A DNA stretch of 64,000 nt from Thermodesulfobacteriota bacterium (GCA_965204665.1 OZ242002.1:1433995-1497994), one strand, 5' to 3'; positions 1 to 64,000 are shown, counted from the stretch's first letter. The notes: generated by a model not told the origin, from the letters alone. Numbers and translations: made by a program.

Positions 1-69
1 GTCCGCAAGCTCTCTTTGTTGTGAATAGCGGGCCGTTTTCAGTCAGTTAAACTATTCATGCTAAATTAA
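1..69 (+). CRISPR. Partial CRISPR array at window edge: spacer-like 1-33 followed by one 36-nt repeat (34-69), GTTTTCAGTCAGTTAAACTATTCATGCTAAATTAAA
   Basis: The 36-nt unit starts GTTTT like type II repeats. Its first 14 nt are the exact reverse complement of 4522-4535 (predicted tracrRNA anti-repeat). Its 3' end carries TGCTAAATT, an extended -10-like motif as in Neisseria type II-C repeats. It lies directly downstream of cas2. Only one repeat copy falls inside the window, so the array itself is inferred. Confidence 0.4.
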
Positions 70-90
70 AAGTGTGGATAGGCGGTTACG

Positions 91-155
91 GTTCCCAAAC
101 GAATTAAAAAAGACATATTTGTTTGGGAACCTTTTCTGTTTTTCTTCGTTTTTTT
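91..155 (+). terminator. Hairpin plus T-rich tract between the repeat and the cas2 3' end; candidate terminator for plus-strand pre-crRNA read-through
   Basis: Perfect 11-bp inverted repeat GGTTCCCAAAC...GTTTGGGAACC (91-131, 20-nt loop), followed by TTTTCTGTTTTTCTTCGTTTTTTT on the plus strand. No T-tract follows it on the minus strand. Confidence 0.35.
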
Positions 156-433
156 CCATAAAAAACCTGCATTCGCTCAAATTGCTTATCTGTAATATTA
201 ATAACTCTCACCTCGCCTCTTGGAGGCAAAGCATTGCGAACTTTTCCGGCATGCACATATGCGTTTTCATCACTGGCACAATGTCGTACGTAAACGGAAA
301 ACTGAAGCATGGAGAACCCATCTTGGATGAGGGATTTACGGAATTGGGTATATGAACGCCTATCCGCTTTATTCTCTGTGGGTAGATCAAACATTACTAT
401 TACCCACAAAGTTTTATATCCTCCGAAGATCAT
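104..433 (-). CDS. cas2: CRISPR-associated endoribonuclease Cas2
   Basis: 109 aa. N-terminal VIVMFDLPTE...SLIQDGFSMLQFSVYVR matches the Cas2 fold signature. Sits directly downstream of cas1 with a 1-nt gap. Confidence 0.85.
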   Translation of the reverse strand: MIFGGYKTLWVIVMFDLPTENKADRRSYTQFRKSLIQDGFSMLQFSVYVRHCASDENAYVHAGKVRNALPPRGEVRVINITDKQFERMQVFYGKKRRKTEKVPKQICLF

Positions 434-435
434 TT

Positions 436-1347
436 TTATATCAGAACCATTTCTTGTTGTTTCTTAATTACAAGTTCTGGGATTTCTAAGAATTCGGACC
501 CTTCGGTTAAAGACTTTTTTAAACTTGCGGCGGTATGTTGCAAAGCTACCATGAAAGGGATGTTTCTTCCTCTAAAAGACAACGGTTCAGCCAAGATGGA
601 TAGTAGAAAAGCTTTTGTTTTTTTATTGATATCAAATATTCCCCGCTCCCAGAGTTTATATACCTTTCTGTCAACTGCTGGCCTGAATGGTTCAATCAGG
701 TCGTCCGCAAGGCACATGGGATTGTATTGATTATGGTGGTGGATACCCAAAGCTGGGTGCAGACCTGTCCCGCAGATAGCGCGAGCAACGGAGGACCTTA
801 CTAGAGAGTACCCATAATTCAGCAGAGAGTTTGTCCCATCAGCTTCTTGGTCTCGTTTGAAACTTTGACCGAACATTAGCGGCCAGTAAATTCTTGATGC
901 CTGAGATTCGATATTTTCAGGGTCACCGCTCCGTACACGCGATTTCATTGAGTTGAGACCGGGAGAAGATTTTCCACAAGAAAGCAATGCCTTTATTTGA
1001 GCTTCTATTTTTGCAATTACAATCTTCTGCCAAAGACGCTTTTTTAGAGGTTTCTTCACACTCGTCTGAATATTTAAAATTTTACTGTGTAGGCAATTTC
1101 CAGAGAGAGGGAGAAGGACAGATACAGGTATATGTCTGCGGTCGCAAAAAATGATAATACAGTTGTTCTGCTGACAGGATGCTATGAGGTTTGAAGAGAT
1201 CGTCACTGATGGATTGGACACTATAAGTACTCCGATATCTTCAATTGGAATCCTTCCGACTTCGATTTTCTGCTGCTCAATTACCATCTGAAGATTCTTA
1301 GTATGAAGATAGGAAGGAGTGCTGATATCGACAATGCGTTTAACCAT
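436..1347 (-). CDS. cas1: CRISPR-associated endonuclease Cas1 (type II)
   Basis: 303 aa. Conserved Cas1 C-terminal region ...GIHHHNQYNPMCLADDLIEPFRPAVD. Overlaps the cas9 stop by 8 nt. Confidence 0.9.
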   Translation of the reverse strand: MVKRIVDISTPSYLHTKNLQMVIEQQKIEVGRIPIEDIGVLIVSNPSVTISSNLIASCQQNNCIIIFCDRRHIPVSVLLPLSGNCLHSKILNIQTSVKKPLKKRLWQKIVIAKIEAQIKALLSCGKSSPGLNSMKSRVRSGDPENIESQASRIYWPLMFGQSFKRDQEADGTNSLLNYGYSLVRSSVARAICGTGLHPALGIHHHNQYNPMCLADDLIEPFRPAVDRKVYKLWERGIFDINKKTKAFLLSILAEPLSFRGRNIPFMVALQHTAASLKKSLTEGSEFLEIPELVIKKQQEMVLI

Positions 1348-4300
1348 CTCGGTTTTTCAAGAGGACCCCGAGCACATCCACGGACTCCTTCCGCATATCA
1401 AAGTTTTTCATAAGTACTGAGATACTTTTCTGTACGCATTCCTTTTTGTTGTTTAGCGTTGCTGCACTGAGGAGTCTCAAAGTTAGTCTTGAGGCACTAG
1501 CCTCAAGTTTCTGCACACGGTAAAATACCCTTTCACCGTTCTCCTCTAGGCTTACGGTATCGTTACTGCAGAGATAGGTTATGTACTCCCAATCTTCTCC
1601 ATGTTCAGTTCTTACAATCGGCTCCTTGAATATCCGAACCTTTTTCGCAACTTCCATGGTTGTTATGAATTCACCTTCATATTTTCCGTTTTGACGGTTT
1701 CTTGTTATTTCTACATGGTGGATATTTCCGTACCTGAGAACATGTAGGGTTTTGCCTTCCTCGTTCTTGTGGTTCCAGTAGGAGTCTTCCGGAAAATCTT
1801 TCGACACCCAGACCCTTGCGCGACATATTTCGTTTCTCGTTTTCGGATGGATCAATGGCTTTTTCGACAATTGCTTCATTGCGGTTTTTACATCTCCTCC
1901 ACCCTCCCAGACATATCTCTCGACTGCAGATCTGATCACAGGGCAAACAATGTTTCCTTTTTCCTTCTCGGTCATATTCTCAAGCATTTTACGCACCACT
2001 AACCCGTGTTTTCCGCCTTCGCCTTCTCTTATCCCGTAGACCGTCTCCTCATGGAACGCTCCAGTTAATTTTCTGTTGGTAGCATGCGAGACTATGAGAT
2101 TTCCTAGTCGGTTGGAAAGAGTATCTCTCAGTTTTAGAAGCGGCGGGTCGACCTTGATTTTGTGATCGGGAGAAATGTCATCATCATCTGGTTTCTGCAA
2201 CTCGGTAATTTGATGAATGATCTTCTGGTAAAGCCTGCGGGTTGTGAGTGCGATTACAGTTGCGTCAACAGCATGGTGCCTGTGGTCTTCTCTGTTTTTT
2301 TCTCCACTATCCCCGAGCAAATTATTGAGTCCCCACTGTTTCCGTAGCCAGCTTGTCGCGCCACCTTTGGTGAAAGATACGTCACAACCTAAGTTCCTTA
2401 TATATTTTCCTGCTTCTCTTGATATGTAGCGTGCGTCTGTCAACTGATTGCTTATAAATTCATCAATTCCACCAAGGTCTTCTTTTAGTAATCTTTCTTT
2501 TTTTGGTCTGGGTAGTGAATTTGAAATTGACAAAATAGAATCCCATTCTTCAGTTTCTTCAAACGCTTCCCGAGGAGTCCTTGCTCCTTTTTCCCTGTTC
2601 TTTCTTGAAAAACAGATAACTTTGTTCATGTACGAGTCGTCAAGGGACCTCTTATACGGAAGTATATGATCAATCTCCGTTTCATCGGTAAAAAGTGTGG
2701 TTTTAGATATCATTTCTCCGCTGTAAATGCATACTCCCCCGCTTTCTTCCCATAGGCGGTATTTCAGTCTGTCCTGATAACTTATGTTCTTCTTGAGTTT
2801 AAGTTGTTGGTTATTGACCCTGATTATTTCATATTGTTCTCTAGCTCTTTCATTTGATTCTTCGTTCTTTTTGTACCTTGCGAGAGTTTCCTTGTACCTT
2901 TTAGTGTTCATTTCAAGGTCTCGCGCCATTTCTATTCGTACTGCGGATGGTTTACCGTATTTTTTGATAATTGCGTTTATAACATGTCGGAGTTCGTAGA
3001 GGGCCTTTTGAACTATTGGATTCGGTATCCAAGGTGGAGACGGAAGCAGGTCAGAATTTCCTTTTTCAACTTCACTGAACTTGTATCCTGCAATGTCTAC
3101 AGCATCATGATATTTTTTCCCTTCTTGCAGATAATGAAGAATCTTTTTCGTTGCTTTCAAAGAAAGGTTCGAATGTTCTTCCTCTAGTTCCACCACAGCA
3201 AGTCTAGTAGCTTCTTCTTCAGGAAATCTCCAGTGATTTAGGAAACGCTTTTTGAGCCCTTTTTTTGAGTTGTAAGAGATTATATCTTCGACAATCTGGG
3301 ACTGTTTCTCTTCACTGAAAGAATCCCAACTATCTCCGAGAATCTTTCTTATATCGCACGCTGTTGTATTTCCTTTGAGACCTTTTGTATTTCCCGGAAC
3401 CTTCTGAAGGTTAAATTCCGTTGCTTTGGGTAGTTTCAGAGCTTTTCTCACTGACGACCATGAGAGCCGTTTTGTCTTTTCAAGTTCACAAGCAAGATTT
3501 TTTTTCTGTTCGTCAGATAGAGGTATATCTATCTCACCTGTTTCAGGATCATCATAAGAGAGATTATTTATTTGTTGCCAGTAGCGAAATTGCTGAGATT
3601 CAAGGCGGGCATTCCTAGTTCTGCTCAACTTGGGTTCGAATGTACAATGCCCCACTCTATCCGGCTTCAGTTTAAGAGGTCTTTGGAAAAAGATGATGTG
3701 CTCAAGTTCCTCCTTCATCTTCTTATGGTAGATTTCAGGATTGAGTTCCGACTGCTTTTCCCATATCTTTTCGAACTCTTCTTTGTACATTGCCCTGTCC
3801 GTGTGTCGGTCATGTAGCGACCCCCTGTTTCGTTTGCGGGGAAGTCCAGACAGGTACTCTCCGAGAGTTCTAGTACCGACCTCGTCCATTTCCTTCCTGA
3901 GTGTTTTTATGTATCCCTTCAGATTTTTTTCGTCGTTGTCTTTATTGGAAGAGTTGTTTTCTTTTTCAAGAATGTTTTGGGCTTTGATGTCATCCGCCAA
4001 GTCTCCAAATGAGGTCTTGCGGTTGCTTAGAAACCCCCTGCGGGACCCTAGATGAAGAAGCGCTCTGCCAAACTCATGACGAGTCAGTTCCTCGTCCATC
4101 GCTTTTTTTCTTATTGAATAAGGGTCTCCCAACTTATTGAGTTCCTGCTCGGGGGAGGAATTATTCTTCAATGAATCGGGCAGAAATCCTTTGAGGACAA
4201 GGTAGTTTCTCAGGCGATTTTTACGTCTACTGCGACGTTGCACCTGTCTTCTCTGGAGGCGTGATTCTCTGCGTTTTCTATTTTTCGGGGTAGGGGATTT

Positions 4301-4447
4301 ATCTTCAACGGAGCGGATGAATATGCGACTTCCACAGTCGATAAATTTTCTGGGTTCTCCATATTTCTCTTCTATTATGCTCCATCCGATAGAGTTTGTC
4401 CCCATATCAAGTCCTATAGCGTATTCAGATAAATTCGACTTTTTCAT
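1340..4447 (-). CDS. cas9: Cas9 (type II-C, compact 1035 aa)
   Basis: RuvC-I motif IGLDMGTNSIGWSI at the N-terminus; HNH motif IDHILPYKRSLDDSYMNKVICFSRKNREKG; RuvC-III HHAVDATVIAL. Followed by cas1-cas2 with no csn2 or cas4, hence II-C. Confidence 0.95.
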   Translation of the reverse strand: MKKSNLSEYAIGLDMGTNSIGWSIIEEKYGEPRKFIDCGSRIFIRSVEDKSPTPKNRKRRESRLQRRQVQRRSRRKNRLRNYLVLKGFLPDSLKNNSSPEQELNKLGDPYSIRKKAMDEELTRHEFGRALLHLGSRRGFLSNRKTSFGDLADDIKAQNILEKENNSSNKDNDEKNLKGYIKTLRKEMDEVGTRTLGEYLSGLPRKRNRGSLHDRHTDRAMYKEEFEKIWEKQSELNPEIYHKKMKEELEHIIFFQRPLKLKPDRVGHCTFEPKLSRTRNARLESQQFRYWQQINNLSYDDPETGEIDIPLSDEQKKNLACELEKTKRLSWSSVRKALKLPKATEFNLQKVPGNTKGLKGNTTACDIRKILGDSWDSFSEEKQSQIVEDIISYNSKKGLKKRFLNHWRFPEEEATRLAVVELEEEHSNLSLKATKKILHYLQEGKKYHDAVDIAGYKFSEVEKGNSDLLPSPPWIPNPIVQKALYELRHVINAIIKKYGKPSAVRIEMARDLEMNTKRYKETLARYKKNEESNERAREQYEIIRVNNQQLKLKKNISYQDRLKYRLWEESGGVCIYSGEMISKTTLFTDETEIDHILPYKRSLDDSYMNKVICFSRKNREKGARTPREAFEETEEWDSILSISNSLPRPKKERLLKEDLGGIDEFISNQLTDARYISREAGKYIRNLGCDVSFTKGGATSWLRKQWGLNNLLGDSGEKNREDHRHHAVDATVIALTTRRLYQKIIHQITELQKPDDDDISPDHKIKVDPPLLKLRDTLSNRLGNLIVSHATNRKLTGAFHEETVYGIREGEGGKHGLVVRKMLENMTEKEKGNIVCPVIRSAVERYVWEGGGDVKTAMKQLSKKPLIHPKTRNEICRARVWVSKDFPEDSYWNHKNEEGKTLHVLRYGNIHHVEITRNRQNGKYEGEFITTMEVAKKVRIFKEPIVRTEHGEDWEYITYLCSNDTVSLEENGERVFYRVQKLEASASRLTLRLLSAATLNNKKECVQKSISVLMKNFDMRKESVDVLGVLLKNRDG

Positions 4448-4499
4448 CTTTAATTGTAAAAAATTCCTCCTGTTCGCTTGACTTTCAAGCCGTATATTG

Positions 4500-4633
4500 T
4501 AACGTATTAAGCAAGTTACACAACTGACTGAAAACTGCCATGATATTTGCTTTTGCTATTCATAACAAGAAGCGAATGTTTCGCAGGTAATCTCTACGGA
4601 GAACCCAGCCCTCGCACTCGGGGGCTTTTTTTT
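4500..4633 (+). ncRNA. Predicted tracrRNA (anti-repeat 4522-4535, internal hairpin, intrinsic terminator 4608-4633)
   Basis: AACTGACTGAAAAC at 4522-4535 is the perfect reverse complement of the repeat 5' end (34-47). Flanking partial complementarity is consistent with a lower stem, bulge and upper stem. Downstream hairpin GCGAA-TGT-TTCGC, then GCCCTC-GCACTC-GGGGGC followed by T8 on the plus strand. No plus-strand protein gene lies upstream that this terminator could serve. Confidence 0.5.
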
Positions 4634-4655
4634 ATCTGATTTTCGACTGTTGACT

Positions 4656-6092
4656 TTAGTCGGTTTGCAGATTTTTGAGGGATTCGAATTCAAACAACGC
4701 TTTTTTTCTTGCTGTCGAATGATCAACTATCTGAACTGGGTAAGATCCACGACCTGAACCTTTCCACGGTTCATGAGTATACAGGTTCGACACATTCTTG
4801 AGTTCCGGAATCCATCTCCGCACATAATCACCTTCCGGGTCGAATTTCTTTCCTTGGAGAGTCGGATTGAAAATACGAAAAAAGGGAGCGGCGTCCACCC
4901 CGCATCCCGCGACCCACTGCCAACTGACTGAGTTGTTCGCGAGGTCCGCGTCCACCAGAGTTTCGAAGAACCACTCGGCACCCCGCTGCCACGGAATTAA
5001 GAGATGTTTTACCAGGAATGACGCAGCGACCATCCGCACGCGGTTATGCATCCATCCGGTTGTCAGGAGCTGGCGCATTCCCGCGTCCACTATGGGATAA
5101 CCGGTAAGTCCTCGTTGCCAAAGGTCAAGCAACTCTTCGTTATCTTTCCAGGGGAATCGTTCAAATTCTTTCCGAAACGGCTTGTCGGGAAATTCCGGCC
5201 GGTGATAGAGAAGATGATGGGAGAATTCCCGCCAGATCAACTGACGCAAAAAGGAATCACAGTCTTCTTGAGAGCGGTTTTTCAGATTACGGCTTGCCGA
5301 GTGCCAGCAGAGCCTAGGTGAAATCTCTCCGAAATGAAGATGAGGAGAAAGCTTGGAAGTTCCGGAGACATCCGGCCGGTCGCGTTGCGTTTTATAGAGG
5401 GCCCCCGAATTTTCAAGAAACGAATCAATCCGCACAAGGGCTCCCCGTTCTCCGGGCGTCCATAAGTCGAGCCATCCCAGAGCCCGGTCGGGCTTTTGCG
5501 GAAGCAGGTTCCATGCTGAGAGAGAATCACCTCTCAAAGGTTTTTCCGGGCGGGAAATCTCTCTGGGTGCGGGAAGTGGCGAGCGGAGAGGGAGTTTTTT
5601 GAGGCACGCTCTGTAGAAAGGCGTGAAGACCCTGAAGCAGTCGCCTTTTCCGGTCGCTACCGATTCGGGAGGAAAAAGAAGACTGCCGTCGAAAGCGCGG
5701 ACCCCGATTCCAGTATCAGTTAGAACCCGTTCCACTTCCGTTTCTGTCTTTTTCGCGTGAGGTTCCGAAAGCCGGTTGAAATGGACAGCCGCAGCCCCGG
5801 TTTCGCGGGCAATTTCCGCGAGCACATCCGGAGGATTACCGCACCTGAGCAGAAGGCGATTCCCGTAGGACCCGAGAGTCTCATCAATTCCCGCGAGACT
5901 GTGGTGGAGCCACCATCTGCTTGCTCCCCGCGGAGCCCAGGGGTCGGAGTCTCCGTCTTCGAGTATGTAGACCGCTATCACAGGTCTTGATTTTTCTGCG
6001 GCCGCGAAAAGCGCAGGATTATCCGTAACCCTGAGGTCTTTTCGGAACCAGTGAATTACAGGATGTTCTTTTTCCCCTGTATGATTCATCAT
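4656..6092 (-). CDS. phr: Deoxyribodipyrimidine photolyase (class I CPD photolyase/cryptochrome family)
   Basis: 478 aa. N-terminal IHWFRKDLRVTDNPAL and FAD-binding C-terminal WQWVAGCGVDAAPFFRIFNPTLQGKKFDPEGDYVRRWIPEL. Confidence 0.9.
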   Translation of the reverse strand: MMNHTGEKEHPVIHWFRKDLRVTDNPALFAAAEKSRPVIAVYILEDGDSDPWAPRGASRWWLHHSLAGIDETLGSYGNRLLLRCGNPPDVLAEIARETGAAAVHFNRLSEPHAKKTETEVERVLTDTGIGVRAFDGSLLFPPESVATGKGDCFRVFTPFYRACLKKLPLRSPLPAPREISRPEKPLRGDSLSAWNLLPQKPDRALGWLDLWTPGERGALVRIDSFLENSGALYKTQRDRPDVSGTSKLSPHLHFGEISPRLCWHSASRNLKNRSQEDCDSFLRQLIWREFSHHLLYHRPEFPDKPFRKEFERFPWKDNEELLDLWQRGLTGYPIVDAGMRQLLTTGWMHNRVRMVAASFLVKHLLIPWQRGAEWFFETLVDADLANNSVSWQWVAGCGVDAAPFFRIFNPTLQGKKFDPEGDYVRRWIPELKNVSNLYTHEPWKGSGRGSYPVQIVDHSTARKKALFEFESLKNLQTD

Positions 6093-6199
6093 CTGCCTTC
6101 ATTTCTCGGGATTCGGTAAGATTATACCGAAGTAGAACCGGGTGCCGCGTGACCGGCATCCGACATTAATGTGCTATTAAAGAAGGCGAGGTCCGTCCC

Positions 6200-7108
6200 A
6201 TGTCCCGTCCGGATGCAGAGAAACAAGGTTTCAAGTCAGGATTCATTTCCGTGGTCGGAAGACCGAACGTAGGCAAATCCACGCTTGTAAATTCAATTGT
6301 CGGAGAGAAAGTCTCCGCGGTTTCCGATAAGCCCAGCACCACCAGGAACAAGATAGTCGGCGTGAAAACCTTCGAGGATTCACAGCTGATTTTCCTTGAT
6401 ACACCCGGGGTTTACAGGGAAAAAACGAGACTCGGAAAATCCATGGCCCGCGCAGTCAGCAGCGCTCTCGCCGACTCGGACCTGATCATGTTCGTAACGG
6501 ATGTGGAAAAACCGCTCGGTATTGCGGACAAGGGTATACTTGAGATGCTCGCGAAGCCCCCTGTTCTTGTTATAAACAAGATTGACAGGATCAAAAAATC
6601 AAAACTGCTTCCTGTCCTTTCCGCTGCGGACGGATTTACCGGGAAATTCCTTGAACTCGTCCCCGTCAGCGCTCTTGACGGAGACGGCGTTGTGCAGATT
6701 GTGGAACTGCTCAAAAAGTATCTGCCCGAAGGACCAATGTATTTTCCTAGGGAAGTTTTCACCGACCAGCCGGAAGTTTTCTACATAGCGGAGATTGTAA
6801 GGGAGAAGATATTCAATCTCACCCGAAAAGAGATTCCCTACAAAGTGGCGGTTCTGGTCACGGGTTTCAGCGAGGACGCGAAAAAAAACCTGATAAGCGT
6901 GAACGCGGAAATCTATGTTGAGAGAAAGAGCCATAAAAGAATCGTCATAGGAAAGGGCGGAGCGATACTCAAACGGGTGGGCTCGGAGGCGAGAGCCGAG
7001 ATTGAAAGCACTCTGGGTACAAGACTGTTTCTTGATCTTTATGTGAGAGTAAAGAAGAACTGGACAGGAAACGATTTTCTGATAAGAGAGTTCGGCTACG
7101 GGGAGTGA
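6200..7108 (+). CDS. era: GTPase Era
   Basis: G1 motif GRPNVGKSTL, G3 DTPG, NKID G4 motif; C-terminal KH domain. 302 aa. Confidence 0.95.
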   Translation: MSRPDAEKQGFKSGFISVVGRPNVGKSTLVNSIVGEKVSAVSDKPSTTRNKIVGVKTFEDSQLIFLDTPGVYREKTRLGKSMARAVSSALADSDLIMFVTDVEKPLGIADKGILEMLAKPPVLVINKIDRIKKSKLLPVLSAADGFTGKFLELVPVSALDGDGVVQIVELLKKYLPEGPMYFPREVFTDQPEVFYIAEIVREKIFNLTRKEIPYKVAVLVTGFSEDAKKNLISVNAEIYVERKSHKRIVIGKGGAILKRVGSEARAEIESTLGTRLFLDLYVRVKKNWTGNDFLIREFGYGE

Positions 7109-7123
7109 CAAACTGAGTTTATT

Positions 7124-7927
7124 TTATTCTCCCCGGAAAACAGGCTTTCTTTTTTCCATAAACGCCTTTCTGCCCTCACGGTAGTCTCTGCTTCCGCACA
7201 CCTCCCGGATGAGGGATTCCAGAACTGCCCGTTCACTTTCTGAAAGAGTTTGTTTCTCCTCCCAGATATTCATCATTTTCTTCATGGAGATCATGGAAAG
7301 AGGAGCGTTTTCAATTATGCTTTCCGTTGCTGAACGGACGAACTCTCCAAGTTTTTCTTTTTTCACCAAATGATTTACAAGCCCGTTTTCCAGAGCCCTT
7401 CGCGCAGTTATGGGTCGTGCGGTCAGAAAAAGTTCTCTTGTAAGTCCCGGCCCGATCAGATTGAGAAACTTCTTTATCCCCTCGTAAGAGTAGGTCACTC
7501 CGAGTTTTGCCGGGGGCATGGCGAACTTCGCATCGTCTGCTGATATTCTGATGTCGCATGCGACCGCAAGTTCGAGTCCCGCCCCGAACGCATGACCGTT
7601 TATCATGGCCACCACGGGAAGAGGACAGTTTCTCACCGCGCGCATCGCCTGCGTCAGAGGGTGATTCTCCCTTCTGTAGATATCTTCATCCGATATAGCC
7701 TTTATGTCGTATCCGGAGCAGAACGCCTCGTCTCCATTCCCCGTTACGATTATGCATCTGACGGCCGAGTCGCTGCCGAGTTTCTCCAACTCCGAGGCGA
7801 TCATTCTGAGAGCGCCTGCGGAGAGGGAGTTTCTTGTATCCGGACGGTTTATAGCGAGAGTTGCTGTGCCTCCCTCTATTTCTACGAGAATTTCCTTGTC
7901 CGCCGCCATGGGGAAATTATATATCAT
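7124..7927 (-). CDS. Enoyl-CoA hydratase/isomerase (crotonase family)
   Basis: 267 aa. ATLAINRPDTRNSL...CIIVTGNGDEAFCSGYDIKA...MINGHAFGAGLELAVACDIRI are typical crotonase-fold motifs. Confidence 0.8.
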   Translation of the reverse strand: MIYNFPMAADKEILVEIEGGTATLAINRPDTRNSLSAGALRMIASELEKLGSDSAVRCIIVTGNGDEAFCSGYDIKAISDEDIYRRENHPLTQAMRAVRNCPLPVVAMINGHAFGAGLELAVACDIRISADDAKFAMPPAKLGVTYSYEGIKKFLNLIGPGLTRELFLTARPITARRALENGLVNHLVKKEKLGEFVRSATESIIENAPLSMISMKKMMNIWEEKQTLSESERAVLESLIREVCGSRDYREGRKAFMEKRKPVFRGE

Positions 7928-8076
7928 CGCTGTTTCGTGTCTAAACTCCGCCGCTCGAAGATCTTTCTGTCTTAACGCCGAAAACCGTCAGGTTAGACGG
8001 TCATGAATCCTGCTAAGAACGGAGTTGTTTCTCCGTACGGGTAACTCCTGCCGTTCGATCACGGCGTAATCTATTC

Positions 8077-8367
8077 TTGAACCATCATTCCGACGGGAGG
8101 TTTGTCGCCTGCAGTGCGGGAAGTTGTCCGCGGGGTGAAATCAATCCCCAAGCACTCAATCTCCTACTGCAGCGCGGACATGGTACGGAGTATCTGCGCT
8201 CCAAGTCATGGAAAGAGTTCGAGTCGGAAGACGTGCCCGTCATGGATTTTGTATTTACTGTGTGCGACGATGCTGCGGGAGAAACCTGTCCTCTCCGGCC
8301 CGGAAAACCTGTAACGGCCCACTGGCGGCTTGCAGACCCCTCGGATATCGAGGGCAACTACCAATGA
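8077..8367 (+). pseudogene. ArsC/LMW-PTP-family arsenate reductase fragment (N-terminal P-loop missing)
   Basis: Retains YSAG-like FVACSAGS and the distal Cys pair VFTVCDDAAGETCP...HW..DP. No CX5R P-loop is encoded in any upstream frame (in-frame TAA at 8014). The ORF starts at TTG. Confidence 0.4.
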
Positions 8368-8603
8368 GCGGCGGAACTTTTACCGAGGCGTATCTTTTGT
8401 CGGAGGGGCGTATAAAGGCGTTTCTCTCGCTTGATTTTGAATCTCTCCCGAATGAGCAACTTGAGAAAAGTCTCGGGGAAATCGGTGCATTCAGATAGTT
8501 TTTCCACCTGTCCTCTTTATGTTTTCCGATTCACCGGGTGGTTCGGGGTTATGGGCGGTCTGATAAAACACAGCGGGTTTTACGAAAAAGTCGCGATTTG
8601 ATC

Positions 8604-8924
8604 TCAATCGGGAGATTCTTCCTTTCCTGAAACCATTTCCATGAAATCCGTTTCCTGCAGTATTCGTATCGGTTGTCCTTTCGCTATGAGTTCTTCCGCT
8701 CTTTTTTCTTTTGAAGTTTTCCTGTGCTCTCTGCGACTGCGGCCGTCATAGTTCCCGGATACCGGAACAGTAGTTTTTGTCGTCACATTTTCTTCTACTC
8801 CGTGTCCGTGGATAACTGCAATCGCAGATGCCTGCTTCCCTCTGATCGACAGCGGGCCGGTGAAAACGACTGTTTCTCCGATTTTATATTCTGCGCCGGG
8901 AGCGGAAGGTTCCGGATATTTCAT
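8604..8924 (-). CDS. BRCT-domain protein, translationally coupled to the upstream exonuclease
   Basis: GETVVFTGPLS...KGQPIRILQETDFMEMV resembles the C-terminal BRCT domain of NAD-dependent ligases and BRCT-exonucleases. ATGA overlap with the exonuclease stop. Confidence 0.5.
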   Translation of the reverse strand: MKYPEPSAPGAEYKIGETVVFTGPLSIRGKQASAIAVIHGHGVEENVTTKTTVPVSGNYDGRSRREHRKTSKEKRAEELIAKGQPIRILQETDFMEMVSGKEESPD

Positions 8925-9514
8925 TTTAGAGCGGGTCTGCGGCGATTTTTTCGCTGAAGCACCTTGAGCAGTTCTTCAAAGCGGAAGTCTGTCTCCGAGC
9001 ATGCTCTGAGTACTATTTCCGCTGACACTCTTGCGTCTTCCCCCGCGTCATGATGGTTGAATGAGATTTCAAGGTCGCCTGCGATATTTCCGAGGTTGTA
9101 CCCTCCGGAGGCGTATTTCTCCGGCCAGGCGCGTCTTGCAACCTGCGCGCTGTCGATCCATGCTTTATAACTGAGAGTTTTTCCGTAGAGTTCACAGGCT
9201 TTCTGAATCGCCCTGCGGTCAAAAAAAGTGTGGCTTACAACGGTGCCTTCCAGATATTCGGCGACTTTGTCGTATATATCCTCAAAGCCGGGAGAGTCCG
9301 CCACCATGCCGGATGTTATGCCGTGAACCCCTATATTCCCGGGGTGGAAATAATCCCCCGGGTCTACAAGTTGTGTCCATAACTCTGTTATTTCAGATGA
9401 CCTGACTACCGCAATCCCTATCTGGCAGATGCTCGAGACATCCGGGTTCGCCGTTTCCACATCAACCGCTACAAAATCTTGCGGCCGCGCTGATAAGATT
9501 TTTCTGTTCAGCAT
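8921..9514 (-). CDS. DnaQ-like DEDDh 3'-5' exonuclease
   Basis: Exo I motif FVAVDVETAN, Exo III HHDAGEDARVSAEI. 197 aa. Confidence 0.8.
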   Translation of the reverse strand: MLNRKILSARPQDFVAVDVETANPDVSSICQIGIAVVRSSEITELWTQLVDPGDYFHPGNIGVHGITSGMVADSPGFEDIYDKVAEYLEGTVVSHTFFDRRAIQKACELYGKTLSYKAWIDSAQVARRAWPEKYASGGYNLGNIAGDLEISFNHHDAGEDARVSAEIVLRACSETDFRFEELLKVLQRKNRRRPALK

Positions 9515-9570
9515 TTTTTATACTTTAGCGGCATCAGACATTGCAGTGCGGTGACCGAATACGGCGGATC

Positions 9571-10604
9571 CTAGGAATTCTCACGCCTTTGGGCTTGTTC
9601 TCGTTCGGGTGCATACGCAATTTCATGTCGGGACAACCCCTTGTGCCGACGCACATTGAGGGCTTTCCACTCCAGAAGCGGTTGGACCTGGATGCGTTTT
9701 TGGAGGGATGAATCCGAGGTCAGGATCGTCGCGTCGATTTCACCTTTGTCCAACAGAAGGTCGAGGAATGCCTGCTCGGCATCGGTAAACGGCAGCAGAA
9801 CGGACAGAGCTTTCTTGGTCTCCCCCAGAATTTGCGCCCCGTATTCCGCGGGCGACGCCTGTTTTTCTGGCTGACGGACTCGGAGAGTGGGACCGAGTTG
9901 TCTTGCCAGTTCCGATTCATCGTAGTCGGCATCGTCAATAGCAATGGTTCTCCAGTCCTTGCGGTTCATCGCCCCGTATACGAAGAAGGCGATGCGGAGC
10001 CGCTCGCGTTGAAGCGTGTCCGTATCAAGTATGCGATGACAATCGAACAGATCTCTCGCCTGTTTGCGGGAAAACAGCGCCGAGAGCTTGCCGGCCGCAA
10101 GTTCATGAAGGTCGAGAAGGGGAACATCTTTGGCCTGATTGTCCCCGAGCGGATGTGAATCGGCTTGGGGAATATCCCAAAGCGGTTGTCTGAACATGAA
10201 ATTCAAATCGACCTCCAGGCTCCCGGATTGCCAGGTGTAGCTCGGGTAACTCAACCGCCACTTCCCTACTGCGTGTTCGCCCGGCGTCCTCCTGACCGTG
10301 AACCCCTCACGGGAGAAGACCGCCTGGGCCGCATGCTCGATTCTCGGCCTCTCCTCCGGCATTTCCTCGCGCTCCAGCGCGCCGCGATGTAATTCAGGTC
10401 GATGTCCACGGACAACCGGGGATGGCGGAGGACGAACAGATTCAGGGCCGTGCCGCCCTTAAGGACCCATCTTCCCTTGAGCGACGGGTGCCTGTTCAGA
10501 GCGTTCAGCAGATTCATCAGACAGAAAACTTTCTCGACCACCTCCGCGTTGAATCCGTTGGCTCCGGCCACGGGAAGGATCTCCGAGGCGGAAAATCTCA
10601 CCAT
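9571..10604 (-). pseudogene. AbiEii/AbiGii-family nucleotidyltransferase toxin (DUF1814), frameshifted
   Basis: The N-terminal nucleotidyltransferase motif LKGGTALNLF...RLSVDIDLNY is in ORF 10266-10604. The rest of the protein is in ORF 9571-10362, in another frame, with a ~96-nt overlap. GC-rich relative to flanks. Confidence 0.6.
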
Positions 10605-11539
10605 ACCTCTCCCCAGGACTGATTCAGGATTTCATTAGGGACCATCAGGTTCCAGTCTTTCATCAAACGGCAATCTCTGGGCCTGCCTTGCATCAGATGG
10701 CGGGGCTGACTCGGACGCAGCCTGCGCAGGGCGTCCAGGTGTGTATTCCTTACCATCAGAGGCTCTCTGTGCTGTTCCAGAAAAAATCCGACCTTCGCGG
10801 CTGTGGTCGCATTCTCCAGCAGGCGGGTGTACGCGATGACTTGTTCCAGGTCGAAGAACTCCACCGATTCCAAGGATCGCCATATTTCCTCTCAGGTTCC
10901 GGTCAGGTCAGGTCGATCCAGCGCATCGACCATGGTTCTTTCATGGCTGGTCACCCGGAGTTTCACGCCGGAGCGCTCATGGCGAGTAACTCCGAACATC
11001 TCCTCTCCTTTCTCCGAAAGCGGCGGAGGCACGGGCGCGCGCCGGAACTCGTGGGACTGAAATGTAAGCGGAAGAGACTTGGTCGCCGAGATGTAGACCA
11101 GCCTCCAGTGTACAGAGTACGCTCTCCCGTGGAACTCCAGGGCAGTGTGGTAGCCCAGTACAGCATCCCCGGTCATCCTGGCCGCCACCAGGAATGGACC
11201 GACCGGAGCGGTTTCGGGGTCCATACCCCGGGGAACCGTTGCATACAGGCCGCGACGCACATGGACGATCCGGCCTCGCTTGCGGTGGTAGGCCAGCAGC
11301 GACTTGCGGGTGCGGGTGTTGCCGGACCCGTATTCGGAGAGGAAGCGGTCCAGTTCGTCCACCGTGAAAACGGCATGTCGAGCTAGGAATTCATTGAGCC
11401 TCACGGAATGTTTTCTTTGACTATCAGTCGACATAGTAGCAAAAAAATAACTGTATTTACTATATTCATCAATTATATGTGTATGAAAAACGGTCGAAGC
11501 GGGAGGGATTTTATTAGTGCTTGTCCACCGATTCGTCAA
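10598..11539 (-). pseudogene. AbiEi-family antitoxin/transcriptional regulator interrupted by an in-frame TGA
   Basis: ORFs 10892-11539 and 10598-10873 are in the same frame, separated by a single TGA at 10892-10894 (...DLTGT*EEIWRSLESVEFF...). Together ~312 aa, typical of AbiEi. The 3' end overlaps the AbiEii start by 7 nt (10598-10604), suggesting translational coupling. Confidence 0.5.
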
Positions 11540-12246
11540 AGGACTGGATATGCACTACTGACCGTCCTTATGATTATTCCGGCCTGCCTCGTGGGCAGAA
11601 AATCCTTGCATTCTGTTGATATTTTTTCAGATATATGTTTTCTACGGTTCTTTCAAAATCTGCTGCTCGATGCCTGCAGTCAAAGCGAAAGCGGATTGAT
11701 TATAATTTCCGAGCAGCTCGGTGCGGTCATGTCAGCCACGACGAGGTAAGCGTTCGGGCGGACCGTGACGAGGTGTCTGCTTTAGGTAATGCGCCGCTTT
11801 TGGACTTGTCGGATTGTGCGAAGCTCCAAGCTTGGCGAGGAAGTTCGAATGCTCAGGTTGGCGTTGCTTTGCCGCCCACTTGGTAGCGCGTGTGTGGAAT
11901 ATTATCATAAGATGTCTCGTGGGTCGGAGAGCGGGAAGTATCATTACCCAAAATGCTCCGCATGATCTTCAAGCCGGGTATGTGCGCGGAGAACAACCGG
12001 CGAAGGCTCAACGGATTCGACTTCGTAGGGAAAGTGATGACGGGTGTGAAATTCAAAGATGGGATTGAGAGATAAATAAGAAAAACGAAAAGGAGAATTC
12101 AAATAACTGGAACGCCTCTCGGTCATGCAAACACTGGATTTGACAATAACTCGTTTCAGGTCTGCTTATATAAATACGGAAACACCATGACCGGGTTTTA
12201 AACTCCTTCCGTATCATATATACTTCAAGTATTCAAAAAGTTTTTT

Positions 12247-12765
12247 ATGGAGACGAGCAGAGTGCCTTTATACGAATACGAATGCGAAAGTTGTATGGAG
12301 CGGTATAACAGGGACATAGACAACCTTGTCGGCAAACTTACAAAAACCAACGCTGCCGACATATTCAGGAAAAATAAAAACTTCTGCTATATTTCGGTCA
12401 CGCGGACAAAGAGCGGAAAACAGGTTTTCGAGTTCGGAGAAAAAAATGCGGCGGGAACGAGAAGGTTTCGTTACTCCCTTGAAAGCGGCAAGGTGCTTTA
12501 TCTTGAATTGAAGAATTTCCGCTTCGACCATCTTGTGTACGGAGAGCAGGACCGGGATGATGCCGTATGTCCCCTATGTGATGATGCCGCTTCGGTAAGA
12601 AGGGTTTTTTCAACATTCAAGGCCATATTTGATGACAAGAACAAAAGAGCGCCGAGGCCGGGAGATGATCTTCGCTGGCACCTTGAATACAAACAGCAGA
12701 AAGACGAGGAAATAGCGAGTGACTGGGTGGGACAGGATCACCTGGGTCAGTATTTCAACAGATAG
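12247..12765 (+). CDS. FmdB-type zinc-ribbon protein with a ~90-aa insertion between the Cys knuckles (paralog 1)
   Basis: MPLYEYECESC...(~95 aa)...CPLCDD. The probable true start is the GTG at 12262 giving MPLYEYEC; RBS GGAGAC upstream. Confidence 0.6.
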   Translation: METSRVPLYEYECESCMERYNRDIDNLVGKLTKTNAADIFRKNKNFCYISVTRTKSGKQVFEFGEKNAAGTRRFRYSLESGKVLYLELKNFRFDHLVYGEQDRDDAVCPLCDDAASVRRVFSTFKAIFDDKNKRAPRPGDDLRWHLEYKQQKDEEIASDWVGQDHLGQYFNR

Positions 12766-12775
12766 GAGAGAGCAG

Positions 12776-13258
12776 ATGCCGCTTTACGAATTCGAGTGCA
12801 TAAAATGCAGAAACAACATTGAAAAATCCCTCAAAGTGCTTGAAAAAAAAACAGATAAACAGACTGTGAAAGGTCTGGTCCAGAAACACGATAATATCCA
12901 CGTGATAGAGGTTGTTGATCTCGAGGGGGAGAAGATACTGGCGAAGCATGGAAAAAAAGGAAAAAATTCGGTGTTTCGGGATTTTTATCTGAATGAAGGA
13001 ACGGTGCTTGCCCTTTTCAACATGCGGAACTACAGATTCTCCGAGCTCATATACGCCGAAGGTGATGAAAAAAACGTGGAGTGTCGTTGTGGGGAGCGGA
13101 AAAAAGTGGAAAAGGTGTTCTCGACTTTTTCCTTTACGAAGGACCTTTCCACCGATATGCCCAAGCCGGACCTCTCGAACCTACCGCCTTCGGTAAGAAA
13201 CAGAACCCATATCGGTGAATATATAGAGGAAAAGGACAGACCGAAAAAGAATAGATAG
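12776..13258 (+). CDS. FmdB-type zinc-ribbon protein paralog 2 (second knuckle degenerate, CRC)
   Basis: MPLYEFECIKC...(~90 aa)...VECRCGERKKVEKVFSTFSF. Clear paralog of the upstream gene (YRFSELIYAEGDEKNVEC vs FRFDHLVYGEQDRDDAVC). RBS AGGAGAG lies 7 nt upstream of the ATG at 12776. Confidence 0.6.
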   Translation: MPLYEFECIKCRNNIEKSLKVLEKKTDKQTVKGLVQKHDNIHVIEVVDLEGEKILAKHGKKGKNSVFRDFYLNEGTVLALFNMRNYRFSELIYAEGDEKNVECRCGERKKVEKVFSTFSFTKDLSTDMPKPDLSNLPPSVRNRTHIGEYIEEKDRPKKNR

Positions 13259-13290
13259 ACCCCGCCCCTGCGCGCCGGCGGATGCGGAAA

Positions 13291-13956
13291 TCATTTCTGT
13301 TCGGGGGTTTTCCGCGCGTAATCTTCTTTCCGTTTTCCGAACCGTCTTTTGAGTTCGCGGGTCACATCATCGGGGCCGAGACCGGCTTCGCTCAGAACCA
13401 CCATGGAGTGAAACCACAGGTCCGCTGTCTCGTATACAACTTCCTTCGGGTCTCTGTTCTTGGCGGCTATTATCACTTCCCCCGCTTCCTCGCCGATTTT
13501 TTTCAGTATACGATCAAGCCCCGACTCCAGAAGGCCGCTTACGTATGACCCTTCTCCGGGGTTCTGCTTTCTGTTTTCTATAGTTTCTGCGACTTCGGCA
13601 AGGAATCCGCTGTCGAATTCAGGCGCGAGTTTTTCCGTAAAGTCCCGGGACCTGTAAAAACATGACGGCTTTCCCGTGTGGCAGGCGACTCCTGTTTGCG
13701 AGACCGTTACGAGCACGGTATCACGGTCGCAGTCGATGAATATTTCTTTCACGTCTTGAAAGTGACCGGATTGTTTTCCCTTGTTCCAGATCTTTTTTCT
13801 CGATCTGCTCCAGAAGTGGGTTCTTCCGGTCAGCACGGTTTTTTCAAGAGCATCCCTGTCGGCCCAGGCGAGCATGAGAACTCGGCCGGAAACTCCATCC
13901 TGCACTATAACCGGGACGAGCCCCTGTTCATTGAAATTTACATTGTCGAAATCCAT
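13291..13956 (-). CDS. hisIE: Bifunctional phosphoribosyl-AMP cyclohydrolase / phosphoribosyl-ATP pyrophosphatase HisIE
   Basis: HisI region GLVPVIVQD...[14 protein letters not shown]...THFWSRSR; HisE region [13 protein letters not shown]...[13 protein letters not shown]...[13 protein letters not shown]. The upstream 134-codon ORF extension overlaps rpoZ and is judged spurious; the start is set at MDFDNVNF. Confidence 0.85.
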
Positions 13957-14164
13957 TCGAAATTTCCTTGCCGAGCGTCCTAAGATAGTAATGGCGGAAT
14001 TTCGGTTGTCAAAAAGCCGCAAATAGGCGCCCGGGATTCTGACGGGAGAAGTCGAGAGCTCGTTCTGACCTGTTTTTAGACCGCGATGGGGTGCCGAGAG
14101 GTTTGACATATCTGTCAGAAAAGGGATCATACCAAGGTAATTCATACTGAGAAGGTGGATAAGG

Positions 14165-14377
14165 ATGGCTAGAATCACTATTGAAGATTGCCTTGAGAAA
14201 GTCGGAAACAAATTCGCACTCTCCATCGCCGCAATGAAAAGAGCAAAGCAGATATCCAAGGGAGCTAGGGTAGTGGCGTCTGAAAATGATGACAACAAAC
14301 ATGTTGTTTCAGCGCTTCGGGAGATAGCCGAAGGAAAAGTGGAAGTCCTATATCCCAAGGACAGGGATAACTACTGA
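14165..14377 (+). CDS. rpoZ: DNA-directed RNA polymerase subunit omega
   Basis: [30 protein letters not shown] matches the RpoZ N-terminus. 70 aa. Confidence 0.9.
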
Positions 14378-14402
14378 TCAACTGAGCGGCATCCGCCCCG
14401 TT

Positions 14403-16349
14403 ATGCTTTCTGCAGGCATAGACGCCGGAGGAACCTTCACCGATTTTGTTTTCTTCGACGGGAAAAAAATATCGATAAACAAGGTTCTTTCCACCCCCGA
14501 GGACCCCTCGAAAGCGGTAATGCAAGGTCTTTCGGGGTATACTTCCGGTTCGTCGGAACTTTCCGAAATCATCCACGGCACCACGGTAGCCACAAACTCC
14601 CTCCTTGAGCGGGACGGTGCCAGGACCTGTCTTGTCACCACAAAAGGGTTTGAAGACGTAATACAAATAGGGAGACAGAACAGGGAGAAACTCTACGACC
14701 TGTTCTGGAGTCCGCAACCCGCTCTTGTTCCGCCTCAACTCAGGTTCGGAGTTTCCGAGAGGGTTGATTACCGTGGACAGGTGCTCAAAAGCCCGCAGGA
14801 AAAAGAGATTGAGCGGATAGCGGAAAACATGCTGTCTTCGGATGTTGAAGCGATAGCGGTCTGTTTTCTTCATTCTTACGCCAATCCCGAAAACGAGCGC
14901 CTCGTGGCGCACATGCTCTCACATCTGGGCATACCCGTCACTCTTTCATCCGACCTCGCACCCGAGTTTCGTGAGTATGAAAGAACTTCCACCACTGTTG
15001 CCAACTCCTATCTGATTCCCAAAGTAAGCGGGTACATGCGCTCGCTTTTGAGAAGTCTGAAAGGAAAATCTCTTCACGTGATGCAGTCGAACGGCGGGGT
15101 GATATCCGCAGAACAGGCGGCCGAGGGTCCCGCAAGAATAGTGTTGTCCGGTCCTGCCGGGGGAGTCGTGGGGGCGTTTGAAGTATGCGCGCTTGCAGGA
15201 AGAAAAAAAATAATCACCTACGACATGGGCGGAACATCTACTGACGTATCGCTTTGCGACGGCGGGATAAGTTTCACTACCGAAAATATCCTGGACGGTA
15301 TAGCTCTCAAAGTGCCTATGATAGACATCTCGACCATAGGGTCGGGCGGAGGTTCCATAGCGCGCGTATCCGAGGGGCAGATACTGAAGGTCGGTCCCGC
15401 AAGCGCGGGCGCCGACCCGGGCCCCGCATGTTACGGAAAAGGGGTTCTCCCGACCGTTACGGACGCGAATGTAGTTCTGGGAAGAATGGAGCCCGGACGC
15501 TTTCTGGGCGGACGGATGAAGATATACCCCGAGAGGTCCGTCGAGGCGCTCAAAGAGCTTTATCCGGGCAGACCGGTTTGTGAAACGGCTGAAGCCGTGA
15601 TTAATATCTCAAACTCAAATATGGAAAAGGCGCTGAGGGTGATATCCGTCGGAAGGGGTCATGACCCGAGAGAATTTTCGCTTGTGTCGTTCGGGGGCGC
15701 GGGAGGACTTCATGCCTGCGCGCTCGCTTCCTCTCTCGGAATAGGAGAAGTGGTCTTTCCGGCGAATCCCGGAGCTCTTTCCGCTTACGGGATGCTGCTT
15801 GCCGACTCTTTTAAGGATTACGGCATCACCTTCTTCTCTCAAGCGGATGACCCGGACTGTGTTGCGGAAACATCCGACAGGTTCACGGAGCTCCAGAAAA
15901 AAGCTGTTTACGACACCCGTTGCGGCGACTTGCGTTTTGAACGGTATGTCGACGCGAGATACAGAAGACAGTCCCATGAACTCACCATTCCGTTCAGCGG
16001 TTCGATTGCTTCAGACTTTCACCGGGCTCACAAGAAGGCTTACGGTTATATGCAGTCGTCTCCGGTGGAGATCGTAACCTTGAGACTTCGGGCTTATCTG
16101 CCCGGGCGAAAGATAAAAATTCCCAAGCTGGTAAAAACGGGGCCCGGACCGCGTCCTGTTTCAAGGTCCGTGATATTTCAAGGCGGTGAAACGCAGGCGA
16201 CGTGTTATGACCGAGATGAGATGTCCGCGGGTTTTTCCTTTGATGGTCCGAGTGTCGTTTTTGAGAGGACCGCAACTGCTTTTATTCCGTCCGGGTTCTT
16301 ATGCAGTGTGGACGAATATGGAAGCATAATAGCTTCTGCAGACGCTTGA
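14403..16349 (+). CDS. Hydantoinase/oxoprolinase family protein (HyuA-like)
   Basis: 648 aa. N-terminal GIDAGGTFTDFV and the overall hydantoinase_A architecture. No hyuB partner is adjacent. Confidence 0.8.
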   Translation: MLSAGIDAGGTFTDFVFFDGKKISINKVLSTPEDPSKAVMQGLSGYTSGSSELSEIIHGTTVATNSLLERDGARTCLVTTKGFEDVIQIGRQNREKLYDLFWSPQPALVPPQLRFGVSERVDYRGQVLKSPQEKEIERIAENMLSSDVEAIAVCFLHSYANPENERLVAHMLSHLGIPVTLSSDLAPEFREYERTSTTVANSYLIPKVSGYMRSLLRSLKGKSLHVMQSNGGVISAEQAAEGPARIVLSGPAGGVVGAFEVCALAGRKKIITYDMGGTSTDVSLCDGGISFTTENILDGIALKVPMIDISTIGSGGGSIARVSEGQILKVGPASAGADPGPACYGKGVLPTVTDANVVLGRMEPGRFLGGRMKIYPERSVEALKELYPGRPVCETAEAVINISNSNMEKALRVISVGRGHDPREFSLVSFGGAGGLHACALASSLGIGEVVFPANPGALSAYGMLLADSFKDYGITFFSQADDPDCVAETSDRFTELQKKAVYDTRCGDLRFERYVDARYRRQSHELTIPFSGSIASDFHRAHKKAYGYMQSSPVEIVTLRLRAYLPGRKIKIPKLVKTGPGPRPVSRSVIFQGGETQATCYDRDEMSAGFSFDGPSVVFERTATAFIPSGFLCSVDEYGSIIASADA

Positions 16350-16353
16350 AGCG

Positions 16354-16950
16354 ATGGATATACGGGAGAAGATAGGAAAGGCTCTTGCGCTTCCGGGTGC
16401 GGATTCCGACCCCGGTGAAGGTCTTGTCGCATCCGCGGTCGCACTTATGCTGTGCCGTGCGGAGGAGCAGCACTGGATATGGTTCATAAGAAGAACCGAG
16501 TACAGAAAAGATCTCTTTTCAGGTCATGTGGCTTTTCCCGGAGGGAAGAGAAAAAACGAAGATTCCACTCTGTTGCATACGGCTTTTCGGGAGGTGGAGG
16601 AGGAACTCGGATTCTCCCTTGAGACGGAGGGGCGGATACTAGGGGAGATGGGTTTCGTCCGACCTTTTACGCCTGCTGTCCGTCAGTACGCGGTAAAACC
16701 TTTCGTCGCGTTCATAGATGCGGACCCTGACTTTATTCCCAACTATGAAGTCGCTCAATACTTCAGGGTTCCCGTTCGGCATCTGCTTTCTCCGGAAAAC
16801 CGGAAAACAAGAGAAAGAGTGCGGGGCGATGAAATTGTGAACGATTATGTCTTTCGATACCGAAATCACATAATATGGGGGCTTACCGGAAGGATTCTCA
16901 ATGAGTTCTTCAAAAAGACCTCGAACTTTTTTCCCGATTCTGCCGGATAG
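16354..16950 (+). CDS. NUDIX hydrolase (CoA pyrophosphatase-like)
   Basis: Nudix box GHVAFPGGKRKNEDSTLLHTAFREVEEELG. A 4-nt gap after the hydantoinase gene suggests an operon. Confidence 0.75.
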   Translation: MDIREKIGKALALPGADSDPGEGLVASAVALMLCRAEEQHWIWFIRRTEYRKDLFSGHVAFPGGKRKNEDSTLLHTAFREVEEELGFSLETEGRILGEMGFVRPFTPAVRQYAVKPFVAFIDADPDFIPNYEVAQYFRVPVRHLLSPENRKTRERVRGDEIVNDYVFRYRNHIIWGLTGRILNEFFKKTSNFFPDSAG

Positions 16951-17286
16951 AATCCGGTCGAATAACTTTACCATGCCTGCTCATTTGTACGACGGGTACC
17001 CCGACGATGGATACACCAATGTACAGTTTAATGGGTGCTGGGTTTTAGGTAAACTTGAGCCAATGGGCTGTATTGTGCCGGCATCGGTTGCTATTCTGTG
17101 CCAATCTCCCTTCAGAAAAGCAAGAAGAAATGGCTGAAACAGTTTAATGGGCGGGCGAAATTTAAAAGGCATGGCTTCTTATGTGGAGAAATATTTATTA
17201 GATTTCTACAAAAGTACAGAACATCTCTAATTAATGCTGGAGTAACTCTGCTAAGATATTCCCAACTACATCAAGGAGCGGGTTGA

Positions 17287-19031
17287 GTGAGCATTCTAAT
17301 AAAAACTGTGCGTGTTTCAGGATTTCGCGGGCTGGAAAATCTACAGGTGGATCTGGAGCGGACAACTGTTTTAACTGGAATGAATAATACAGGGAAGACA
17401 TCGTTTCTAAAGGCAATACAGATAGCATTGGGCAATCAGTTTATTTCTCCCGACGACTTTTTCATCCGTGATAATAGCAGTTGTGAGCGAATTACGATTG
17501 ATCTGCTTATTGTGCCTGTAGACATCGATGGTTCTGATGTCGACGATTTCTCCGAAGATTGGGAAGTGTTGCTGACCACCGACAGAATTAGAACGGACGG
17601 TATAAAAAACTTCCTGCCTCTAAGGACGATTTGTACTCTTGATTCAACGAACAGCAGTTATAAAATGCAACAATTCATCTTATCAGGTTGGCCGGAATTT
17701 AATGGTAATAACGATTGGCATAAACATGACGATGGTAAAAAAACACGCTTCCATTTCGAGGAAATCCCCTTTTTTATATGGACGCCCAGCGCGACATTAT
17801 GGAGGATACTAGACAAAAAAGTTCATATCTTGGAAAAATGTTGGCCAATATTGAATATTCGGACGCGGATATTGACGAGATAGAAACGCAGATCAAACAG
17901 TTGAACGAGAAAGCCGTAAGTAGCAGTGATGTTCTCCGTAATATTAAAGATACTCTTAAAGACTTAGATTCAGCGATGGGCAGCCAAAGCCATGGTATTG
18001 AGATAACTCCCTTCACTAAGAAAATACGCGATTTGAACAAAGGGATGAGTATCTACTACGGCGACAACAAGGACAGTTTTTCTATGGAGTACCATGGAAT
18101 GGGCACTAGAAGCTGGTCTTCTCTTTTGACTCTAAAGTCCTTTATCAACCAACTTTCCTCTCAAGCAGAGAACAAGAACAACGTGTTTTTCCCACTGCTG
18201 GCCGTAGAAGAACCGGAGGCGCACCTGCATCCGAATGCACAAAAAAAGTTGTACGGGCAAATAAATAACATCGCCGGTCAGAAAATCATTTCAACCCATT
18301 CCCCGTATATTGCTGCTGCTGCGGATATTAAGCAAATTCGAAATTTTTATAAAAGTGAAAAGGTGAATTGTGGCCGTATTAAGATTGATGCCTCGAATAA
18401 GGAAGACATAAGAAAAATAGAGCGTCGGGTGATTAGCCGCAGGGGTGAAATGTTTTTCTCGAAGTTGATCGTGTTTTTTGAAGGGGAAACCGAGGAGCAG
18501 GCATTACCGGTATTTTTCCGGAAATATTTCAGTAGAACCCATGTTGAAGTCGGTTTGGATTTCGTTGGAGTAGGCGGTTATACAAACTATCTTCCCTTTA
18601 TTAGATTCGCCGAAGATCTGGGCATTCCCTGGTTGATTCTCTCAGATGCTGAACAAAAGGCGAAAACGAATGTTTCGGAACAATTTCAGAAATGCAACAC
18701 ACAGAAAAATCTCAATGAAGTTGTTCTTTATTTAGATGGGAGCAACAATTTTGAGCGTCAACTAATTGCTGATGGATTTCAGGATGAAATTAGAAAGAGT
18801 ATTCTTGGTTTTTATGATTACGACAACGAACAAAATAGGGCAGACAGAGAGCAAAAAGTCGAAAGCTATACCGACGATGAACTTTATGAAACCATCAAGA
18901 AAAATAAGACGAAGTACGGCCCCGCCGTTGCAGAAAAAATCATAGAGAGCGGCAAAGAGTTGCCGCCGAAGATTGTAACCCTCTTCGAAAAAGTAAAGTC
19001 CATCCTTAAGTTAGGGGGAGTTGATGTATGA
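17287..19031 (+). pseudogene. gajA: OLD-family ABC-ATPase/Toprim nuclease (GajA-like), split by a 1-nt frameshift
   Basis: Walker A GMNNTGKTS in ORF 17287-17883. Q-loop-like LFYMDAQRD, Walker B LLAVEEPEAHLHP and the Toprim region (VFFEGETEEQ...LILSDAE) are in ORF 17778-19031, in another frame. The overlap contains A7, C4 and T6 homopolymers (17737-17775). Confidence 0.7.
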
Positions 19032-20908
19032 CTTCTCAAGTCGAATTGTCAGAAAAACAACGATCCATTGTTTATGCCGGTCCTGGTCCGGTCTGTGTCA
19101 AGGCCAGTGCTGGCAGCGGTAAAACGCGGGTGCTCACTCAACGCATCAGATATCTACTCAAGCAGTCCAACAAGAAAATATTAGCCTTGACCTTTACCAA
19201 CAAAGCCGGTCAGGAGATCAAGGAAAGACTAAGCGATATTTCTGATATTGATAACAGAACTTTTATAGGTACATTCCACAGTTTTTGCCAATCAATCTTG
19301 GAAAGTCACGGGAAATTGATTGGTTACTCCACAATGCCGCACATATTTGAAGATGAGGCAGATAGACTTGAACTTGTTGAAAGCGCAATCAGCCAAGTTC
19401 CGTCCTATGCAAGCGTTTACAGGAAAAAAGAGGGAAAGCGACGGAGAGACTTTTGCTATCGGGCATTACATTTTGTATCCAAAGTAAAACGAGACCTGAT
19501 CAGTGAATCTGATATAGAGAACCACACGAACGATGACAACATCGTTCTGCTATATCGTAACTATCAAGAACTTTTGAAAGTACAGAATGCTATAGATTTC
19601 GATGACCTATTGCTGGAAGCCTACAATTTGTTCGCCAGTTATTCAAGAATTGCTGCTTTATATCGCCGCAGTTTTTTCGCGATTTGTGTAGATGAAGCTC
19701 AAGACCTTAACAAAGCCCAGTATCAGTTTCTGAAAACTTTAACCGGTGACGAATTCAACAACATTCTGATGGTGGGTGACCCCAACCAATCCATTTTTCA
19801 CTTTAACGGCTCCTCACCGGATTATATGAACAAGTTTTTTGTTGAGGATTTTACTTCAAAAACTGTGGAGTTGACTGAAAATTTCCGATCATCTGTCGAA
19901 GTACTGAAGGCTGCGGAAAAGATTATCCCTGAGGCGGAATATATCGAGGGAACCGTAAAGCGGGGAATATTTGAGATGCATGAAAAAGAGAATGAAACGG
20001 CTGAGGCTGAGTGGGTGGCATCAAAAATTCAAGAAATATTAAGTATGAAGAAACATAGTGACATTGAAGGTGATATTTGCCCGGAGAAGATAGCAGTACT
20101 TGCTAGAAACAAGTATTTGTTCAAGTCCCTGGAAAAAGTTCTGAGTCAATGCTGTATTTCTTACTATTACAAAATGACGCCCGGGTCCTTGAAGTTCGAG
20201 TCCTCCGTAATGCAGGTATTCGACCTCGCTTTAAGGATCAAACTGAATTCACAAGATTTGTTGCACAAAAAACAATTATTGAAGATATTAGATCTTGACG
20301 GAAATGAAAATTCATCCCTTGCGGATATTGCAAAAACATCCGTTCGTACTGAATACAAAAAAATAATATCTCTTGTTATGTCTCTGGATGAAAACGGAGA
20401 AAATTTCAAAAGAAACCTTGAAAATTACAGAGATATGGTCTCCATTGACGACGATAATGATAAAAATATGTTGTTCAATGAGATTAACGAGTTGCTCGTC
20501 CATTGGTATAACTATGCCAAGAGCGTAGACAACACCTCGATTCATCAATTCAAGAACTCGATGGCGCTGGGGCAAACTCACCCTGCAATTCAACACTCAG
20601 GAGTTACTTTAAGCACTGTGCATACGATGAAAGGGCAGGAGTTTGATATCGTTTTTATCATAGGAATGGATGATGAAACCTTTCCGGATTATCGTGCTGT
20701 CAAAAGCGGAGGCGTAGATATGTTGCAGGAGAAGAATAACCTTTACGTTGCATTCACAAGGTCCAAGCGGTGGCTTTATATAACATGGCCTGCAAATAGA
20801 AGTATGCCTTGGGGAGATACTAAACGGCGAAAAAAATCTCGCTTCCTAGTTGGCTTTGAGTCCGAAGAAACAACTCCCAGCAGAAATCTCACGGCCGCTT
20901 TTTCCTGA
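19028..20908 (+). CDS. gajB: UvrD/PcrA/Rep-family SF1 helicase (GajB-like)
   Basis: Motif I ASAGSGKTRVL, II VDEAQDL, III GDPNQSIF, V TVHTMKGQEFDIVF, VI YVAFTRSKRWLYI. ATGA overlap with the gajA-like stop. Confidence 0.75.
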   Translation: MTSQVELSEKQRSIVYAGPGPVCVKASAGSGKTRVLTQRIRYLLKQSNKKILALTFTNKAGQEIKERLSDISDIDNRTFIGTFHSFCQSILESHGKLIGYSTMPHIFEDEADRLELVESAISQVPSYASVYRKKEGKRRRDFCYRALHFVSKVKRDLISESDIENHTNDDNIVLLYRNYQELLKVQNAIDFDDLLLEAYNLFASYSRIAALYRRSFFAICVDEAQDLNKAQYQFLKTLTGDEFNNILMVGDPNQSIFHFNGSSPDYMNKFFVEDFTSKTVELTENFRSSVEVLKAAEKIIPEAEYIEGTVKRGIFEMHEKENETAEAEWVASKIQEILSMKKHSDIEGDICPEKIAVLARNKYLFKSLEKVLSQCCISYYYKMTPGSLKFESSVMQVFDLALRIKLNSQDLLHKKQLLKILDLDGNENSSLADIAKTSVRTEYKKIISLVMSLDENGENFKRNLENYRDMVSIDDDNDKNMLFNEINELLVHWYNYAKSVDNTSIHQFKNSMALGQTHPAIQHSGVTLSTVHTMKGQEFDIVFIIGMDDETFPDYRAVKSGGVDMLQEKNNLYVAFTRSKRWLYITWPANRSMPWGDTKRRKKSRFLVGFESEETTPSRNLTAAFS

Positions 20909-20974
20909 TTCCTTCATGCTCATCGATCTTATCAGAACGGAGCAACATCTGTCCCGAGTGTTGCACTTCGAAGT

Positions 20975-21942
20975 TGAATGGGCGAGGTTCTTTTACTCGC
21001 GCTGAGCCGGAAAATCGTAAAAGGCTAGCAGTTGCTCACGACCCTTCTCCCAAACATCCGGCGGCTTTCGGATATTTGTCCCCGTATATCCTTGTGAACA
21101 GATCAAAAACGCTTCCCTCACATCTACCCGTAAACTTCAGGAAGTGCAGACCCCCAGAACTCCGTCACCGATTACAATCTTCGGCTCTTCCATCCCGCGG
21201 GCCCTGAGGTCCGGCAGCACTTCGCGCCGACTCTGCTTTGATTCCCCGACTCCGTTTTCAATGGAAAGGAAGTGCTTCCTGCCCGCTTCGTCCACCCCTA
21301 TCACCACCAGCGTGCACAACCCGGGATCATCTCCCCGCACCTTGCTGTGTATATATAAGCCCGGTCGCGGCCGCTGAGGTCTCTCCTGCGCCGTTTATCG
21401 TATTCCTCAGCCCACCCGCGCTTGAGCCTGGATACCGTAGCCGCGGAAAAACCCCGAGCCTCGGGGCCTATAAGGGCTTCCAATGCGGACTTTATGTTCC
21501 CCGTGGACAGCCCCTGCAGGTAAAGCCGCGGCAGAGACGAATCAATCTTCGCAGCCCTGCGCACGTACGGAGGCACGACAGCCGAACGGAACACGGCAGG
21601 CCGACCGTCCCGGGATCTCACCTTCGGTATGCGTACCGATACGGGACCTATACCCGTCTGCACCTCCCGTTCGGGGTGGTATCCGTTGCGGATCACCGCG
21701 GCTCTGCCGTCTTCAAGTCGTCTGTCGTCCCGGGACCGCAGGTATTCTTCCGACTCCATTCTGATTGCATAACCAAGGAGAAACCGAGCCGACCGGCTCA
21801 GCAGATCACTGAGGTCGTCGCAGACCTGTTCCGGACTGCCGAATCCGGAGTCAGGTCGTCTCTGAAGGGAAGACCCGTCGATTACTGTTCGGGTCTTCTC
21901 CCTGCCGACGAACTTTCTGAAAATGCTTTCCAATGAATCCAA
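20975..21942 (-). mobile_element. IS256-family transposase remnant (multiple frameshifts, truncated)
   Basis: RNGYHPEREVQTGIGPVSVRIPKVR, LYLQGLSTGNI...GFSAATVSRL and VVIGVDEAGRKHFLSIENGVGESKQSRREVLPDLRARGMEEP match IS256/Mutator transposase blocks but lie in at least two frames. Region is ~60% GC or more. No terminal inverted repeats identified. Confidence 0.7.
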
Positions 21943-22222
21943 AAACTTTTTTTGACCTTCACGGTCAGAGACTTTTTTTCAAAAACTGCCGAACACCAGA
22001 TTAGAGCATAACTCTCCTCGTATAACTAACACATGTTACAAGAAAGGCTGTTTATTACTGTTCAATCAACTTAAAACTCATTAATTATTCATTGTTGACT
22101 TTTAATGCTCGTTCATGTTACTTAATTCTGAACAGTTAACATATAAAGTAGATATATTATTTAATGCTGTTTAACTAACGTACCGAGTAAAAAATGTTAG
22201 TTTTTGAAGCTGGAGCATTGCT

Positions 22223-23392
22223 ATGGAAAAAAAAGAACGTATCGGCAGGCATGTAAAAAGTCCGGTTTCGGGAGGAGAATATTACGAGTCTTATATTCCG
22301 AAGCCTCTTCCTCCGAAGCCGCCTCTTTTAATGGATGAACTCTACCCTCTGCTTGAGAAAGCTAACATAGCGTTGGGTCGTCTTGACGGAATACATACGA
22401 TTCTTCCCGACTCTTCACTTCTTCTCTATATGTATGTCAGAAAAGAAGCCGTACTCTCTTCTCAGATTGAAGGAACGCAGTCCAGTTTGTCTCAACTTTT
22501 GCTGTATGAAGTTAAGGATTCTCCGGGGGTGCTCAGGGATAACGATGCTGCTCAGGCATCGCGTTGTGTCTCCGCCATGTATTATGGACTCGAGCGATTG
22601 AAGAATTTTCCGCTCTCCCTGCGTCTTATAAGAGAAATTCATGGTGAACTTATGCGGGGTGTTCGCGGCGGAGATATGTTCGCGGGTGAATTCAGGACAT
22701 CCCAGAACTGGGTGGGAGGTTCCCGGCCTGCAAATGCGCGTTATGTTCCGCCGCCTGCGGAAAACCTCATGGAATGTCTTGATAACTTCGAGAGGTTTCT
22801 GCATGAAGAAACGAGAAAATCGCCTGTTCTCATCAAGGCTGCTCTGGCGCATGCTCAGTTTGAGACGATTCATCCGTTTATCGGCGGAAACGGGCGGGTC
22901 GGACGGCTCCTGATAACTTTCATTCTGTGCGCTGAAGGAATTCTGAAACAGCCTCTTCTGTACCTCAGTCTCTACTTCAAGGTCAACCGTCAGGCTTACT
23001 ATGACTGTCTTCAGGGCGTGAGAGAAACGGGAGATTGGGAAGCATGGGTATCTTTTTTCCTCGAGGGCGTTATCGAGACAGCGGGTCAGGCCGAGGAGGC
23101 GGTAAGAACTATCATTGACCTGTTCGAGAGAGACCGGCGACGAATCGAGGAATCGGGCAAGTCGACTTCCGGTGTCTTGAATGTGTACGACCACCTGAAG
23201 CGGTTTCCCGTCAGCGATACGCATTCCATAAGAAACTCTTTCAAGACCTCCCATACTACGGTGCTTAGAAGTCTCCGTTTTCTGGAGTCTCTTGAAATAG
23301 TCAGGGAGATTACCGGCAGGGACCGCAACAAGCTTTTCGTCTACAGGGAGTATATGAACATTCTTGAGAAGGGGACGGAACCCGTTTTCTGA
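22223..23392 (+). CDS. fic: Fic-family protein (class II, N-terminal inhibitory helix)
   Basis: Fic motif HPFIGGNGRVGR; inhibitory SSQIEGTQSS motif in the Fic_N region; C-terminal wHTH-like tail. 389 aa. Confidence 0.9.
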   Translation: MEKKERIGRHVKSPVSGGEYYESYIPKPLPPKPPLLMDELYPLLEKANIALGRLDGIHTILPDSSLLLYMYVRKEAVLSSQIEGTQSSLSQLLLYEVKDSPGVLRDNDAAQASRCVSAMYYGLERLKNFPLSLRLIREIHGELMRGVRGGDMFAGEFRTSQNWVGGSRPANARYVPPPAENLMECLDNFERFLHEETRKSPVLIKAALAHAQFETIHPFIGGNGRVGRLLITFILCAEGILKQPLLYLSLYFKVNRQAYYDCLQGVRETGDWEAWVSFFLEGVIETAGQAEEAVRTIIDLFERDRRRIEESGKSTSGVLNVYDHLKRFPVSDTHSIRNSFKTSHTTVLRSLRFLESLEIVREITGRDRNKLFVYREYMNILEKGTEPVF

Positions 23393-23419
23393 CCCGCAGA
23401 AGTTCATAATGGAAACAGC

Positions 23420-24139
23420 ATGAATCGAGAGATTGAAAGACTCCGGCTGGGAGTTACTCCTTCTGTGAAGGAATCTTTTCATCTTCAGAGAAAACTTTCA
23501 CGGATGGTTATCAGGATTCCGGGTCCTGCGGATATAGGCACCGTAGCCGGAGCGGATATAGCGATTCGGACAAAAGAAAGAAAACTCATCTGCGGAATCA
23601 TTCTTTTTTCCTACCCCGAGATGAAGGAGATTGAGAGAGTCTGGACTGTTTCGGATGAGGTTTTTCCATATGTCCCGGGTCTTCTGGGTTTCAGAGAAGC
23701 CCCTGCCGTGATAAAAACGTTTAAGAAACTCAAGAACCGTTGCGATATGCTTATGGTGGACGGTCACGGGCTCGCCCACCCCAGAAAGTTCGGGCTCGCG
23801 TGCCATGTCGGCGTCTTACTCGATATTCCGGCAATCGGTGTTGCGAAGAAAAATCTTTACGGAACTTTCGAAGAGGTCGGTCCGGCAAGAGGCGAAAGAA
23901 CACCCGTAATAGGAGAGGGCGGGGATGTATTGGGGGTGGTTCTGAGGACGAGAGATGGGGTGAAGCCGGTTTATATATCGGTCGGCAACAGAACCGATAT
24001 TGATACGGCGGTCGCTGTTGTACTTGAGTGCTTGCGCGGTTTAAGAATTCCGGAACCCACGAGACTCGCGGATAAATACGTTGCTTCACTTAAAAAGGAA
24101 GCGTTTGTTTCTTGGTCCGATGGGATTGAACGCATCTAA
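23420..24139 (+). CDS. nfi: Endonuclease V (deoxyinosine 3' endonuclease)
   Basis: VAGADIA...PYVPGLLGFREAP...VDGHGLAHPRKFGLACHVGV...PAIGVAKK conserved Nfi blocks. 239 aa. Confidence 0.9.
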   Translation: MNREIERLRLGVTPSVKESFHLQRKLSRMVIRIPGPADIGTVAGADIAIRTKERKLICGIILFSYPEMKEIERVWTVSDEVFPYVPGLLGFREAPAVIKTFKKLKNRCDMLMVDGHGLAHPRKFGLACHVGVLLDIPAIGVAKKNLYGTFEEVGPARGERTPVIGEGGDVLGVVLRTRDGVKPVYISVGNRTDIDTAVAVVLECLRGLRIPEPTRLADKYVASLKKEAFVSWSDGIERI

Positions 24140-24161
24140 GTCGTCTGAGACCGTCGTCGGG

Positions 24162-25301
24162 TCAGGGCGATTTACCGGATTTGGAACAGTTCTCCATCAT
24201 CCTTATGAAGTTTTTGAAAAGATAAGAGGAATCGTGCGGCCCGGGCGAGGCTTCCGGGTGGTACTGGACGCAGGCGAGCGGATGATCCCTGTGAGTTAAT
24301 CCCTCGACGGTTTTGTCGTTGAGATTTATGTGCGTGATCTCAATTTTATTTCCAAGGGAATCGGGGTCGACTGCAAAACCGTGGTTCTGGGACGTTATCT
24401 CCACTTTTTCCGTAGAGAGATTCTTTACCGGCTGGTTGCCTCCTCGGTGTCCGAATTTGAGTTTGAAGGTTTTGCCTCCGAGCGCGAGGCCCAGTATCTG
24501 GTGTCCGAGACATATACCGAAAACGGGTTTTTTCCCGATCAGTTTTCTTACGTTTTTCGCGGCGTAATCAACTGCGGCGGGGTCCCCGGGTCCGTTCGAG
24601 AGAAAGATTCCGTCAGGATTGAAGTCAAGTATGTCCTCGGGTTCCGTAGTTGCGGGAAATACAGTGATGTTGCATCCCAGATCCGTGAGTTCGCGGAGAA
24701 TATTTCTCTTTATTCCGAAATCATAAGCGGCTACTCTGAATCTTCGTGCCGGTCCGTCTTCACGACTTCGTCTCCATGTTCCGGTCCCCTCTTTCCATCG
24801 GTAGGAATCGGAGCATGTTACTTCATCGACCAGATTGCGTCCGACCATTGACGGCGAAGAATCAACTTTCCGCGCCAAGGCGTCAATGTCGCTCTCCACG
24901 GTGGAGATAATGCCTCTTACAGCTCCGTGCGTCCGTATGATTCTTGTTATTTCCCTGGTGTCGACTCCCTGTATTCCTGGTATTCCGTATCTCGAGAGAA
25001 ACTCCGAAAGGGTTTCTTCCGATCTCCAGTTGCTCGGGTGATCCCAGTACTCTTTTACGACAAGGCCGCTTAGAAAAGGCCTTTCCGATTCAAAGTCTTC
25101 GGGGTTTATTCCGTAATTGCCTATCTCGGGATAGGTCATCACTATTATCTGGCTTCTGTACGACGGGTCCGTAAGTATTTCCTGATAACCGGTGAGGGAT
25201 GTGTTGAACACCATCTCTCCCGTCGCTTCGCCGCAGGCGCCGAAACTGCTGCCCTCGAACACTTTGCCGCCTTCAAAAACCAAGTACGCCTTGTCGCTCA
25301 T
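24162..25301 (-). CDS. carA: Carbamoyl-phosphate synthase small (glutaminase) subunit
   Basis: Catalytic [10 protein letters not shown] and the HGFAV...H triad region. Start set at [12 protein letters not shown]; the longer ORF extension is unsupported. Confidence 0.9.
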
Positions 25302-25450
25302 TTGCCCTGTTAAGGTATACGTCCGCTCTTTAATGTCAACCGCTTGCAGGCAGCCCCGGGATGGTTTCTTTGAATTTCCGAGCGGTTGTAGTATCATTCC
25401 CGCCGATTGTCGGAACTACCTCGATCGGCAGCGATGTGGAGAGTGTCTAT

Positions 25451-27241
25451 ATGAATTGGGACCTGAGTTCATACTTCCCCGAGTTTTCGGGAACTGAATA
25501 CGTGCAGTTCAGGGGAAGTTTAACCCGAGAGATAAAAGACCTTGACGAGAAAGCCTCGGCCGCGGAACCTCTCCGTGACTCCAATATTCAGTTCTGGACG
25601 GATGTTTTTTTAGAGACGGAGAAACTTATAAGCAGATACTCCCATATACGTTCTTACGTGGGGTGTCTTTGCGCCGCGGATTCAAACCGCGAGGACTATC
25701 TTCGCGAGGAAGCGGCTATCTCAGTCTTGGGATCTGATCTGGAGAAACTCGAAGTTCAATTGCGCAGAGCGCTTCGGGACGCAGGCGATGATCTGTTGAA
25801 TAAGTTCGTTTCCACCCCGGAGATGGAATCCGCGGCATATTTCGTGAAGCGGCTTCACAGGAATTCCCGCTTCACCATGTCGTCGGAAAAAGAAATTCTC
25901 GCTTCAGAACTCGGAGTTGACGGGATAAGCGCGTGGGGAAGAATTTACGATACAGTTTCCTCAAAAATGAGTTTTGAGATGACCTACCCCGACGGAACGA
26001 AAAAAAAGGTTCCCATGTCCCAGAGAAGGTCGCTTATGGAGAGCCCCGACAGGGAAGTGAGAAAAGCCGCGTTTTTTGGTGGAAACAAATCATGGGAGGT
26101 TTTCGAGGATGTAGCCGCTGCTGCTATAAACGCCATATCCGGAACGAGACACACGCTTTACAGACACAGAGAGATTTCTCATTTTCTCGATGTTGCTCTT
26201 TTTGACGCGGCGGTCTCCGAGGAAACACTCGAGGCGATGATGGAAGCTATATTGGAGAACACCGACCTTCCGACAAACATATTGAAACTCAAGGCCGAGA
26301 CCATGGGGCTTGAACAGATCGGCTGGTATGATCTGGGCGCGCCCGCGGATATAAAAAACACGGGACGGTTTGACTGGGGTGATGCCAAATCCATGGTTCA
26401 TGATTCTTTTTCCGGGGCGTATCCGCGTCTGGGAGATTTTTTTGACCGCGTATGTAAAGATCAGTGGATAGACTGGGAGATACGTGACGGTAAAAGACCC
26501 GGCGGTTTCTGCACCGGATCTCTTCTGACAGGCGAATCAAGAATATTTATGACATATAATGCGGGGCTCGGCGATATACTGACTCTTGCCCACGAGGCGG
26601 GTCACGCGTTTCATTCCCACGTGATGAGGAACCTTCGTCCCTATGCCCAGTTTTATCCGATGACTCTTGCCGAGACCGCTTCCACTTTCGGTGAAATGCT
26701 CCTTGCCGAGGGGATCCTGCGCAGTCCGTCGGCAAGCACGGAGGACAAGGTGCTTGTAAGAGATGCGGAAGTGAATCACGGGGCGATATACCTGCTTGAT
26801 ATACCCGTGAGATACCGTTTTGAAAAAAAACTTTACGAGCGTCGTCTGGAAGGACAACTCTCCGTCGGTGAACTCAAGGAACTGATGGTCGCTACTCAGA
26901 AGGATGTGTTCGGGGAGGTGTTGGGGGAATGCGACCCGTTTTTCTGGGCATCCAAACTTCATTTCTACATAACGGGGGTGACCTTCTATAATTTCCCCTA
27001 CACTTTCGGTTATCTGCTGAGCAGGTCGCTTTTTGAAAAGTTCCTTCAGCATGGAGAGCGGTTTATCCCGGTTTATGAAGAGTTCCTTGCGCTTACCGGT
27101 TCTGATGACGCGGAAGGCGCGGTAAAGAGGTCGACCGGGGACGACATAACCAAAAAAGATTTCTGGCGGGATGCCGTACTCACCCTCGCAAGGCCTCTTG
27201 AGGAACTCAAGACGCTCTTACCTTCAGCTGCTAGAGACTGA
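25451..27241 (+). CDS. pepF: Oligoendopeptidase F (M3B metallopeptidase)
   Basis: Zn-binding HEAGHAFH plus downstream E; ~597 aa from MNWDLSSYF. Confidence 0.85.
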   Translation: MNWDLSSYFPEFSGTEYVQFRGSLTREIKDLDEKASAAEPLRDSNIQFWTDVFLETEKLISRYSHIRSYVGCLCAADSNREDYLREEAAISVLGSDLEKLEVQLRRALRDAGDDLLNKFVSTPEMESAAYFVKRLHRNSRFTMSSEKEILASELGVDGISAWGRIYDTVSSKMSFEMTYPDGTKKKVPMSQRRSLMESPDREVRKAAFFGGNKSWEVFEDVAAAAINAISGTRHTLYRHREISHFLDVALFDAAVSEETLEAMMEAILENTDLPTNILKLKAETMGLEQIGWYDLGAPADIKNTGRFDWGDAKSMVHDSFSGAYPRLGDFFDRVCKDQWIDWEIRDGKRPGGFCTGSLLTGESRIFMTYNAGLGDILTLAHEAGHAFHSHVMRNLRPYAQFYPMTLAETASTFGEMLLAEGILRSPSASTEDKVLVRDAEVNHGAIYLLDIPVRYRFEKKLYERRLEGQLSVGELKELMVATQKDVFGEVLGECDPFFWASKLHFYITGVTFYNFPYTFGYLLSRSLFEKFLQHGERFIPVYEEFLALTGSDDAEGAVKRSTGDDITKKDFWRDAVLTLARPLEELKTLLPSAARD

Positions 27242-28145
27242 TGACCCTGTTTACCGGAGACATTGATGAAATTACTATGTCGATCACGATTCCCAGCATT
27301 ATAAGCAGCATGTAAAGGATCGAGGCTCCGAACGCTCGTCCGTAACCCTGATTGCGCCTGACGCTCATTATAACCAGATAATTGAAATATATTCCTGCGG
27401 CGGCGGCGAAGACGGCGAAGTATACGGAACTTGTGCCGGTGAGCCAGAATACTGAGGTAAGCGGCACAAGAGATAGAGAATATATAAGTATCAGCATATT
27501 CGTGTACTTGGTTCCCATCACGACGGGAAGCACTTTTATACCGGCGTTCTCGTAATCTTTTCTGTATTTCTGCGCAAGTACCCAGAAGTGAGGAGGCTGC
27601 CAGAGCATCATGAATACGAACAGCGCTATAATGTCGAGTCTCAGCACGGGAGTTATAGCCGTATAACCGATAAGCACCGGAAGCGCGCCGGGCACCCCTC
27701 CGAGTATGGTGCCGAAAGGAGATGTTCTTTTCAGAAAGAGCGTGTAGATGAGCGTATAACTGAGAATCGCGAGAACAATAAGAGATGTATTCACGTAATT
27801 AAAACAGAGAACGGAGATCATAAGAGCTGCGACCATCATGATGACGGACAGCCCCCATGCGTTTCTATCACCTAAAATCTGCAAAGCCTCGACTCTTTTT
27901 TCCAGACGTGACATTTTTTTGTCGATTTTCTTGTCGAGCAGGTTGTTGAGAATCGCGGACCCTCCGGCGCTCAAAAGAAGCGCGGTTATGCATAGAATGA
28001 CCGTATCCGCAGGAGGAGCGGCGCGGTTCGCCATCAGCATTCCCGCGACACCGGTAAACGCCACGCTCGTGATTATCCCGGGTTTTGATAGAACAACGGC
28101 GGAAACCGCCATCTGCCCGACGGATTTCTTTTCCTCTTCATTCAT
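27231..28145 (-). CDS. ctaB: Protoheme IX farnesyltransferase (heme O synthase)
   Basis: Polytopic UbiA-family membrane protein with GYTAITPVLRLD...WQPPHFW motifs. Sits in the cta cluster. Confidence 0.9.
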   Translation of the reverse strand: MNEEEKKSVGQMAVSAVVLSKPGIITSVAFTGVAGMLMANRAAPPADTVILCITALLLSAGGSAILNNLLDKKIDKKMSRLEKRVEALQILGDRNAWGLSVIMMVAALMISVLCFNYVNTSLIVLAILSYTLIYTLFLKRTSPFGTILGGVPGALPVLIGYTAITPVLRLDIIALFVFMMLWQPPHFWVLAQKYRKDYENAGIKVLPVVMGTKYTNMLILIYSLSLVPLTSVFWLTGTSSVYFAVFAAAAGIYFNYLVIMSVRRNQGYGRAFGASILYMLLIMLGIVIDIVISSMSPVNRVISL

Positions 28146-29017
28146 GACTCAAAAATTTCCGTGCGTCCGTCTTCCTCTCTTATGTAATCAAACCACGTGA
28201 GAAGAGAGAGGGAAAGTATGATAAGTCCGACCGAGAGATGAACCGCGGTTATGTAGAATGTAAGTTTTGAAGTTACAACCAGAATTCCCAGACCTATCTG
28301 CAGAAAAAGCAGCGCTACTATCCACGACATGTTTTTTTCAGCTCTGAGCAGAGAGGTCGACCTTCTGCAGAAAAGCAGCACTCCCGCAAATCCGAGCGTA
28401 AGCAGATAGGCGACCGTCCTGTGGGAGAAGTGAGCCAGCACCTTTCCGGAAAGTTCGGGAGGAATCCAGTAGCCGAGGCATTTGGGAAAATCGGGACATG
28501 CGAGACCGGCTTCAAGGTGCCTCACATAAGCTCCCAGGGAAGCCTGCAGAACCACCAGAAGCGACAGAAAGAAAAAGAGCCCCGCTTCTCCTGAGAATCT
28601 GAAATCCGGCTTTCTTTTCTCTCCGTCAAAATAAACCATGTAAAGGACGATACAGTAGATGATTATCGCATTTGTGAAATGAACGGTGGTAAGGTCCACG
28701 GGAAGTCCCGTAAGAACCACTATCCCTCCGAGTACTATCTGCAGAGCAAGGAGAACCGCTGCGGATACGGGAAGTAATCTGTAGTATCCGCGGTAGACCC
28801 GCAATCTTCTGTAGCAGAGAATAAAAAGAAAGATGGAGGTTATGCCGCCCACCACGCGGTGTGAGAACTCGACGTAAATGTCCCAGCGGAACGGTGGAAC
28901 TATCTGTCCGTGACACAGAGGCCAATCAGGGCAGGCGAGCCCGGCTTTGAGTCCGGATACCACATTTCCCCATATAAGCAGTATGAACAGAAGTCCTATG
29001 GCTGTTCTTGCGAGCAT
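28142..29017 (-). CDS. ctaA: Heme A synthase (COX15/CtaA)
   Basis: LACPDWPLCHG and a second ACPDFPKC pair with His-rich TM helices. 4-nt overlap with ctaB. Confidence 0.85.
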   Translation of the reverse strand: MLARTAIGLLFILLIWGNVVSGLKAGLACPDWPLCHGQIVPPFRWDIYVEFSHRVVGGITSIFLFILCYRRLRVYRGYYRLLPVSAAVLLALQIVLGGIVVLTGLPVDLTTVHFTNAIIIYCIVLYMVYFDGEKRKPDFRFSGEAGLFFFLSLLVVLQASLGAYVRHLEAGLACPDFPKCLGYWIPPELSGKVLAHFSHRTVAYLLTLGFAGVLLFCRRSTSLLRAEKNMSWIVALLFLQIGLGILVVTSKLTFYITAVHLSVGLIILSLSLLTWFDYIREEDGRTEIFES

Positions 29018-29044
29018 CGCTGTTTCTGTGCAGCTATAAATTCT

Positions 29045-29353
29045 CTATCTTACAACCGGCACTCTCGTGAACACCTCAAGCAGAGTGGAGCCGATAAGAA
29101 GAAACAGTAGAAACAGAGGGTAAAGCGCGTATATCCAGGTCAGTTTGTCCTCAAACTTGAGGTGCATGAAGTAATAGGCTACGATCGACGCCTTTATTGA
29201 AGCTAATACCATGGCGACTACTATGTTGAAGTCGCCGAAATCAAATCCCGCGGAGTAGACGGTAATTCCTGTAAGCGCAAACAGCGCAAGACACACAAGC
29301 GCATACGTCTTGAATCCGGAGTGATGTTCTTCGGTGTGATTTTCCGTGCTCAT
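29045..29353 (-). CDS. Cytochrome c oxidase subunit IV (caa3-type, CtaF-like)
   Basis: 102 aa, three predicted TM helices. Position between ctaE and ctaA. Confidence 0.55.
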   Translation of the reverse strand: MSTENHTEEHHSGFKTYALVCLALFALTGITVYSAGFDFGDFNIVVAMVLASIKASIVAYYFMHLKFEDKLTWIYALYPLFLLFLLIGSTLLEVFTRVPVVR

Positions 29354-29365
29354 TTTCTTCTCCAG

Positions 29366-29980
29366 TTATCCTATCAGATATAGAAGAGGAAACAGATATA
29401 TCCAGATCAGGTCGACCAGATGCCAGTAAAGCCCCCCGACCTCAACAGCTGAATATCTTCCCCTTATGAATGTTCCTCGTGAAGCCATTATTATCAGGGC
29501 CAGGATTATACCCATCCCGATAAAGACATGAAGCATGTGAAGTCCCGTCATCAGGAAGTAGAGAGCGAAGAATATGTTTGTATCCGGGTAGATATCGTGA
29601 TGGAACTTGGCGCCGTACTCGAAGTATTTATTTACTCCGAAAACCGCCGCGCAGAGAAAAGTGACCGCAAGCATTATTATCAGCAGTTTCGTGTTTTTTT
29701 TCTGTGATGCCGATACCGCGAGAGCCATCGTGAAACTGCTGAATATAAGTACTACGGTGTTTATCGCTCCCATGGTCGTATCCAGTTTCAGATGCGATTC
29801 ATGGAAGAGGTCCGGGAACTTCGCCCTGAACAGGGTGTATGCCGCAAACAGACCTCCGAACAACAGAATCTCCGTTCCAAGGAAAAGCCACATTCCCAAC
29901 TTGGCTGAAATATGTGATACGGCGTCTCCGAGTCCGTGTCCGTGCGCGTGGCCTTCAGCATGTTGTGCAGTACTGCTCAT
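29366..29980 (-). CDS. ctaE: Cytochrome c oxidase subunit III
   Basis: 204 aa polytopic protein with the CoxIII-like C-terminal HLVDLIWIYLFPLLY. Confidence 0.9.
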   Translation of the reverse strand: MSSTAQHAEGHAHGHGLGDAVSHISAKLGMWLFLGTEILLFGGLFAAYTLFRAKFPDLFHESHLKLDTTMGAINTVVLIFSSFTMALAVSASQKKNTKLLIIMLAVTFLCAAVFGVNKYFEYGAKFHHDIYPDTNIFFALYFLMTGLHMLHVFIGMGIILALIIMASRGTFIRGRYSAVEVGGLYWHLVDLIWIYLFPLLYLIG

Positions 29981-30000
29981 TTTTCGTATTAGCCTCCGAT

Positions 30001-31608
30001 CTATTTTTTCCCGTAAGAATAGGTCCAGTCGGTTACAGTCGGTATTTCATCAAAATTTTCGTGGGGCGGCGGAGAAGGAACCTGCCATTCAAGAGAGAGA
30101 GAACCGTATGGATTGGACGGTAGCGGACCCTCCGCTTTTTTCAGCAGCGGTAGAATCAGGTTCACGGTCATTATGATAACTCCGAGTCCCAGTATCCATG
30201 ACCCGTATGTCGAGAGCGAGTGATAGGATGTGTATTCAACGGGGTAGGTGGCGTACCTTCTCGGCATTCCCTGAAAGCCCATGAAGAACTGAGGGAAAAA
30301 CGTCACGTTGAACCCCGCAAACACCAGGAACCATGAGACTTTCGCCGTAAATTCATTGAACGCTCTTCCGAACCATTTCTGATACCAGAAATGAAGGGCG
30401 CCGAAAAATCCCATTACCGTACCTCCTATCATTACGTAGTGCATGTGAGCTACCACGAAATAGGTGTCATGCAGATGGACGTCAACTGCAAGCGCACCCA
30501 GATAGACCCCGGTAAGACCTCCCACGGTGAAAAGCACTATGAACGACAACGCGTAGAGCATTGATGAGTGGAAGTCTATGGATCCCTTGTACAGCGTCGC
30601 CGTCCAGTTAAACACCTTTATGGCTGTCGGAATGGCCACAAGCATTGTGAGGAATGAGAAAATACCGGCCGCTGTTTCCGATATTCCGCTTACGAACATG
30701 TGGTGCAGCCAGACGAAGAAACTTATTATGGCTATCGCGAAACTCGAGTAGGCGATGGCTTTGTATCCGAAAATGGGTTTTCTCGCAAAAACGGGGATTA
30801 TCTCCGATATGATTCCGAAAGCCGGTATGATCATTATGTACACCGCAGGATGAGAGTAGAACCAGAAGAAGTTCTGAAACAGTATGGGGTCGCCTCCCTT
30901 CGCGGGATCGAAAAAACCTATGTCCAGCATCCGCTCGGCTATAAGCAGAAGCAGAGTGATTCCTACAACGGGGGTCGCCAGCAGCTGAAGTATCGCGGTC
31001 GCGTAGGACGCCCAGATAAAAAGAGGCAACCTGCCCCAGGTCATTCCCGGAGCTCTCAATTTGTGTATGGTCACTATAAAATTCATTCCCGTCAGTATCG
31101 ACGAGAATCCGAGAACGAAAACCCCCAGAGTTATCATGATCACTTTCGTTCCGGACTGTATGCTGTACGGAGTATAGAATGTCCATCCGGTGTCGGCAGG
31201 CTGGAGAAGCGCGGAAAGCAGGACCGCCGTTCCGACGAGATATATCCAGAAACTGAGCAGATTGATTCTCGGAAACGCCACGTCCCTCGCCCCGATCATG
31301 AGAGGTATGAGGAAATTGCCGAAACTCGCCGCGATTCCGGGAACTATAAAGAAGAAAACCATCAGAGAGCCGTGCAGAGTGAAAGCCACGTTGTATTCAG
31401 TCGGGTTTCTGAAGAAATCAAGTTCCGGAGTCATAAGCTCGTATCTCATTCCCAAGGCGGTCAGTCCCGCGATAAGGAAGAAGAACGATATGGATATCAG
31501 ATATAGAATCCCAATCCTTTTGTGGTCTGTCGACAGTATCCACGACTTCCAACCCTGTTGAGCCAGAAACGGTATATGCTGATTATGCGTCATGACTCCG
31601 TTTGCCAT
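30001..31608 (-). CDS. ctaD: Cytochrome c oxidase subunit I
   Basis: 535 aa. Heme/CuB ligands WFFGHPEVY-like FWFYSHPAVY and HHMF region. Confidence 0.95.
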   Translation of the reverse strand: MANGVMTHNQHIPFLAQQGWKSWILSTDHKRIGILYLISISFFFLIAGLTALGMRYELMTPELDFFRNPTEYNVAFTLHGSLMVFFFIVPGIAASFGNFLIPLMIGARDVAFPRINLLSFWIYLVGTAVLLSALLQPADTGWTFYTPYSIQSGTKVIMITLGVFVLGFSSILTGMNFIVTIHKLRAPGMTWGRLPLFIWASYATAILQLLATPVVGITLLLLIAERMLDIGFFDPAKGGDPILFQNFFWFYSHPAVYIMIIPAFGIISEIIPVFARKPIFGYKAIAYSSFAIAIISFFVWLHHMFVSGISETAAGIFSFLTMLVAIPTAIKVFNWTATLYKGSIDFHSSMLYALSFIVLFTVGGLTGVYLGALAVDVHLHDTYFVVAHMHYVMIGGTVMGFFGALHFWYQKWFGRAFNEFTAKVSWFLVFAGFNVTFFPQFFMGFQGMPRRYATYPVEYTSYHSLSTYGSWILGLGVIIMTVNLILPLLKKAEGPLPSNPYGSLSLEWQVPSPPPHENFDEIPTVTDWTYSYGKK

Positions 31609-31633
31609 TTTTTCCTCCTTGAGCGGATTTTTC

Positions 31634-32581
31634 CTATTTAAGGGTTTTTATGTATTCGATGATCGCCGTGACTTCTTTCTCTGTCAGTATTCCCTTGAAC
31701 GAAGGCATGGTGGGTTGATAACCCTTGACCATTTTCGCCTGCGGTTCATAGATCGATTCCATCAGATAATTTTCATCAACAAGCACTGTGGAACCGTCCG
31801 CGAGCGTTTCAGTTTTTCCGTAAAGATTCTTGAAAGTCGGTCCGATGATTTCCTTGCCGTCTATACTGTGGCATGCGAGACAACCTCTCCCGGAGTAAAG
31901 TTCCTTTCCTAGTTCCGCGGGAGCTACGGTCGAGGCCACAGCCGTCCCCCTGTCCGCAAGTTCATCACCTTTTTCCCATCTTGCAAACGCTTCGGGGCTC
32001 ATGACGGTCACCTTCGCAAGCATCTGGGAGTGTCCCGAACCGCAGTATTCCGCGCACAGAAGATCAAAAGTGCCCACCTTGGTCGGCGTAAACCACAGTT
32101 GCGTGTAGTTGCCCGGCAGAATGTCCTGTTTTACCCGGAACTGAGGCACGAAAAAACTGTGCAGTACATCGTCCGACCTCATTATCAGCCGCACAGGCTT
32201 GTTCTGCTGAACAAAAAGTTCGTTTAGAGATTTCCTGCCGTCAAGATACGAAAACTCCCATATCCACTGTTTTGCCGTCAAGTTCACATCAACCGCTTCT
32301 GCGGGGGGATTCCTGAGTTCCTTAAAAACTATCCATCCCCACGCGAAGATAATCATCAGCAGTATGGTTGGAATTATCGTCCAGATGGTTTCAAAAACCA
32401 AGTTATGTGTTATGTACGAGGTCTGCTGGTCTTCGCTTTTTCTCCTGTACTTTATTGAGAAGACCACGAGTACAACCGAGATCAGAACGAAGAAAAATAC
32501 CGATACGGCCGTTACGAACAGGGTTATGTTGTCAACGCTCGCGGCGAGATTAGATGCAGATTCCGGTATCCAAGTGGACAT
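31634..32581 (-). CDS. ctaC: Cytochrome c oxidase subunit II with C-terminal cytochrome c domain (caa3-type)
   Basis: CuA motif CAEYCGSGHSQM and heme c site GCLACHS. Confidence 0.9.
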   Translation of the reverse strand: MSTWIPESASNLAASVDNITLFVTAVSVFFFVLISVVLVVFSIKYRRKSEDQQTSYITHNLVFETIWTIIPTILLMIIFAWGWIVFKELRNPPAEAVDVNLTAKQWIWEFSYLDGRKSLNELFVQQNKPVRLIMRSDDVLHSFFVPQFRVKQDILPGNYTQLWFTPTKVGTFDLLCAEYCGSGHSQMLAKVTVMSPEAFARWEKGDELADRGTAVASTVAPAELGKELYSGRGCLACHSIDGKEIIGPTFKNLYGKTETLADGSTVLVDENYLMESIYEPQAKMVKGYQPTMPSFKGILTEKEVTAIIEYIKTLK

Positions 32582-32607
32582 TTATGTTTTACAACCTCCA
32601 GAGATGA

Positions 32608-33459
32608 TTAAAAAAGTTTTTTCTCTTTTTTCCACATGAAATAAAGAAACGCGGCGAGAACCGTAAGAGTTATCATGCCTCCCGCCTTTACGACGTTGAG
32701 CGCCGCAAGAGCGTATCTTTTTCCTATCGGGTCGAATTGATAACAGAACATAATCACTTTATTAAGAAGTTCCGAAGATCCTATCTTTCCCGCCGAAGCT
32801 TCTATGAGAGACAACTTGAAATTACGCGGGTCGTGTTCAATGCCGTAGAGGTAGCGGGAAATCTTCCCTTCGGGCGTCAGCACCACAATTCCCGACGGAT
32901 GAGCGAACTCATCTCCATCCTCCCGGAAGCGAAAACCTACGGAGTCGGTGAGTTTCAGTATGTTTTCCCGCGTTGCGGTGAAAAACCGCCAGCCACCTGC
33001 CTCTTCAGCGCCTCCGGCAAGCGCGTTTGCGTACTGGTCCGCTTTGGCCCCTATTGCGCTGACTGATTCTTCAGGGTCGAAACTTACGGTCAGGATCGTG
33101 TAGTCCTTTCCGGGCCTGAAAGAATCAAGTCTGTTTACGGCCTCAAGCACCCCGTCGGTTCCCAGAAGACAGATTGTCGGGCACGTAAAATATGCGAGGT
33201 TCAGAACCACCGGTTTCTTCTGTCCGAAAAACGAAGACATGCTCACCTGCCGTCCGTCTGTCCGCAGCAACTGTACACCTGAGTCGATCGGTAGGCCCAG
33301 TTTTTCCTCAAACCCTATGTCCTCTAAATCATTTACGTTTGATATGGCGCGACTTTTAAGAAGCGGGACGACGGATAAAGCCGCAGTTAAGGAAATCATG
33401 ACGATGAGAAAAACAAAGAACCTCCGCATAATTAAGGAGTTTATTTTCAAATATATCAA
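32608..33459 (-). CDS. SCO1/SenC-family copper chaperone
   Basis: Thioredoxin-like CPTIC (CxxxC) motif, N-terminal TM helix. Upstream of the cta cluster. Confidence 0.8.
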   Translation of the reverse strand: MIYLKINSLIMRRFFVFLIVMISLTAALSVVPLLKSRAISNVNDLEDIGFEEKLGLPIDSGVQLLRTDGRQVSMSSFFGQKKPVVLNLAYFTCPTICLLGTDGVLEAVNRLDSFRPGKDYTILTVSFDPEESVSAIGAKADQYANALAGGAEEAGGWRFFTATRENILKLTDSVGFRFREDGDEFAHPSGIVVLTPEGKISRYLYGIEHDPRNFKLSLIEASAGKIGSSELLNKVIMFCYQFDPIGKRYALAALNVVKAGGMITLTVLAAFLYFMWKKEKKLF

Positions 33460-33557
33460 AGATATTTTGGGAAAAAATCCTGTCTGGTGTTTCTGTTCCC
33501 CGAGTCGTTCTAGATTCTATACTATGTCAGTTTTCTGTCAAGAATCTTCCTGATGAT

Positions 33558-34640
33558 TCACTTCTTTCTCAGGCACATCACGATTCCGATTCCGATAAAC
33601 GCGGTCAGCACGGACGACCCCCCGTAACTTATCAGAAAAAGAGGAGTGCCTATGGTGGGCAGAAGTCCTGTTATCATGGCTATATTCACCACTCCGTGCC
33701 AGAAGAACATCGCAGCTATTCCGAAGCATGTGATCATCGGGAAGTTCTCCTCACAGGACATCGATGTAGTGAGAATGAGAAGGATAATCGAGAAATACAG
33801 AAGGAGAACGAACACCGAACCCCGGAACCCCCATTCCTCGGCAATTACCGAGAAGGCGAAGTCCGTGTGGTTTGCGGGCAGAAAACTCAGACTGGATTGC
33901 GACCCCAGGGAGAATCCTTTTCCGTAACCCATACCGGAACCTATGGCGATCCGCGACTGAATCAGGTTGTAACTTATCCCCTGCGGATCCGAATGAATTC
34001 CCAGAAAGGAATATATCCGCTGTTTCTGATATTCCTTTATTCCTAGATTCCATACTGGTATGGCTGATATGAGAACGATTATTACTATTTTCGCCAGCGC
34101 CGCTCTGCTGACGCCGAGAAGAAGAATCATACTTGTTCCTATGAGACAGATGATCAGTGCGGTTCCCGCGTCCGGCTGCATAAGCACAACGCCGACCGGA
34201 AGAAGTAGAAGTAAAAGGGGTTTTACTATATTTTTTAGACCGTAACCGCCCGGTGGAACCAGATGATCGTCGTAGTGGTTTGCAATTGCCGCTATTATAG
34301 CGATTTTCATGAATTCGGATGGTTGTACGGATATGGGTCCCAGTTGAAACCAACTCTGAGAACCGGCCACTGTTTTTCCGAAAACAAGGGTCAGCGTCAG
34401 AAAGATGAAAGAACCTATGTAGAAGATCGTGGACAGTCTTTTTATATTGGCGGGTTTAATAAAACTTATGATCGTCGCCACGACGATTCCGATAATCATC
34501 CAGATCATCTGCTTTTTGAATATGCCGAGTTCCGCATCCAGTGATATACTGTACATATTGAGCAGTCCCATAGCGCAGAGCAGACCCAGGAGAATCAGCA
34601 TCCAATTTGATCTTTTCAGGTTCGACAGTTCAAATTTCAT
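33558..34640 (-). CDS. rodA: Peptidoglycan glycosyltransferase RodA (SEDS family)
   Basis: 360 aa. FtsW/RodA/SpoVE polytopic architecture. Downstream of mrdA with overlap. Confidence 0.9.
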   Translation of the reverse strand: MKFELSNLKRSNWMLILLGLLCAMGLLNMYSISLDAELGIFKKQMIWMIIGIVVATIISFIKPANIKRLSTIFYIGSFIFLTLTLVFGKTVAGSQSWFQLGPISVQPSEFMKIAIIAAIANHYDDHLVPPGGYGLKNIVKPLLLLLLPVGVVLMQPDAGTALIICLIGTSMILLLGVSRAALAKIVIIVLISAIPVWNLGIKEYQKQRIYSFLGIHSDPQGISYNLIQSRIAIGSGMGYGKGFSLGSQSSLSFLPANHTDFAFSVIAEEWGFRGSVFVLLLYFSIILLILTTSMSCEENFPMITCFGIAAMFFWHGVVNIAMITGLLPTIGTPLFLISYGGSSVLTAFIGIGIVMCLRKK

Positions 34641-36411
34641 TACGGCTTTCCTTCAACTCGAAGTAGGCTTCAAAGATTTTTTTCGCCATCGGCGCTGCAA
34701 CCAATCCCCCGCTGCCGCCGTTTTCAACCACGATGGTAACGGAAATTTCAGGGGAATCCGAAGGCGCATACGACGTGAACAGCGCGTGGTCCATAAAGCG
34801 TTTTTCCTTTGATTTGACACTGGAGGACACCACCTGCGCCGTTCCGGTTTTGCCGGAAACGGAAACTTCGGCTGAACCGGCCAGAACCCCCGTCCCCCTG
34901 TCTCCGTTCACCGCTTTGTGTAGGGAATCTCTCAGAAAAGAAAGGGATTCCTCATCAAGACCTTCGACCGGTCTTGTTGTCGATTCCGTCTGAAGTTCTT
35001 TCCTCAAGACGGGTTTTACAAGTTTACCTCCGTTCGCCACCGCCGCCGTCATAACGCTTATCTGAATAGGGGTTGCGGTTATGTATCCCTGACCTATGGA
35101 CATGATCAGCGTTTCACCCGGATACCAAGGTTCTTTGAGATTTTTTCTCTTCCAGTAGGGTGACGGATTGATTCCCGTTTTTTCCGGCAGGATTATGCCG
35201 GTTTTTTTCCCGAACCCGAATTTTTCAATGTATTCATGAAGTTTTCCGGCTCCGAGTTGAAGAGAACGTTTATAAAAGTAGACGTCGCAGGATTCGGCAA
35301 TGGCCTTTTTCAGGTCCGAGGGTCCATGTCCTTCTTTGCGCCAGCAGTTGAACCTTTTCTGGTTAAGTACGAAATAGCCGGGACATTGTACTGTATCCGC
35401 CGGATCAGCTGTTTTTTCCTTAAGCAGAGCGAATGCGGTGACTATTTTCATGATTGACCCCGGAGGGTAGGTGCCCTGCGTTGCGCGGTTAAGGAAAGGA
35501 GAGGACTTTTCCTGTTCAAATTTTTTCCACATGTCCTGCGGAATACGGCCTGATACTTCTTCCAGGGAATAGTTAGGATGACTTACCATGGCCAGGATTT
35601 CCCCGTTTCTTACGTCCATTACTATTATCGATCCGCTTTCCTCTCCGAGAGTTTCTTCGGCGACTTTTTGGACATCCAAATCAATGGTGAGATGGATGTC
35701 CTTACCGGGAATCATCTCCCTTGCCTGTTTTCTCGCAACGGTAGAAAAAAAGGAGTCGGAGACTATTTTTCCATGTGCGTCCACAGTTACGCTTTTCAGC
35801 CCCCTGACGCCTCGGATCTCATCGTCGAAGACTTTTTCCACTCCTGTTTTGCCCAACAGGGTTTGCGGGTCGACCATTTTGTCAGATTTCATCTCATCTT
35901 CAGTGGCAAATCCCGAGTAGCCTAGAAGCGGAGCGGCCAAATCTCCGCCGGGGTAGTGCCTTTTATATCCGAGTTCCAGAATCAGACCACTAAGTTCTGA
36001 TTTATTTCTTTCAAACCGAAGAAGTTCTTCCCAACTTATGTCAGATGTTACGAGAACCGGATAAAAGCTTCTTCCGGCAGCAGATTTCGTGAGTTTTTCC
36101 GTAAGTTTCTCCTGTTCGACGTTTACTATCCTGGAAAGTTTTTCCGAGAGTTCACGGGGGTTGTTTATTTCATTCGGAGCTGCGTAGATGTTGAACAGCG
36201 GTTTGTTGTAGACGATTCTTTTCCCGTTTCTGTCCAGAATACGTCCCCTCGGAGCGGGAAGTCGGATTGTCCTGAGGATGTTGTCACGGGAGAAGTTTCT
36301 GTACTGTTCTCCCTTGTGTATCTGGAAGTAGTAGAACCTTGCGGAAAAAACGAGGAAGGCCAGCAGAGGCAGAAAACAGATTTTTAACAGCCTACCTTTT
36401 AATAAATGCAT
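34630..36411 (-). CDS. mrdA: Penicillin-binding protein 2 (peptidoglycan D,D-transpeptidase)
   Basis: Transpeptidase motifs SIMK (SxxK), SSN-like and KTGT. 593 aa. Confidence 0.9.
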   Translation of the reverse strand: MHLLKGRLLKICFLPLLAFLVFSARFYYFQIHKGEQYRNFSRDNILRTIRLPAPRGRILDRNGKRIVYNKPLFNIYAAPNEINNPRELSEKLSRIVNVEQEKLTEKLTKSAAGRSFYPVLVTSDISWEELLRFERNKSELSGLILELGYKRHYPGGDLAAPLLGYSGFATEDEMKSDKMVDPQTLLGKTGVEKVFDDEIRGVRGLKSVTVDAHGKIVSDSFFSTVARKQAREMIPGKDIHLTIDLDVQKVAEETLGEESGSIIVMDVRNGEILAMVSHPNYSLEEVSGRIPQDMWKKFEQEKSSPFLNRATQGTYPPGSIMKIVTAFALLKEKTADPADTVQCPGYFVLNQKRFNCWRKEGHGPSDLKKAIAESCDVYFYKRSLQLGAGKLHEYIEKFGFGKKTGIILPEKTGINPSPYWKRKNLKEPWYPGETLIMSIGQGYITATPIQISVMTAAVANGGKLVKPVLRKELQTESTTRPVEGLDEESLSFLRDSLHKAVNGDRGTGVLAGSAEVSVSGKTGTAQVVSSSVKSKEKRFMDHALFTSYAPSDSPEISVTIVVENGGSGGLVAAPMAKKIFEAYFELKESRNEI

Positions 36412-36886
36412 TTACTTTCCTCAGAAAGATTATTACCGGAATTCCAAATACCGTATTCACTGCAGTATGATGAATGAACAGTTCAATGTTGAGATATGGA
36501 TAGTCCGCCTGTCCTAATCGTTCCGCAAACACTTTGAACAGGATGTCCATAAGCAGGGTTCCCGAGGACAGCATAACGGACAGCGATAACAACCGGTTGT
36601 CGCTCCATCTGATGTTAAGTATGGCGATACGCGCGATAAAAAATACGGTTAGACTTACGAAAATGTAAATTCCAACGGTACTTGTCAAGGCACCCACAAG
36701 CAAGCCGTTTAGAGCGGCTGGTATGAAAAGGTATGGGCTGTCCTCAAACGCAAGGCAGATTACCAATATCAGATTCAGGTTCGGTGTGAACCTACCTAAA
36801 GAACTTTCGGGTACGACTGTGGTCTGAAGTACGGGAAAGGCGAAACAACAGAACAGGTAGAAGACAAACGACAGCGTATTCTTCAT
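36392..36886 (-). CDS. mreD: Rod shape-determining protein MreD
   Basis: 164 aa, 5-TM small membrane protein between mreC and mrdA. Confidence 0.7.
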   Translation of the reverse strand: MKNTLSFVFYLFCCFAFPVLQTTVVPESSLGRFTPNLNLILVICLAFEDSPYLFIPAALNGLLVGALTSTVGIYIFVSLTVFFIARIAILNIRWSDNRLLSLSVMLSSGTLLMDILFKVFAERLGQADYPYLNIELFIHHTAVNTVFGIPVIIFLRKVNAFIKR

Positions 36887-37740
36887 TGCCGGATGTTTAT
36901 ATCCGGGTGAGTCTTCGCCAGTTCCTTGCGGGTCGGCATAACAACAAGCACTTCTTCAATCTCTCCGATATCAATTTCAGGCTTTATTAGAGCTTTTTTC
37001 AATCCTCCATTGATCTTTTCAACCCTAGTAACTGTTCCTATGACCGCGCTTTTCGGGAAAACGGCATCTTTGCCGGAAGATATGATTTTATCTCCCGCTA
37101 CAATATCTCCTTCAGGATCAATATATTTCATTATATAGTTGTTTCCCGCACCGGTTACTATCCCCCGTAGGCGTGTTCTCTGCACAATCGCGTCCACCAC
37201 GCTGAAAGGGTTTGTCATAAGCATCACCATTGAGTTTTTTGCATTCACCGAATACACGGTTCCGATAACCTTTGAGTTGCTCATCACCGGAGCCCCTTTG
37301 CTTATTCCGTCAGATTCTCCCTTGTCTATTATGAGGAAACCGGGTTCCACAACAGACGGACTTCCACCAGTGACTTTCGCCATAGAAGTTTTTGCGGTGG
37401 TGGAATTTTTGTAGTCAAGAAGGGTTTTAAGTCTGTTGTTCTCAAGCCGCAACTCCTCAAGTAGAAAACTCTGTGATTCCATTTCCTGAAGCTGCTTTTT
37501 GAGCAGGGAATTCTCTATGCTGGTATCTGAAAGGTGAATGTAGTGATTCCAGTAATAACTTGTTTTATCCTTGATGTGATTTACAAAGGAACCTGAACTT
37601 CTGTTCATTCCCAGCATAAGCCTTGTGGCGTAACCATCTCCTTTGCCTGCTATATCAAAGACCAGCGGGAGCAAATTAACAAATACCACGGTCAGAACAA
37701 AGTAGAAGGAAAACTGGTTTTTACTGAAAAATCCCTTCAT
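36883..37740 (-). CDS. mreC: Rod shape-determining protein MreC
   Basis: N-terminal TM helix, coiled coil (LKKQLQEMESQSFLLEELRLENNRLK), C-terminal beta domains. Confidence 0.85.
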   Translation of the reverse strand: MKGFFSKNQFSFYFVLTVVFVNLLPLVFDIAGKGDGYATRLMLGMNRSSGSFVNHIKDKTSYYWNHYIHLSDTSIENSLLKKQLQEMESQSFLLEELRLENNRLKTLLDYKNSTTAKTSMAKVTGGSPSVVEPGFLIIDKGESDGISKGAPVMSNSKVIGTVYSVNAKNSMVMLMTNPFSVVDAIVQRTRLRGIVTGAGNNYIMKYIDPEGDIVAGDKIISSGKDAVFPKSAVIGTVTRVEKINGGLKKALIKPEIDIGEIEEVLVVMPTRKELAKTHPDINIRQ

Positions 37741-38415
37741 GTCATATCGATTTACATCATTATCTCAACAAAACTCCAATTCTTGACGCAAGAGCGGAAT
37801 GAACTCAGGACTCGCGGACAAGGTGCGAACAAAGATTTTTTGTGACGAAATTTACAGTCTTCCACATGAACTATCTCCGTGGCAGCTCCCGCGGATACAG
37901 CCTCTGCAGTATTGAAACAGAACTGACATCGCTTGCGGTTTTTCATGGCGGCCGAGCACGCGTTTTCTCTCAGAAGGCGAAGATGTTCATAGTTTCATGA
38001 AAATTTTCGGGAGTGTACATTTATATTTTCCGAACCCGTTGCAACAACTATCTTCTGCATTAACTTGCCGATATCCCGATGCTCCGTTTAGATATTTCCT
38101 TGCTGCTACATATATCTAGATACAGTTTTTACGCAACTTTGTCAATACAATATATTGTTGATAGTCCGGAATTCGGTCGCGGAGAACGAGATCATGGCGC
38201 GCAGAGTATAAATCAAGGTCGAACGGCGGGAATCTGATTGCGCCTGCGAGTGAGACGACAGTGTATTACTTAACAGTTTAACCCCGGGCGAGTCTGGACT
38301 TTTCCTGACGGTCGAAAACTGTGTTGTACGGAGCAGCGGAGGATGTGCATGCAGATCTCTGTAATATAAGGGTTGTTTCTATTTAACCGGGTCCTGAATT
38401 GAGGATACAGGATTC

Positions 38416-39456
38416 TTATGTTGCGACGGATCTGAGAAGGTCTAAATCTTCTAAAGCTTTTCCGGACCCCATTACCACGCAGTCAAGCGGGTTTTCCGGC
38501 CTTTTTGTTTTGATACCGGTTCTTTTCTCTATGCTTAAATTCAATCCCCGCAAGAGAGAACCGCCACCTGCCATCATTATTCCAGTCTCGAACACGTCAG
38601 CTGCAAGTTCCGGAGGAGTTTTCTCAAGCGTCTGCATTATAGCGTCAACTATCTGATTCGTGGGGATCTGCAGGGCTTCAGGGATTTCGTCTGTATCAAT
38701 CGTGCAGACTGTTGGAACTCCGGAAATACTATCTCTACCGGTTACTTTCAACTGTACCTTTTTGTTTGCTATGTCAGGTTGAGTCGAGAACCTTTTTTTC
38801 AATTCCTCCGCGGTTCTGTATCCGATCACAAGCCCGTACTTCTTTTTCACCCATTGATGTATGGCTTCGTCCATCTTATCTCCGCCGACTTTTATGGATT
38901 CACTTACGACTATTCCGGACAGAGCGATAATCGCTATTCCGGTTGTGCCGCCTCCTATGTCAACTATCATTTTTCCAGCAGGTTCATTTACGTTCAGCCC
39001 GCATCCTATGGCGGCGCACATTGTCTCTTCGATGATGTATACTTTTCTCGCCCCCGCCGCTTCTGCGGATTCCTTCACAGTCCTTTTTTCCACTTCGCTG
39101 ATCTGCAGAGGAACCGACACTATTATTCTTGGCCGCAGGAGTTCTATTTTATTGCTGTTGCACTTCTTTATGAAGTGTTCGATCATTTTCTGAGCGGCGT
39201 AAAAATCGGCGATGACTCCATCCCGAAGAGGTCGTATAGCCTTTATTGCACCCGGGGTTCTTCCCAGCATATTTCTTGCTTCTGTACCTACAGCAATAAG
39301 TTTGGGTTTGTGTCCTGGAATTTCCTGCAGAGCGACCACGGAGGGTTCGTTTAAGACTATTCCCTTTCCCCTTGAGTACACAAGCGTGTTTGCGGTTCCA
39401 AGGTCAATTGCCAGGTCGTTTGAAAAAGACCTTATGATGCTTTCAAAAAAATCCAT
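38416..39456 (-). CDS. mreB: Rod shape-determining protein MreB (actin homolog)
   Basis: DLGTANTLVY phosphate-1 motif, DIGGGTT phosphate-2. Start set at MDFFESIIRSF. Confidence 0.95.
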   Translation of the reverse strand: MDFFESIIRSFSNDLAIDLGTANTLVYSRGKGIVLNEPSVVALQEIPGHKPKLIAVGTEARNMLGRTPGAIKAIRPLRDGVIADFYAAQKMIEHFIKKCNSNKIELLRPRIIVSVPLQISEVEKRTVKESAEAAGARKVYIIEETMCAAIGCGLNVNEPAGKMIVDIGGGTTGIAIIALSGIVVSESIKVGGDKMDEAIHQWVKKKYGLVIGYRTAEELKKRFSTQPDIANKKVQLKVTGRDSISGVPTVCTIDTDEIPEALQIPTNQIVDAIMQTLEKTPPELAADVFETGIMMAGGGSLLRGLNLSIEKRTGIKTKRPENPLDCVVMGSGKALEDLDLLRSVAT

Positions 39457-39583
39457 CTTCTTAGATACCTCAACTTTTCTTCTGAAATGAGTTGTATTCG
39501 GCAACGACACCGAAACCATGCTGAAAACTTAAAAGATAGGAATTCAAAACCGTCAATTATGATAATTCTAGCATGATTTCCAA

Positions 39584-40687
39584 CTATTTAAAATGATTCC
39601 AGACAGGTTTTCCAAGTATTTTCACCTTGTCGGATGATATTTCATCGCCGGTTTTTCTCCTAACCGCAAGTTCGTCCGTAAAATCCCGAAACTCCTTTCT
39701 TACATAGCCCAGCGCGATATTCTTTCCGCATAGAGGAGAATAGGCGGATGATGTTATTCTCCCCACTTTTTTCCCATCGACGGAAAGTTCATCACCGGGA
39801 AACATATCAGTACCTTCCTTCGCCGCAAAGCAGGCAAGATGCCAGTTGACTCTTCCTCTCCACCTTATCCTCGCTATTACTTCCTGTCCGACGTAACATC
39901 CTTTTTCAAAGTCGAGAGCGTTCCATATTCCCGCTTCAATCGGTATGGTCGAAGAATCCATGTCTTTTCCGTAAATGGGAATTCCAGCCTCTATTCTCAA
40001 AGTTTCCAGAGAATCCAGGCCGAAAAGATAAGCGCAGTCTCTATCATCTAAAGTGAGTAGATCCCACACCGCAAGAGAATTGTGGTTTTCAAGCAGCACG
40101 TCAAAACCGGTTTCACCCGTTCTGTTTATTTTGAAAACCGTGAGTCGGCGGTCGTCCGAGCATGTGTGGTCGTACTCGTCCATTTCTACGGTTTTTACAC
40201 CTAGCCTGCTTTCGAGGAATTCTGAAGAATCGGGACCACACACATGCAGTACGCAGTATTTCTCCGTCACGTCAGACAGTTCAATTTTGTATGAAAGCTT
40301 GAATCTGGTAAGTACCCTCACAACTTCACTGCCTGCGCAAGGTTCTATGTCCATGTAGACAGAGTGCTCGCGTACGAAGATTCTCATATCTGAAATCATC
40401 TTTCCTTTGGGAGTCAGAAGAGTCGCGTAGGCGCCTGTTCCGGCGACTTTTTCCTTCACATCATTTGTGAGCATTCCTTGCAGGAATTTTATGCGGTCTC
40501 TGCCGGAAACAACAATTTTTGACCTGTTTGAGATATCGACTACTGCTACGTTTTTCCTTGCGTTCCGAGATTCTGCGAACGGGTCGCCGTAATTTTGCGG
40601 AAGATGAAATTCCGAACTTCCAGAAAACCTTGCGCCACGCGCTTTCTGTTTTTCGTAAAGAGGTGTTCTCTTCGAAGGTTCGGTCAT
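39584..40687 (-). CDS. Aminomethyltransferase-family folate-binding protein (GcvT/YgfZ-like)
   Basis: 367 aa with GcvT-like N-terminal fold (RSKIVVSGRDRIKFLQGMLTNDV) and a C-terminal barrel. Confidence 0.7.
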   Translation of the reverse strand: MTEPSKRTPLYEKQKARGARFSGSSEFHLPQNYGDPFAESRNARKNVAVVDISNRSKIVVSGRDRIKFLQGMLTNDVKEKVAGTGAYATLLTPKGKMISDMRIFVREHSVYMDIEPCAGSEVVRVLTRFKLSYKIELSDVTEKYCVLHVCGPDSSEFLESRLGVKTVEMDEYDHTCSDDRRLTVFKINRTGETGFDVLLENHNSLAVWDLLTLDDRDCAYLFGLDSLETLRIEAGIPIYGKDMDSSTIPIEAGIWNALDFEKGCYVGQEVIARIRWRGRVNWHLACFAAKEGTDMFPGDELSVDGKKVGRITSSAYSPLCGKNIALGYVRKEFRDFTDELAVRRKTGDEISSDKVKILGKPVWNHFK

Positions 40688-40778
40688 ATTTGTAATTTCC
40701 TTTACGAGTTTTCTCCGCTTGAAAAACTACTTGACAGCAGTAATATACACACCCTTAAAAAATTGCGGAGTGCTGAGA

Positions 40779-41723
40779 GTGAGTGAACTAGAAAAAAGTT
40801 ATAAGGTGGTGATCATGGGGTCAGGCCCCGCGGGACTTACGGCAGCTATTTATGCCGCGCGGGCTAACCTTGAGCCGCTTGTTCTTGAAGGACCTGAAGC
40901 CGGCGGTCAGCTTACCACGACTACTGATGTGGAGAATTTTCCGGGTTTTCCGCGAGGCGTTATGGGTCCGGAACTTATGGACCTTCTTAGGGAGCAAGCG
41001 CAGAGGTTCGGGGCGCGATGCATGCAGAAGTCAGTTACATCTGTTGATTTTTCCCGAAGACCTTTTCACGTGTTCGTAGACGAAGAAGAGTCGCGGTCAT
41101 CTGCGTTTATAGTTTCTTCAGGCGCTACGGCGAAAATGCTCGGACTTCCAACGGAGCGGGAACTTTTGGGTTATGGGGTTTCCACCTGCGCCACCTGCGA
41201 CGGTTTTTTCTTCAAAGACAAGGAACTCGTAGTGGTCGGAGGCGGAGACAGCGCCATGGAGGAATCCATATTTCTTACAAAATTCGCTTCTCGAGTTACG
41301 GTCGTTCACAGAAGAGACACGCTCAAGGCGTCTGTGATAATGCAACAACGCGCCCGTGACAATGAGAAAATAGATTTCATATGGAACGCGGTCGTTGAGC
41401 AAGTACTGGGCTTGAGAGAAACTGGAGTGACGGGGGTGATGTTGAGGGATGTCAACACAGGCGAGAGTTATGTGAGGCAGTGTCAGGGAATGTTTGTCGC
41501 CATAGGGCATACTCCCAACAGTGAGATATTCAAAGGACAACTCCAAATGGATGAAAACGGGTACCTTATAACCAAAAGCGGTACTTCTGAAACCAGCGTT
41601 GCGGGGGTATTTGCGGCAGGAGATATCCAGGACACAAGATATAAGCAGGCGATAACTGCCGCGGGCAGCGGTTGCATGGCGGCTATCGACGCTGAGAGAT
41701 TTCTTGAGGAAAACGGACTTTAG
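40779..41723 (+). CDS. trxB: Thioredoxin-disulfide reductase
   Basis: FAD site GSGPAGLTAAIYAARA, redox CATC, NADPH site GGGDSAMEE. Start set at the in-frame GTG giving MSELEKSYKVVIMGSG. Confidence 0.9.
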   Translation: MSELEKSYKVVIMGSGPAGLTAAIYAARANLEPLVLEGPEAGGQLTTTTDVENFPGFPRGVMGPELMDLLREQAQRFGARCMQKSVTSVDFSRRPFHVFVDEEESRSSAFIVSSGATAKMLGLPTERELLGYGVSTCATCDGFFFKDKELVVVGGGDSAMEESIFLTKFASRVTVVHRRDTLKASVIMQQRARDNEKIDFIWNAVVEQVLGLRETGVTGVMLRDVNTGESYVRQCQGMFVAIGHTPNSEIFKGQLQMDENGYLITKSGTSETSVAGVFAAGDIQDTRYKQAITAAGSGCMAAIDAERFLEENGL

Positions 41724-41790
41724 TTACTTTGTGAATTACAGTTTTGGACAAAGTATTTTTATTCGGTTATAGAATTTGCCGGCTTTTCCC

Positions 41791-41865
41791 GGGCGGTTAG
41801 CTCAGCGGGAGAGCATCTGCCTTACAAGCAGAGGGTCACAGGTTCAAATCCTGTACCGCCCACCA
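41791..41865 (+). tRNA. tRNA-Val (anticodon TAC), CCA encoded
   Basis: Cloverleaf readable by eye: acceptor GGGCGGT/ACCGCCC, anticodon loop CTTACAA, T-loop GGTTCAAATCC. Confidence 0.85.
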
Positions 41866-41873
41866 TTTTAAAC

Positions 41874-41948
41874 GGGGCCGTAGTTCAGTTTGGTCAGAAC
41901 GCTGGCCTGTCAAGCCAGAGGTCGCGGGTTCAAATCCCGTCGGTCCCG
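41874..41948 (+). tRNA. tRNA-Asp (anticodon GTC)
   Basis: Acceptor GGGGCCG/CGGTCCC (one G-U), anticodon loop CTGTCAA, T-loop GGTTCAAATCC. 8 nt after tRNA-Val. Confidence 0.85.
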
Positions 41949-42314
41949 CACCCCGATTTATTTTACAGCGCCCGTCCCATGGCCCTCTGTCGGTTTTTGT
42001 ACGCACCTTGGTCTATCCCCCCCCTCTCATCTCAATTTGCAAAGTCTAAGCGAGACAGGGCTGTGTTTCTCGTAACTCGCCGAGCAGGCGAACAAACAAC
42101 TGTCGCAGTGAACGGACCGGAGAAAAGAGTGTCAGTATGCAGCGTACGGTTGTTTTGATGCGTCAAGCAGACTTGAGCAACCGAGCGCGAATTGTTTCAT
42201 AACATGTCTTGGACCCGACTCGGCGTCCTCGTCCGATGTATCTGCGTATTTGCTTGAAATTATATAAAATAGTATCAGAAATGAAGATTTATATTCAAAT
42301 CTGAGCATGGAGAG

Positions 42315-45300
42315 TTGACGGTGACGAAGCACTCGTTCTCTGGTCAAGAAAATGAATTGCATCTGCGATGTCTCTCTGTTGACCTTGAGGTGGACAGCAG
42401 GAGCGGAAAAATTCGTGCCGTCGGTGCCGTGCGTTCAGATACCGGACAATCAGTCAGTTTTCGAAACGGGGACCTGCGGAAGTTGCTTGAGGAACTGGAT
42501 GATTTTGCGGACGGCGCATCTCTTCTTGTCGGCCATAACCTGATAAAATTCGACCGTCCTAAACTGGATGCCGTAAAATCCGATCTCAATCTTTTGAAAC
42601 TGCCGTCAATAGACACTCTCTGGCTGAGCCCTCTTGCCTTTCCTCGCAACCCTTATCATAAGCTGGTGAAGCACTACAAGAAAGGAGACTTGGTGCGCGA
42701 GCAGATAAACAAACCTGAACTGGATGCGAAGATTGCTCTAACTCTTCTCCATGACGAATGGAACTCCCTGCGGAGAACAGATAAAGACCTGACCCTTATT
42801 TGGCACCGGTTGGCCACATCCGATAGCGGGATGTCGGGTTTTAATATGTTCTTCTCTTCTCTGAGGAATTCATCTCCTCCTTCAGATGTCGAAACCCGAA
42901 AGACGCTAAGCAGATGGCTTGAGGGCAAAGTCTGTCAAACTCATGCCGGCGACATTACAAACGTGGCCAGACGAAATCCGTGGCCGTTTGCTTATGCTTT
43001 GGCGTGGTTTTCAGTGGCGGGAGGTAACTCCGTAATGCCGCCCTGGGTCCGTCATCAGTTTCCCGAAGCGGGGCGTATAGTCCGTAAGTTACGTGACACC
43101 GCCTGCGTCAATGACGGATGTATCTGGTGTCGTGAGAACCACGATTCCCGCAAGGAACTTTCCCGCTGGTTCGGCTATTCCGATTTTCGACCGGGGCAGA
43201 AATCGGTAGTTGATACTGCTATGGTCGGAAACCATGTTCTGGGAATTATGCCCACAGGCGCCGGCAAATCGCTTTGCTACCAGGTTCCCGCTCTTTCGCG
43301 CTACCACAAAACGGGGGCATTGACCGTTGTAATCTCACCGCTGGTCGCTCTTATGGCGGACCAAGTGGCAGGTCTTGAGTCGAGAGGGATCGGGTCATGC
43401 GTTACCGTAAACGGACTTTTATCCATGCCTGAGCGTGTTACGGCTCTGGAGAGGGTGAGGCTTGGAGACGCGAGCATACTTATAATTTCACCGGAGGGAC
43501 TCCGCAACATTTCACTGATACGAGCACTGGACCAACGGGAGATAGGCGCTTGGGTGCTTGACGAAGCTCATTGTCTCTCAAGATGGGGTCATGATTTCCG
43601 CCCTGATTACCGATATGTGGGAAGGTTTATACGCAGCAGGTCGGAGAACGGTTATGTGGCGCCCGTAATGTGTCTTACCGCAACAGCGAAACCCGAAGTT
43701 GTAGATGAAATCAAGTCTTATTTCAGAAAGCATCTGGGAGTGGATTTAATTGTTTTTAACTGCGGAGCGCACCGTCCGAATCTTATTTTTCAGGTTGTGC
43801 TGACGAGCGAAGCGAAAAAGTTTTCCCAAATATACCGGATAATTGAAGCCAATTTGCCGAACGGAACGTCGGGAGGCGCCATAGTTTATTGCGCGACGCG
43901 CGCGAATACGGAAGAAATGGCAGTTTTTCTTAAAGGAAAAGGTCTTGAATCTGACTTTTTTCATGCCGGCCTTCCTCCGCAGAAAAAACTGAATGTGCAG
44001 AAAAGTTTCATCAACGGCGACCTGCAGGTTATTTCTGCCACCAATGCATTCGGCATGGGAATTGACAAAGAGGATGTGCGCGTCGTGATCCATGCGGATA
44101 TACCGGGGTCGCTTGAGAATTATCTGCAGGAGGCTGGAAGAGCGGGAAGAGATCAAAGACCCGCCCACTGCGTGCTTCTCTATACGCAGGAAGATGTCGA
44201 AAGACAATTCGGATTCTCGGCGCGTTCACGGCTGACCCGAGAAGAGATCCAGAGCATTTTCAGATTCCTGCGCAGACTGGACAAAAAGAAACGAACGGGC
44301 GGAGAGATCGTGGTCACCTCAGGTGAGATTCTGTTTGAAGACAGGGACAATGAGATTAGAAACAACAGAAGAGACTCCGTGACCGATAATACCGGTGATA
44401 CCAAGGTTCGTACGGCTATTTCTTGGCTTGAAGAATCAGATATGCTCACCCGGGAAAAAAACCTGGTTAGTGTTTTCCCGTCTTTTCTTTATGTGAACTC
44501 TTTAGACGAGGCGAAGAGAAGGCTTCAGAGTAAAGGAATAAATTCCGACCGTCTTGACGGTCTTCTATCCATAGTCAGGGAAATAATGAATGCGGATAAA
44601 GATCAAGGGATTTCCACTGACGAACTTATGCACATATCGGGGCTCAGTCCGCAGAGAGTTCTCTCCGCCCTGAGTGATCTGGAGAGTTCCGACATAGTCA
44701 GTAACGACATTACGATGACCGCCTTCGTGCATTCCGGGGTTAAGCATTCATCTCTTCGCCGCTTCCGGGAGGCGCAGGATCTGGAATGTTCACTGATCAA
44801 CTACATGCGCGATATGAAGAATGATGTCAAGTTGGTTGAACAGGGGTTTACTCTGTCTCTGTCCGCTGCGGTGCAGGCACTGCGGGAACAGATGAAGGAT
44901 GAGAATCTTTTCCCTCAACGATTACTTAGCATACTGCGCAGCATATCCTACGACGGCCGTGGAGAGATGGACAACTCGGGGAGTCTGGGAGTGCGAAACC
45001 TGAACGGCAGGTCAGTTCGTCTGACGCTTTTCCGGGAATGGTCTGATTTGGAAAAAATTGCGGAACTCAGGCGCGGGGCGGCGGAAGCAGTGCTTCGCCA
45101 CCTGCTGAGCCGCGTACCTAAAGGTACACACGGAGTTGACCTCAAAGTTGATACGACTTTCGGAAAACTGTCAAGGGAAATCGCTTCTGACATAGGATTA
45201 AGAAAGGGGAGCCGAGATCTGCAGGAATTACGGAAAAAATTACAGGACAGAGCTCTTATGTGGTTACACGAACAGAGAGTCATACGTCTTCACAGAGGAC

Positions 45301-47480
45301 TCACGGTGTTTCGCCCTGCTATGACGGTCCGTCTTAAAAGAGAAAAGCAGATGTTTACGAAAGAGGACTTTGAACCGCTCGCCGAGCATTACAGCGGACA
45401 GATCCTGCAGATACATATAATGGATGAGTATTCGCGCAGAGGTATCAAGGCCATCTCCGATGCGTTGGCGATGGTGGATGAATATTTCAGTGTTGAAGAG
45501 GAGAAGTTCGTTAGACGATGGTTGCAGGAAAAGTTTTATGAATCCATGATGCAGAACAGGGGAAAACGGAAGAATATCTTTATGCAGACCACTCCGGAAT
45601 CGTGGCGCAGGATTGTGGAAGATCTTGGAAATCCCGACCAGAGGCGAATTGTTGAGGATAATCGGGAGCGGACAAATGTGCTTGTGCTCGCAGGCCCCGG
45701 TTCCGGTAAGACGAGGGTATTAGTTCATCGCATTGCCTATCTTCTGCGCATCAGGCGGGAGAATCCGAGCAGTATCATTGCTCTTGCGTACAATCGTCAC
45801 GCAGCTGTGGAGATTCGCCGTCGTCTCAAGGAACTTGTGGGTGACGACTCCTGCGGGGTAATGGTGCTTACGTGTCACTCCTTGGCCATGCGTCTGGTCG
45901 GGTTCAATTTCTCCTATACAGCTTCAAAGCAGGTTGAGGAAAAGGAGTTTTTCATCAAGGTGCTGCGGGATGCGTCGGCTCTGCTCAAAGGGCAGGGAGT
46001 TGCGCCGGAAGAGTCGGATGAACATCGAGAACGTCTGCTGGCCGGTTTCAGATGGATTCTGGTTGATGAATATCAGGATATAGGTCCTGATGAATATGAA
46101 CTTATCTCGGCGCTGGCTGGAAGGACGCTCGGTGAAGAGGAAAGCAAACTTACGTTGTTCGCCGTAGGCGATGATGATCAGAACATCTACTCTTTTAACG
46201 GTACTTCAGTTGAGTTCATCCGCCGTTTCGAAAAAGATTATAAATCCAGACCCGCCTTTTTGACCGACAATTACCGTTCCACCCGTCATATTGTAGAAGC
46301 ATCAAATGCGATGATTAATCCGGCACGGAACCGCATGAAGGTTCACAATCCCATCCGAGTTAATAAGGCGCGTATGAAAGACCCTCGAGGCGGCGAATGG
46401 CGGGGACTGGACCCCGTAGCGCAGGGAAGGGTTCAGATTCTTGATGCGGGTACTGATCCGGCATCTCAAGCGTGGTCTGCAATGATGGAACTCAAGCGAC
46501 TTTACGAGCTCTCGCCTGATTGGGATTGGTCCAGATGCGCGGTGATCGCCCGTAAATGGGAACATTTAGACCCTGTAAGTTCTTTTTGCCGAATCCACAA
46601 GATTCCCGCACAGATGGCGAACGAAAAACCTCCATTCTGGCAATTGCGCGAAACCGGAAAATTTCTCAATTGGCTCGGTGAAAAAGAGACGGAACTTGTC
46701 AGCGGCGCGGACCTTGACAGGTGGTTGCGCAGTCAAAAATCCAATTGCTGGAATGATTTGCTGTTGCAGGCTGTCGGGGAGTATTGTCTGGAGACTGACG
46801 GTGCCGAAACGCCTGTTGAACATGTCGTTGAATGGCTTGCCGAGTGGGGCTTTGAGATACGACGACGCCAGCACGGGATTTTGCTTACAACCGCGCACGG
46901 AAGCAAGGGACTTGAATTTGATCACGTGTCGGTGCTGGGCGGCGATTGGAATGATTCAGACGAGGAACGCAGATTGTACTATGTCGCGATGACCCGGGTT
47001 AAAAAGACCCTGTTGCTGCTGCGTCTCCCCAAATCCAACAGGCTGCAGAATACGTTGTTTGACGATTCATCCGTTCTCACCCGCCGGTTATCGACAGGGC
47101 CGTCCGAGGAATTGAAAAAGCTCAGGACCTGTTTCAGAAAACTTGCTCTCGGTGATGTGTTTTTGAGTTTTGCCGGATATAGAAATGCCCGGGACCCCCT
47201 GCATCGCGTTATTGAGGCGCTTTCGCCCGGTGACCCTCTTGATGTGCGGCATGCGGGAAGCGGTCGGCTGGAACTGGTGGATCGTTCTTCGGGAGTGGTG
47301 GTTGGACAACTGGCAAAAGCGTACAGACCTCCGTCCGGCATGCGTTGTGTTTCCGCAAACGTGTTTGCTGTGGTGAACCGCAAGCGCGAGTTTTCAGAAC
47401 CCCAATATCAAGACGGCATGAAGTGTGACCAGTGGGAAGTGGTGCTTCCGGAACTCAGGTTTGAACCTGATGTCGGTTAA
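42315..47480 (+). CDS. Giant 1721-aa fusion: DEDDh 3'-5' exonuclease + RecQ-like SF2 helicase + ~480-aa uncharacterised linker + UvrD-like SF1 helicase
   Basis: Exo motifs LSVDLEVDS / HNLIKFDRP. RecQ motifs FRPGQKSVV, MPTGAGKSLCYQ, DEAHCLSRWGHDFRPDY, LTATA, QEAGRAGRD. UvrD motifs LAGPGSGKTRVL, ILVDEYQDI, GDDDQNIYSFNG, TAHGSKGLEFDHV, YVAMTRVKKTL. A probable GTG start at 42321 has the RBS GGAGAG. Confidence 0.8.
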   Translation: MTVTKHSFSGQENELHLRCLSVDLEVDSRSGKIRAVGAVRSDTGQSVSFRNGDLRKLLEELDDFADGASLLVGHNLIKFDRPKLDAVKSDLNLLKLPSIDTLWLSPLAFPRNPYHKLVKHYKKGDLVREQINKPELDAKIALTLLHDEWNSLRRTDKDLTLIWHRLATSDSGMSGFNMFFSSLRNSSPPSDVETRKTLSRWLEGKVCQTHAGDITNVARRNPWPFAYALAWFSVAGGNSVMPPWVRHQFPEAGRIVRKLRDTACVNDGCIWCRENHDSRKELSRWFGYSDFRPGQKSVVDTAMVGNHVLGIMPTGAGKSLCYQVPALSRYHKTGALTVVISPLVALMADQVAGLESRGIGSCVTVNGLLSMPERVTALERVRLGDASILIISPEGLRNISLIRALDQREIGAWVLDEAHCLSRWGHDFRPDYRYVGRFIRSRSENGYVAPVMCLTATAKPEVVDEIKSYFRKHLGVDLIVFNCGAHRPNLIFQVVLTSEAKKFSQIYRIIEANLPNGTSGGAIVYCATRANTEEMAVFLKGKGLESDFFHAGLPPQKKLNVQKSFINGDLQVISATNAFGMGIDKEDVRVVIHADIPGSLENYLQEAGRAGRDQRPAHCVLLYTQEDVERQFGFSARSRLTREEIQSIFRFLRRLDKKKRTGGEIVVTSGEILFEDRDNEIRNNRRDSVTDNTGDTKVRTAISWLEESDMLTREKNLVSVFPSFLYVNSLDEAKRRLQSKGINSDRLDGLLSIVREIMNADKDQGISTDELMHISGLSPQRVLSALSDLESSDIVSNDITMTAFVHSGVKHSSLRRFREAQDLECSLINYMRDMKNDVKLVEQGFTLSLSAAVQALREQMKDENLFPQRLLSILRSISYDGRGEMDNSGSLGVRNLNGRSVRLTLFREWSDLEKIAELRRGAAEAVLRHLLSRVPKGTHGVDLKVDTTFGKLSREIASDIGLRKGSRDLQELRKKLQDRALMWLHEQRVIRLHRGLTVFRPAMTVRLKREKQMFTKEDFEPLAEHYSGQILQIHIMDEYSRRGIKAISDALAMVDEYFSVEEEKFVRRWLQEKFYESMMQNRGKRKNIFMQTTPESWRRIVEDLGNPDQRRIVEDNRERTNVLVLAGPGSGKTRVLVHRIAYLLRIRRENPSSIIALAYNRHAAVEIRRRLKELVGDDSCGVMVLTCHSLAMRLVGFNFSYTASKQVEEKEFFIKVLRDASALLKGQGVAPEESDEHRERLLAGFRWILVDEYQDIGPDEYELISALAGRTLGEEESKLTLFAVGDDDQNIYSFNGTSVEFIRRFEKDYKSRPAFLTDNYRSTRHIVEASNAMINPARNRMKVHNPIRVNKARMKDPRGGEWRGLDPVAQGRVQILDAGTDPASQAWSAMMELKRLYELSPDWDWSRCAVIARKWEHLDPVSSFCRIHKIPAQMANEKPPFWQLRETGKFLNWLGEKETELVSGADLDRWLRSQKSNCWNDLLLQAVGEYCLETDGAETPVEHVVEWLAEWGFEIRRRQHGILLTTAHGSKGLEFDHVSVLGGDWNDSDEERRLYYVAMTRVKKTLLLLRLPKSNRLQNTLFDDSSVLTRRLSTGPSEELKKLRTCFRKLALGDVFLSFAGYRNARDPLHRVIEALSPGDPLDVRHAGSGRLELVDRSSGVVVGQLAKAYRPPSGMRCVSANVFAVVNRKREFSEPQYQDGMKCDQWEVVLPELRFEPDVG

Positions 47481-47520
47481 AATACCACTAAGGTTCGCAT
47501 CACTCTGGTTTCTTTTTCCG

Positions 47521-47613
47521 GAGTAATTGCGGGATAAGTCCTTGACCGTAGTGAGTCTCTGAATAATATTAATAGTGATAAAGGATATTTCGGGAGAAAT
47601 TCTGTTTCTTTTC
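47521..47613 (+). repeat. Direct repeat copy 1 (~83% identical to 48261-48353); a diverged duplicate of the kefB promoter/5' coding end
   Basis: By-eye alignment: 93 nt, ~16 mismatches. Encodes a pseudo-start MIKDISGEILFLFAVA, resembling the kefB start MKDILGEILLLFVVAV. Confidence 0.6.
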
Positions 47614-47696
47614 GCGGTTGCGGAACGCCCGTTAAACTTCAAAGTGCAGCACTCGGGACTGCCGGACTTGCTGTTGCGCCCGCTCTGGAACCGGCA

Positions 47697-48120
47697 GGAA
47701 AAAGGAGATATTCTGCTACGATCGGACTGTTCCGGGGAGATATCACGACGCTTGAGGTCGATGCCGTCGTCAACGCCGCCAACGAGAGGCGCTCATCACC
47801 GCCGGCTACCGACTGCCGGCCCGCCATGTCATCCACACGGTCGGGCCCGTCCGGCGCGGTGTGGGTACTGAAGAAGACACGCTGCCGGCCGCCTGCTACC
47901 GCGATTGCTTTGCGTTCGCGCGGAAGTACGGTTTGGGTTCCATAGCTTTTCCCGCCATCTCCACCGGCGTTTACGGCTTCCCGCCGGACCGTGCGGCCGG
48001 CATTGCCGTCGCCGGCGCCCAGGCCCACGGCACCGGCTTCACACGCATCGTCTTCGTCTGCTTCGACGAAACGACCGAGGCACTGTACCGCGAAGAGTTG
48101 GAGACCCTCCGAACCTTCGG
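47697..48120 (+). pseudogene. Macro-domain (ADP-ribose binding/hydrolase, YmdB/DarG-like) remnant with an internal deletion and frameshift
   Basis: GDITTLEVDAVVNAANER, then in another frame GYRLPARHVIHTVGPV...SIAFPAISTGVYGFP...IVFVCFDE. About 35 aa of the Gly-rich loop region are missing. ~68% GC. Confidence 0.55.
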
Positions 48121-48260
48121 CCGCAGCTGGAGCAATGCGGTCTTGAGGGGGGGGCATCGGCTTCGAGCCGGCCCCGGACGCGCGGGGATGGTCCGGTGCG
48201 ATGGTACGGGCAGAAACATTCAGTTGTCGTGATGGAAGTTTAACGGGCGGAACGGTTGAG

Positions 48261-48353
48261 GGATAAGCCCTTGATCGGATGGAGCCCCTGAATAATATTG
48301 ATAGCTATGAAGGATATTTTGGGAGAAATTCTGCTTCTTTTCGTGGTTGCGGT
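48261..48353 (+). repeat. Direct repeat copy 2 (the functional kefB 5' region)
   Basis: See copy 1. Contains the kefB start codon at 48298. Confidence 0.6.
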
Positions 48354-50010
48354 TTTCATGATCGTTCTGTTCCGCCGATTAAAGCTGCCGCCTATTCTTG
48401 GATATATGTTTGCGGGCATACTGTTCGGCCCTCATGCGCTCGGCGTTTTTGAGGACAGAGAGACCGTTCATATACTCGGGGAAATAGGAATTGCCTTCAT
48501 GCTGTTCGTGATAGGGCTTGAATTCTCCCTTACTCGTTTCTGGCACATGCGGCGAATCCTTTTGGGTCTCGGAGGTGTGCAGGTTTTCGTGGGTACGGTT
48601 TTCGGCGGTCTCATAGGTTGGCATATGGGAATCGGTTGGCCGGCAGTTCTCATAGTGGGCGGAGCGCTCGCGCTTTCTTCCACGGCTATTGTTGTAAAAC
48701 AGCTTACGGAACAGGCGGAACTTCACAGCCCGCACGGGCGGTTTTCTCTCGGGATACTTCTGTTTCAGGATGTGGCCGCCGTCATTTTTCTTGCAATGAT
48801 TCCCAGTTTGTCAGTGCAGGGATTCTCGGGTTCCGGTCAGGAACTGTTCTACTCTCTGATTGAAGGAACGCTCGCTTTCGTTGTTCTTATCGCCGTAGGA
48901 CATTGGTTGCTTGAGCCGCTTTTTCGTGAGGTTTCCGCCGCAGATTCCAAGGAACTTTTTACGCTGACTGTTCTGCTGGTATCTCTTTTTGCCGCTTGGT
49001 TTACTTATCTCATGGGTCTTTCCCTTGCGCTGGGATCTTTCCTTGCCGGAATGATGCTGAGCGAAACTAGATATCGTCATCAGATAGAAGAAGAGCTCAG
49101 ACCCTTTCGAGACATTCTTCTCGGTCTTTTCTTCATCGTAGTGGGTATGCAGATCAATCTCGGTGCGTTTTCAGATGTGTGGCTGTGGGTGATTGTTGTG
49201 TTTGTCGGGCTTTTGCTGGGTAAGGGTCTCCTTATATATCTGCTTGTACTCTTGACCGGGACTGACAGAGTAACCGCGGTGCGCACGAGTCTTGTCTTGT
49301 CTCAAGGCGGTGAATTTGGATTTGCTCTCATAACATTGGCGGTGAACAGAGGTCTGCTTTCCAATTCCGATAGTCAGGCGATACTGATTGCCGTGGGACT
49401 TTCGATGCTGATAGCTCCTGTTCTTATACGTTACAGCGGCATTATTGCCAATCGTTTCTCCCCTACCCCTAAAGAAGTGACGCAGGAAGAAAAGGAGATT
49501 TCCGACATCGTTGCCGCAGTCGAGGAAATCACATCCAAGCCTCATGTGGTTATCTGCGGCTATGGAAGAGTGGGGCGCGTGATCGCGCATTTTCTGCGTC
49601 TTCAGGATATAAACTTTATTGCTCTTGACAGGGATAAGGAACAGGTCAAGCTGGCGTTGGAAGACGGAGAGAATGTACTCTGCGCGGATGTAAATCGCGC
49701 GGAGGTTCTTTCCGCTATATCACTTGAAAATTCGCTTGCCCTCGTGATCAGTTTTAACAACGCGGAGAGAGCTGCAAATATAATCCGGTACGTACGTGAG
49801 CGTTACGAGTCTCTTCCGATCCTGGTCAGGGCCGACAACGCGGATGACATGAAATCCTTGCTTTCCATAGGGGCCAGCGAAGTGGTCCCGGAAGTCATGG
49901 AGTTAGGGTCTTTGGTGTCGAGGCAGCTTCTTCTCTCTCTAGGACTATCTGAAGACGAGGTTTCGGAACGAATAAGTAAATTCAAGGAAGACCATTACGG
50001 ATTGCCCTGA
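48298..50010 (+). CDS. kefB: CPA2-family K+/H+ antiporter with C-terminal RCK/TrkA-N domain (KefB/KefC-like)
   Basis: ~12 TM Na+/H+ exchanger domain, then a Rossmann motif ICGYGRVGRVIAHFL. 570 aa. Confidence 0.85.
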   Translation: MIAMKDILGEILLLFVVAVFMIVLFRRLKLPPILGYMFAGILFGPHALGVFEDRETVHILGEIGIAFMLFVIGLEFSLTRFWHMRRILLGLGGVQVFVGTVFGGLIGWHMGIGWPAVLIVGGALALSSTAIVVKQLTEQAELHSPHGRFSLGILLFQDVAAVIFLAMIPSLSVQGFSGSGQELFYSLIEGTLAFVVLIAVGHWLLEPLFREVSAADSKELFTLTVLLVSLFAAWFTYLMGLSLALGSFLAGMMLSETRYRHQIEEELRPFRDILLGLFFIVVGMQINLGAFSDVWLWVIVVFVGLLLGKGLLIYLLVLLTGTDRVTAVRTSLVLSQGGEFGFALITLAVNRGLLSNSDSQAILIAVGLSMLIAPVLIRYSGIIANRFSPTPKEVTQEEKEISDIVAAVEEITSKPHVVICGYGRVGRVIAHFLRLQDINFIALDRDKEQVKLALEDGENVLCADVNRAEVLSAISLENSLALVISFNNAERAANIIRYVRERYESLPILVRADNADDMKSLLSIGASEVVPEVMELGSLVSRQLLLSLGLSEDEVSERISKFKEDHYGLP

Positions 50011-50153
50011 GATCTTAAAATCACTGCGCTCTCCGTCCTCGTAGAAACAATCCCGATGTCACCCGCCGCTTCCATCCGCAATCACCTTATATGAGAGCGC
50101 TCGAACGGTTGGAGTTCGTGAATCTGAAAAGAGTGTCAAACACCCTCTCCGTA

Positions 50154-50882
50154 CTAGATTATTCCCTTAAGTTCCGACAGGTCGTTTATCGTAAACAAGG
50201 GGTTTGCTCGGATGGTCTGTTCTCTTCTTTTCACCCATACGGAATCCATTCCGCATTCTGCGGAACCCGCGATATCCGCTTCGGGGTTGTCTCCTACAAA
50301 GACCGTGTTGGATGGCTCTTCATTCATACGGTCAAGGGCTGCCTTGAATATTTCGGGGTGTGGTTTTCTCCAGCCCACTTCTTCTGAAACCACCACTTGC
50401 TCGAAGAACTCGGAGATCCCGAATTTTTCAAGCAGTTTCAAAGCGGTGGGCGCGTGATCAAAGTTCGAAACCACGCAGAGTCTGTACTCTCCGTCTCTCA
50501 GATAAGAGAGAATATCCGTGTGGCTCTCCGGATATATCACGGCGGTGCATAGACTCTCCATGTGCGAGGATACGAGGTTGTTTATGAGATTTTCATCTTT
50601 TTTCATGCCTGTTCTTTCAAGAAGTATCTCAAACCTTTTGCTGTTTGGATATTCCCGCAGGTTTTTTTTCCGCATTTTCATGATCTCTTTATGACTTTCG
50701 AGAAAAGATATGCAGAAATCACTGAATTCCATGTCGCCGAAACTGCTCCCGAGTTCGTTGAAGACACCCTGCGCGGTCGTGTTCCATGTTTTTCCGTTAA
50801 CGGTGATTTCAGGCAGAAGAGACGGTTCGAACATCACAAGCGTGTCGAACAGGTCGAAAAAGACGGTCGAGTACTTTTTCAT
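50154..50882 (-). CDS. HAD-family hydrolase
   Basis: Motif I FFDLFDTLV, motif IV VGDNPEADIAG. Start set at MKKYSTVFFDLFDTL. Confidence 0.7.
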   Translation of the reverse strand: MKKYSTVFFDLFDTLVMFEPSLLPEITVNGKTWNTTAQGVFNELGSSFGDMEFSDFCISFLESHKEIMKMRKKNLREYPNSKRFEILLERTGMKKDENLINNLVSSHMESLCTAVIYPESHTDILSYLRDGEYRLCVVSNFDHAPTALKLLEKFGISEFFEQVVVSEEVGWRKPHPEIFKAALDRMNEEPSNTVFVGDNPEADIAGSAECGMDSVWVKRREQTIRANPLFTINDLSELKGII

Positions 50883-50886
50883 CCGG

Positions 50887-51264
50887 CTACGCCTGTGAGG
50901 GCACACAGGTGGATCTTTCGAAGATCACTTCTATTATGTTGTCGTGAAGCCCCAGCGGTTCGGTCACCCTGTGATTTACTCGGGGAAACTCCCGGGCGGC
51001 TTCCTCCACCATTCTCGGTATATCGGATTTTGAATGTCTTCCCGGCGCGAGGAAGTAAGGAAAAACGGTTATGTCGTCTGCTCCCGAGGCAACGCATTCT
51101 GCAAATGCGTCCTTTATCGAAGGTTCGCACAACTCCATGTGACAATGCAGTACTGTATCAAATGGCGAGTCCTGGCGCGTTCTCATCTTGGATGCTATCT
51201 CCTCTAGAAGATCGTTTGCCTCCTTTACCTTGCTTCCATGGTCAACGAGAATAAGAGCCTTCAT
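50887..51264 (-). CDS. CbiX/SirB-type (small) chelatase
   Basis: ALILVDHGSK...HCHMEL...VFPYFLAPGRHS matches the short CbiX fold. 125 aa. Confidence 0.65.
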   Translation of the reverse strand: MKALILVDHGSKVKEANDLLEEIASKMRTRQDSPFDTVLHCHMELCEPSIKDAFAECVASGADDITVFPYFLAPGRHSKSDIPRMVEEAAREFPRVNHRVTEPLGLHDNIIEVIFERSTCVPSQA

Positions 51265-51270
51265 AAGAGT

Positions 51271-52419
51271 TCAGTTTCTTTCCGCGTGGAGTCTGGTGGT
51301 TTCAAGCACAATCTCGGCTGACCTGAAGAACTCGTCAAGAACAAGATATTCGTTTACCGTGTGAAGTTCATACATCCCCGTTCCCAGATTAACGCACTCG
51401 ATTCCCTTTTCGTTTATATAGTTCGCATCGCACCCGCCGCCACTGGTGTGATACTCTATTGCGAGGTCGAGATTCTCTGCGGCCCTGAGCACAAGTTCGC
51501 TCACAGCGGCGTCAGGGGAGACATTCATTACCGGATACACGCGTTTTACATCAATTTCCGCACCAGCCTTATGACGTTCACCATCAATACAGATTTCCTT
51601 CTCCGCCGCGGCCTGAAGAAAACAGTCGCGCATGTGCTTTATCTGCGCGTCAAGTTTTGCTTCATCATGACTTCTCGACTCCGCGCTCGCCTCCACCATG
51701 CCGGCAACTATGTTTATTGCCGTGCCGCCTCTTATCTTTCCGATGTTCGCCGTTGTTTCGTGGTCTATTCTTCCGAGATTCATCTTCGAGACCGCATTGC
51801 TCAGCACCTCAATGGCGCTTATTCCGTTTTCGGGGCAAAGTCCGGCATGCGCCTCAATTCCGTGTATTTTCACGTTCATGATGTCCGAACACGGGCATCT
51901 AAGCACAAGCCTGTCGGGAGTGCTGCTGTCAAGTACTATTCCGTAGCGGCTCTTAAATGAAGATGTATCGAGGAATTTAGCCCCCAGAAGTCCGATTTCC
52001 TCGCATATGGTGAAGGCGACTTCAATATCGGGATAAGGGATTTCGCTCTCGCGGAGAACTCTCAACACCTCTACTATTATCGACACGCCGCTTTTGTCGT
52101 CACTTCCTAGTATAGTGGTGCCGTCGCTTCTCATAATCCCATCCTCGATTCTCGGGTTTATTCCCTCGCCGGGGCTCACGGTGTCCATGTGCGAGCAGAG
52201 GAAAAAGGGTGGGACATCTTTTCTGGTTCCCGGGAAATTGACTATCAGATTGCCCGTGTTTCCGTTGACTTTTTCACCTGCGTTGTCGTAAAAACATTCC
52301 GCGCCCAATTCCTTCATCTCTTTTTCAAGTCTTGCGGCTACATCCTTTTCTTTTCTTGAAGGACTGTCTATTCGTACTATGTCCATCAGATGCCGGGTCA
52401 TTCTTTCCTGTTGTATCAT
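51271..52419 (-). CDS. pepT: M20-family tripeptide aminopeptidase (PepT-like)
   Basis: CSHMDTV, GSDDKSGV, ICEEIG, HAGLCPENGISAI and a C-terminal HTVNEYL match M20B PepT blocks. Start ambiguous (MIQQER/MTRHL). Confidence 0.8.
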   Translation of the reverse strand: MIQQERMTRHLMDIVRIDSPSRKEKDVAARLEKEMKELGAECFYDNAGEKVNGNTGNLIVNFPGTRKDVPPFFLCSHMDTVSPGEGINPRIEDGIMRSDGTTILGSDDKSGVSIIVEVLRVLRESEIPYPDIEVAFTICEEIGLLGAKFLDTSSFKSRYGIVLDSSTPDRLVLRCPCSDIMNVKIHGIEAHAGLCPENGISAIEVLSNAVSKMNLGRIDHETTANIGKIRGGTAINIVAGMVEASAESRSHDEAKLDAQIKHMRDCFLQAAAEKEICIDGERHKAGAEIDVKRVYPVMNVSPDAAVSELVLRAAENLDLAIEYHTSGGGCDANYINEKGIECVNLGTGMYELHTVNEYLVLDEFFRSAEIVLETTRLHAERN

Positions 52420-52775
52420 GCGGTCGTCCTGTTTTTGTCCTCTGTCGTGTAGTATCGCAACGGTTCCGCTTCTTGCGGTATCCCCGGCGATCATGACTTT
52501 ACGCCGAGGGGGTTTCTCACGAACGAGGAACTCGGATTTTTTGTTGCCGTGCGGTTTGCTTCCTGATCACTTAAGTCCTAGTTCACAGACTTCCTCCGTA
52601 TTGATTATATCTGTGAATCTCTATTCGCGCACCTCGGAGAAGAAAAATTTATGGACGATGTAATATGTGAGTTTGTAAAGTAAACAAAAATTCGATATGA
52701 TGTGGGCGTTGTATTTCGTAATAACTCCGAAAATGTCGTAAAACGGATTTTCAGACCGCACAAGGAGGTTTTTAT

Positions 52776-53296
52776 ATGATTAGGAATGCGTTTCTTATTG
52801 GATTTCTGCTGCTTGGTTCCGTTGCTTGCGGGGGGGGGGCGATGACGGAGAGGCGGAAATAGAGTACGACTGCGAAGAGGTTGTCAGGATAGAACCTTTA
52901 CCTAGGGGAACCTATCCTGCAGCATTGGTGGGAGAGTGGGATTGCGAAAGTTCCGACGGTTCAAGTTCAACCCAGATTATCAGTTCTGACGGGACCTTCT
53001 TTCTCGAACTCAGTCCCGGCGACTATCCTTCTGAAGTTCGGGAAATACGGAATCAATGCGGAATCGGAACTTCACCTCCTGATATTGCCGGTCACTGGAT
53101 TGTTGATGGAACCCGAATGTGCCTTCGATACGATGTGATGCCCGGAATAATCGCATGCGGACCTTTTAGAATAAATCAGCTGGGAGAGTGGATATCTTCT
53201 CCTTCCGATGTAATAGAGTTCTATCAGTATGGACGATTAGTAACATCAAGTGCCATTGGAAGTATTCAAGGCGGCGGTCGTTGTGTAAAGAGATGA
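52776..53296 (+). CDS. Small Cys-rich lipoprotein, currently out of frame at a G10 tract just after the lipobox Cys
   Basis: RBS AAGGAGG, then ATG at 52776 encoding MIRNAFLIGFLLLGSVAC, then G10 (52830-52839). As read, the signal-peptide frame terminates at 52860. The mature-protein ORF (52826-53296) is in a different frame, and G11 would fuse them. Confidence 0.5.
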
Positions 53297-53612
53297 AGTT
53301 TTCTATTCTCAGGTTTTTCTTAACCTTGAGAATCTCATTTGTCGGAGCCTGATCACCTGTCAGTTTGATACCTCGACCTGAAGTTCAAATCAGAGTTTAG
53401 ATGGGATTGAGACTGCGGAGGGACCTTGACTGCATCAAGTTGATGCGTTGGCCGGAACTGCAGGTTTTTTTATGAGCGGGAGGTTATATCGGAAATTCAG
53501 TACGCCGGAGTTTGAGGGGTGATGTGAACCTTGATCTGCTTCGGGTTTATAGTGTAGATTAACTGTTCAGTTAAGATGCGGAAGATTTACAAGCATCTTA
53601 AAATCCAGATAT

Positions 53613-55094
53613 ATGGTGAAAAAAGTGGAGTTTTTTCTCCTAAAGGAAAATATTGCCGATGCTGAGTCGGACTCGGTTGTTTTTTTCTGTTATGAAGGTC
53701 AGCAACTTGCTTCCGGGGCAAAAAAAATTAATGAGAGACTCGGAGGGTTCCTTTCCGATAAGGTTCGTTTATCTGATTTCAGAGGGACATTCGGAAGCAC
53801 GGTCATTGTCGATACGCCGAGGGACCCGAATATTCGAAGAGTCGTTCTCATGGGTCTCGGAGGAAAATCGGACTTCGGACCGCTTGAGGCTTTCCGTTGC
53901 GCAAACATCCTTGCGGGGAAATTAAAACGGTTATCAACCACAGTCAATGTTGATTTCACCAGGATGGACAGAAAATTCCTTGAAGTTTTTCTTCAAGGCT
54001 TGGGAAGCGGACTCTATGAATATGGGAAACTCAAGACCTCTGATCAGGAAAAATGCCGTCTTGAAAAAATCGGCATATACTCGGGAAAAATTTCCGCAGG
54101 TCACTTCAGTTCCGTTTCCGCGCGCGCAAGCGTCGTTTCGCAGAGCGTGTCTTTTTCGAGAAACTTGGTGAACGACCCTCCCAATATGCTCACCCCGTCA
54201 ATTCTGGCGGAGCACGCGCTCTCGGTTGCCGCGGAATCTGATCATCTTGAGTGCAGGATATTAAAAAAAGACGAAATAAAGGAATTGGGTATGGGAGGAC
54301 TTTCTGCGGTTTCTTTCGGAAGTAGTGAACCTCCCGTGTTTATTCACCTTACTTATACTCCTCCCGCAAAATCAAAAAAGAAAATTGCTATTGTGGGCAA
54401 GGGTATAACCTTTGATTCGGGCGGTCTGTGTCTCAAGCCTGCCGACAGTATGAGAACCATGAAAATGGATATGTCCGGCGCCGCAGTCGTTATCGGTGCG
54501 ATGAAGGCCGTAGGACATCTTAAACCGAACGTAATTGTTCACGGCATCGTACCCGCTACGGAGAATATGACGGGCGCTTCCGCCTACAAGCCGGATGATG
54601 TGGTTACGGCTCTCAACGGAAAGACGATAGAGATTATAAATACAGACGCGGAGGGCAGAGTAGCTCTTTCGGACGCGCTCAGTTACGCTGTGCGCCTCGG
54701 GGTTTCGGAGATAGTGGACCTTGCGACGCTTACGGGAGCCTGCATAGTAGCTCTCGGACTTCATAACGCGGGAGTTATGGGCAATGACCCCGCTCTGGTG
54801 AAGTCCATTCTTGATTCGGCAGGCAATGCGGGAGAGAAGATGTGGGAACTTCCACTGGATTCAGAACTTAAAGAAGAGATAAAAAGTCATGTGGCTGACA
54901 TTAAAAACGTCGGAAGCAGATGGGGAGGAGCGATCACCGCGGCGCTTTTTCTTGAGAATTTCGTTTCCGATGTACCTTGGGTTCATATAGACATAGCCGG
55001 CCCGTCCTATGTGGAAAAGACATCCGAGTGGTATCAGTACGGCGCTTCGGGTTTCGGAGTGAGAACCATAGTCGATTACCTGATGAACAGATGA
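53613..55094 (+). CDS. pepA: Leucyl aminopeptidase (M17)
   Basis: NTDAEGRVAL, VGKGITFDSGG and MKMDMSGAA conserved M17 motifs. 493 aa. Confidence 0.9.
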   Translation: MVKKVEFFLLKENIADAESDSVVFFCYEGQQLASGAKKINERLGGFLSDKVRLSDFRGTFGSTVIVDTPRDPNIRRVVLMGLGGKSDFGPLEAFRCANILAGKLKRLSTTVNVDFTRMDRKFLEVFLQGLGSGLYEYGKLKTSDQEKCRLEKIGIYSGKISAGHFSSVSARASVVSQSVSFSRNLVNDPPNMLTPSILAEHALSVAAESDHLECRILKKDEIKELGMGGLSAVSFGSSEPPVFIHLTYTPPAKSKKKIAIVGKGITFDSGGLCLKPADSMRTMKMDMSGAAVVIGAMKAVGHLKPNVIVHGIVPATENMTGASAYKPDDVVTALNGKTIEIINTDAEGRVALSDALSYAVRLGVSEIVDLATLTGACIVALGLHNAGVMGNDPALVKSILDSAGNAGEKMWELPLDSELKEEIKSHVADIKNVGSRWGGAITAALFLENFVSDVPWVHIDIAGPSYVEKTSEWYQYGASGFGVRTIVDYLMNR

Positions 55095-55201
55095 AATCAG
55101 GAGTCTCGGATTTACTGGACAAGGAAACCGCAGGCGGAAACATTCAGATATTTTACGGTCGGACTCTGTTTCAGAATCTGTGATTCCCCCGGGGAGAGAG
55201 G

Positions 55202-56131
55202 CTAAACGGAGTAGTCGTAGTCGAGCCAGTGGCTGAACCTCGGATCTTTTCCCTTAAGCGCGGCGAAGTATCTCTGCTGAATCCTTCTTGTCGTCTCGCC
55301 GCGTTTTCCCGACCCTATCTCCCTTCCGTCAACTTCCCTTATCGGGGTAACCTCGGCCGCCGTACCTGTGAAGAACGCCTCGTCAGATATATAGAGTTCA
55401 TCCCTCGTGAAAAGTTGTTCCTTTACCTCGAGACCTTCGTCCCTGATTATATCCAGGACGCATTTTCTGGTTATCCCTTCAAGCACGCATGTAAGAGGAG
55501 GAGTTTTCAGAACTCCGTCTCTTACGATAAAAATATTTTCTCCGCTTCCTTCCGCAACATACCCTTCAGAATCAAGAAGTATCGCTTCGTCGTAACCCGT
55601 AACGGCCGCTTCCTGCCTGGCCATGACAGAATTTACGTAGTTTCCGCATATCTTCGCCTTGGTCATGAATGAGTTCACGCTCATTCTCGTGTAGGATGAA
55701 ATCTTCGCTCTGATTCCGTTTGAGATGGCGCCGTCCCCGAGGTAGGTCCCCCACGGCCATGTGGCTATGGCCACGTTTATGGCGTTGTCTCCGGGCAGTA
55801 TTCCGGATGTTCCGCCGCCGATGAAGGCTATCGGCCTTATATAAGCTTCCGTATGTCCGTTTTCCCGCAGAACATCAACCACCGCATCGCAGAGCGTATC
55901 CATGTCGTATGGAATATTCATCCCCGCCACATGAGCCGAAGAGTAAAGCCTCTTCATATGTTCGGCGAGTTTCAGAACGGCCGATTTTCCGCCGGACCGT
56001 CTGTACGCCCGTATGCCTTCGAACACTCCCAGACCGTAATGCAGCGTGTGTACCATAATATGCACATTCGCTTCATTCCACGGCAACAGTTTTCCGTTAA
56101 ACCATATTTTCGATAAATTGCTGTCCGACAT
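55202..56131 (-). CDS. ilvE: Branched-chain amino acid aminotransferase
   Basis: Class IV PLP fold with EGSGENIF and GITR motifs. Start set at MSDSNLSKIWFNG. Confidence 0.9.
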   Translation of the reverse strand: MSDSNLSKIWFNGKLLPWNEANVHIMVHTLHYGLGVFEGIRAYRRSGGKSAVLKLAEHMKRLYSSAHVAGMNIPYDMDTLCDAVVDVLRENGHTEAYIRPIAFIGGGTSGILPGDNAINVAIATWPWGTYLGDGAISNGIRAKISSYTRMSVNSFMTKAKICGNYVNSVMARQEAAVTGYDEAILLDSEGYVAEGSGENIFIVRDGVLKTPPLTCVLEGITRKCVLDIIRDEGLEVKEQLFTRDELYISDEAFFTGTAAEVTPIREVDGREIGSGKRGETTRRIQQRYFAALKGKDPRFSHWLDYDYSV

Positions 56132-56216
56132 GATCCGACACGCGGTCCGGGGGAAGAAATTTTGCAAACAGTATTATTCTTCCGCATCCCGTTGTCAAGC
56201 GTGCCGAGACGGCATT

Positions 56217-56603
56217 TTATTCAGCTTCCGAGGGACTTTCAAGAATTTCCCGCATTATAGAATGCATCTCCCGGGAGAATCTTGACCTCGGAACAACAAG
56301 GTCGATTCCTTTTTCTAAAAATTTGCCGGCAAGTTCCTTTTCCACATGAGGTAGATAGCCTATACAGAACAGATGTCTGTGGTAAGCGGAGTTCTTCAGT
56401 TCCATAAAAATTTCCGCGGCGTCGATCTTTTTCGAAGCGAGATCAATAATCACAAGCCCGATATTCTCATTCTCGGTTTTAGCGTGCAGTTCTCCCTGTT
56501 TTTTTACCTTTACCGTCCGTGCGCCGAGTTTTTCCGCAGCCGCCTGGATTTTTGATGAGAAAAAGATGTCGTCTGCGACCAGACATACAATTTTGCGTAA
56601 CAT
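56217..56603 (-). CDS. Stand-alone receiver (CheY-like) domain protein
   Basis: Acidic pocket LVADD, putative phospho-acceptor LVIIDLA, conserved K. No adjacent kinase or output domain. 128 aa. Confidence 0.45.
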   Translation of the reverse strand: MLRKIVCLVADDIFFSSKIQAAAEKLGARTVKVKKQGELHAKTENENIGLVIIDLASKKIDAAEIFMELKNSAYHRHLFCIGYLPHVEKELAGKFLEKGIDLVVPRSRFSREMHSIMREILESPSEAE

Positions 56604-56737
56604 CGTTGAACCGGTTAACTCTCCCCGCTAAACATAGTAGAATTGAAGGGGTTTAGCAATACTTCGGGTTTTGTTCGGCCCGGAACTTCAGACCGTCCGA
56701 TACCGGACAGGTTTTCTTTAGCAAGGAGGATAATGAA

Positions 56738-57172
56738 ATGAAAGCTACGCTGATCGCTTTTGTTGTGGCCATGATATGGGGACTCAATCCTATTTTTGAA
56801 AAACTCAGTCTCAAGGGGGCGTCTCCTCTCTCTGCGATCACGATAAGATTTGTCTTCACGACATTCTGTCTTGTTCTCGTGGTGCTTGCAACCGGGAGAT
56901 TCACGCAGATAATAGACATCGACGGTGAAACGCTTTTCTGGATACTGCTTTCCGGTCTGCTGGGAGGATTGATAGGACTTTTTCTCTATTTTACAGCCCT
57001 TCAGATTTCAGACACATCGAAAATTGTGGCGATAATAGCCACGTTTCCCATGTTCACGGCACTTTACGCATATCTGCTTCTAGGAGAGACTCCGGGTCCG
57101 ACGAGGATAATCGGAATAGCTTTCATAGTCGTCGGTTCCGTGCTTATCGAGTGGAACATGCACGCGCGCTGA
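56738..57172 (+). CDS. Small EamA/DMT-superfamily membrane protein (4 TM)
   Basis: 144 aa, four hydrophobic helices, EamA-like LNPIFEKL...ALQISDTSKIVA. Confidence 0.55.
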   Translation: MKATLIAFVVAMIWGLNPIFEKLSLKGASPLSAITIRFVFTTFCLVLVVLATGRFTQIIDIDGETLFWILLSGLLGGLIGLFLYFTALQISDTSKIVAIIATFPMFTALYAYLLLGETPGPTRIIGIAFIVVGSVLIEWNMHAR

Positions 57173-57178
57173 GGCGTA

Positions 57179-57496
57179 CTACGACTCCATGAACTCAATA
57201 AGATCGCGAAACTCCTCGGCCATATCCGGATGGCCGTGCCTGAGGGCTGCCCGGATGCCTTTTTGGTAGGCGTTTTTCGCGTCCTGCCTCATTCCCAGTT
57301 CCGCATAGCAGTATGCAAGCATTCTGTAAGCGGCTCCCTCGTCGTCTTTCAGATCAAGGTATGTTTTTATCGTTTCTATTGTTTCCTCATAGCGTTCGAG
57401 TTTGAAGTATTCATTGGCGAGACTGTAATGAATCAAAGGGTTTTCAGGATTTTTCCTGAGTAGTTTTTTGAAATTCAGAATTTTATCTTCGGACAT
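57179..57496 (-). CDS. TPR-repeat protein
   Basis: Two to three TPR-like repeats (YSLANEYFKLERYEE..., YRMLAYCYAELGMRQDA...). Confidence 0.55.
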   Translation of the reverse strand: MSEDKILNFKKLLRKNPENPLIHYSLANEYFKLERYEETIETIKTYLDLKDDEGAAYRMLAYCYAELGMRQDAKNAYQKGIRAALRHGHPDMAEEFRDLIEFMES

Positions 57497-57532
57497 TCTT
57501 CACCACCTGATCGAGTCTCAACCCGTCTGCTT

Positions 57533-58261
57533 TCACTCAGTTTTTCTCCGGCAGTCTGCCGTTGTCTGTTCATGCTGTCTGTTGTTCGTTATGTCCTGTT
57601 CGTTTTTTGAAGAGATACCGGTAAAACCGAACACTTCAGTAAAATTCTTTATCAGTGAAGGCGACACATCATCAACCGTGATTTCGCCGTTTTCCCCAAG
57701 CCAGCTCCGCATGGAGGATATCCGCACATCGGTTATTCCGCAGGAAAGTATGAGGTCGAAATAATCAAGGTCCGTACATACGTTAAGAGCGAAACCGTGG
57801 TAGGTCACCCATTTTTTTACCGCTATACCTATGGATGCTATCTTGCTTCTTTCAACCCAGACCCCCGTCGCATTATCTGTTCGTCTGCTTCGGATCCCGA
57901 AATCGCTGAGAGTGCGTATTATCACCTCTTCAATCTTTCTCATATGGTTGCGAATATCTGTCCCGTGATCTTTCAGGTCCATAATCGGATAGCCGACTAT
58001 CTGTCCCGGACCGTGAAAAGTTATATCACCTCCTCTTGAAGAATGAATGAATGAAATTCCATGTTTTTCAAGATAGTCCTTTCTTACCAGAAGGTGTCGG
58101 GTATCACCTTTTCTTCCGATGGTGATGGTAGGCGGATGCTGCAGAATCAGCAGGGAATCAGGCGATTGTCCCGTTATTTTTCCGGCAAGAAGAGTTTTCT
58201 GGTAGGAGAGAGCCTTCTCATAACCGAGAGTCCCGAGCTCATATATGTCAAGGTCACCCAT
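57533..58261 (-). CDS. lipB: Octanoyltransferase LipB
   Basis: LQHPPTITIGRKG, RGGDITFHGPGQIVGY, and a catalytic Lys-containing GIAVKKWVTYHGFALNV. Confidence 0.85.
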   Translation of the reverse strand: MGDLDIYELGTLGYEKALSYQKTLLAGKITGQSPDSLLILQHPPTITIGRKGDTRHLLVRKDYLEKHGISFIHSSRGGDITFHGPGQIVGYPIMDLKDHGTDIRNHMRKIEEVIIRTLSDFGIRSRRTDNATGVWVERSKIASIGIAVKKWVTYHGFALNVCTDLDYFDLILSCGITDVRISSMRSWLGENGEITVDDVSPSLIKNFTEVFGFTGISSKNEQDITNNRQHEQTTADCRRKTE

Positions 58262-58291
58262 CAGATCGGGAGCAGAGGACGCTTCGCACAA

Positions 58292-59722
58292 TCAGAAATT
58301 TCTGACCCTTCCCATCGCGTCCAGAGCCGCTTCCATCACGGCTTCTGATAGAGTGGGGTGCGCATGCTGCGTGACAGCTATCTCGAAAGCAGTGGTTTCA
58401 AGAGTTTTCGCCACTCCGAGTTCCGCGATCATTTCCGTCGCTCCGTGGCCTATTATATGACCTCCGAGAAGTTCCTTTGTTTCTGCATCGAAAACAACCT
58501 TGACGAAACCATCCGTTTCTCCCACTGCAACGGCTTTGCCGACCGCCCTGAACGGAAACCTTCCGACCTCTATCTTATAACCTTGATCCCTCGCCTGTTT
58601 TTCCGTAAGTCCCAACATGGATACTTCAGGCTGACAGTAGACGCACCCCGGAATCGAGTTGTAGTGAACCCTGGAATCAAGACCGTTCATTCTTTCAACC
58701 GCCACAACTCCTTCTTCCGAAGCCTTATGAGCTAGCATCGCTCCGCCTATAACGTCTCCTATGGCGTATATGTTGCTGCAGGTCGTCATATAGTTTTCAT
58801 CTGTTTTTATAAAGCCGCCGTCGTCAAGCTCGATTCCCACATCTTCAAGACCCATACTGTCACCCGTGTCGTAAAAGGAAAAAGATGTCGGAGCAGCGTT
58901 CGCCGCAGCTTTTCTTCCTATTGAAACAAGTACCATATCGGCTTCAAGTTTCGCTTCTTTTCCGGATGTCCTGTCCTCAACGGTCACGGTCGCGGACCCC
59001 GCTCTTTTAGTCAGAGATTTGTAGGCAGTTTCGATGAGAATAGTCATCCCCTGTTTTTTGAATATTTTCAGCGCCTCCCGCGCCACTTCCTCGTCCGAAC
59101 CCGGCATGATCTGCTTTTCCATCTCAATTATGGTCACCTTGCTTCCGAAAGAGTTGTACACATAAGCGAACTCCATTCCTATGTATCCTCCGCCTATTAT
59201 CACAACGGAATCCGGGACCTCGGTGTGCATTACAGCCTCATCGCTTGTCATTACCACTTTACCGTCAATCTCAAGTCCCGGAAGGGTTCTCGGAACGGAA
59301 CCCGTGGCGAGAAGTATGCGCTCACTTTCGATATCACAGGTGTCTTTTCCCTCAACGGAAACGCTGTGCGGAGATGTGAGTCTCGCGGTGCCGCTTACAA
59401 GGTCTATCTTGTTTTTCTTGAGCAGTCCGACAACTCCCCTGTTGAGGCTTGAGGATGCGTTTCTGCTTTTCTTTATAACCTTTGAATAATCAAATGAAAG
59501 TTCTTTATGTGAGATTCCGAACCGTTCCGCGTGAATGAAATAGGAGTACATTTCCGCGCATTTGAGGATCGCCTTTGATGGTATGCACCCCCAGTTAAGG
59601 CACACTCCGCCGGGTTTATCCCGCTCCACCACCGCGACTTTCATTCCCATCTGCGCGGCTCTTATGGCCGCTATGTATCCGCCGGGTCCGGACCCTACAA
59701 CCGTAAGATCAAACTTTTCCAT
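58292..59722 (-). CDS. lpd: Dihydrolipoyl dehydrogenase (E3)
   Basis: FAD site GSGPGGY, redox-active CLNWGCIPSK, NAD site GGGYIGME, and a C-terminal HAHPTLSE dimerisation motif. Confidence 0.95.
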   Translation of the reverse strand: MEKFDLTVVGSGPGGYIAAIRAAQMGMKVAVVERDKPGGVCLNWGCIPSKAILKCAEMYSYFIHAERFGISHKELSFDYSKVIKKSRNASSSLNRGVVGLLKKNKIDLVSGTARLTSPHSVSVEGKDTCDIESERILLATGSVPRTLPGLEIDGKVVMTSDEAVMHTEVPDSVVIIGGGYIGMEFAYVYNSFGSKVTIIEMEKQIMPGSDEEVAREALKIFKKQGMTILIETAYKSLTKRAGSATVTVEDRTSGKEAKLEADMVLVSIGRKAAANAAPTSFSFYDTGDSMGLEDVGIELDDGGFIKTDENYMTTCSNIYAIGDVIGGAMLAHKASEEGVVAVERMNGLDSRVHYNSIPGCVYCQPEVSMLGLTEKQARDQGYKIEVGRFPFRAVGKAVAVGETDGFVKVVFDAETKELLGGHIIGHGATEMIAELGVAKTLETTAFEIAVTQHAHPTLSEAVMEAALDAMGRVRNF

Positions 59723-59993
59723 GGTGACGGTAATTATATTTATATTTGCTGTATCGTCAAAGACGGAATTGCAGATTTGTTATCTGTTCCGCATGAATTG
59801 AACTCGGATTCGGTTTCGGACGGGATATTATCGAATGCGGAAATGATTCCGGCTGAATGATCTCCACAACACGCTCTTTCATGGCGTCCGACATTCAACG
59901 GAAAAATGTTTTGTCGCAATGTAAAAAACTTACGGGTGATATATGCAAGGTATGTGGGATATCCACGGGTCGGATATGGTGTCTGTTCGCTGC

Positions 59994-60029
59994 AGAAAAC
60001 CCGGGCTCCGATCTTTCGGAACCCGGGTT
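59994..60029 (-). terminator. Intrinsic terminator downstream of the collagen/RTX lipoprotein gene
   Basis: Nested hairpin AACCCGGG-C-TCCGA-TCTT-TCGGA-A-CCCGGGTT, followed on the minus strand by TTTTCTGC. Confidence 0.5.
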
Positions 60030-60111
60030 GATCTGAAGAAGAACAAACAGAACCTGCTGAACATTGAAGTTGTTTTCTATAGAGAAACAACTTCACCGGA
60101 ACCGATTGAAC

Positions 60112-61452
60112 TCAGTCCACGAATTCCCGTCGGGCCGCTGTATTGCGGATTGTATCTGCTACACCGGATGACTGTAACTGAACAACATCATCGAAAGTAG
60201 TGGTTCCTGCTACGATAACGGAAATATTAACGGTGCCGGTTCCGCCGAACGTTTTGGCTCCTTGGGGGAAACCCTTGAAGCGGATCTTGTCGTTCTGTGA
60301 TGCATTAAAGTCCCTGATAGCGTCCTTCTCATTTCTGTGCTCGTATTCAAGGACGAAGATGTCGGCGCCGGCCTGGCCGTAAAGAATGTCGGCACCGGCA
60401 CCACCTGTAATAACATCATTACCACCCCCTCCAGCGAGCAGATCATTTCCGGCTTTTCCGTTAATCGTATCGTTTCCACCCAGCCCGTAAAGGTGATTTC
60501 CCAGAGCATCTCCGCTGATGGTATCATTGGCGCTAGTGGCCATAACGTTCTCAATACCTGTAAATGTAGACATTCCCCAACCATGAGTACTGCCGTCGAA
60601 AGACCCGGTGGAAAGATCAAAGGTTACAGATGTATTCACAAAATTGAAGACAGCTTGGGAATTATCCTTCAATCCCGGCAATATGGCACTTGCACTAGGT
60701 ATATTACCTATGAGCATCAAATCATTTGCAGCAGCACCACGAAGAGCAGTTCCTGTCGGGGTGCCGCCGTTAAATCTGTTATTCCCTGGTTCAGTCAGAA
60801 AAAAAACATCTCCACCGTCTCCACCGTTGAGCGTATCATTGCCGTCGCCGCCATAGAGTACGTCCCGTCCCGCATCGCCGTTGATGGTATCATCGCCGCC
60901 TGCTCCCCGGATATAATCAGCACCGTCTCCGCCGTGGATGGTATTGGCGCCGGCGGTGGCCCAGATTGTATCATCTCCGTCTCCGCCGTAGATGATGTCG
61001 TCGGTAGTTCCCGAGAGGTTGCCGTCAAGATGAGCATCAATGTGGTCATCTCCGTCTTCACCATATATCGTATCCGTGCCGGCACCGCCGCCTATCTTGT
61101 CGTTTCCGGCACCGGCGTAAACAGTATCATCGCCGTCTCCGGCATTAATCGTGTTTTTGTACTGATTTCCGCATATGACATCGTCGTCATCAGTCCCCGT
61201 GATATCATTGGAGATACCGGGCAGCGCATTTATACCGTTGCTCACGTCGCATCTGGGGTCACCGAAGGACTTTCCCTGATCTCCCTGCGGGCCCCCCGCT
61301 CCCTGTGTTCCCGGATCTCCTTTATCTCCTTTCGCCCCGTCTTTCCCTGCCGGACCTGCTGGTCCCGCAGGACCTCTATCCCCCTCACAAGCAACAAAGA
61401 AAACCGCTCCGCCGAGCAGAAACAACAAAACTAAGAAATTACGTAACTTCAT
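60112..61452 (-). CDS. Secreted lipoprotein with collagen-like (G-X-Y)13 segment followed by RTX-type Ca2+-binding beta-roll repeats
   Basis: Signal peptide with lipobox FFVAC; GPAGPAGPAGKDGAKGDKGDPGTQGAGGPQGDQG; many GGxGxDxux nonapeptides (GGDGDDTIW, GGAGNDKIGGGAGTDTIYG, GGNDTINGKAGNDLLAGGGGNDVITGGAGADILYG). Confidence 0.75.
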   Translation of the reverse strand: MKLRNFLVLLFLLGGAVFFVACEGDRGPAGPAGPAGKDGAKGDKGDPGTQGAGGPQGDQGKSFGDPRCDVSNGINALPGISNDITGTDDDDVICGNQYKNTINAGDGDDTVYAGAGNDKIGGGAGTDTIYGEDGDDHIDAHLDGNLSGTTDDIIYGGDGDDTIWATAGANTIHGGDGADYIRGAGGDDTINGDAGRDVLYGGDGNDTLNGGDGGDVFFLTEPGNNRFNGGTPTGTALRGAAANDLMLIGNIPSASAILPGLKDNSQAVFNFVNTSVTFDLSTGSFDGSTHGWGMSTFTGIENVMATSANDTISGDALGNHLYGLGGNDTINGKAGNDLLAGGGGNDVITGGAGADILYGQAGADIFVLEYEHRNEKDAIRDFNASQNDKIRFKGFPQGAKTFGGTGTVNISVIVAGTTTFDDVVQLQSSGVADTIRNTAARREFVD

Positions 61453-61480
61453 GACAAAACCTCCTTAAGCAGATGTTTTG

Positions 61481-61507
61481 ATTCTACCCCCCCCCATATG
61501 AAGTCAA
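61481..61507 (-). promoter_or_regulatory. Sigma70-like promoter TTGACT-N15-TAGAAT whose spacer contains a G9 homopolymer (minus-strand sense)
   Basis: Minus-sense reading: TTGACT tcatat GGGGGGGGG TAGAAT ...AAGGAGG-7nt-ATG of the lipoprotein gene. With 9 G the spacer is 15 nt; G11 would give the optimal 17. Confidence 0.45.
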
Positions 61508-61753
61508 GCAATCTTTTTGAAGAGATAGTCGAGACTGTGAAGATATTCTGAGGTTCTGCATTGTTAAGCGTAGACCTCGGAACCGAGATGTTTTTATAGA
61601 ATATGATTTGTATCCATTTTTCTTTCCTCGGCCGATACTATCTGAAGCGGCATAATTATCTTTGCTCCCGCCCATTACAGGCAGTCAGGAGTCGGCATCA
61701 CCTCTTTCCCGAGGTATGAATACACTATTCTTGATACCGAGGTGTAATACGCA

Positions 61754-61972
61754 ATGAACTGACGCAGATACAAACCCGCACTTGACCGCGGTCAAACACT
61801 GCTTCTGCCCGAGAGAGTGGAAGACTGTGCGGGAGAGAATCACCGGGTTCGGGCGCTTGACACCTATGTCGACACCCTTGATCCGGCTTCTCTAGGATTC
61901 AAGCATACCGAGGCCGGCACCACAGCGGAGATGCATCCCTATAATTCGTGGGTGAAATTTTTAGCTGGATGA
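61754..61972 (+). mobile_element. N-terminal remnant (~70 codons) of an IS5/IS1182-family transposase
   Basis: (M)RRYKPALDRGQTLLLPERVEDCAGENHRVRALDTYVDTLDPASLGF...AEMHPYNS matches the conserved N-terminus (YKP.DR.Q..LLPP..ED..PEDH.VR...FVD.LDL) of IS5-group transposases. Interrupted by a stop after codon 2 and truncated at 61972. Confidence 0.5.
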
Positions 61973-62131
61973 TCTAACAAACACACTCCTTTGCTCCATG
62001 CAGAGACACTCAGAAGTCGGGAAAAAAGTTGTTTCCGGCACTTCTGGCACATTGTAAAGGGGCGGAGTTAAAAACAAGTTCAGTTATGCCTCAGATGGTT
62101 TTTCTCTGCGAGGAATTCACCTCGGTCTCCG

Positions 62132-62160
62132 TTGACATTGCGTCGCAGCGAAATTATATT
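62132..62160 (+). promoter_or_regulatory. Candidate sigma70 promoter TTGACA-N17-TATATT immediately upstream of hrcA
   Basis: Perfect -35 and near-consensus -10 with 17-nt spacing. The -10 ends only 8 nt before the annotated ATG, implying a leaderless or very short-leader mRNA, or a downstream start. No CIRCE element was seen by eye. Confidence 0.35.
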
Positions 62161-62168
62161 TTCAAAAT

Positions 62169-63203
62169 ATGACACGGAAGATATCTCCGAGGAACGAGAC
62201 TTTTCTGGGCTTTGTAGTGAAACATTTCATAGAGACGGGAAATTCAATCGGTTCTTCAACTCTTATATATAAATACGGAGTTAAGTGGTCGCCGGCCACG
62301 GTAAGGAAGGGACTGAGTAAACTTATGGAGGAGGGTTTTCTGACCCAAAGCCATATTTCATCGGGTAGATATCCCACCGAAAAGGGAATAAACTACTATG
62401 TGGAGAACATCCTGCGTGCCGGGGAATGTATCAAGACCGGACTTGCATTTATTGAGAGCAGGTATGAGGAGGTTGACGGTACGCTTGACCACGTAATAAG
62501 TGCCACAAGCCACATGCTTTCCGATTTTACAAAACTTGCGGGACTTGCGATGCTTCCTCAAAGAAACACACTGCGGGTGAAATCAGCGAAACTTCTCAGG
62601 ATAGGCGGCAGGGAATGCCTTATAATTCTGGTATTCGAAGGCTGTCTTACGGAAAAAACCTTCATCAGGCTTGCAAAGCCGATAAGCGAGGTGCAGGTCG
62701 AAAGAATAGGAGTATACCTTAATCATCTGATTCTGGGACTCACTATAGAACAGGTGCGCAAGGTCGTTCTTGAAAAAATAAAAAGGACCACTACCGAGTA
62801 TAATGAAGTGCTTGAGAGGGTGTTGCGGATAAGCAGCGAGCTTTTCGAAAAGGAGAGGAAGGCAGGACTGTTCGTGGAAGGAAAGTTAAGCGTCATAGAG
62901 TCTCTCAATTTTGCGGACTATGCTATCTACAAAACTATAATCGAAATCTTGGAAGACCGGGAACTTCTTTCAAATCTTCTGAAATCAGTTGTCAGGGATG
63001 GATGTTCAAAGGTTTTTATAGGGTCTGAGAAGGGAATGCCGGACGGGTTCAGCCTTGTCGCCGCGCCTTACAGCAAGGGACAGAGTTACGGAAGCCTAGG
63101 AGTGTTCGGTCCCACAAGGATGAATTATTCGAAAATAATACCGCTTGTGAATTATACGGCGGAAATGGTGACTAGGAGGGTTAACGGAAGAACAAGGCAA
63201 TGA
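62169..63203 (+). CDS. hrcA: Heat-inducible transcription repressor HrcA
   Basis: N-terminal wHTH (GNSIGSSTLIYKYGVKWSPATVRKGLSKLMEEGFL) and HrcA C-terminal domain. Followed by grpE with a 4-nt overlap. Confidence 0.85.
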   Translation: MTRKISPRNETFLGFVVKHFIETGNSIGSSTLIYKYGVKWSPATVRKGLSKLMEEGFLTQSHISSGRYPTEKGINYYVENILRAGECIKTGLAFIESRYEEVDGTLDHVISATSHMLSDFTKLAGLAMLPQRNTLRVKSAKLLRIGGRECLIILVFEGCLTEKTFIRLAKPISEVQVERIGVYLNHLILGLTIEQVRKVVLEKIKRTTTEYNEVLERVLRISSELFEKERKAGLFVEGKLSVIESLNFADYAIYKTIIEILEDRELLSNLLKSVVRDGCSKVFIGSEKGMPDGFSLVAAPYSKGQSYGSLGVFGPTRMNYSKIIPLVNYTAEMVTRRVNGRTRQ

Positions 63204-63769
63204 CCGACAGCAAAGAACAAGAGACCCCGGAACAGTATCCGGATGCGCCGGAAGAAACGGAAAAGAGCACAGAACAGGAAATTCAGGAACTGAAGGAAGA
63301 GAAAAGTAAACTTTCTGACGAGAAGTTGAGACTTCTTGCGGAATTTGATAATTATAAGAAAAGGTCCGCACGCGACAGGCAGAGAGATGCGGAATCGGCG
63401 AGCGCTTCTTTGCTTGAGAAGATAATTCCTGTTCTTGACGACATTGAGAGGGCGGTAGAGGAATCCGAGGGACCAACCGATTTCACCGCTTTTTTTGATG
63501 GAATAAGGCGTATTCACACGAAATTTATCGCAACTCTTGAGAAGGTCGGGATAACTGTCATAGATTCCGGCGAGGGAACGCGGTTTGACCCCGGTTGTCA
63601 TGAGGCGGTTTTCAAAGAGTATTCGGAAACTCACGAAAGCGGGACTATAATATCAGAAATACAAAGAGGCTATCTTTTCAAAGGAAGACTTCTTCGTCCC
63701 TCCATGGTCTGTGTTTCCGAGGGCCCGGGTCCGCAGAGAGAGTTCGAAGCACCGATTTCCGAGAGTTGA
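63200..63769 (+). CDS. grpE: Nucleotide exchange factor GrpE
   Basis: Coiled-coil N-terminus, LRLLAEFDNYKKRSARD and the C-terminal beta domain. 189 aa. Confidence 0.9.
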   Translation: MTDSKEQETPEQYPDAPEETEKSTEQEIQELKEEKSKLSDEKLRLLAEFDNYKKRSARDRQRDAESASASLLEKIIPVLDDIERAVEESEGPTDFTAFFDGIRRIHTKFIATLEKVGITVIDSGEGTRFDPGCHEAVFKEYSETHESGTIISEIQRGYLFKGRLLRPSMVCVSEGPGPQREFEAPISES

Positions 63770-63839
63770 AGCAGCGGTATGAAGAAGATGTATGAGAAAA
63801 CAGTTCGCACATTAAACTTTTCCGAGCGTGAATTCCACA

Positions 63840-64000
63840 ATGGCTAGAGATTACTACGAAATACTTAATATTCAAAAAGACGCATCACCGCAGGATGTAA
63901 AGAATTCCTACAAGAATCTTGCGTTCAAGTACCACCCCGATCGTAATCCCGGCGACAAGAACGCAGAGGATCGATTCAAAGAAATAAATGAAGCTTACCA
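63840..64000 (+). CDS. dnaJ: Chaperone DnaJ (N-terminal J domain, truncated by the window end)
   Basis: [53 protein letters not shown] is a canonical J domain with HPD. Confidence 0.85.

Follow-up and report, generated by a model that had tools for sequence, protein, structure and literature searches.

Introduction

The question raised by the locus described here is whether a run of nine guanines, lying within the promoter of a gene for a surface lipoprotein, acts as a length-dependent switch of transcription or simply belongs to a promoter of fixed design. The gene occurs in the window, i.e., the whole 64,000-nucleotide stretch of DNA that was analysed, which derives from a genome labelled as a Thermodesulfobacteriota bacterium, and the initial annotation of this stretch proposed that the tract provides phase variation of the type known from the porA gene of Neisseria. 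Phase-variable surface-protein families are a textbook feature of animal pathogens such as Neisseria, Treponema, Mycoplasma, Bordetella and Campylobacter. A homopolymer located in a promoter spacer is a known kind of mechanism, and the novelty of the present case resides in the lineage, the protein family and the unusual scale. The literature searched contained nothing describing the protein family, the sample accessions or phase variation in Dadabacteria, nor did it report a phase-variable surface family in Dadabacteria or, within Thermodesulfobacteriota, one made up of these proteins.

The Promoter and Its G9 Tract

The region upstream of the lipoprotein gene comprises the following elements, all located on the minus strand:

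61512-61519, minus strand: A-rich stretch caaaaaga, a short distance 5' of the -35 hexamer; most paralogs are A-rich at this place
61502-61507, minus strand: -35 hexamer TTGACT (direct reading); TTGAC is invariant in six paralog promoters and in 16 sister-genome paralogs
61496-61501, minus strand: variable part of the spacer, tcatat, 6 nt (direct reading)
61487-61495, minus strand: G9 homopolymer (C9 on the plus strand), 3' part of the spacer, abutting the -10 hexamer (direct reading)
61481-61486, minus strand: -10 hexamer TAGAAT (direct reading); TA-AAT is invariant across the paralogs
61460-61466, minus strand: Shine-Dalgarno sequence AAGGAGG, 7 nt 5' of the ATG; the AGGAGG core is similarly placed in all paralogs

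On the plus strand, the same positions read ATTCTA (61481-61486), C9 (61487-61495), ATATGA (61496-61501) and AGTCAA (61502-61507). The homopolymer sits between the recognisable -35 and -10 hexamers of the lipoprotein gene promoter, in a spacer of 6 + 9 = 15 nt; 14 nt separate TAGAAT from AAGGAGG, and the promoter stands 29 nt 5' of the ATG (61450-61452). The initial annotation had read TTGACT-tcatat-G9-TAGAAT followed by AAGGAGG and the ATG, which the sequence confirms together with the 15-nt length of the spacer. The caaaaaga stretch (61512-61519) is possibly UP-element-like and might assist the promoter in that capacity.

The distribution of G/C runs in the window (48% G+C) sets this tract apart. 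Runs of length 5 and 6 occur 52 and 4 times, respectively, and runs of length 7 do not occur, whereas four runs of 8 to 10 are found (C8 at 42017, G8 at 48147, G10 at 52830 and C9 at 61487). Runs of at least 8 are far above the chance expectation and form a class separate from the chance distribution, so that the G9 tract is not a product of chance. It belongs, with high probability, to a promoter spacer. A generic promoter scan, which considers spacers of 16-18 nt only, did not return the 61481-61507 site, as expected for a spacer of 15 nt. The other strong TTGAC-type matches in the window are located 5' of hrcA at 62132 (17 nt), 5' of lpd at 59760 (16 nt) and at 33541 (16 nt), and their spacing of 16-17 nt indicates that the canonical distance seems to hold in this organism.

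Other readings of the region were tried and rejected. Shifting the -35 hexamer to obtain a spacer of 17 nt leads to NNTTGA, which leaves the consensus unmatched in every paralog. With respect to known RNA elements, Rfam gives only two tRNAs across the whole window. Finally, a lone G-run should be unable to fold into an intramolecular G-quadruplex.

The Collagen-Like/RTX Lipoprotein

The gene located downstream of the promoter and its product comprise the following parts:

60112-61452, minus strand: coding sequence of the 446-aa collagen-like/RTX lipoprotein (ORF; Pfam HemolysinCabind, E = 2.4e-39), a member of a large paralog family
61387-61452, minus strand: signal peptide and lipobox MKLRNFLVLLFLLGGAVFFVAC, with Cys22 (translation; helix at residues 2-21 in the model)
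61267-61383, minus strand: collagen-like region, 13 uninterrupted G-X-Y triplets, aa 24-62 (translation)
60403-61245, minus strand: RTX calcium-binding beta-roll, aa ~70-350 (five HemolysinCabind stretches; AlphaFold model)

The earlier description of the product as a collagen/RTX lipoprotein is borne out by Pfam, by the alignment of the paralogs and by the AlphaFold model. The model (18 paralogs) consists of a signal helix, a collagen segment predicted at low confidence, which is attributable to the modelling of a monomer, and a regular beta-roll of short strands spanning residues ~70-350, with a block-mean pLDDT of mostly ~90. The Scl-type bacterial collagen-like proteins are characterised by an uninterrupted run of G-X-Y triplets of sufficient length for a triple helix, to which the 13 triplets of the window protein may or may not amount; its Pfam Collagen score remains below threshold (22.4 bits vs a cut-off of 27.2), although most of the paralogs have the precomputed Pfam domain. 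The closest solved sequences are the RTX blocks of CyaA and the serralysins, and all NCBIfam profile matches to the window protein fall far under their cut-off. The RTX repeats adopt a beta-roll as in the type 1-secreted RTX proteins, from which the window protein differs by its N-terminal signal peptide. Owing to this lipoprotein signal peptide and its conserved Cys22, the product is considered as an RTX-repeat lipoprotein and not as a classical type-1-secreted RTX toxin.

In the alignment of the paralogs, the signal peptide and lipobox are near-invariant (A21, C22, E23 and G24 are invariant in 18 paralogs) and the block GDPRCDVSNG...DDDVICGN is conserved, whereas the number of collagen triplets differs among paralogs and the RTX head is diversified. 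Judged from the sequences, such a layout, in which a conserved signal peptide and stalk carry a diversified head, appears typical of variable surface proteins.

A Paralog Family Shared by Two Genomes

Homology searches revealed at least 28 paralogs on a contig of 1,980,752 bp, which is presumably the window's own chromosome since it encodes a protein (P0001) 100% identical to the window protein. At least 34 further paralogs occur on a contig of 2,386,527 bp, OZ220467.1, labelled 'MAG: Thermodesulfobacteriota bacterium' and hereafter referred to as the sister genome. Outside of these two genomes and the satellite contigs of the same two ENA samples, the searches returned generic RTX proteins only. 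The HrcA protein encoded in the window is 87% identical to that of the sister genome and 77% identical to that of a Candidatus Dadabacteria MAG. The contig names (ctgN_2x_l) fit the naming of metaMDBG assemblies of PacBio HiFi data as produced in the Sanger host-metagenome projects. These projects have been described (PMC12648040), and an origin from a host, e.g., a sponge, would be our guess.

The paralogs are scattered singly among housekeeping genes (hrcA/lpd, DivIC/PALP, SAM synthetase/Rpe and others) and do not cluster at a single locus. The slots that they occupy differ between the two species, which indicates that the family is either mobile or has expanded independently; some paralogs are flanked by IS fragments. 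In the sister genome, for example, P0032 (G13 promoter, L087 2035-3771) is located between the genes of a Na+/H+ exchanger and a HAD hydrolase, and the syntenic slot of the window (50010-50154) is an empty intergenic region of 144 bp.

Paralog Promoters in the Window's Species

Promoters were read for 6 of the ~28 paralogs of the window's species, i.e., about a fifth, from the window and from six low-coverage (2-3x) contigs of the ENA sample ERZ26693861 (L081, L082, L083, L084, L085 and L086). L081 carries the orthologue, a second copy, of the window gene, so that the window and the six contigs provide seven G9 readings for six loci. All six loci exhibit the architecture TTGAC[T/A]-N6-G9-TA[G/A]AAT with a 15-nt spacer. 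The sole elements that remain invariant in the alignment of the six promoters are TTGAC, the pure G9, TA-AAT, the Shine-Dalgarno region and the beginning of the ORF. The six nucleotides beside the tract keep their length and vary in sequence (tcatat, taaata, catgta, tcattt, taccac and tgatta), and the loci also differ from one another in their upstream DNA and in their 5'UTRs (about 29-95 nt). The promoter tracts are the sole G/C runs of 7 or more in ~50 kb of these contigs.

The recurrence of the same hexamers at six diverged loci strongly supports their assignment to a real promoter, and the seven independent readings favour a genuine modal tract length of 9. The maintenance of a pure G9 amidst diverged flanks further argues that the uninterrupted G-run itself is selected, since a given spacer length requires no guanines. 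The placement of the tract in a promoter spacer, as initially proposed, is upheld by the conservation of the G9 and of the sigma-70-type hexamers across the six paralogs, and the promoter design is family-wide, i.e., much broader than the single gene for which it had been proposed. A second RTX gene located on L085 (4535-5434, minus strand) encodes a different signal peptide and has no G-tract promoter, which shows that the tract is specific to the paralog family and does not accompany RTX genes generally. None of the six promoters of the window's species has an IS element next to it.

A close paralog of the window gene occurs on L084 (7549-8864), a 2x contig, in which an indel in the collagen-coding region gives two ORFs of 127 aa and 287 aa; the split corresponds either to a sequencing error at low coverage or to a pseudogene. 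The promoter and 5'UTR of this copy are nearly identical to those of the window gene, which points to a recent duplication or a gene conversion.

Paralog Promoters in the Sister Genome

In OZ220467.1, 20 paralog loci display a long G-tract (G10-G17) located 5' of a -10-like hexamer; L028 is a fragment match of 40 residues only and has no tract. These lengths, like those of the window's species, come from consensus assemblies, probably built from PacBio HiFi data with metaMDBG, in which long homopolymers (G12-G17) may be off by about a base. At 16 of the 20 loci a -35 hexamer accompanies the tract in the arrangement TCCTTGACT-N5-7-G10..15-TAAACT/TAAAAT/TAGAAT, the -35 being TTGACT. The 16 spacers measure 17 nt (one), 18 nt (three), 19 nt (seven), 20 nt (four) and 21 nt (one). 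The remaining four loci have a tract devoid of any recognisable -35, which has been replaced by an IS in three of them. Taken at face value, spacers that are mostly non-optimal, with a few at 17-18 nt, would form the pattern expected if most members of the family were silent at once.

Subgroups of these loci share near-identical upstream flanks over at least 100 nt and yet differ in tract length (e.g., G13 in L008 and L013, G12 in L015, G15 in L010 and L016). The repeat thus mutates faster than its flanks, as is classically seen with contingency tracts prone to slippage. A MerR-type control of the long spacers of the sister genome was also considered and rejected, since the tract appears to lack dyad symmetry.

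Loci L001-L021 of the sister genome possess a conserved 5'UTR of ~100 nt with a perfect palindrome, CCATTTATAAATGG, about 20-35 nt 5' of the ATG. From its sequence, the palindrome may serve as an operator or fold into an RNA hairpin, which would add a second layer of control. The paralogs of the window's species, the 5'UTRs of which are short and divergent, do not have it.

The insertion sequence encountered at the sister-lineage promoters is an ISAs1-like element whose transposase combines DDE_Tnp_1 and DDE_Tnp_1_assoc domains. At four loci it lies immediately 5' of the tract, where it has taken the place of the -35 hexamer, with the following junctions on OZ220467.1 and on a strain-variant contig of the same sample:

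L001 1072-1100: IS/tract junction
L020 1049-1071: IS/tract junction
L088 2377-2400: IS/tract junction
L033 ~1035-1100: IS/tract junction

The IS end reads ...TTAGAAAGCCCT followed by G11-17 at three of these loci, and the fourth, inserted in the opposite orientation, reads ...GAATGGTCCT followed by G11. The end TTAGAA-agccct-Gn mimics the layout of a -35 hexamer plus 6 nt. The insertions suggest a targeting of the G-tract and possibly create hybrid promoters, to judge from the junction sequences.

Comparison of Tract Lengths at the Same Locus

The defining property of phase variation is a change of length at one locus within a population, and in this respect the same-locus comparisons are few and mixed, none of them giving a clear case of such a change. 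Over 4,745 bp, L081 shows 99.96% identity to the window, and the tract is G9 in each; no length variation was seen among the six loci read in the window's species, all G9, or within this strain pair. In the sister sample, L087 and L088 correspond to one locus in two strains, with G13 and G12, respectively. However, the IS has replaced everything 5' of the L088 tract and its insertion confounds the comparison. The sister-sample orthologues L006 and L089, with flanks ~93% identical, read tatgt-G14 and tatgtga-G12; the spacer measures 19 nt in both, so that the difference results from an A/G substitution and not from slippage. That six diverged paralogs of the window's species should all have exactly G9 is puzzling.

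Resemblance to Known Homopolymer Switches

Among the closest counterparts is porA of Neisseria meningitidis, which likewise has a G homopolymer within the sigma-70 promoter spacer of a surface-protein gene. Van der Ende et al. reportedly found in 1995 that G11, G10 and G9 at porA correspond to high, medium and no expression. This series matches exactly the spacers of 17, 16 and 15 nt that are possible in the window promoter. The length of the porA spacer sets the level of transcription, with an optimum at 17 nt, and its shortening abolishes transcription (PMC7864442). In contrast to the dozens of lipoprotein paralogs considered here, porA is a single-copy porin gene, for which length variation at the same locus is documented.

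In Treponema pallidum, poly-G tracts occur in the promoters of a family of paralogous outer-surface proteins, tp0126 and the tpr genes (E, G, J, L), which resembles the present situation. The poly-G of tp0126 lies between the -35 and -10 elements and is optimal at a 17-nt spacing, and at tprL G9 predominates in vivo, with minorities of G7-G11 (PMC7864442). The tpr tracts differ, however, by their position just 5' of the transcription start, which is not strictly within the spacer, and the family is smaller and consists of beta-barrel porins of a pathogenic spirochaete instead of lipoproteins.

The vlp genes of Mycoplasma hyorhinis, like the present family, are numerous relatives encoding surface lipoproteins; their 5' end and signal peptide are conserved, the remainder varies, and each gene has its own homopolymer-containing promoter. 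There are about 7 vlp genes, clustered at one locus. Each vlp promoter contains a poly-A tract in which indels switch the gene independently of the others, and the size of the proteins varies through the copy number of their repeats (PMC10502178). The variable number of collagen triplets among the paralogs parallels this size variation, but the vlp tracts are poly-A and their proteins are unrelated, whereas here the tracts are poly-G and ~30-40 genes are dispersed singly among housekeeping genes.

Finally, the fimbrial genes of Bordetella are paralogous genes for surface structures, each endowed with a long G/C homopolymer in its promoter. They encode fimbrial subunits and number only four, and their C-stretch lies between the binding site of the BvgA activator and the -10 element, no recognisable -35 preceding it. 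The window tract differs in this respect, since it follows a recognisable -35 hexamer. The C-stretches of fim2, fim3, fimX and fimN range from C7 to C22 between paralogs and strains, and their length affects transcription (PMC1891110).

A Probable Spacer-Length Switch and Its Alternatives

On balance, the G9 tract probably works as a length-dependent slippage switch, a reading that is somewhat better than even and is only partly supported for the window's species. According to this reading, the surface lipoprotein, which combines a lipid anchor with a collagen-like stalk and an RTX beta-roll, would be driven by a sigma-70-type promoter (TTGACT-15 nt-TAGAAT) in which the G9 fills the 3' part of the spacer; the pure homopolymer would probably be retained for its proneness to slipped-strand mispairing, and the spacer-length switch, of the porA/tp0126 type, would operate gene by gene across the paralog family, as is the case for vlp and fim. 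Since poly-G spacers obey a 17-nt optimum elsewhere and the other promoters of the window have spacers of 16-17 nt, the G9 form (15 nt) is predicted to be OFF or very weak, the G10 form (16 nt) to be low and the G11 form (17 nt) to be optimal, in line with the graded switch of the initial annotation. The ON and OFF lengths are thus borrowed from porA and tp0126. That RNA polymerase uses these hexamers, that the longer tracts correspond to the ON state and that lengths change within populations of the window's species is what we infer.

The porA-style phase variation put forward in the initial annotation consequently stands in part: the conserved tract in the spacer, the length polymorphism in the sister genome, the second tract at 52830 (see below) and the variable-surface-protein layout of the product are in its favour, whereas the occurrence of G9 in 6/6 paralogs and in both members of the strain pair speaks against it. 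The uniform length is unlike that of a freely drifting repeat, and it would put every sampled copy in the OFF state. Slippage with a length attractor might reconcile the uniform G9 with switching: the consensus would correspond to the modal, silent G9, and rare cells would carry expanded, active alleles. In Campylobacter jejuni, an insertion bias at G8 and a deletion bias at G11 and above hold the tracts at G9-G10 (PMC8355987).

The main competitor of the switch is a fixed promoter element, in which G9 and 15 nt represent the selected functional form, weak by design or dependent on an activator, and stable in length on ecological time scales; the guanine at -14 may belong to an extended -10, or a rigid G/C spacer may tune the strength of the promoter. 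We consider it unlikely, even though it accounts more simply for the finding of the same G9 in six paralogs that have diverged and in both strains of one pair, and even though the total of 15 nt looks constrained, the N6 keeping its length while its sequence changes, just as the sister orthologue pair holds a 19-nt spacer despite a flank divergence of ~7%. Setting a length, however, needs no pure homopolymer, and the sister genome tolerates G10-G17 in otherwise conserved promoters, which argues against any exact length or fixed site throughout the family. A uniform consensus G9 also fits fast switching near a mutational attractor, as illustrated by the G9-G10 of C. jejuni (PMC8355987) and the mostly G9 tract of tprL (PMC7864442), and transcription at porA is lost once its poly-G spacer falls short of the optimal 17 nt (PMC7864442).

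The tract might otherwise be retained as a recognition or target sequence, whether as a hotspot for the ISAs1-like element, a recombination site used for dispersal or conversion of the genes, or the binding site of a regulator of G-runs, its position in the spacer being secondary. The same IS abutting the 5' edge of the tract at four sister-lineage loci, in both orientations and in place of the -35, and the different chromosomal sites of the paralogs in the two species, some beside other IS fragments, lend themselves to such an explanation. It is very improbable all the same, since none of the six promoters of the window's species adjoins an IS, the targeting by an IS is a consequence of the tract and no reason for its conservation, tract lengths ranging from G9 to G17 speak against a defined protein-binding site, and in both species the tract is precisely placed with respect to the two hexamers. 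As for a chance match to the hexamers or a functionless assembly artefact, long-read consensus homopolymers can err by a base and the generic promoter scan missed the site, but an identical architecture at six loci on separate contigs and at 16 or more loci of another genome, together with the distribution of run lengths, effectively refutes it.

Should the spacer-length switch operate as proposed, an uncultured bacterium with a small genome would devote ~30-40 genes to the stochastic, gene-by-gene control of a collagen-like, calcium-binding coat, which would imply a strong and fluctuating selection on its surface, e.g., by host recognition or phagocytosis, by phages using surface receptors or by grazing. 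The length of the tract per locus and per read would then become a marker of the heterogeneity of symbiont populations in long-read metagenomes. For annotation, G-tract lengths and apparent pseudogene status in HiFi MAGs are to be read as state-dependent.

A broader scenario combines these elements: an uncultured and probably host-associated bacterium of the Dadabacteria lineage would possess ~30-40 dispersed genes for a coat of collagen-stalk/RTX lipoproteins that is OFF by default and switchable in combination, each gene having its own poly-G spacer; silent copies would be parked on either side of the spacing optimum, at 15 nt in one of the two sister species and at ~19 nt in the other, and the IS would home to the G-tract as a second control of the promoter, unless the strict G9 represents a previously undescribed fixed element that is read by a dedicated factor and does not involve slippage. 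Taken as a whole, this scenario is rather improbable.

Additional G-Tracts and Other Features of the Window

A second lipoprotein gene of the window also contains a G-tract, in this case within the coding region:

52830-52839, plus strand: G10 tract right behind the lipobox Cys in the gene of a small lipoprotein (52776-53296, ATG at 52776), placing the remainder out of frame; the product starts with MIRNAFLIGFLLLGSVAC

At G10 the product measures 28 aa, whereas G8 or G11 give 172 or 173 aa; G10 thus truncates the lipoprotein and G8 or G11 restore it, which upholds the supporting role given to this coding-region tract in the initial annotation. Pfam returned no domain in the 52776-53296 lipoprotein. 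Its only homologue outside the source genome is the sister orthologue P0123, the called product of which starts with MGGGGGTEIEYDCEE (MGGGGG). Such a start points to a longer G-tract at the same position, which again separates the signal peptide from the called ORF. In both species, then, G-tracts are maintained at lipoprotein genes of two kinds, presumably with an effect on transcription in one and on translation in the other.

A scan of metagenomes with the pattern GGGGGGGGGTANANTCAAA gave at least 120 matches, none of which is a member of the family, the pattern being too unspecific; nine of the matches are promoters of the TTGAC-spacer-G9+ type preceding unrelated genes. The arrangement TTGACN-N6-7-G9-TA[A/G]AAT occurs 5' of unrelated ORFs of other uncultured bacteria, as in L193 (minus strand, ~4166), L106 (12) and L094 (1811), and the ORFs behind promoters of this type have predicted lipoprotein or signal-peptide N-termini, e.g., ...SIMSCGDD and ...AAVSCKDD. 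Poly-G spacer promoters of exported proteins may accordingly be more widespread, the search pattern being biased towards them.

The G8 tract of the window (48147-48154) lies inside a GC-rich insert of ~730 bp that contains a broken Macro-domain ORF. The insert is bracketed by a 97-nt direct repeat (47527-47623 and 48256-48352, 85% identical) that duplicates the upstream region and the 5' end of a Na+/H+ exchanger gene. The C8 tract (42017-42024) is located 68 nt 3' of a tRNA-Val/tRNA-Asp pair (41791-41949) and ~290 nt 5' of the gene of a 1721-aa DEAD/UvrD fusion helicase; no promoter hexamers resembling those of the family occur there.

At the other end of the window, positions 1340-4447 (minus strand) encode a Cas9-like ORF of 1035 aa with HNH_4, RuvC_III and Cas9 alpha-helical lobe domains, which indicates that a type II CRISPR-Cas system probably lies nearby.
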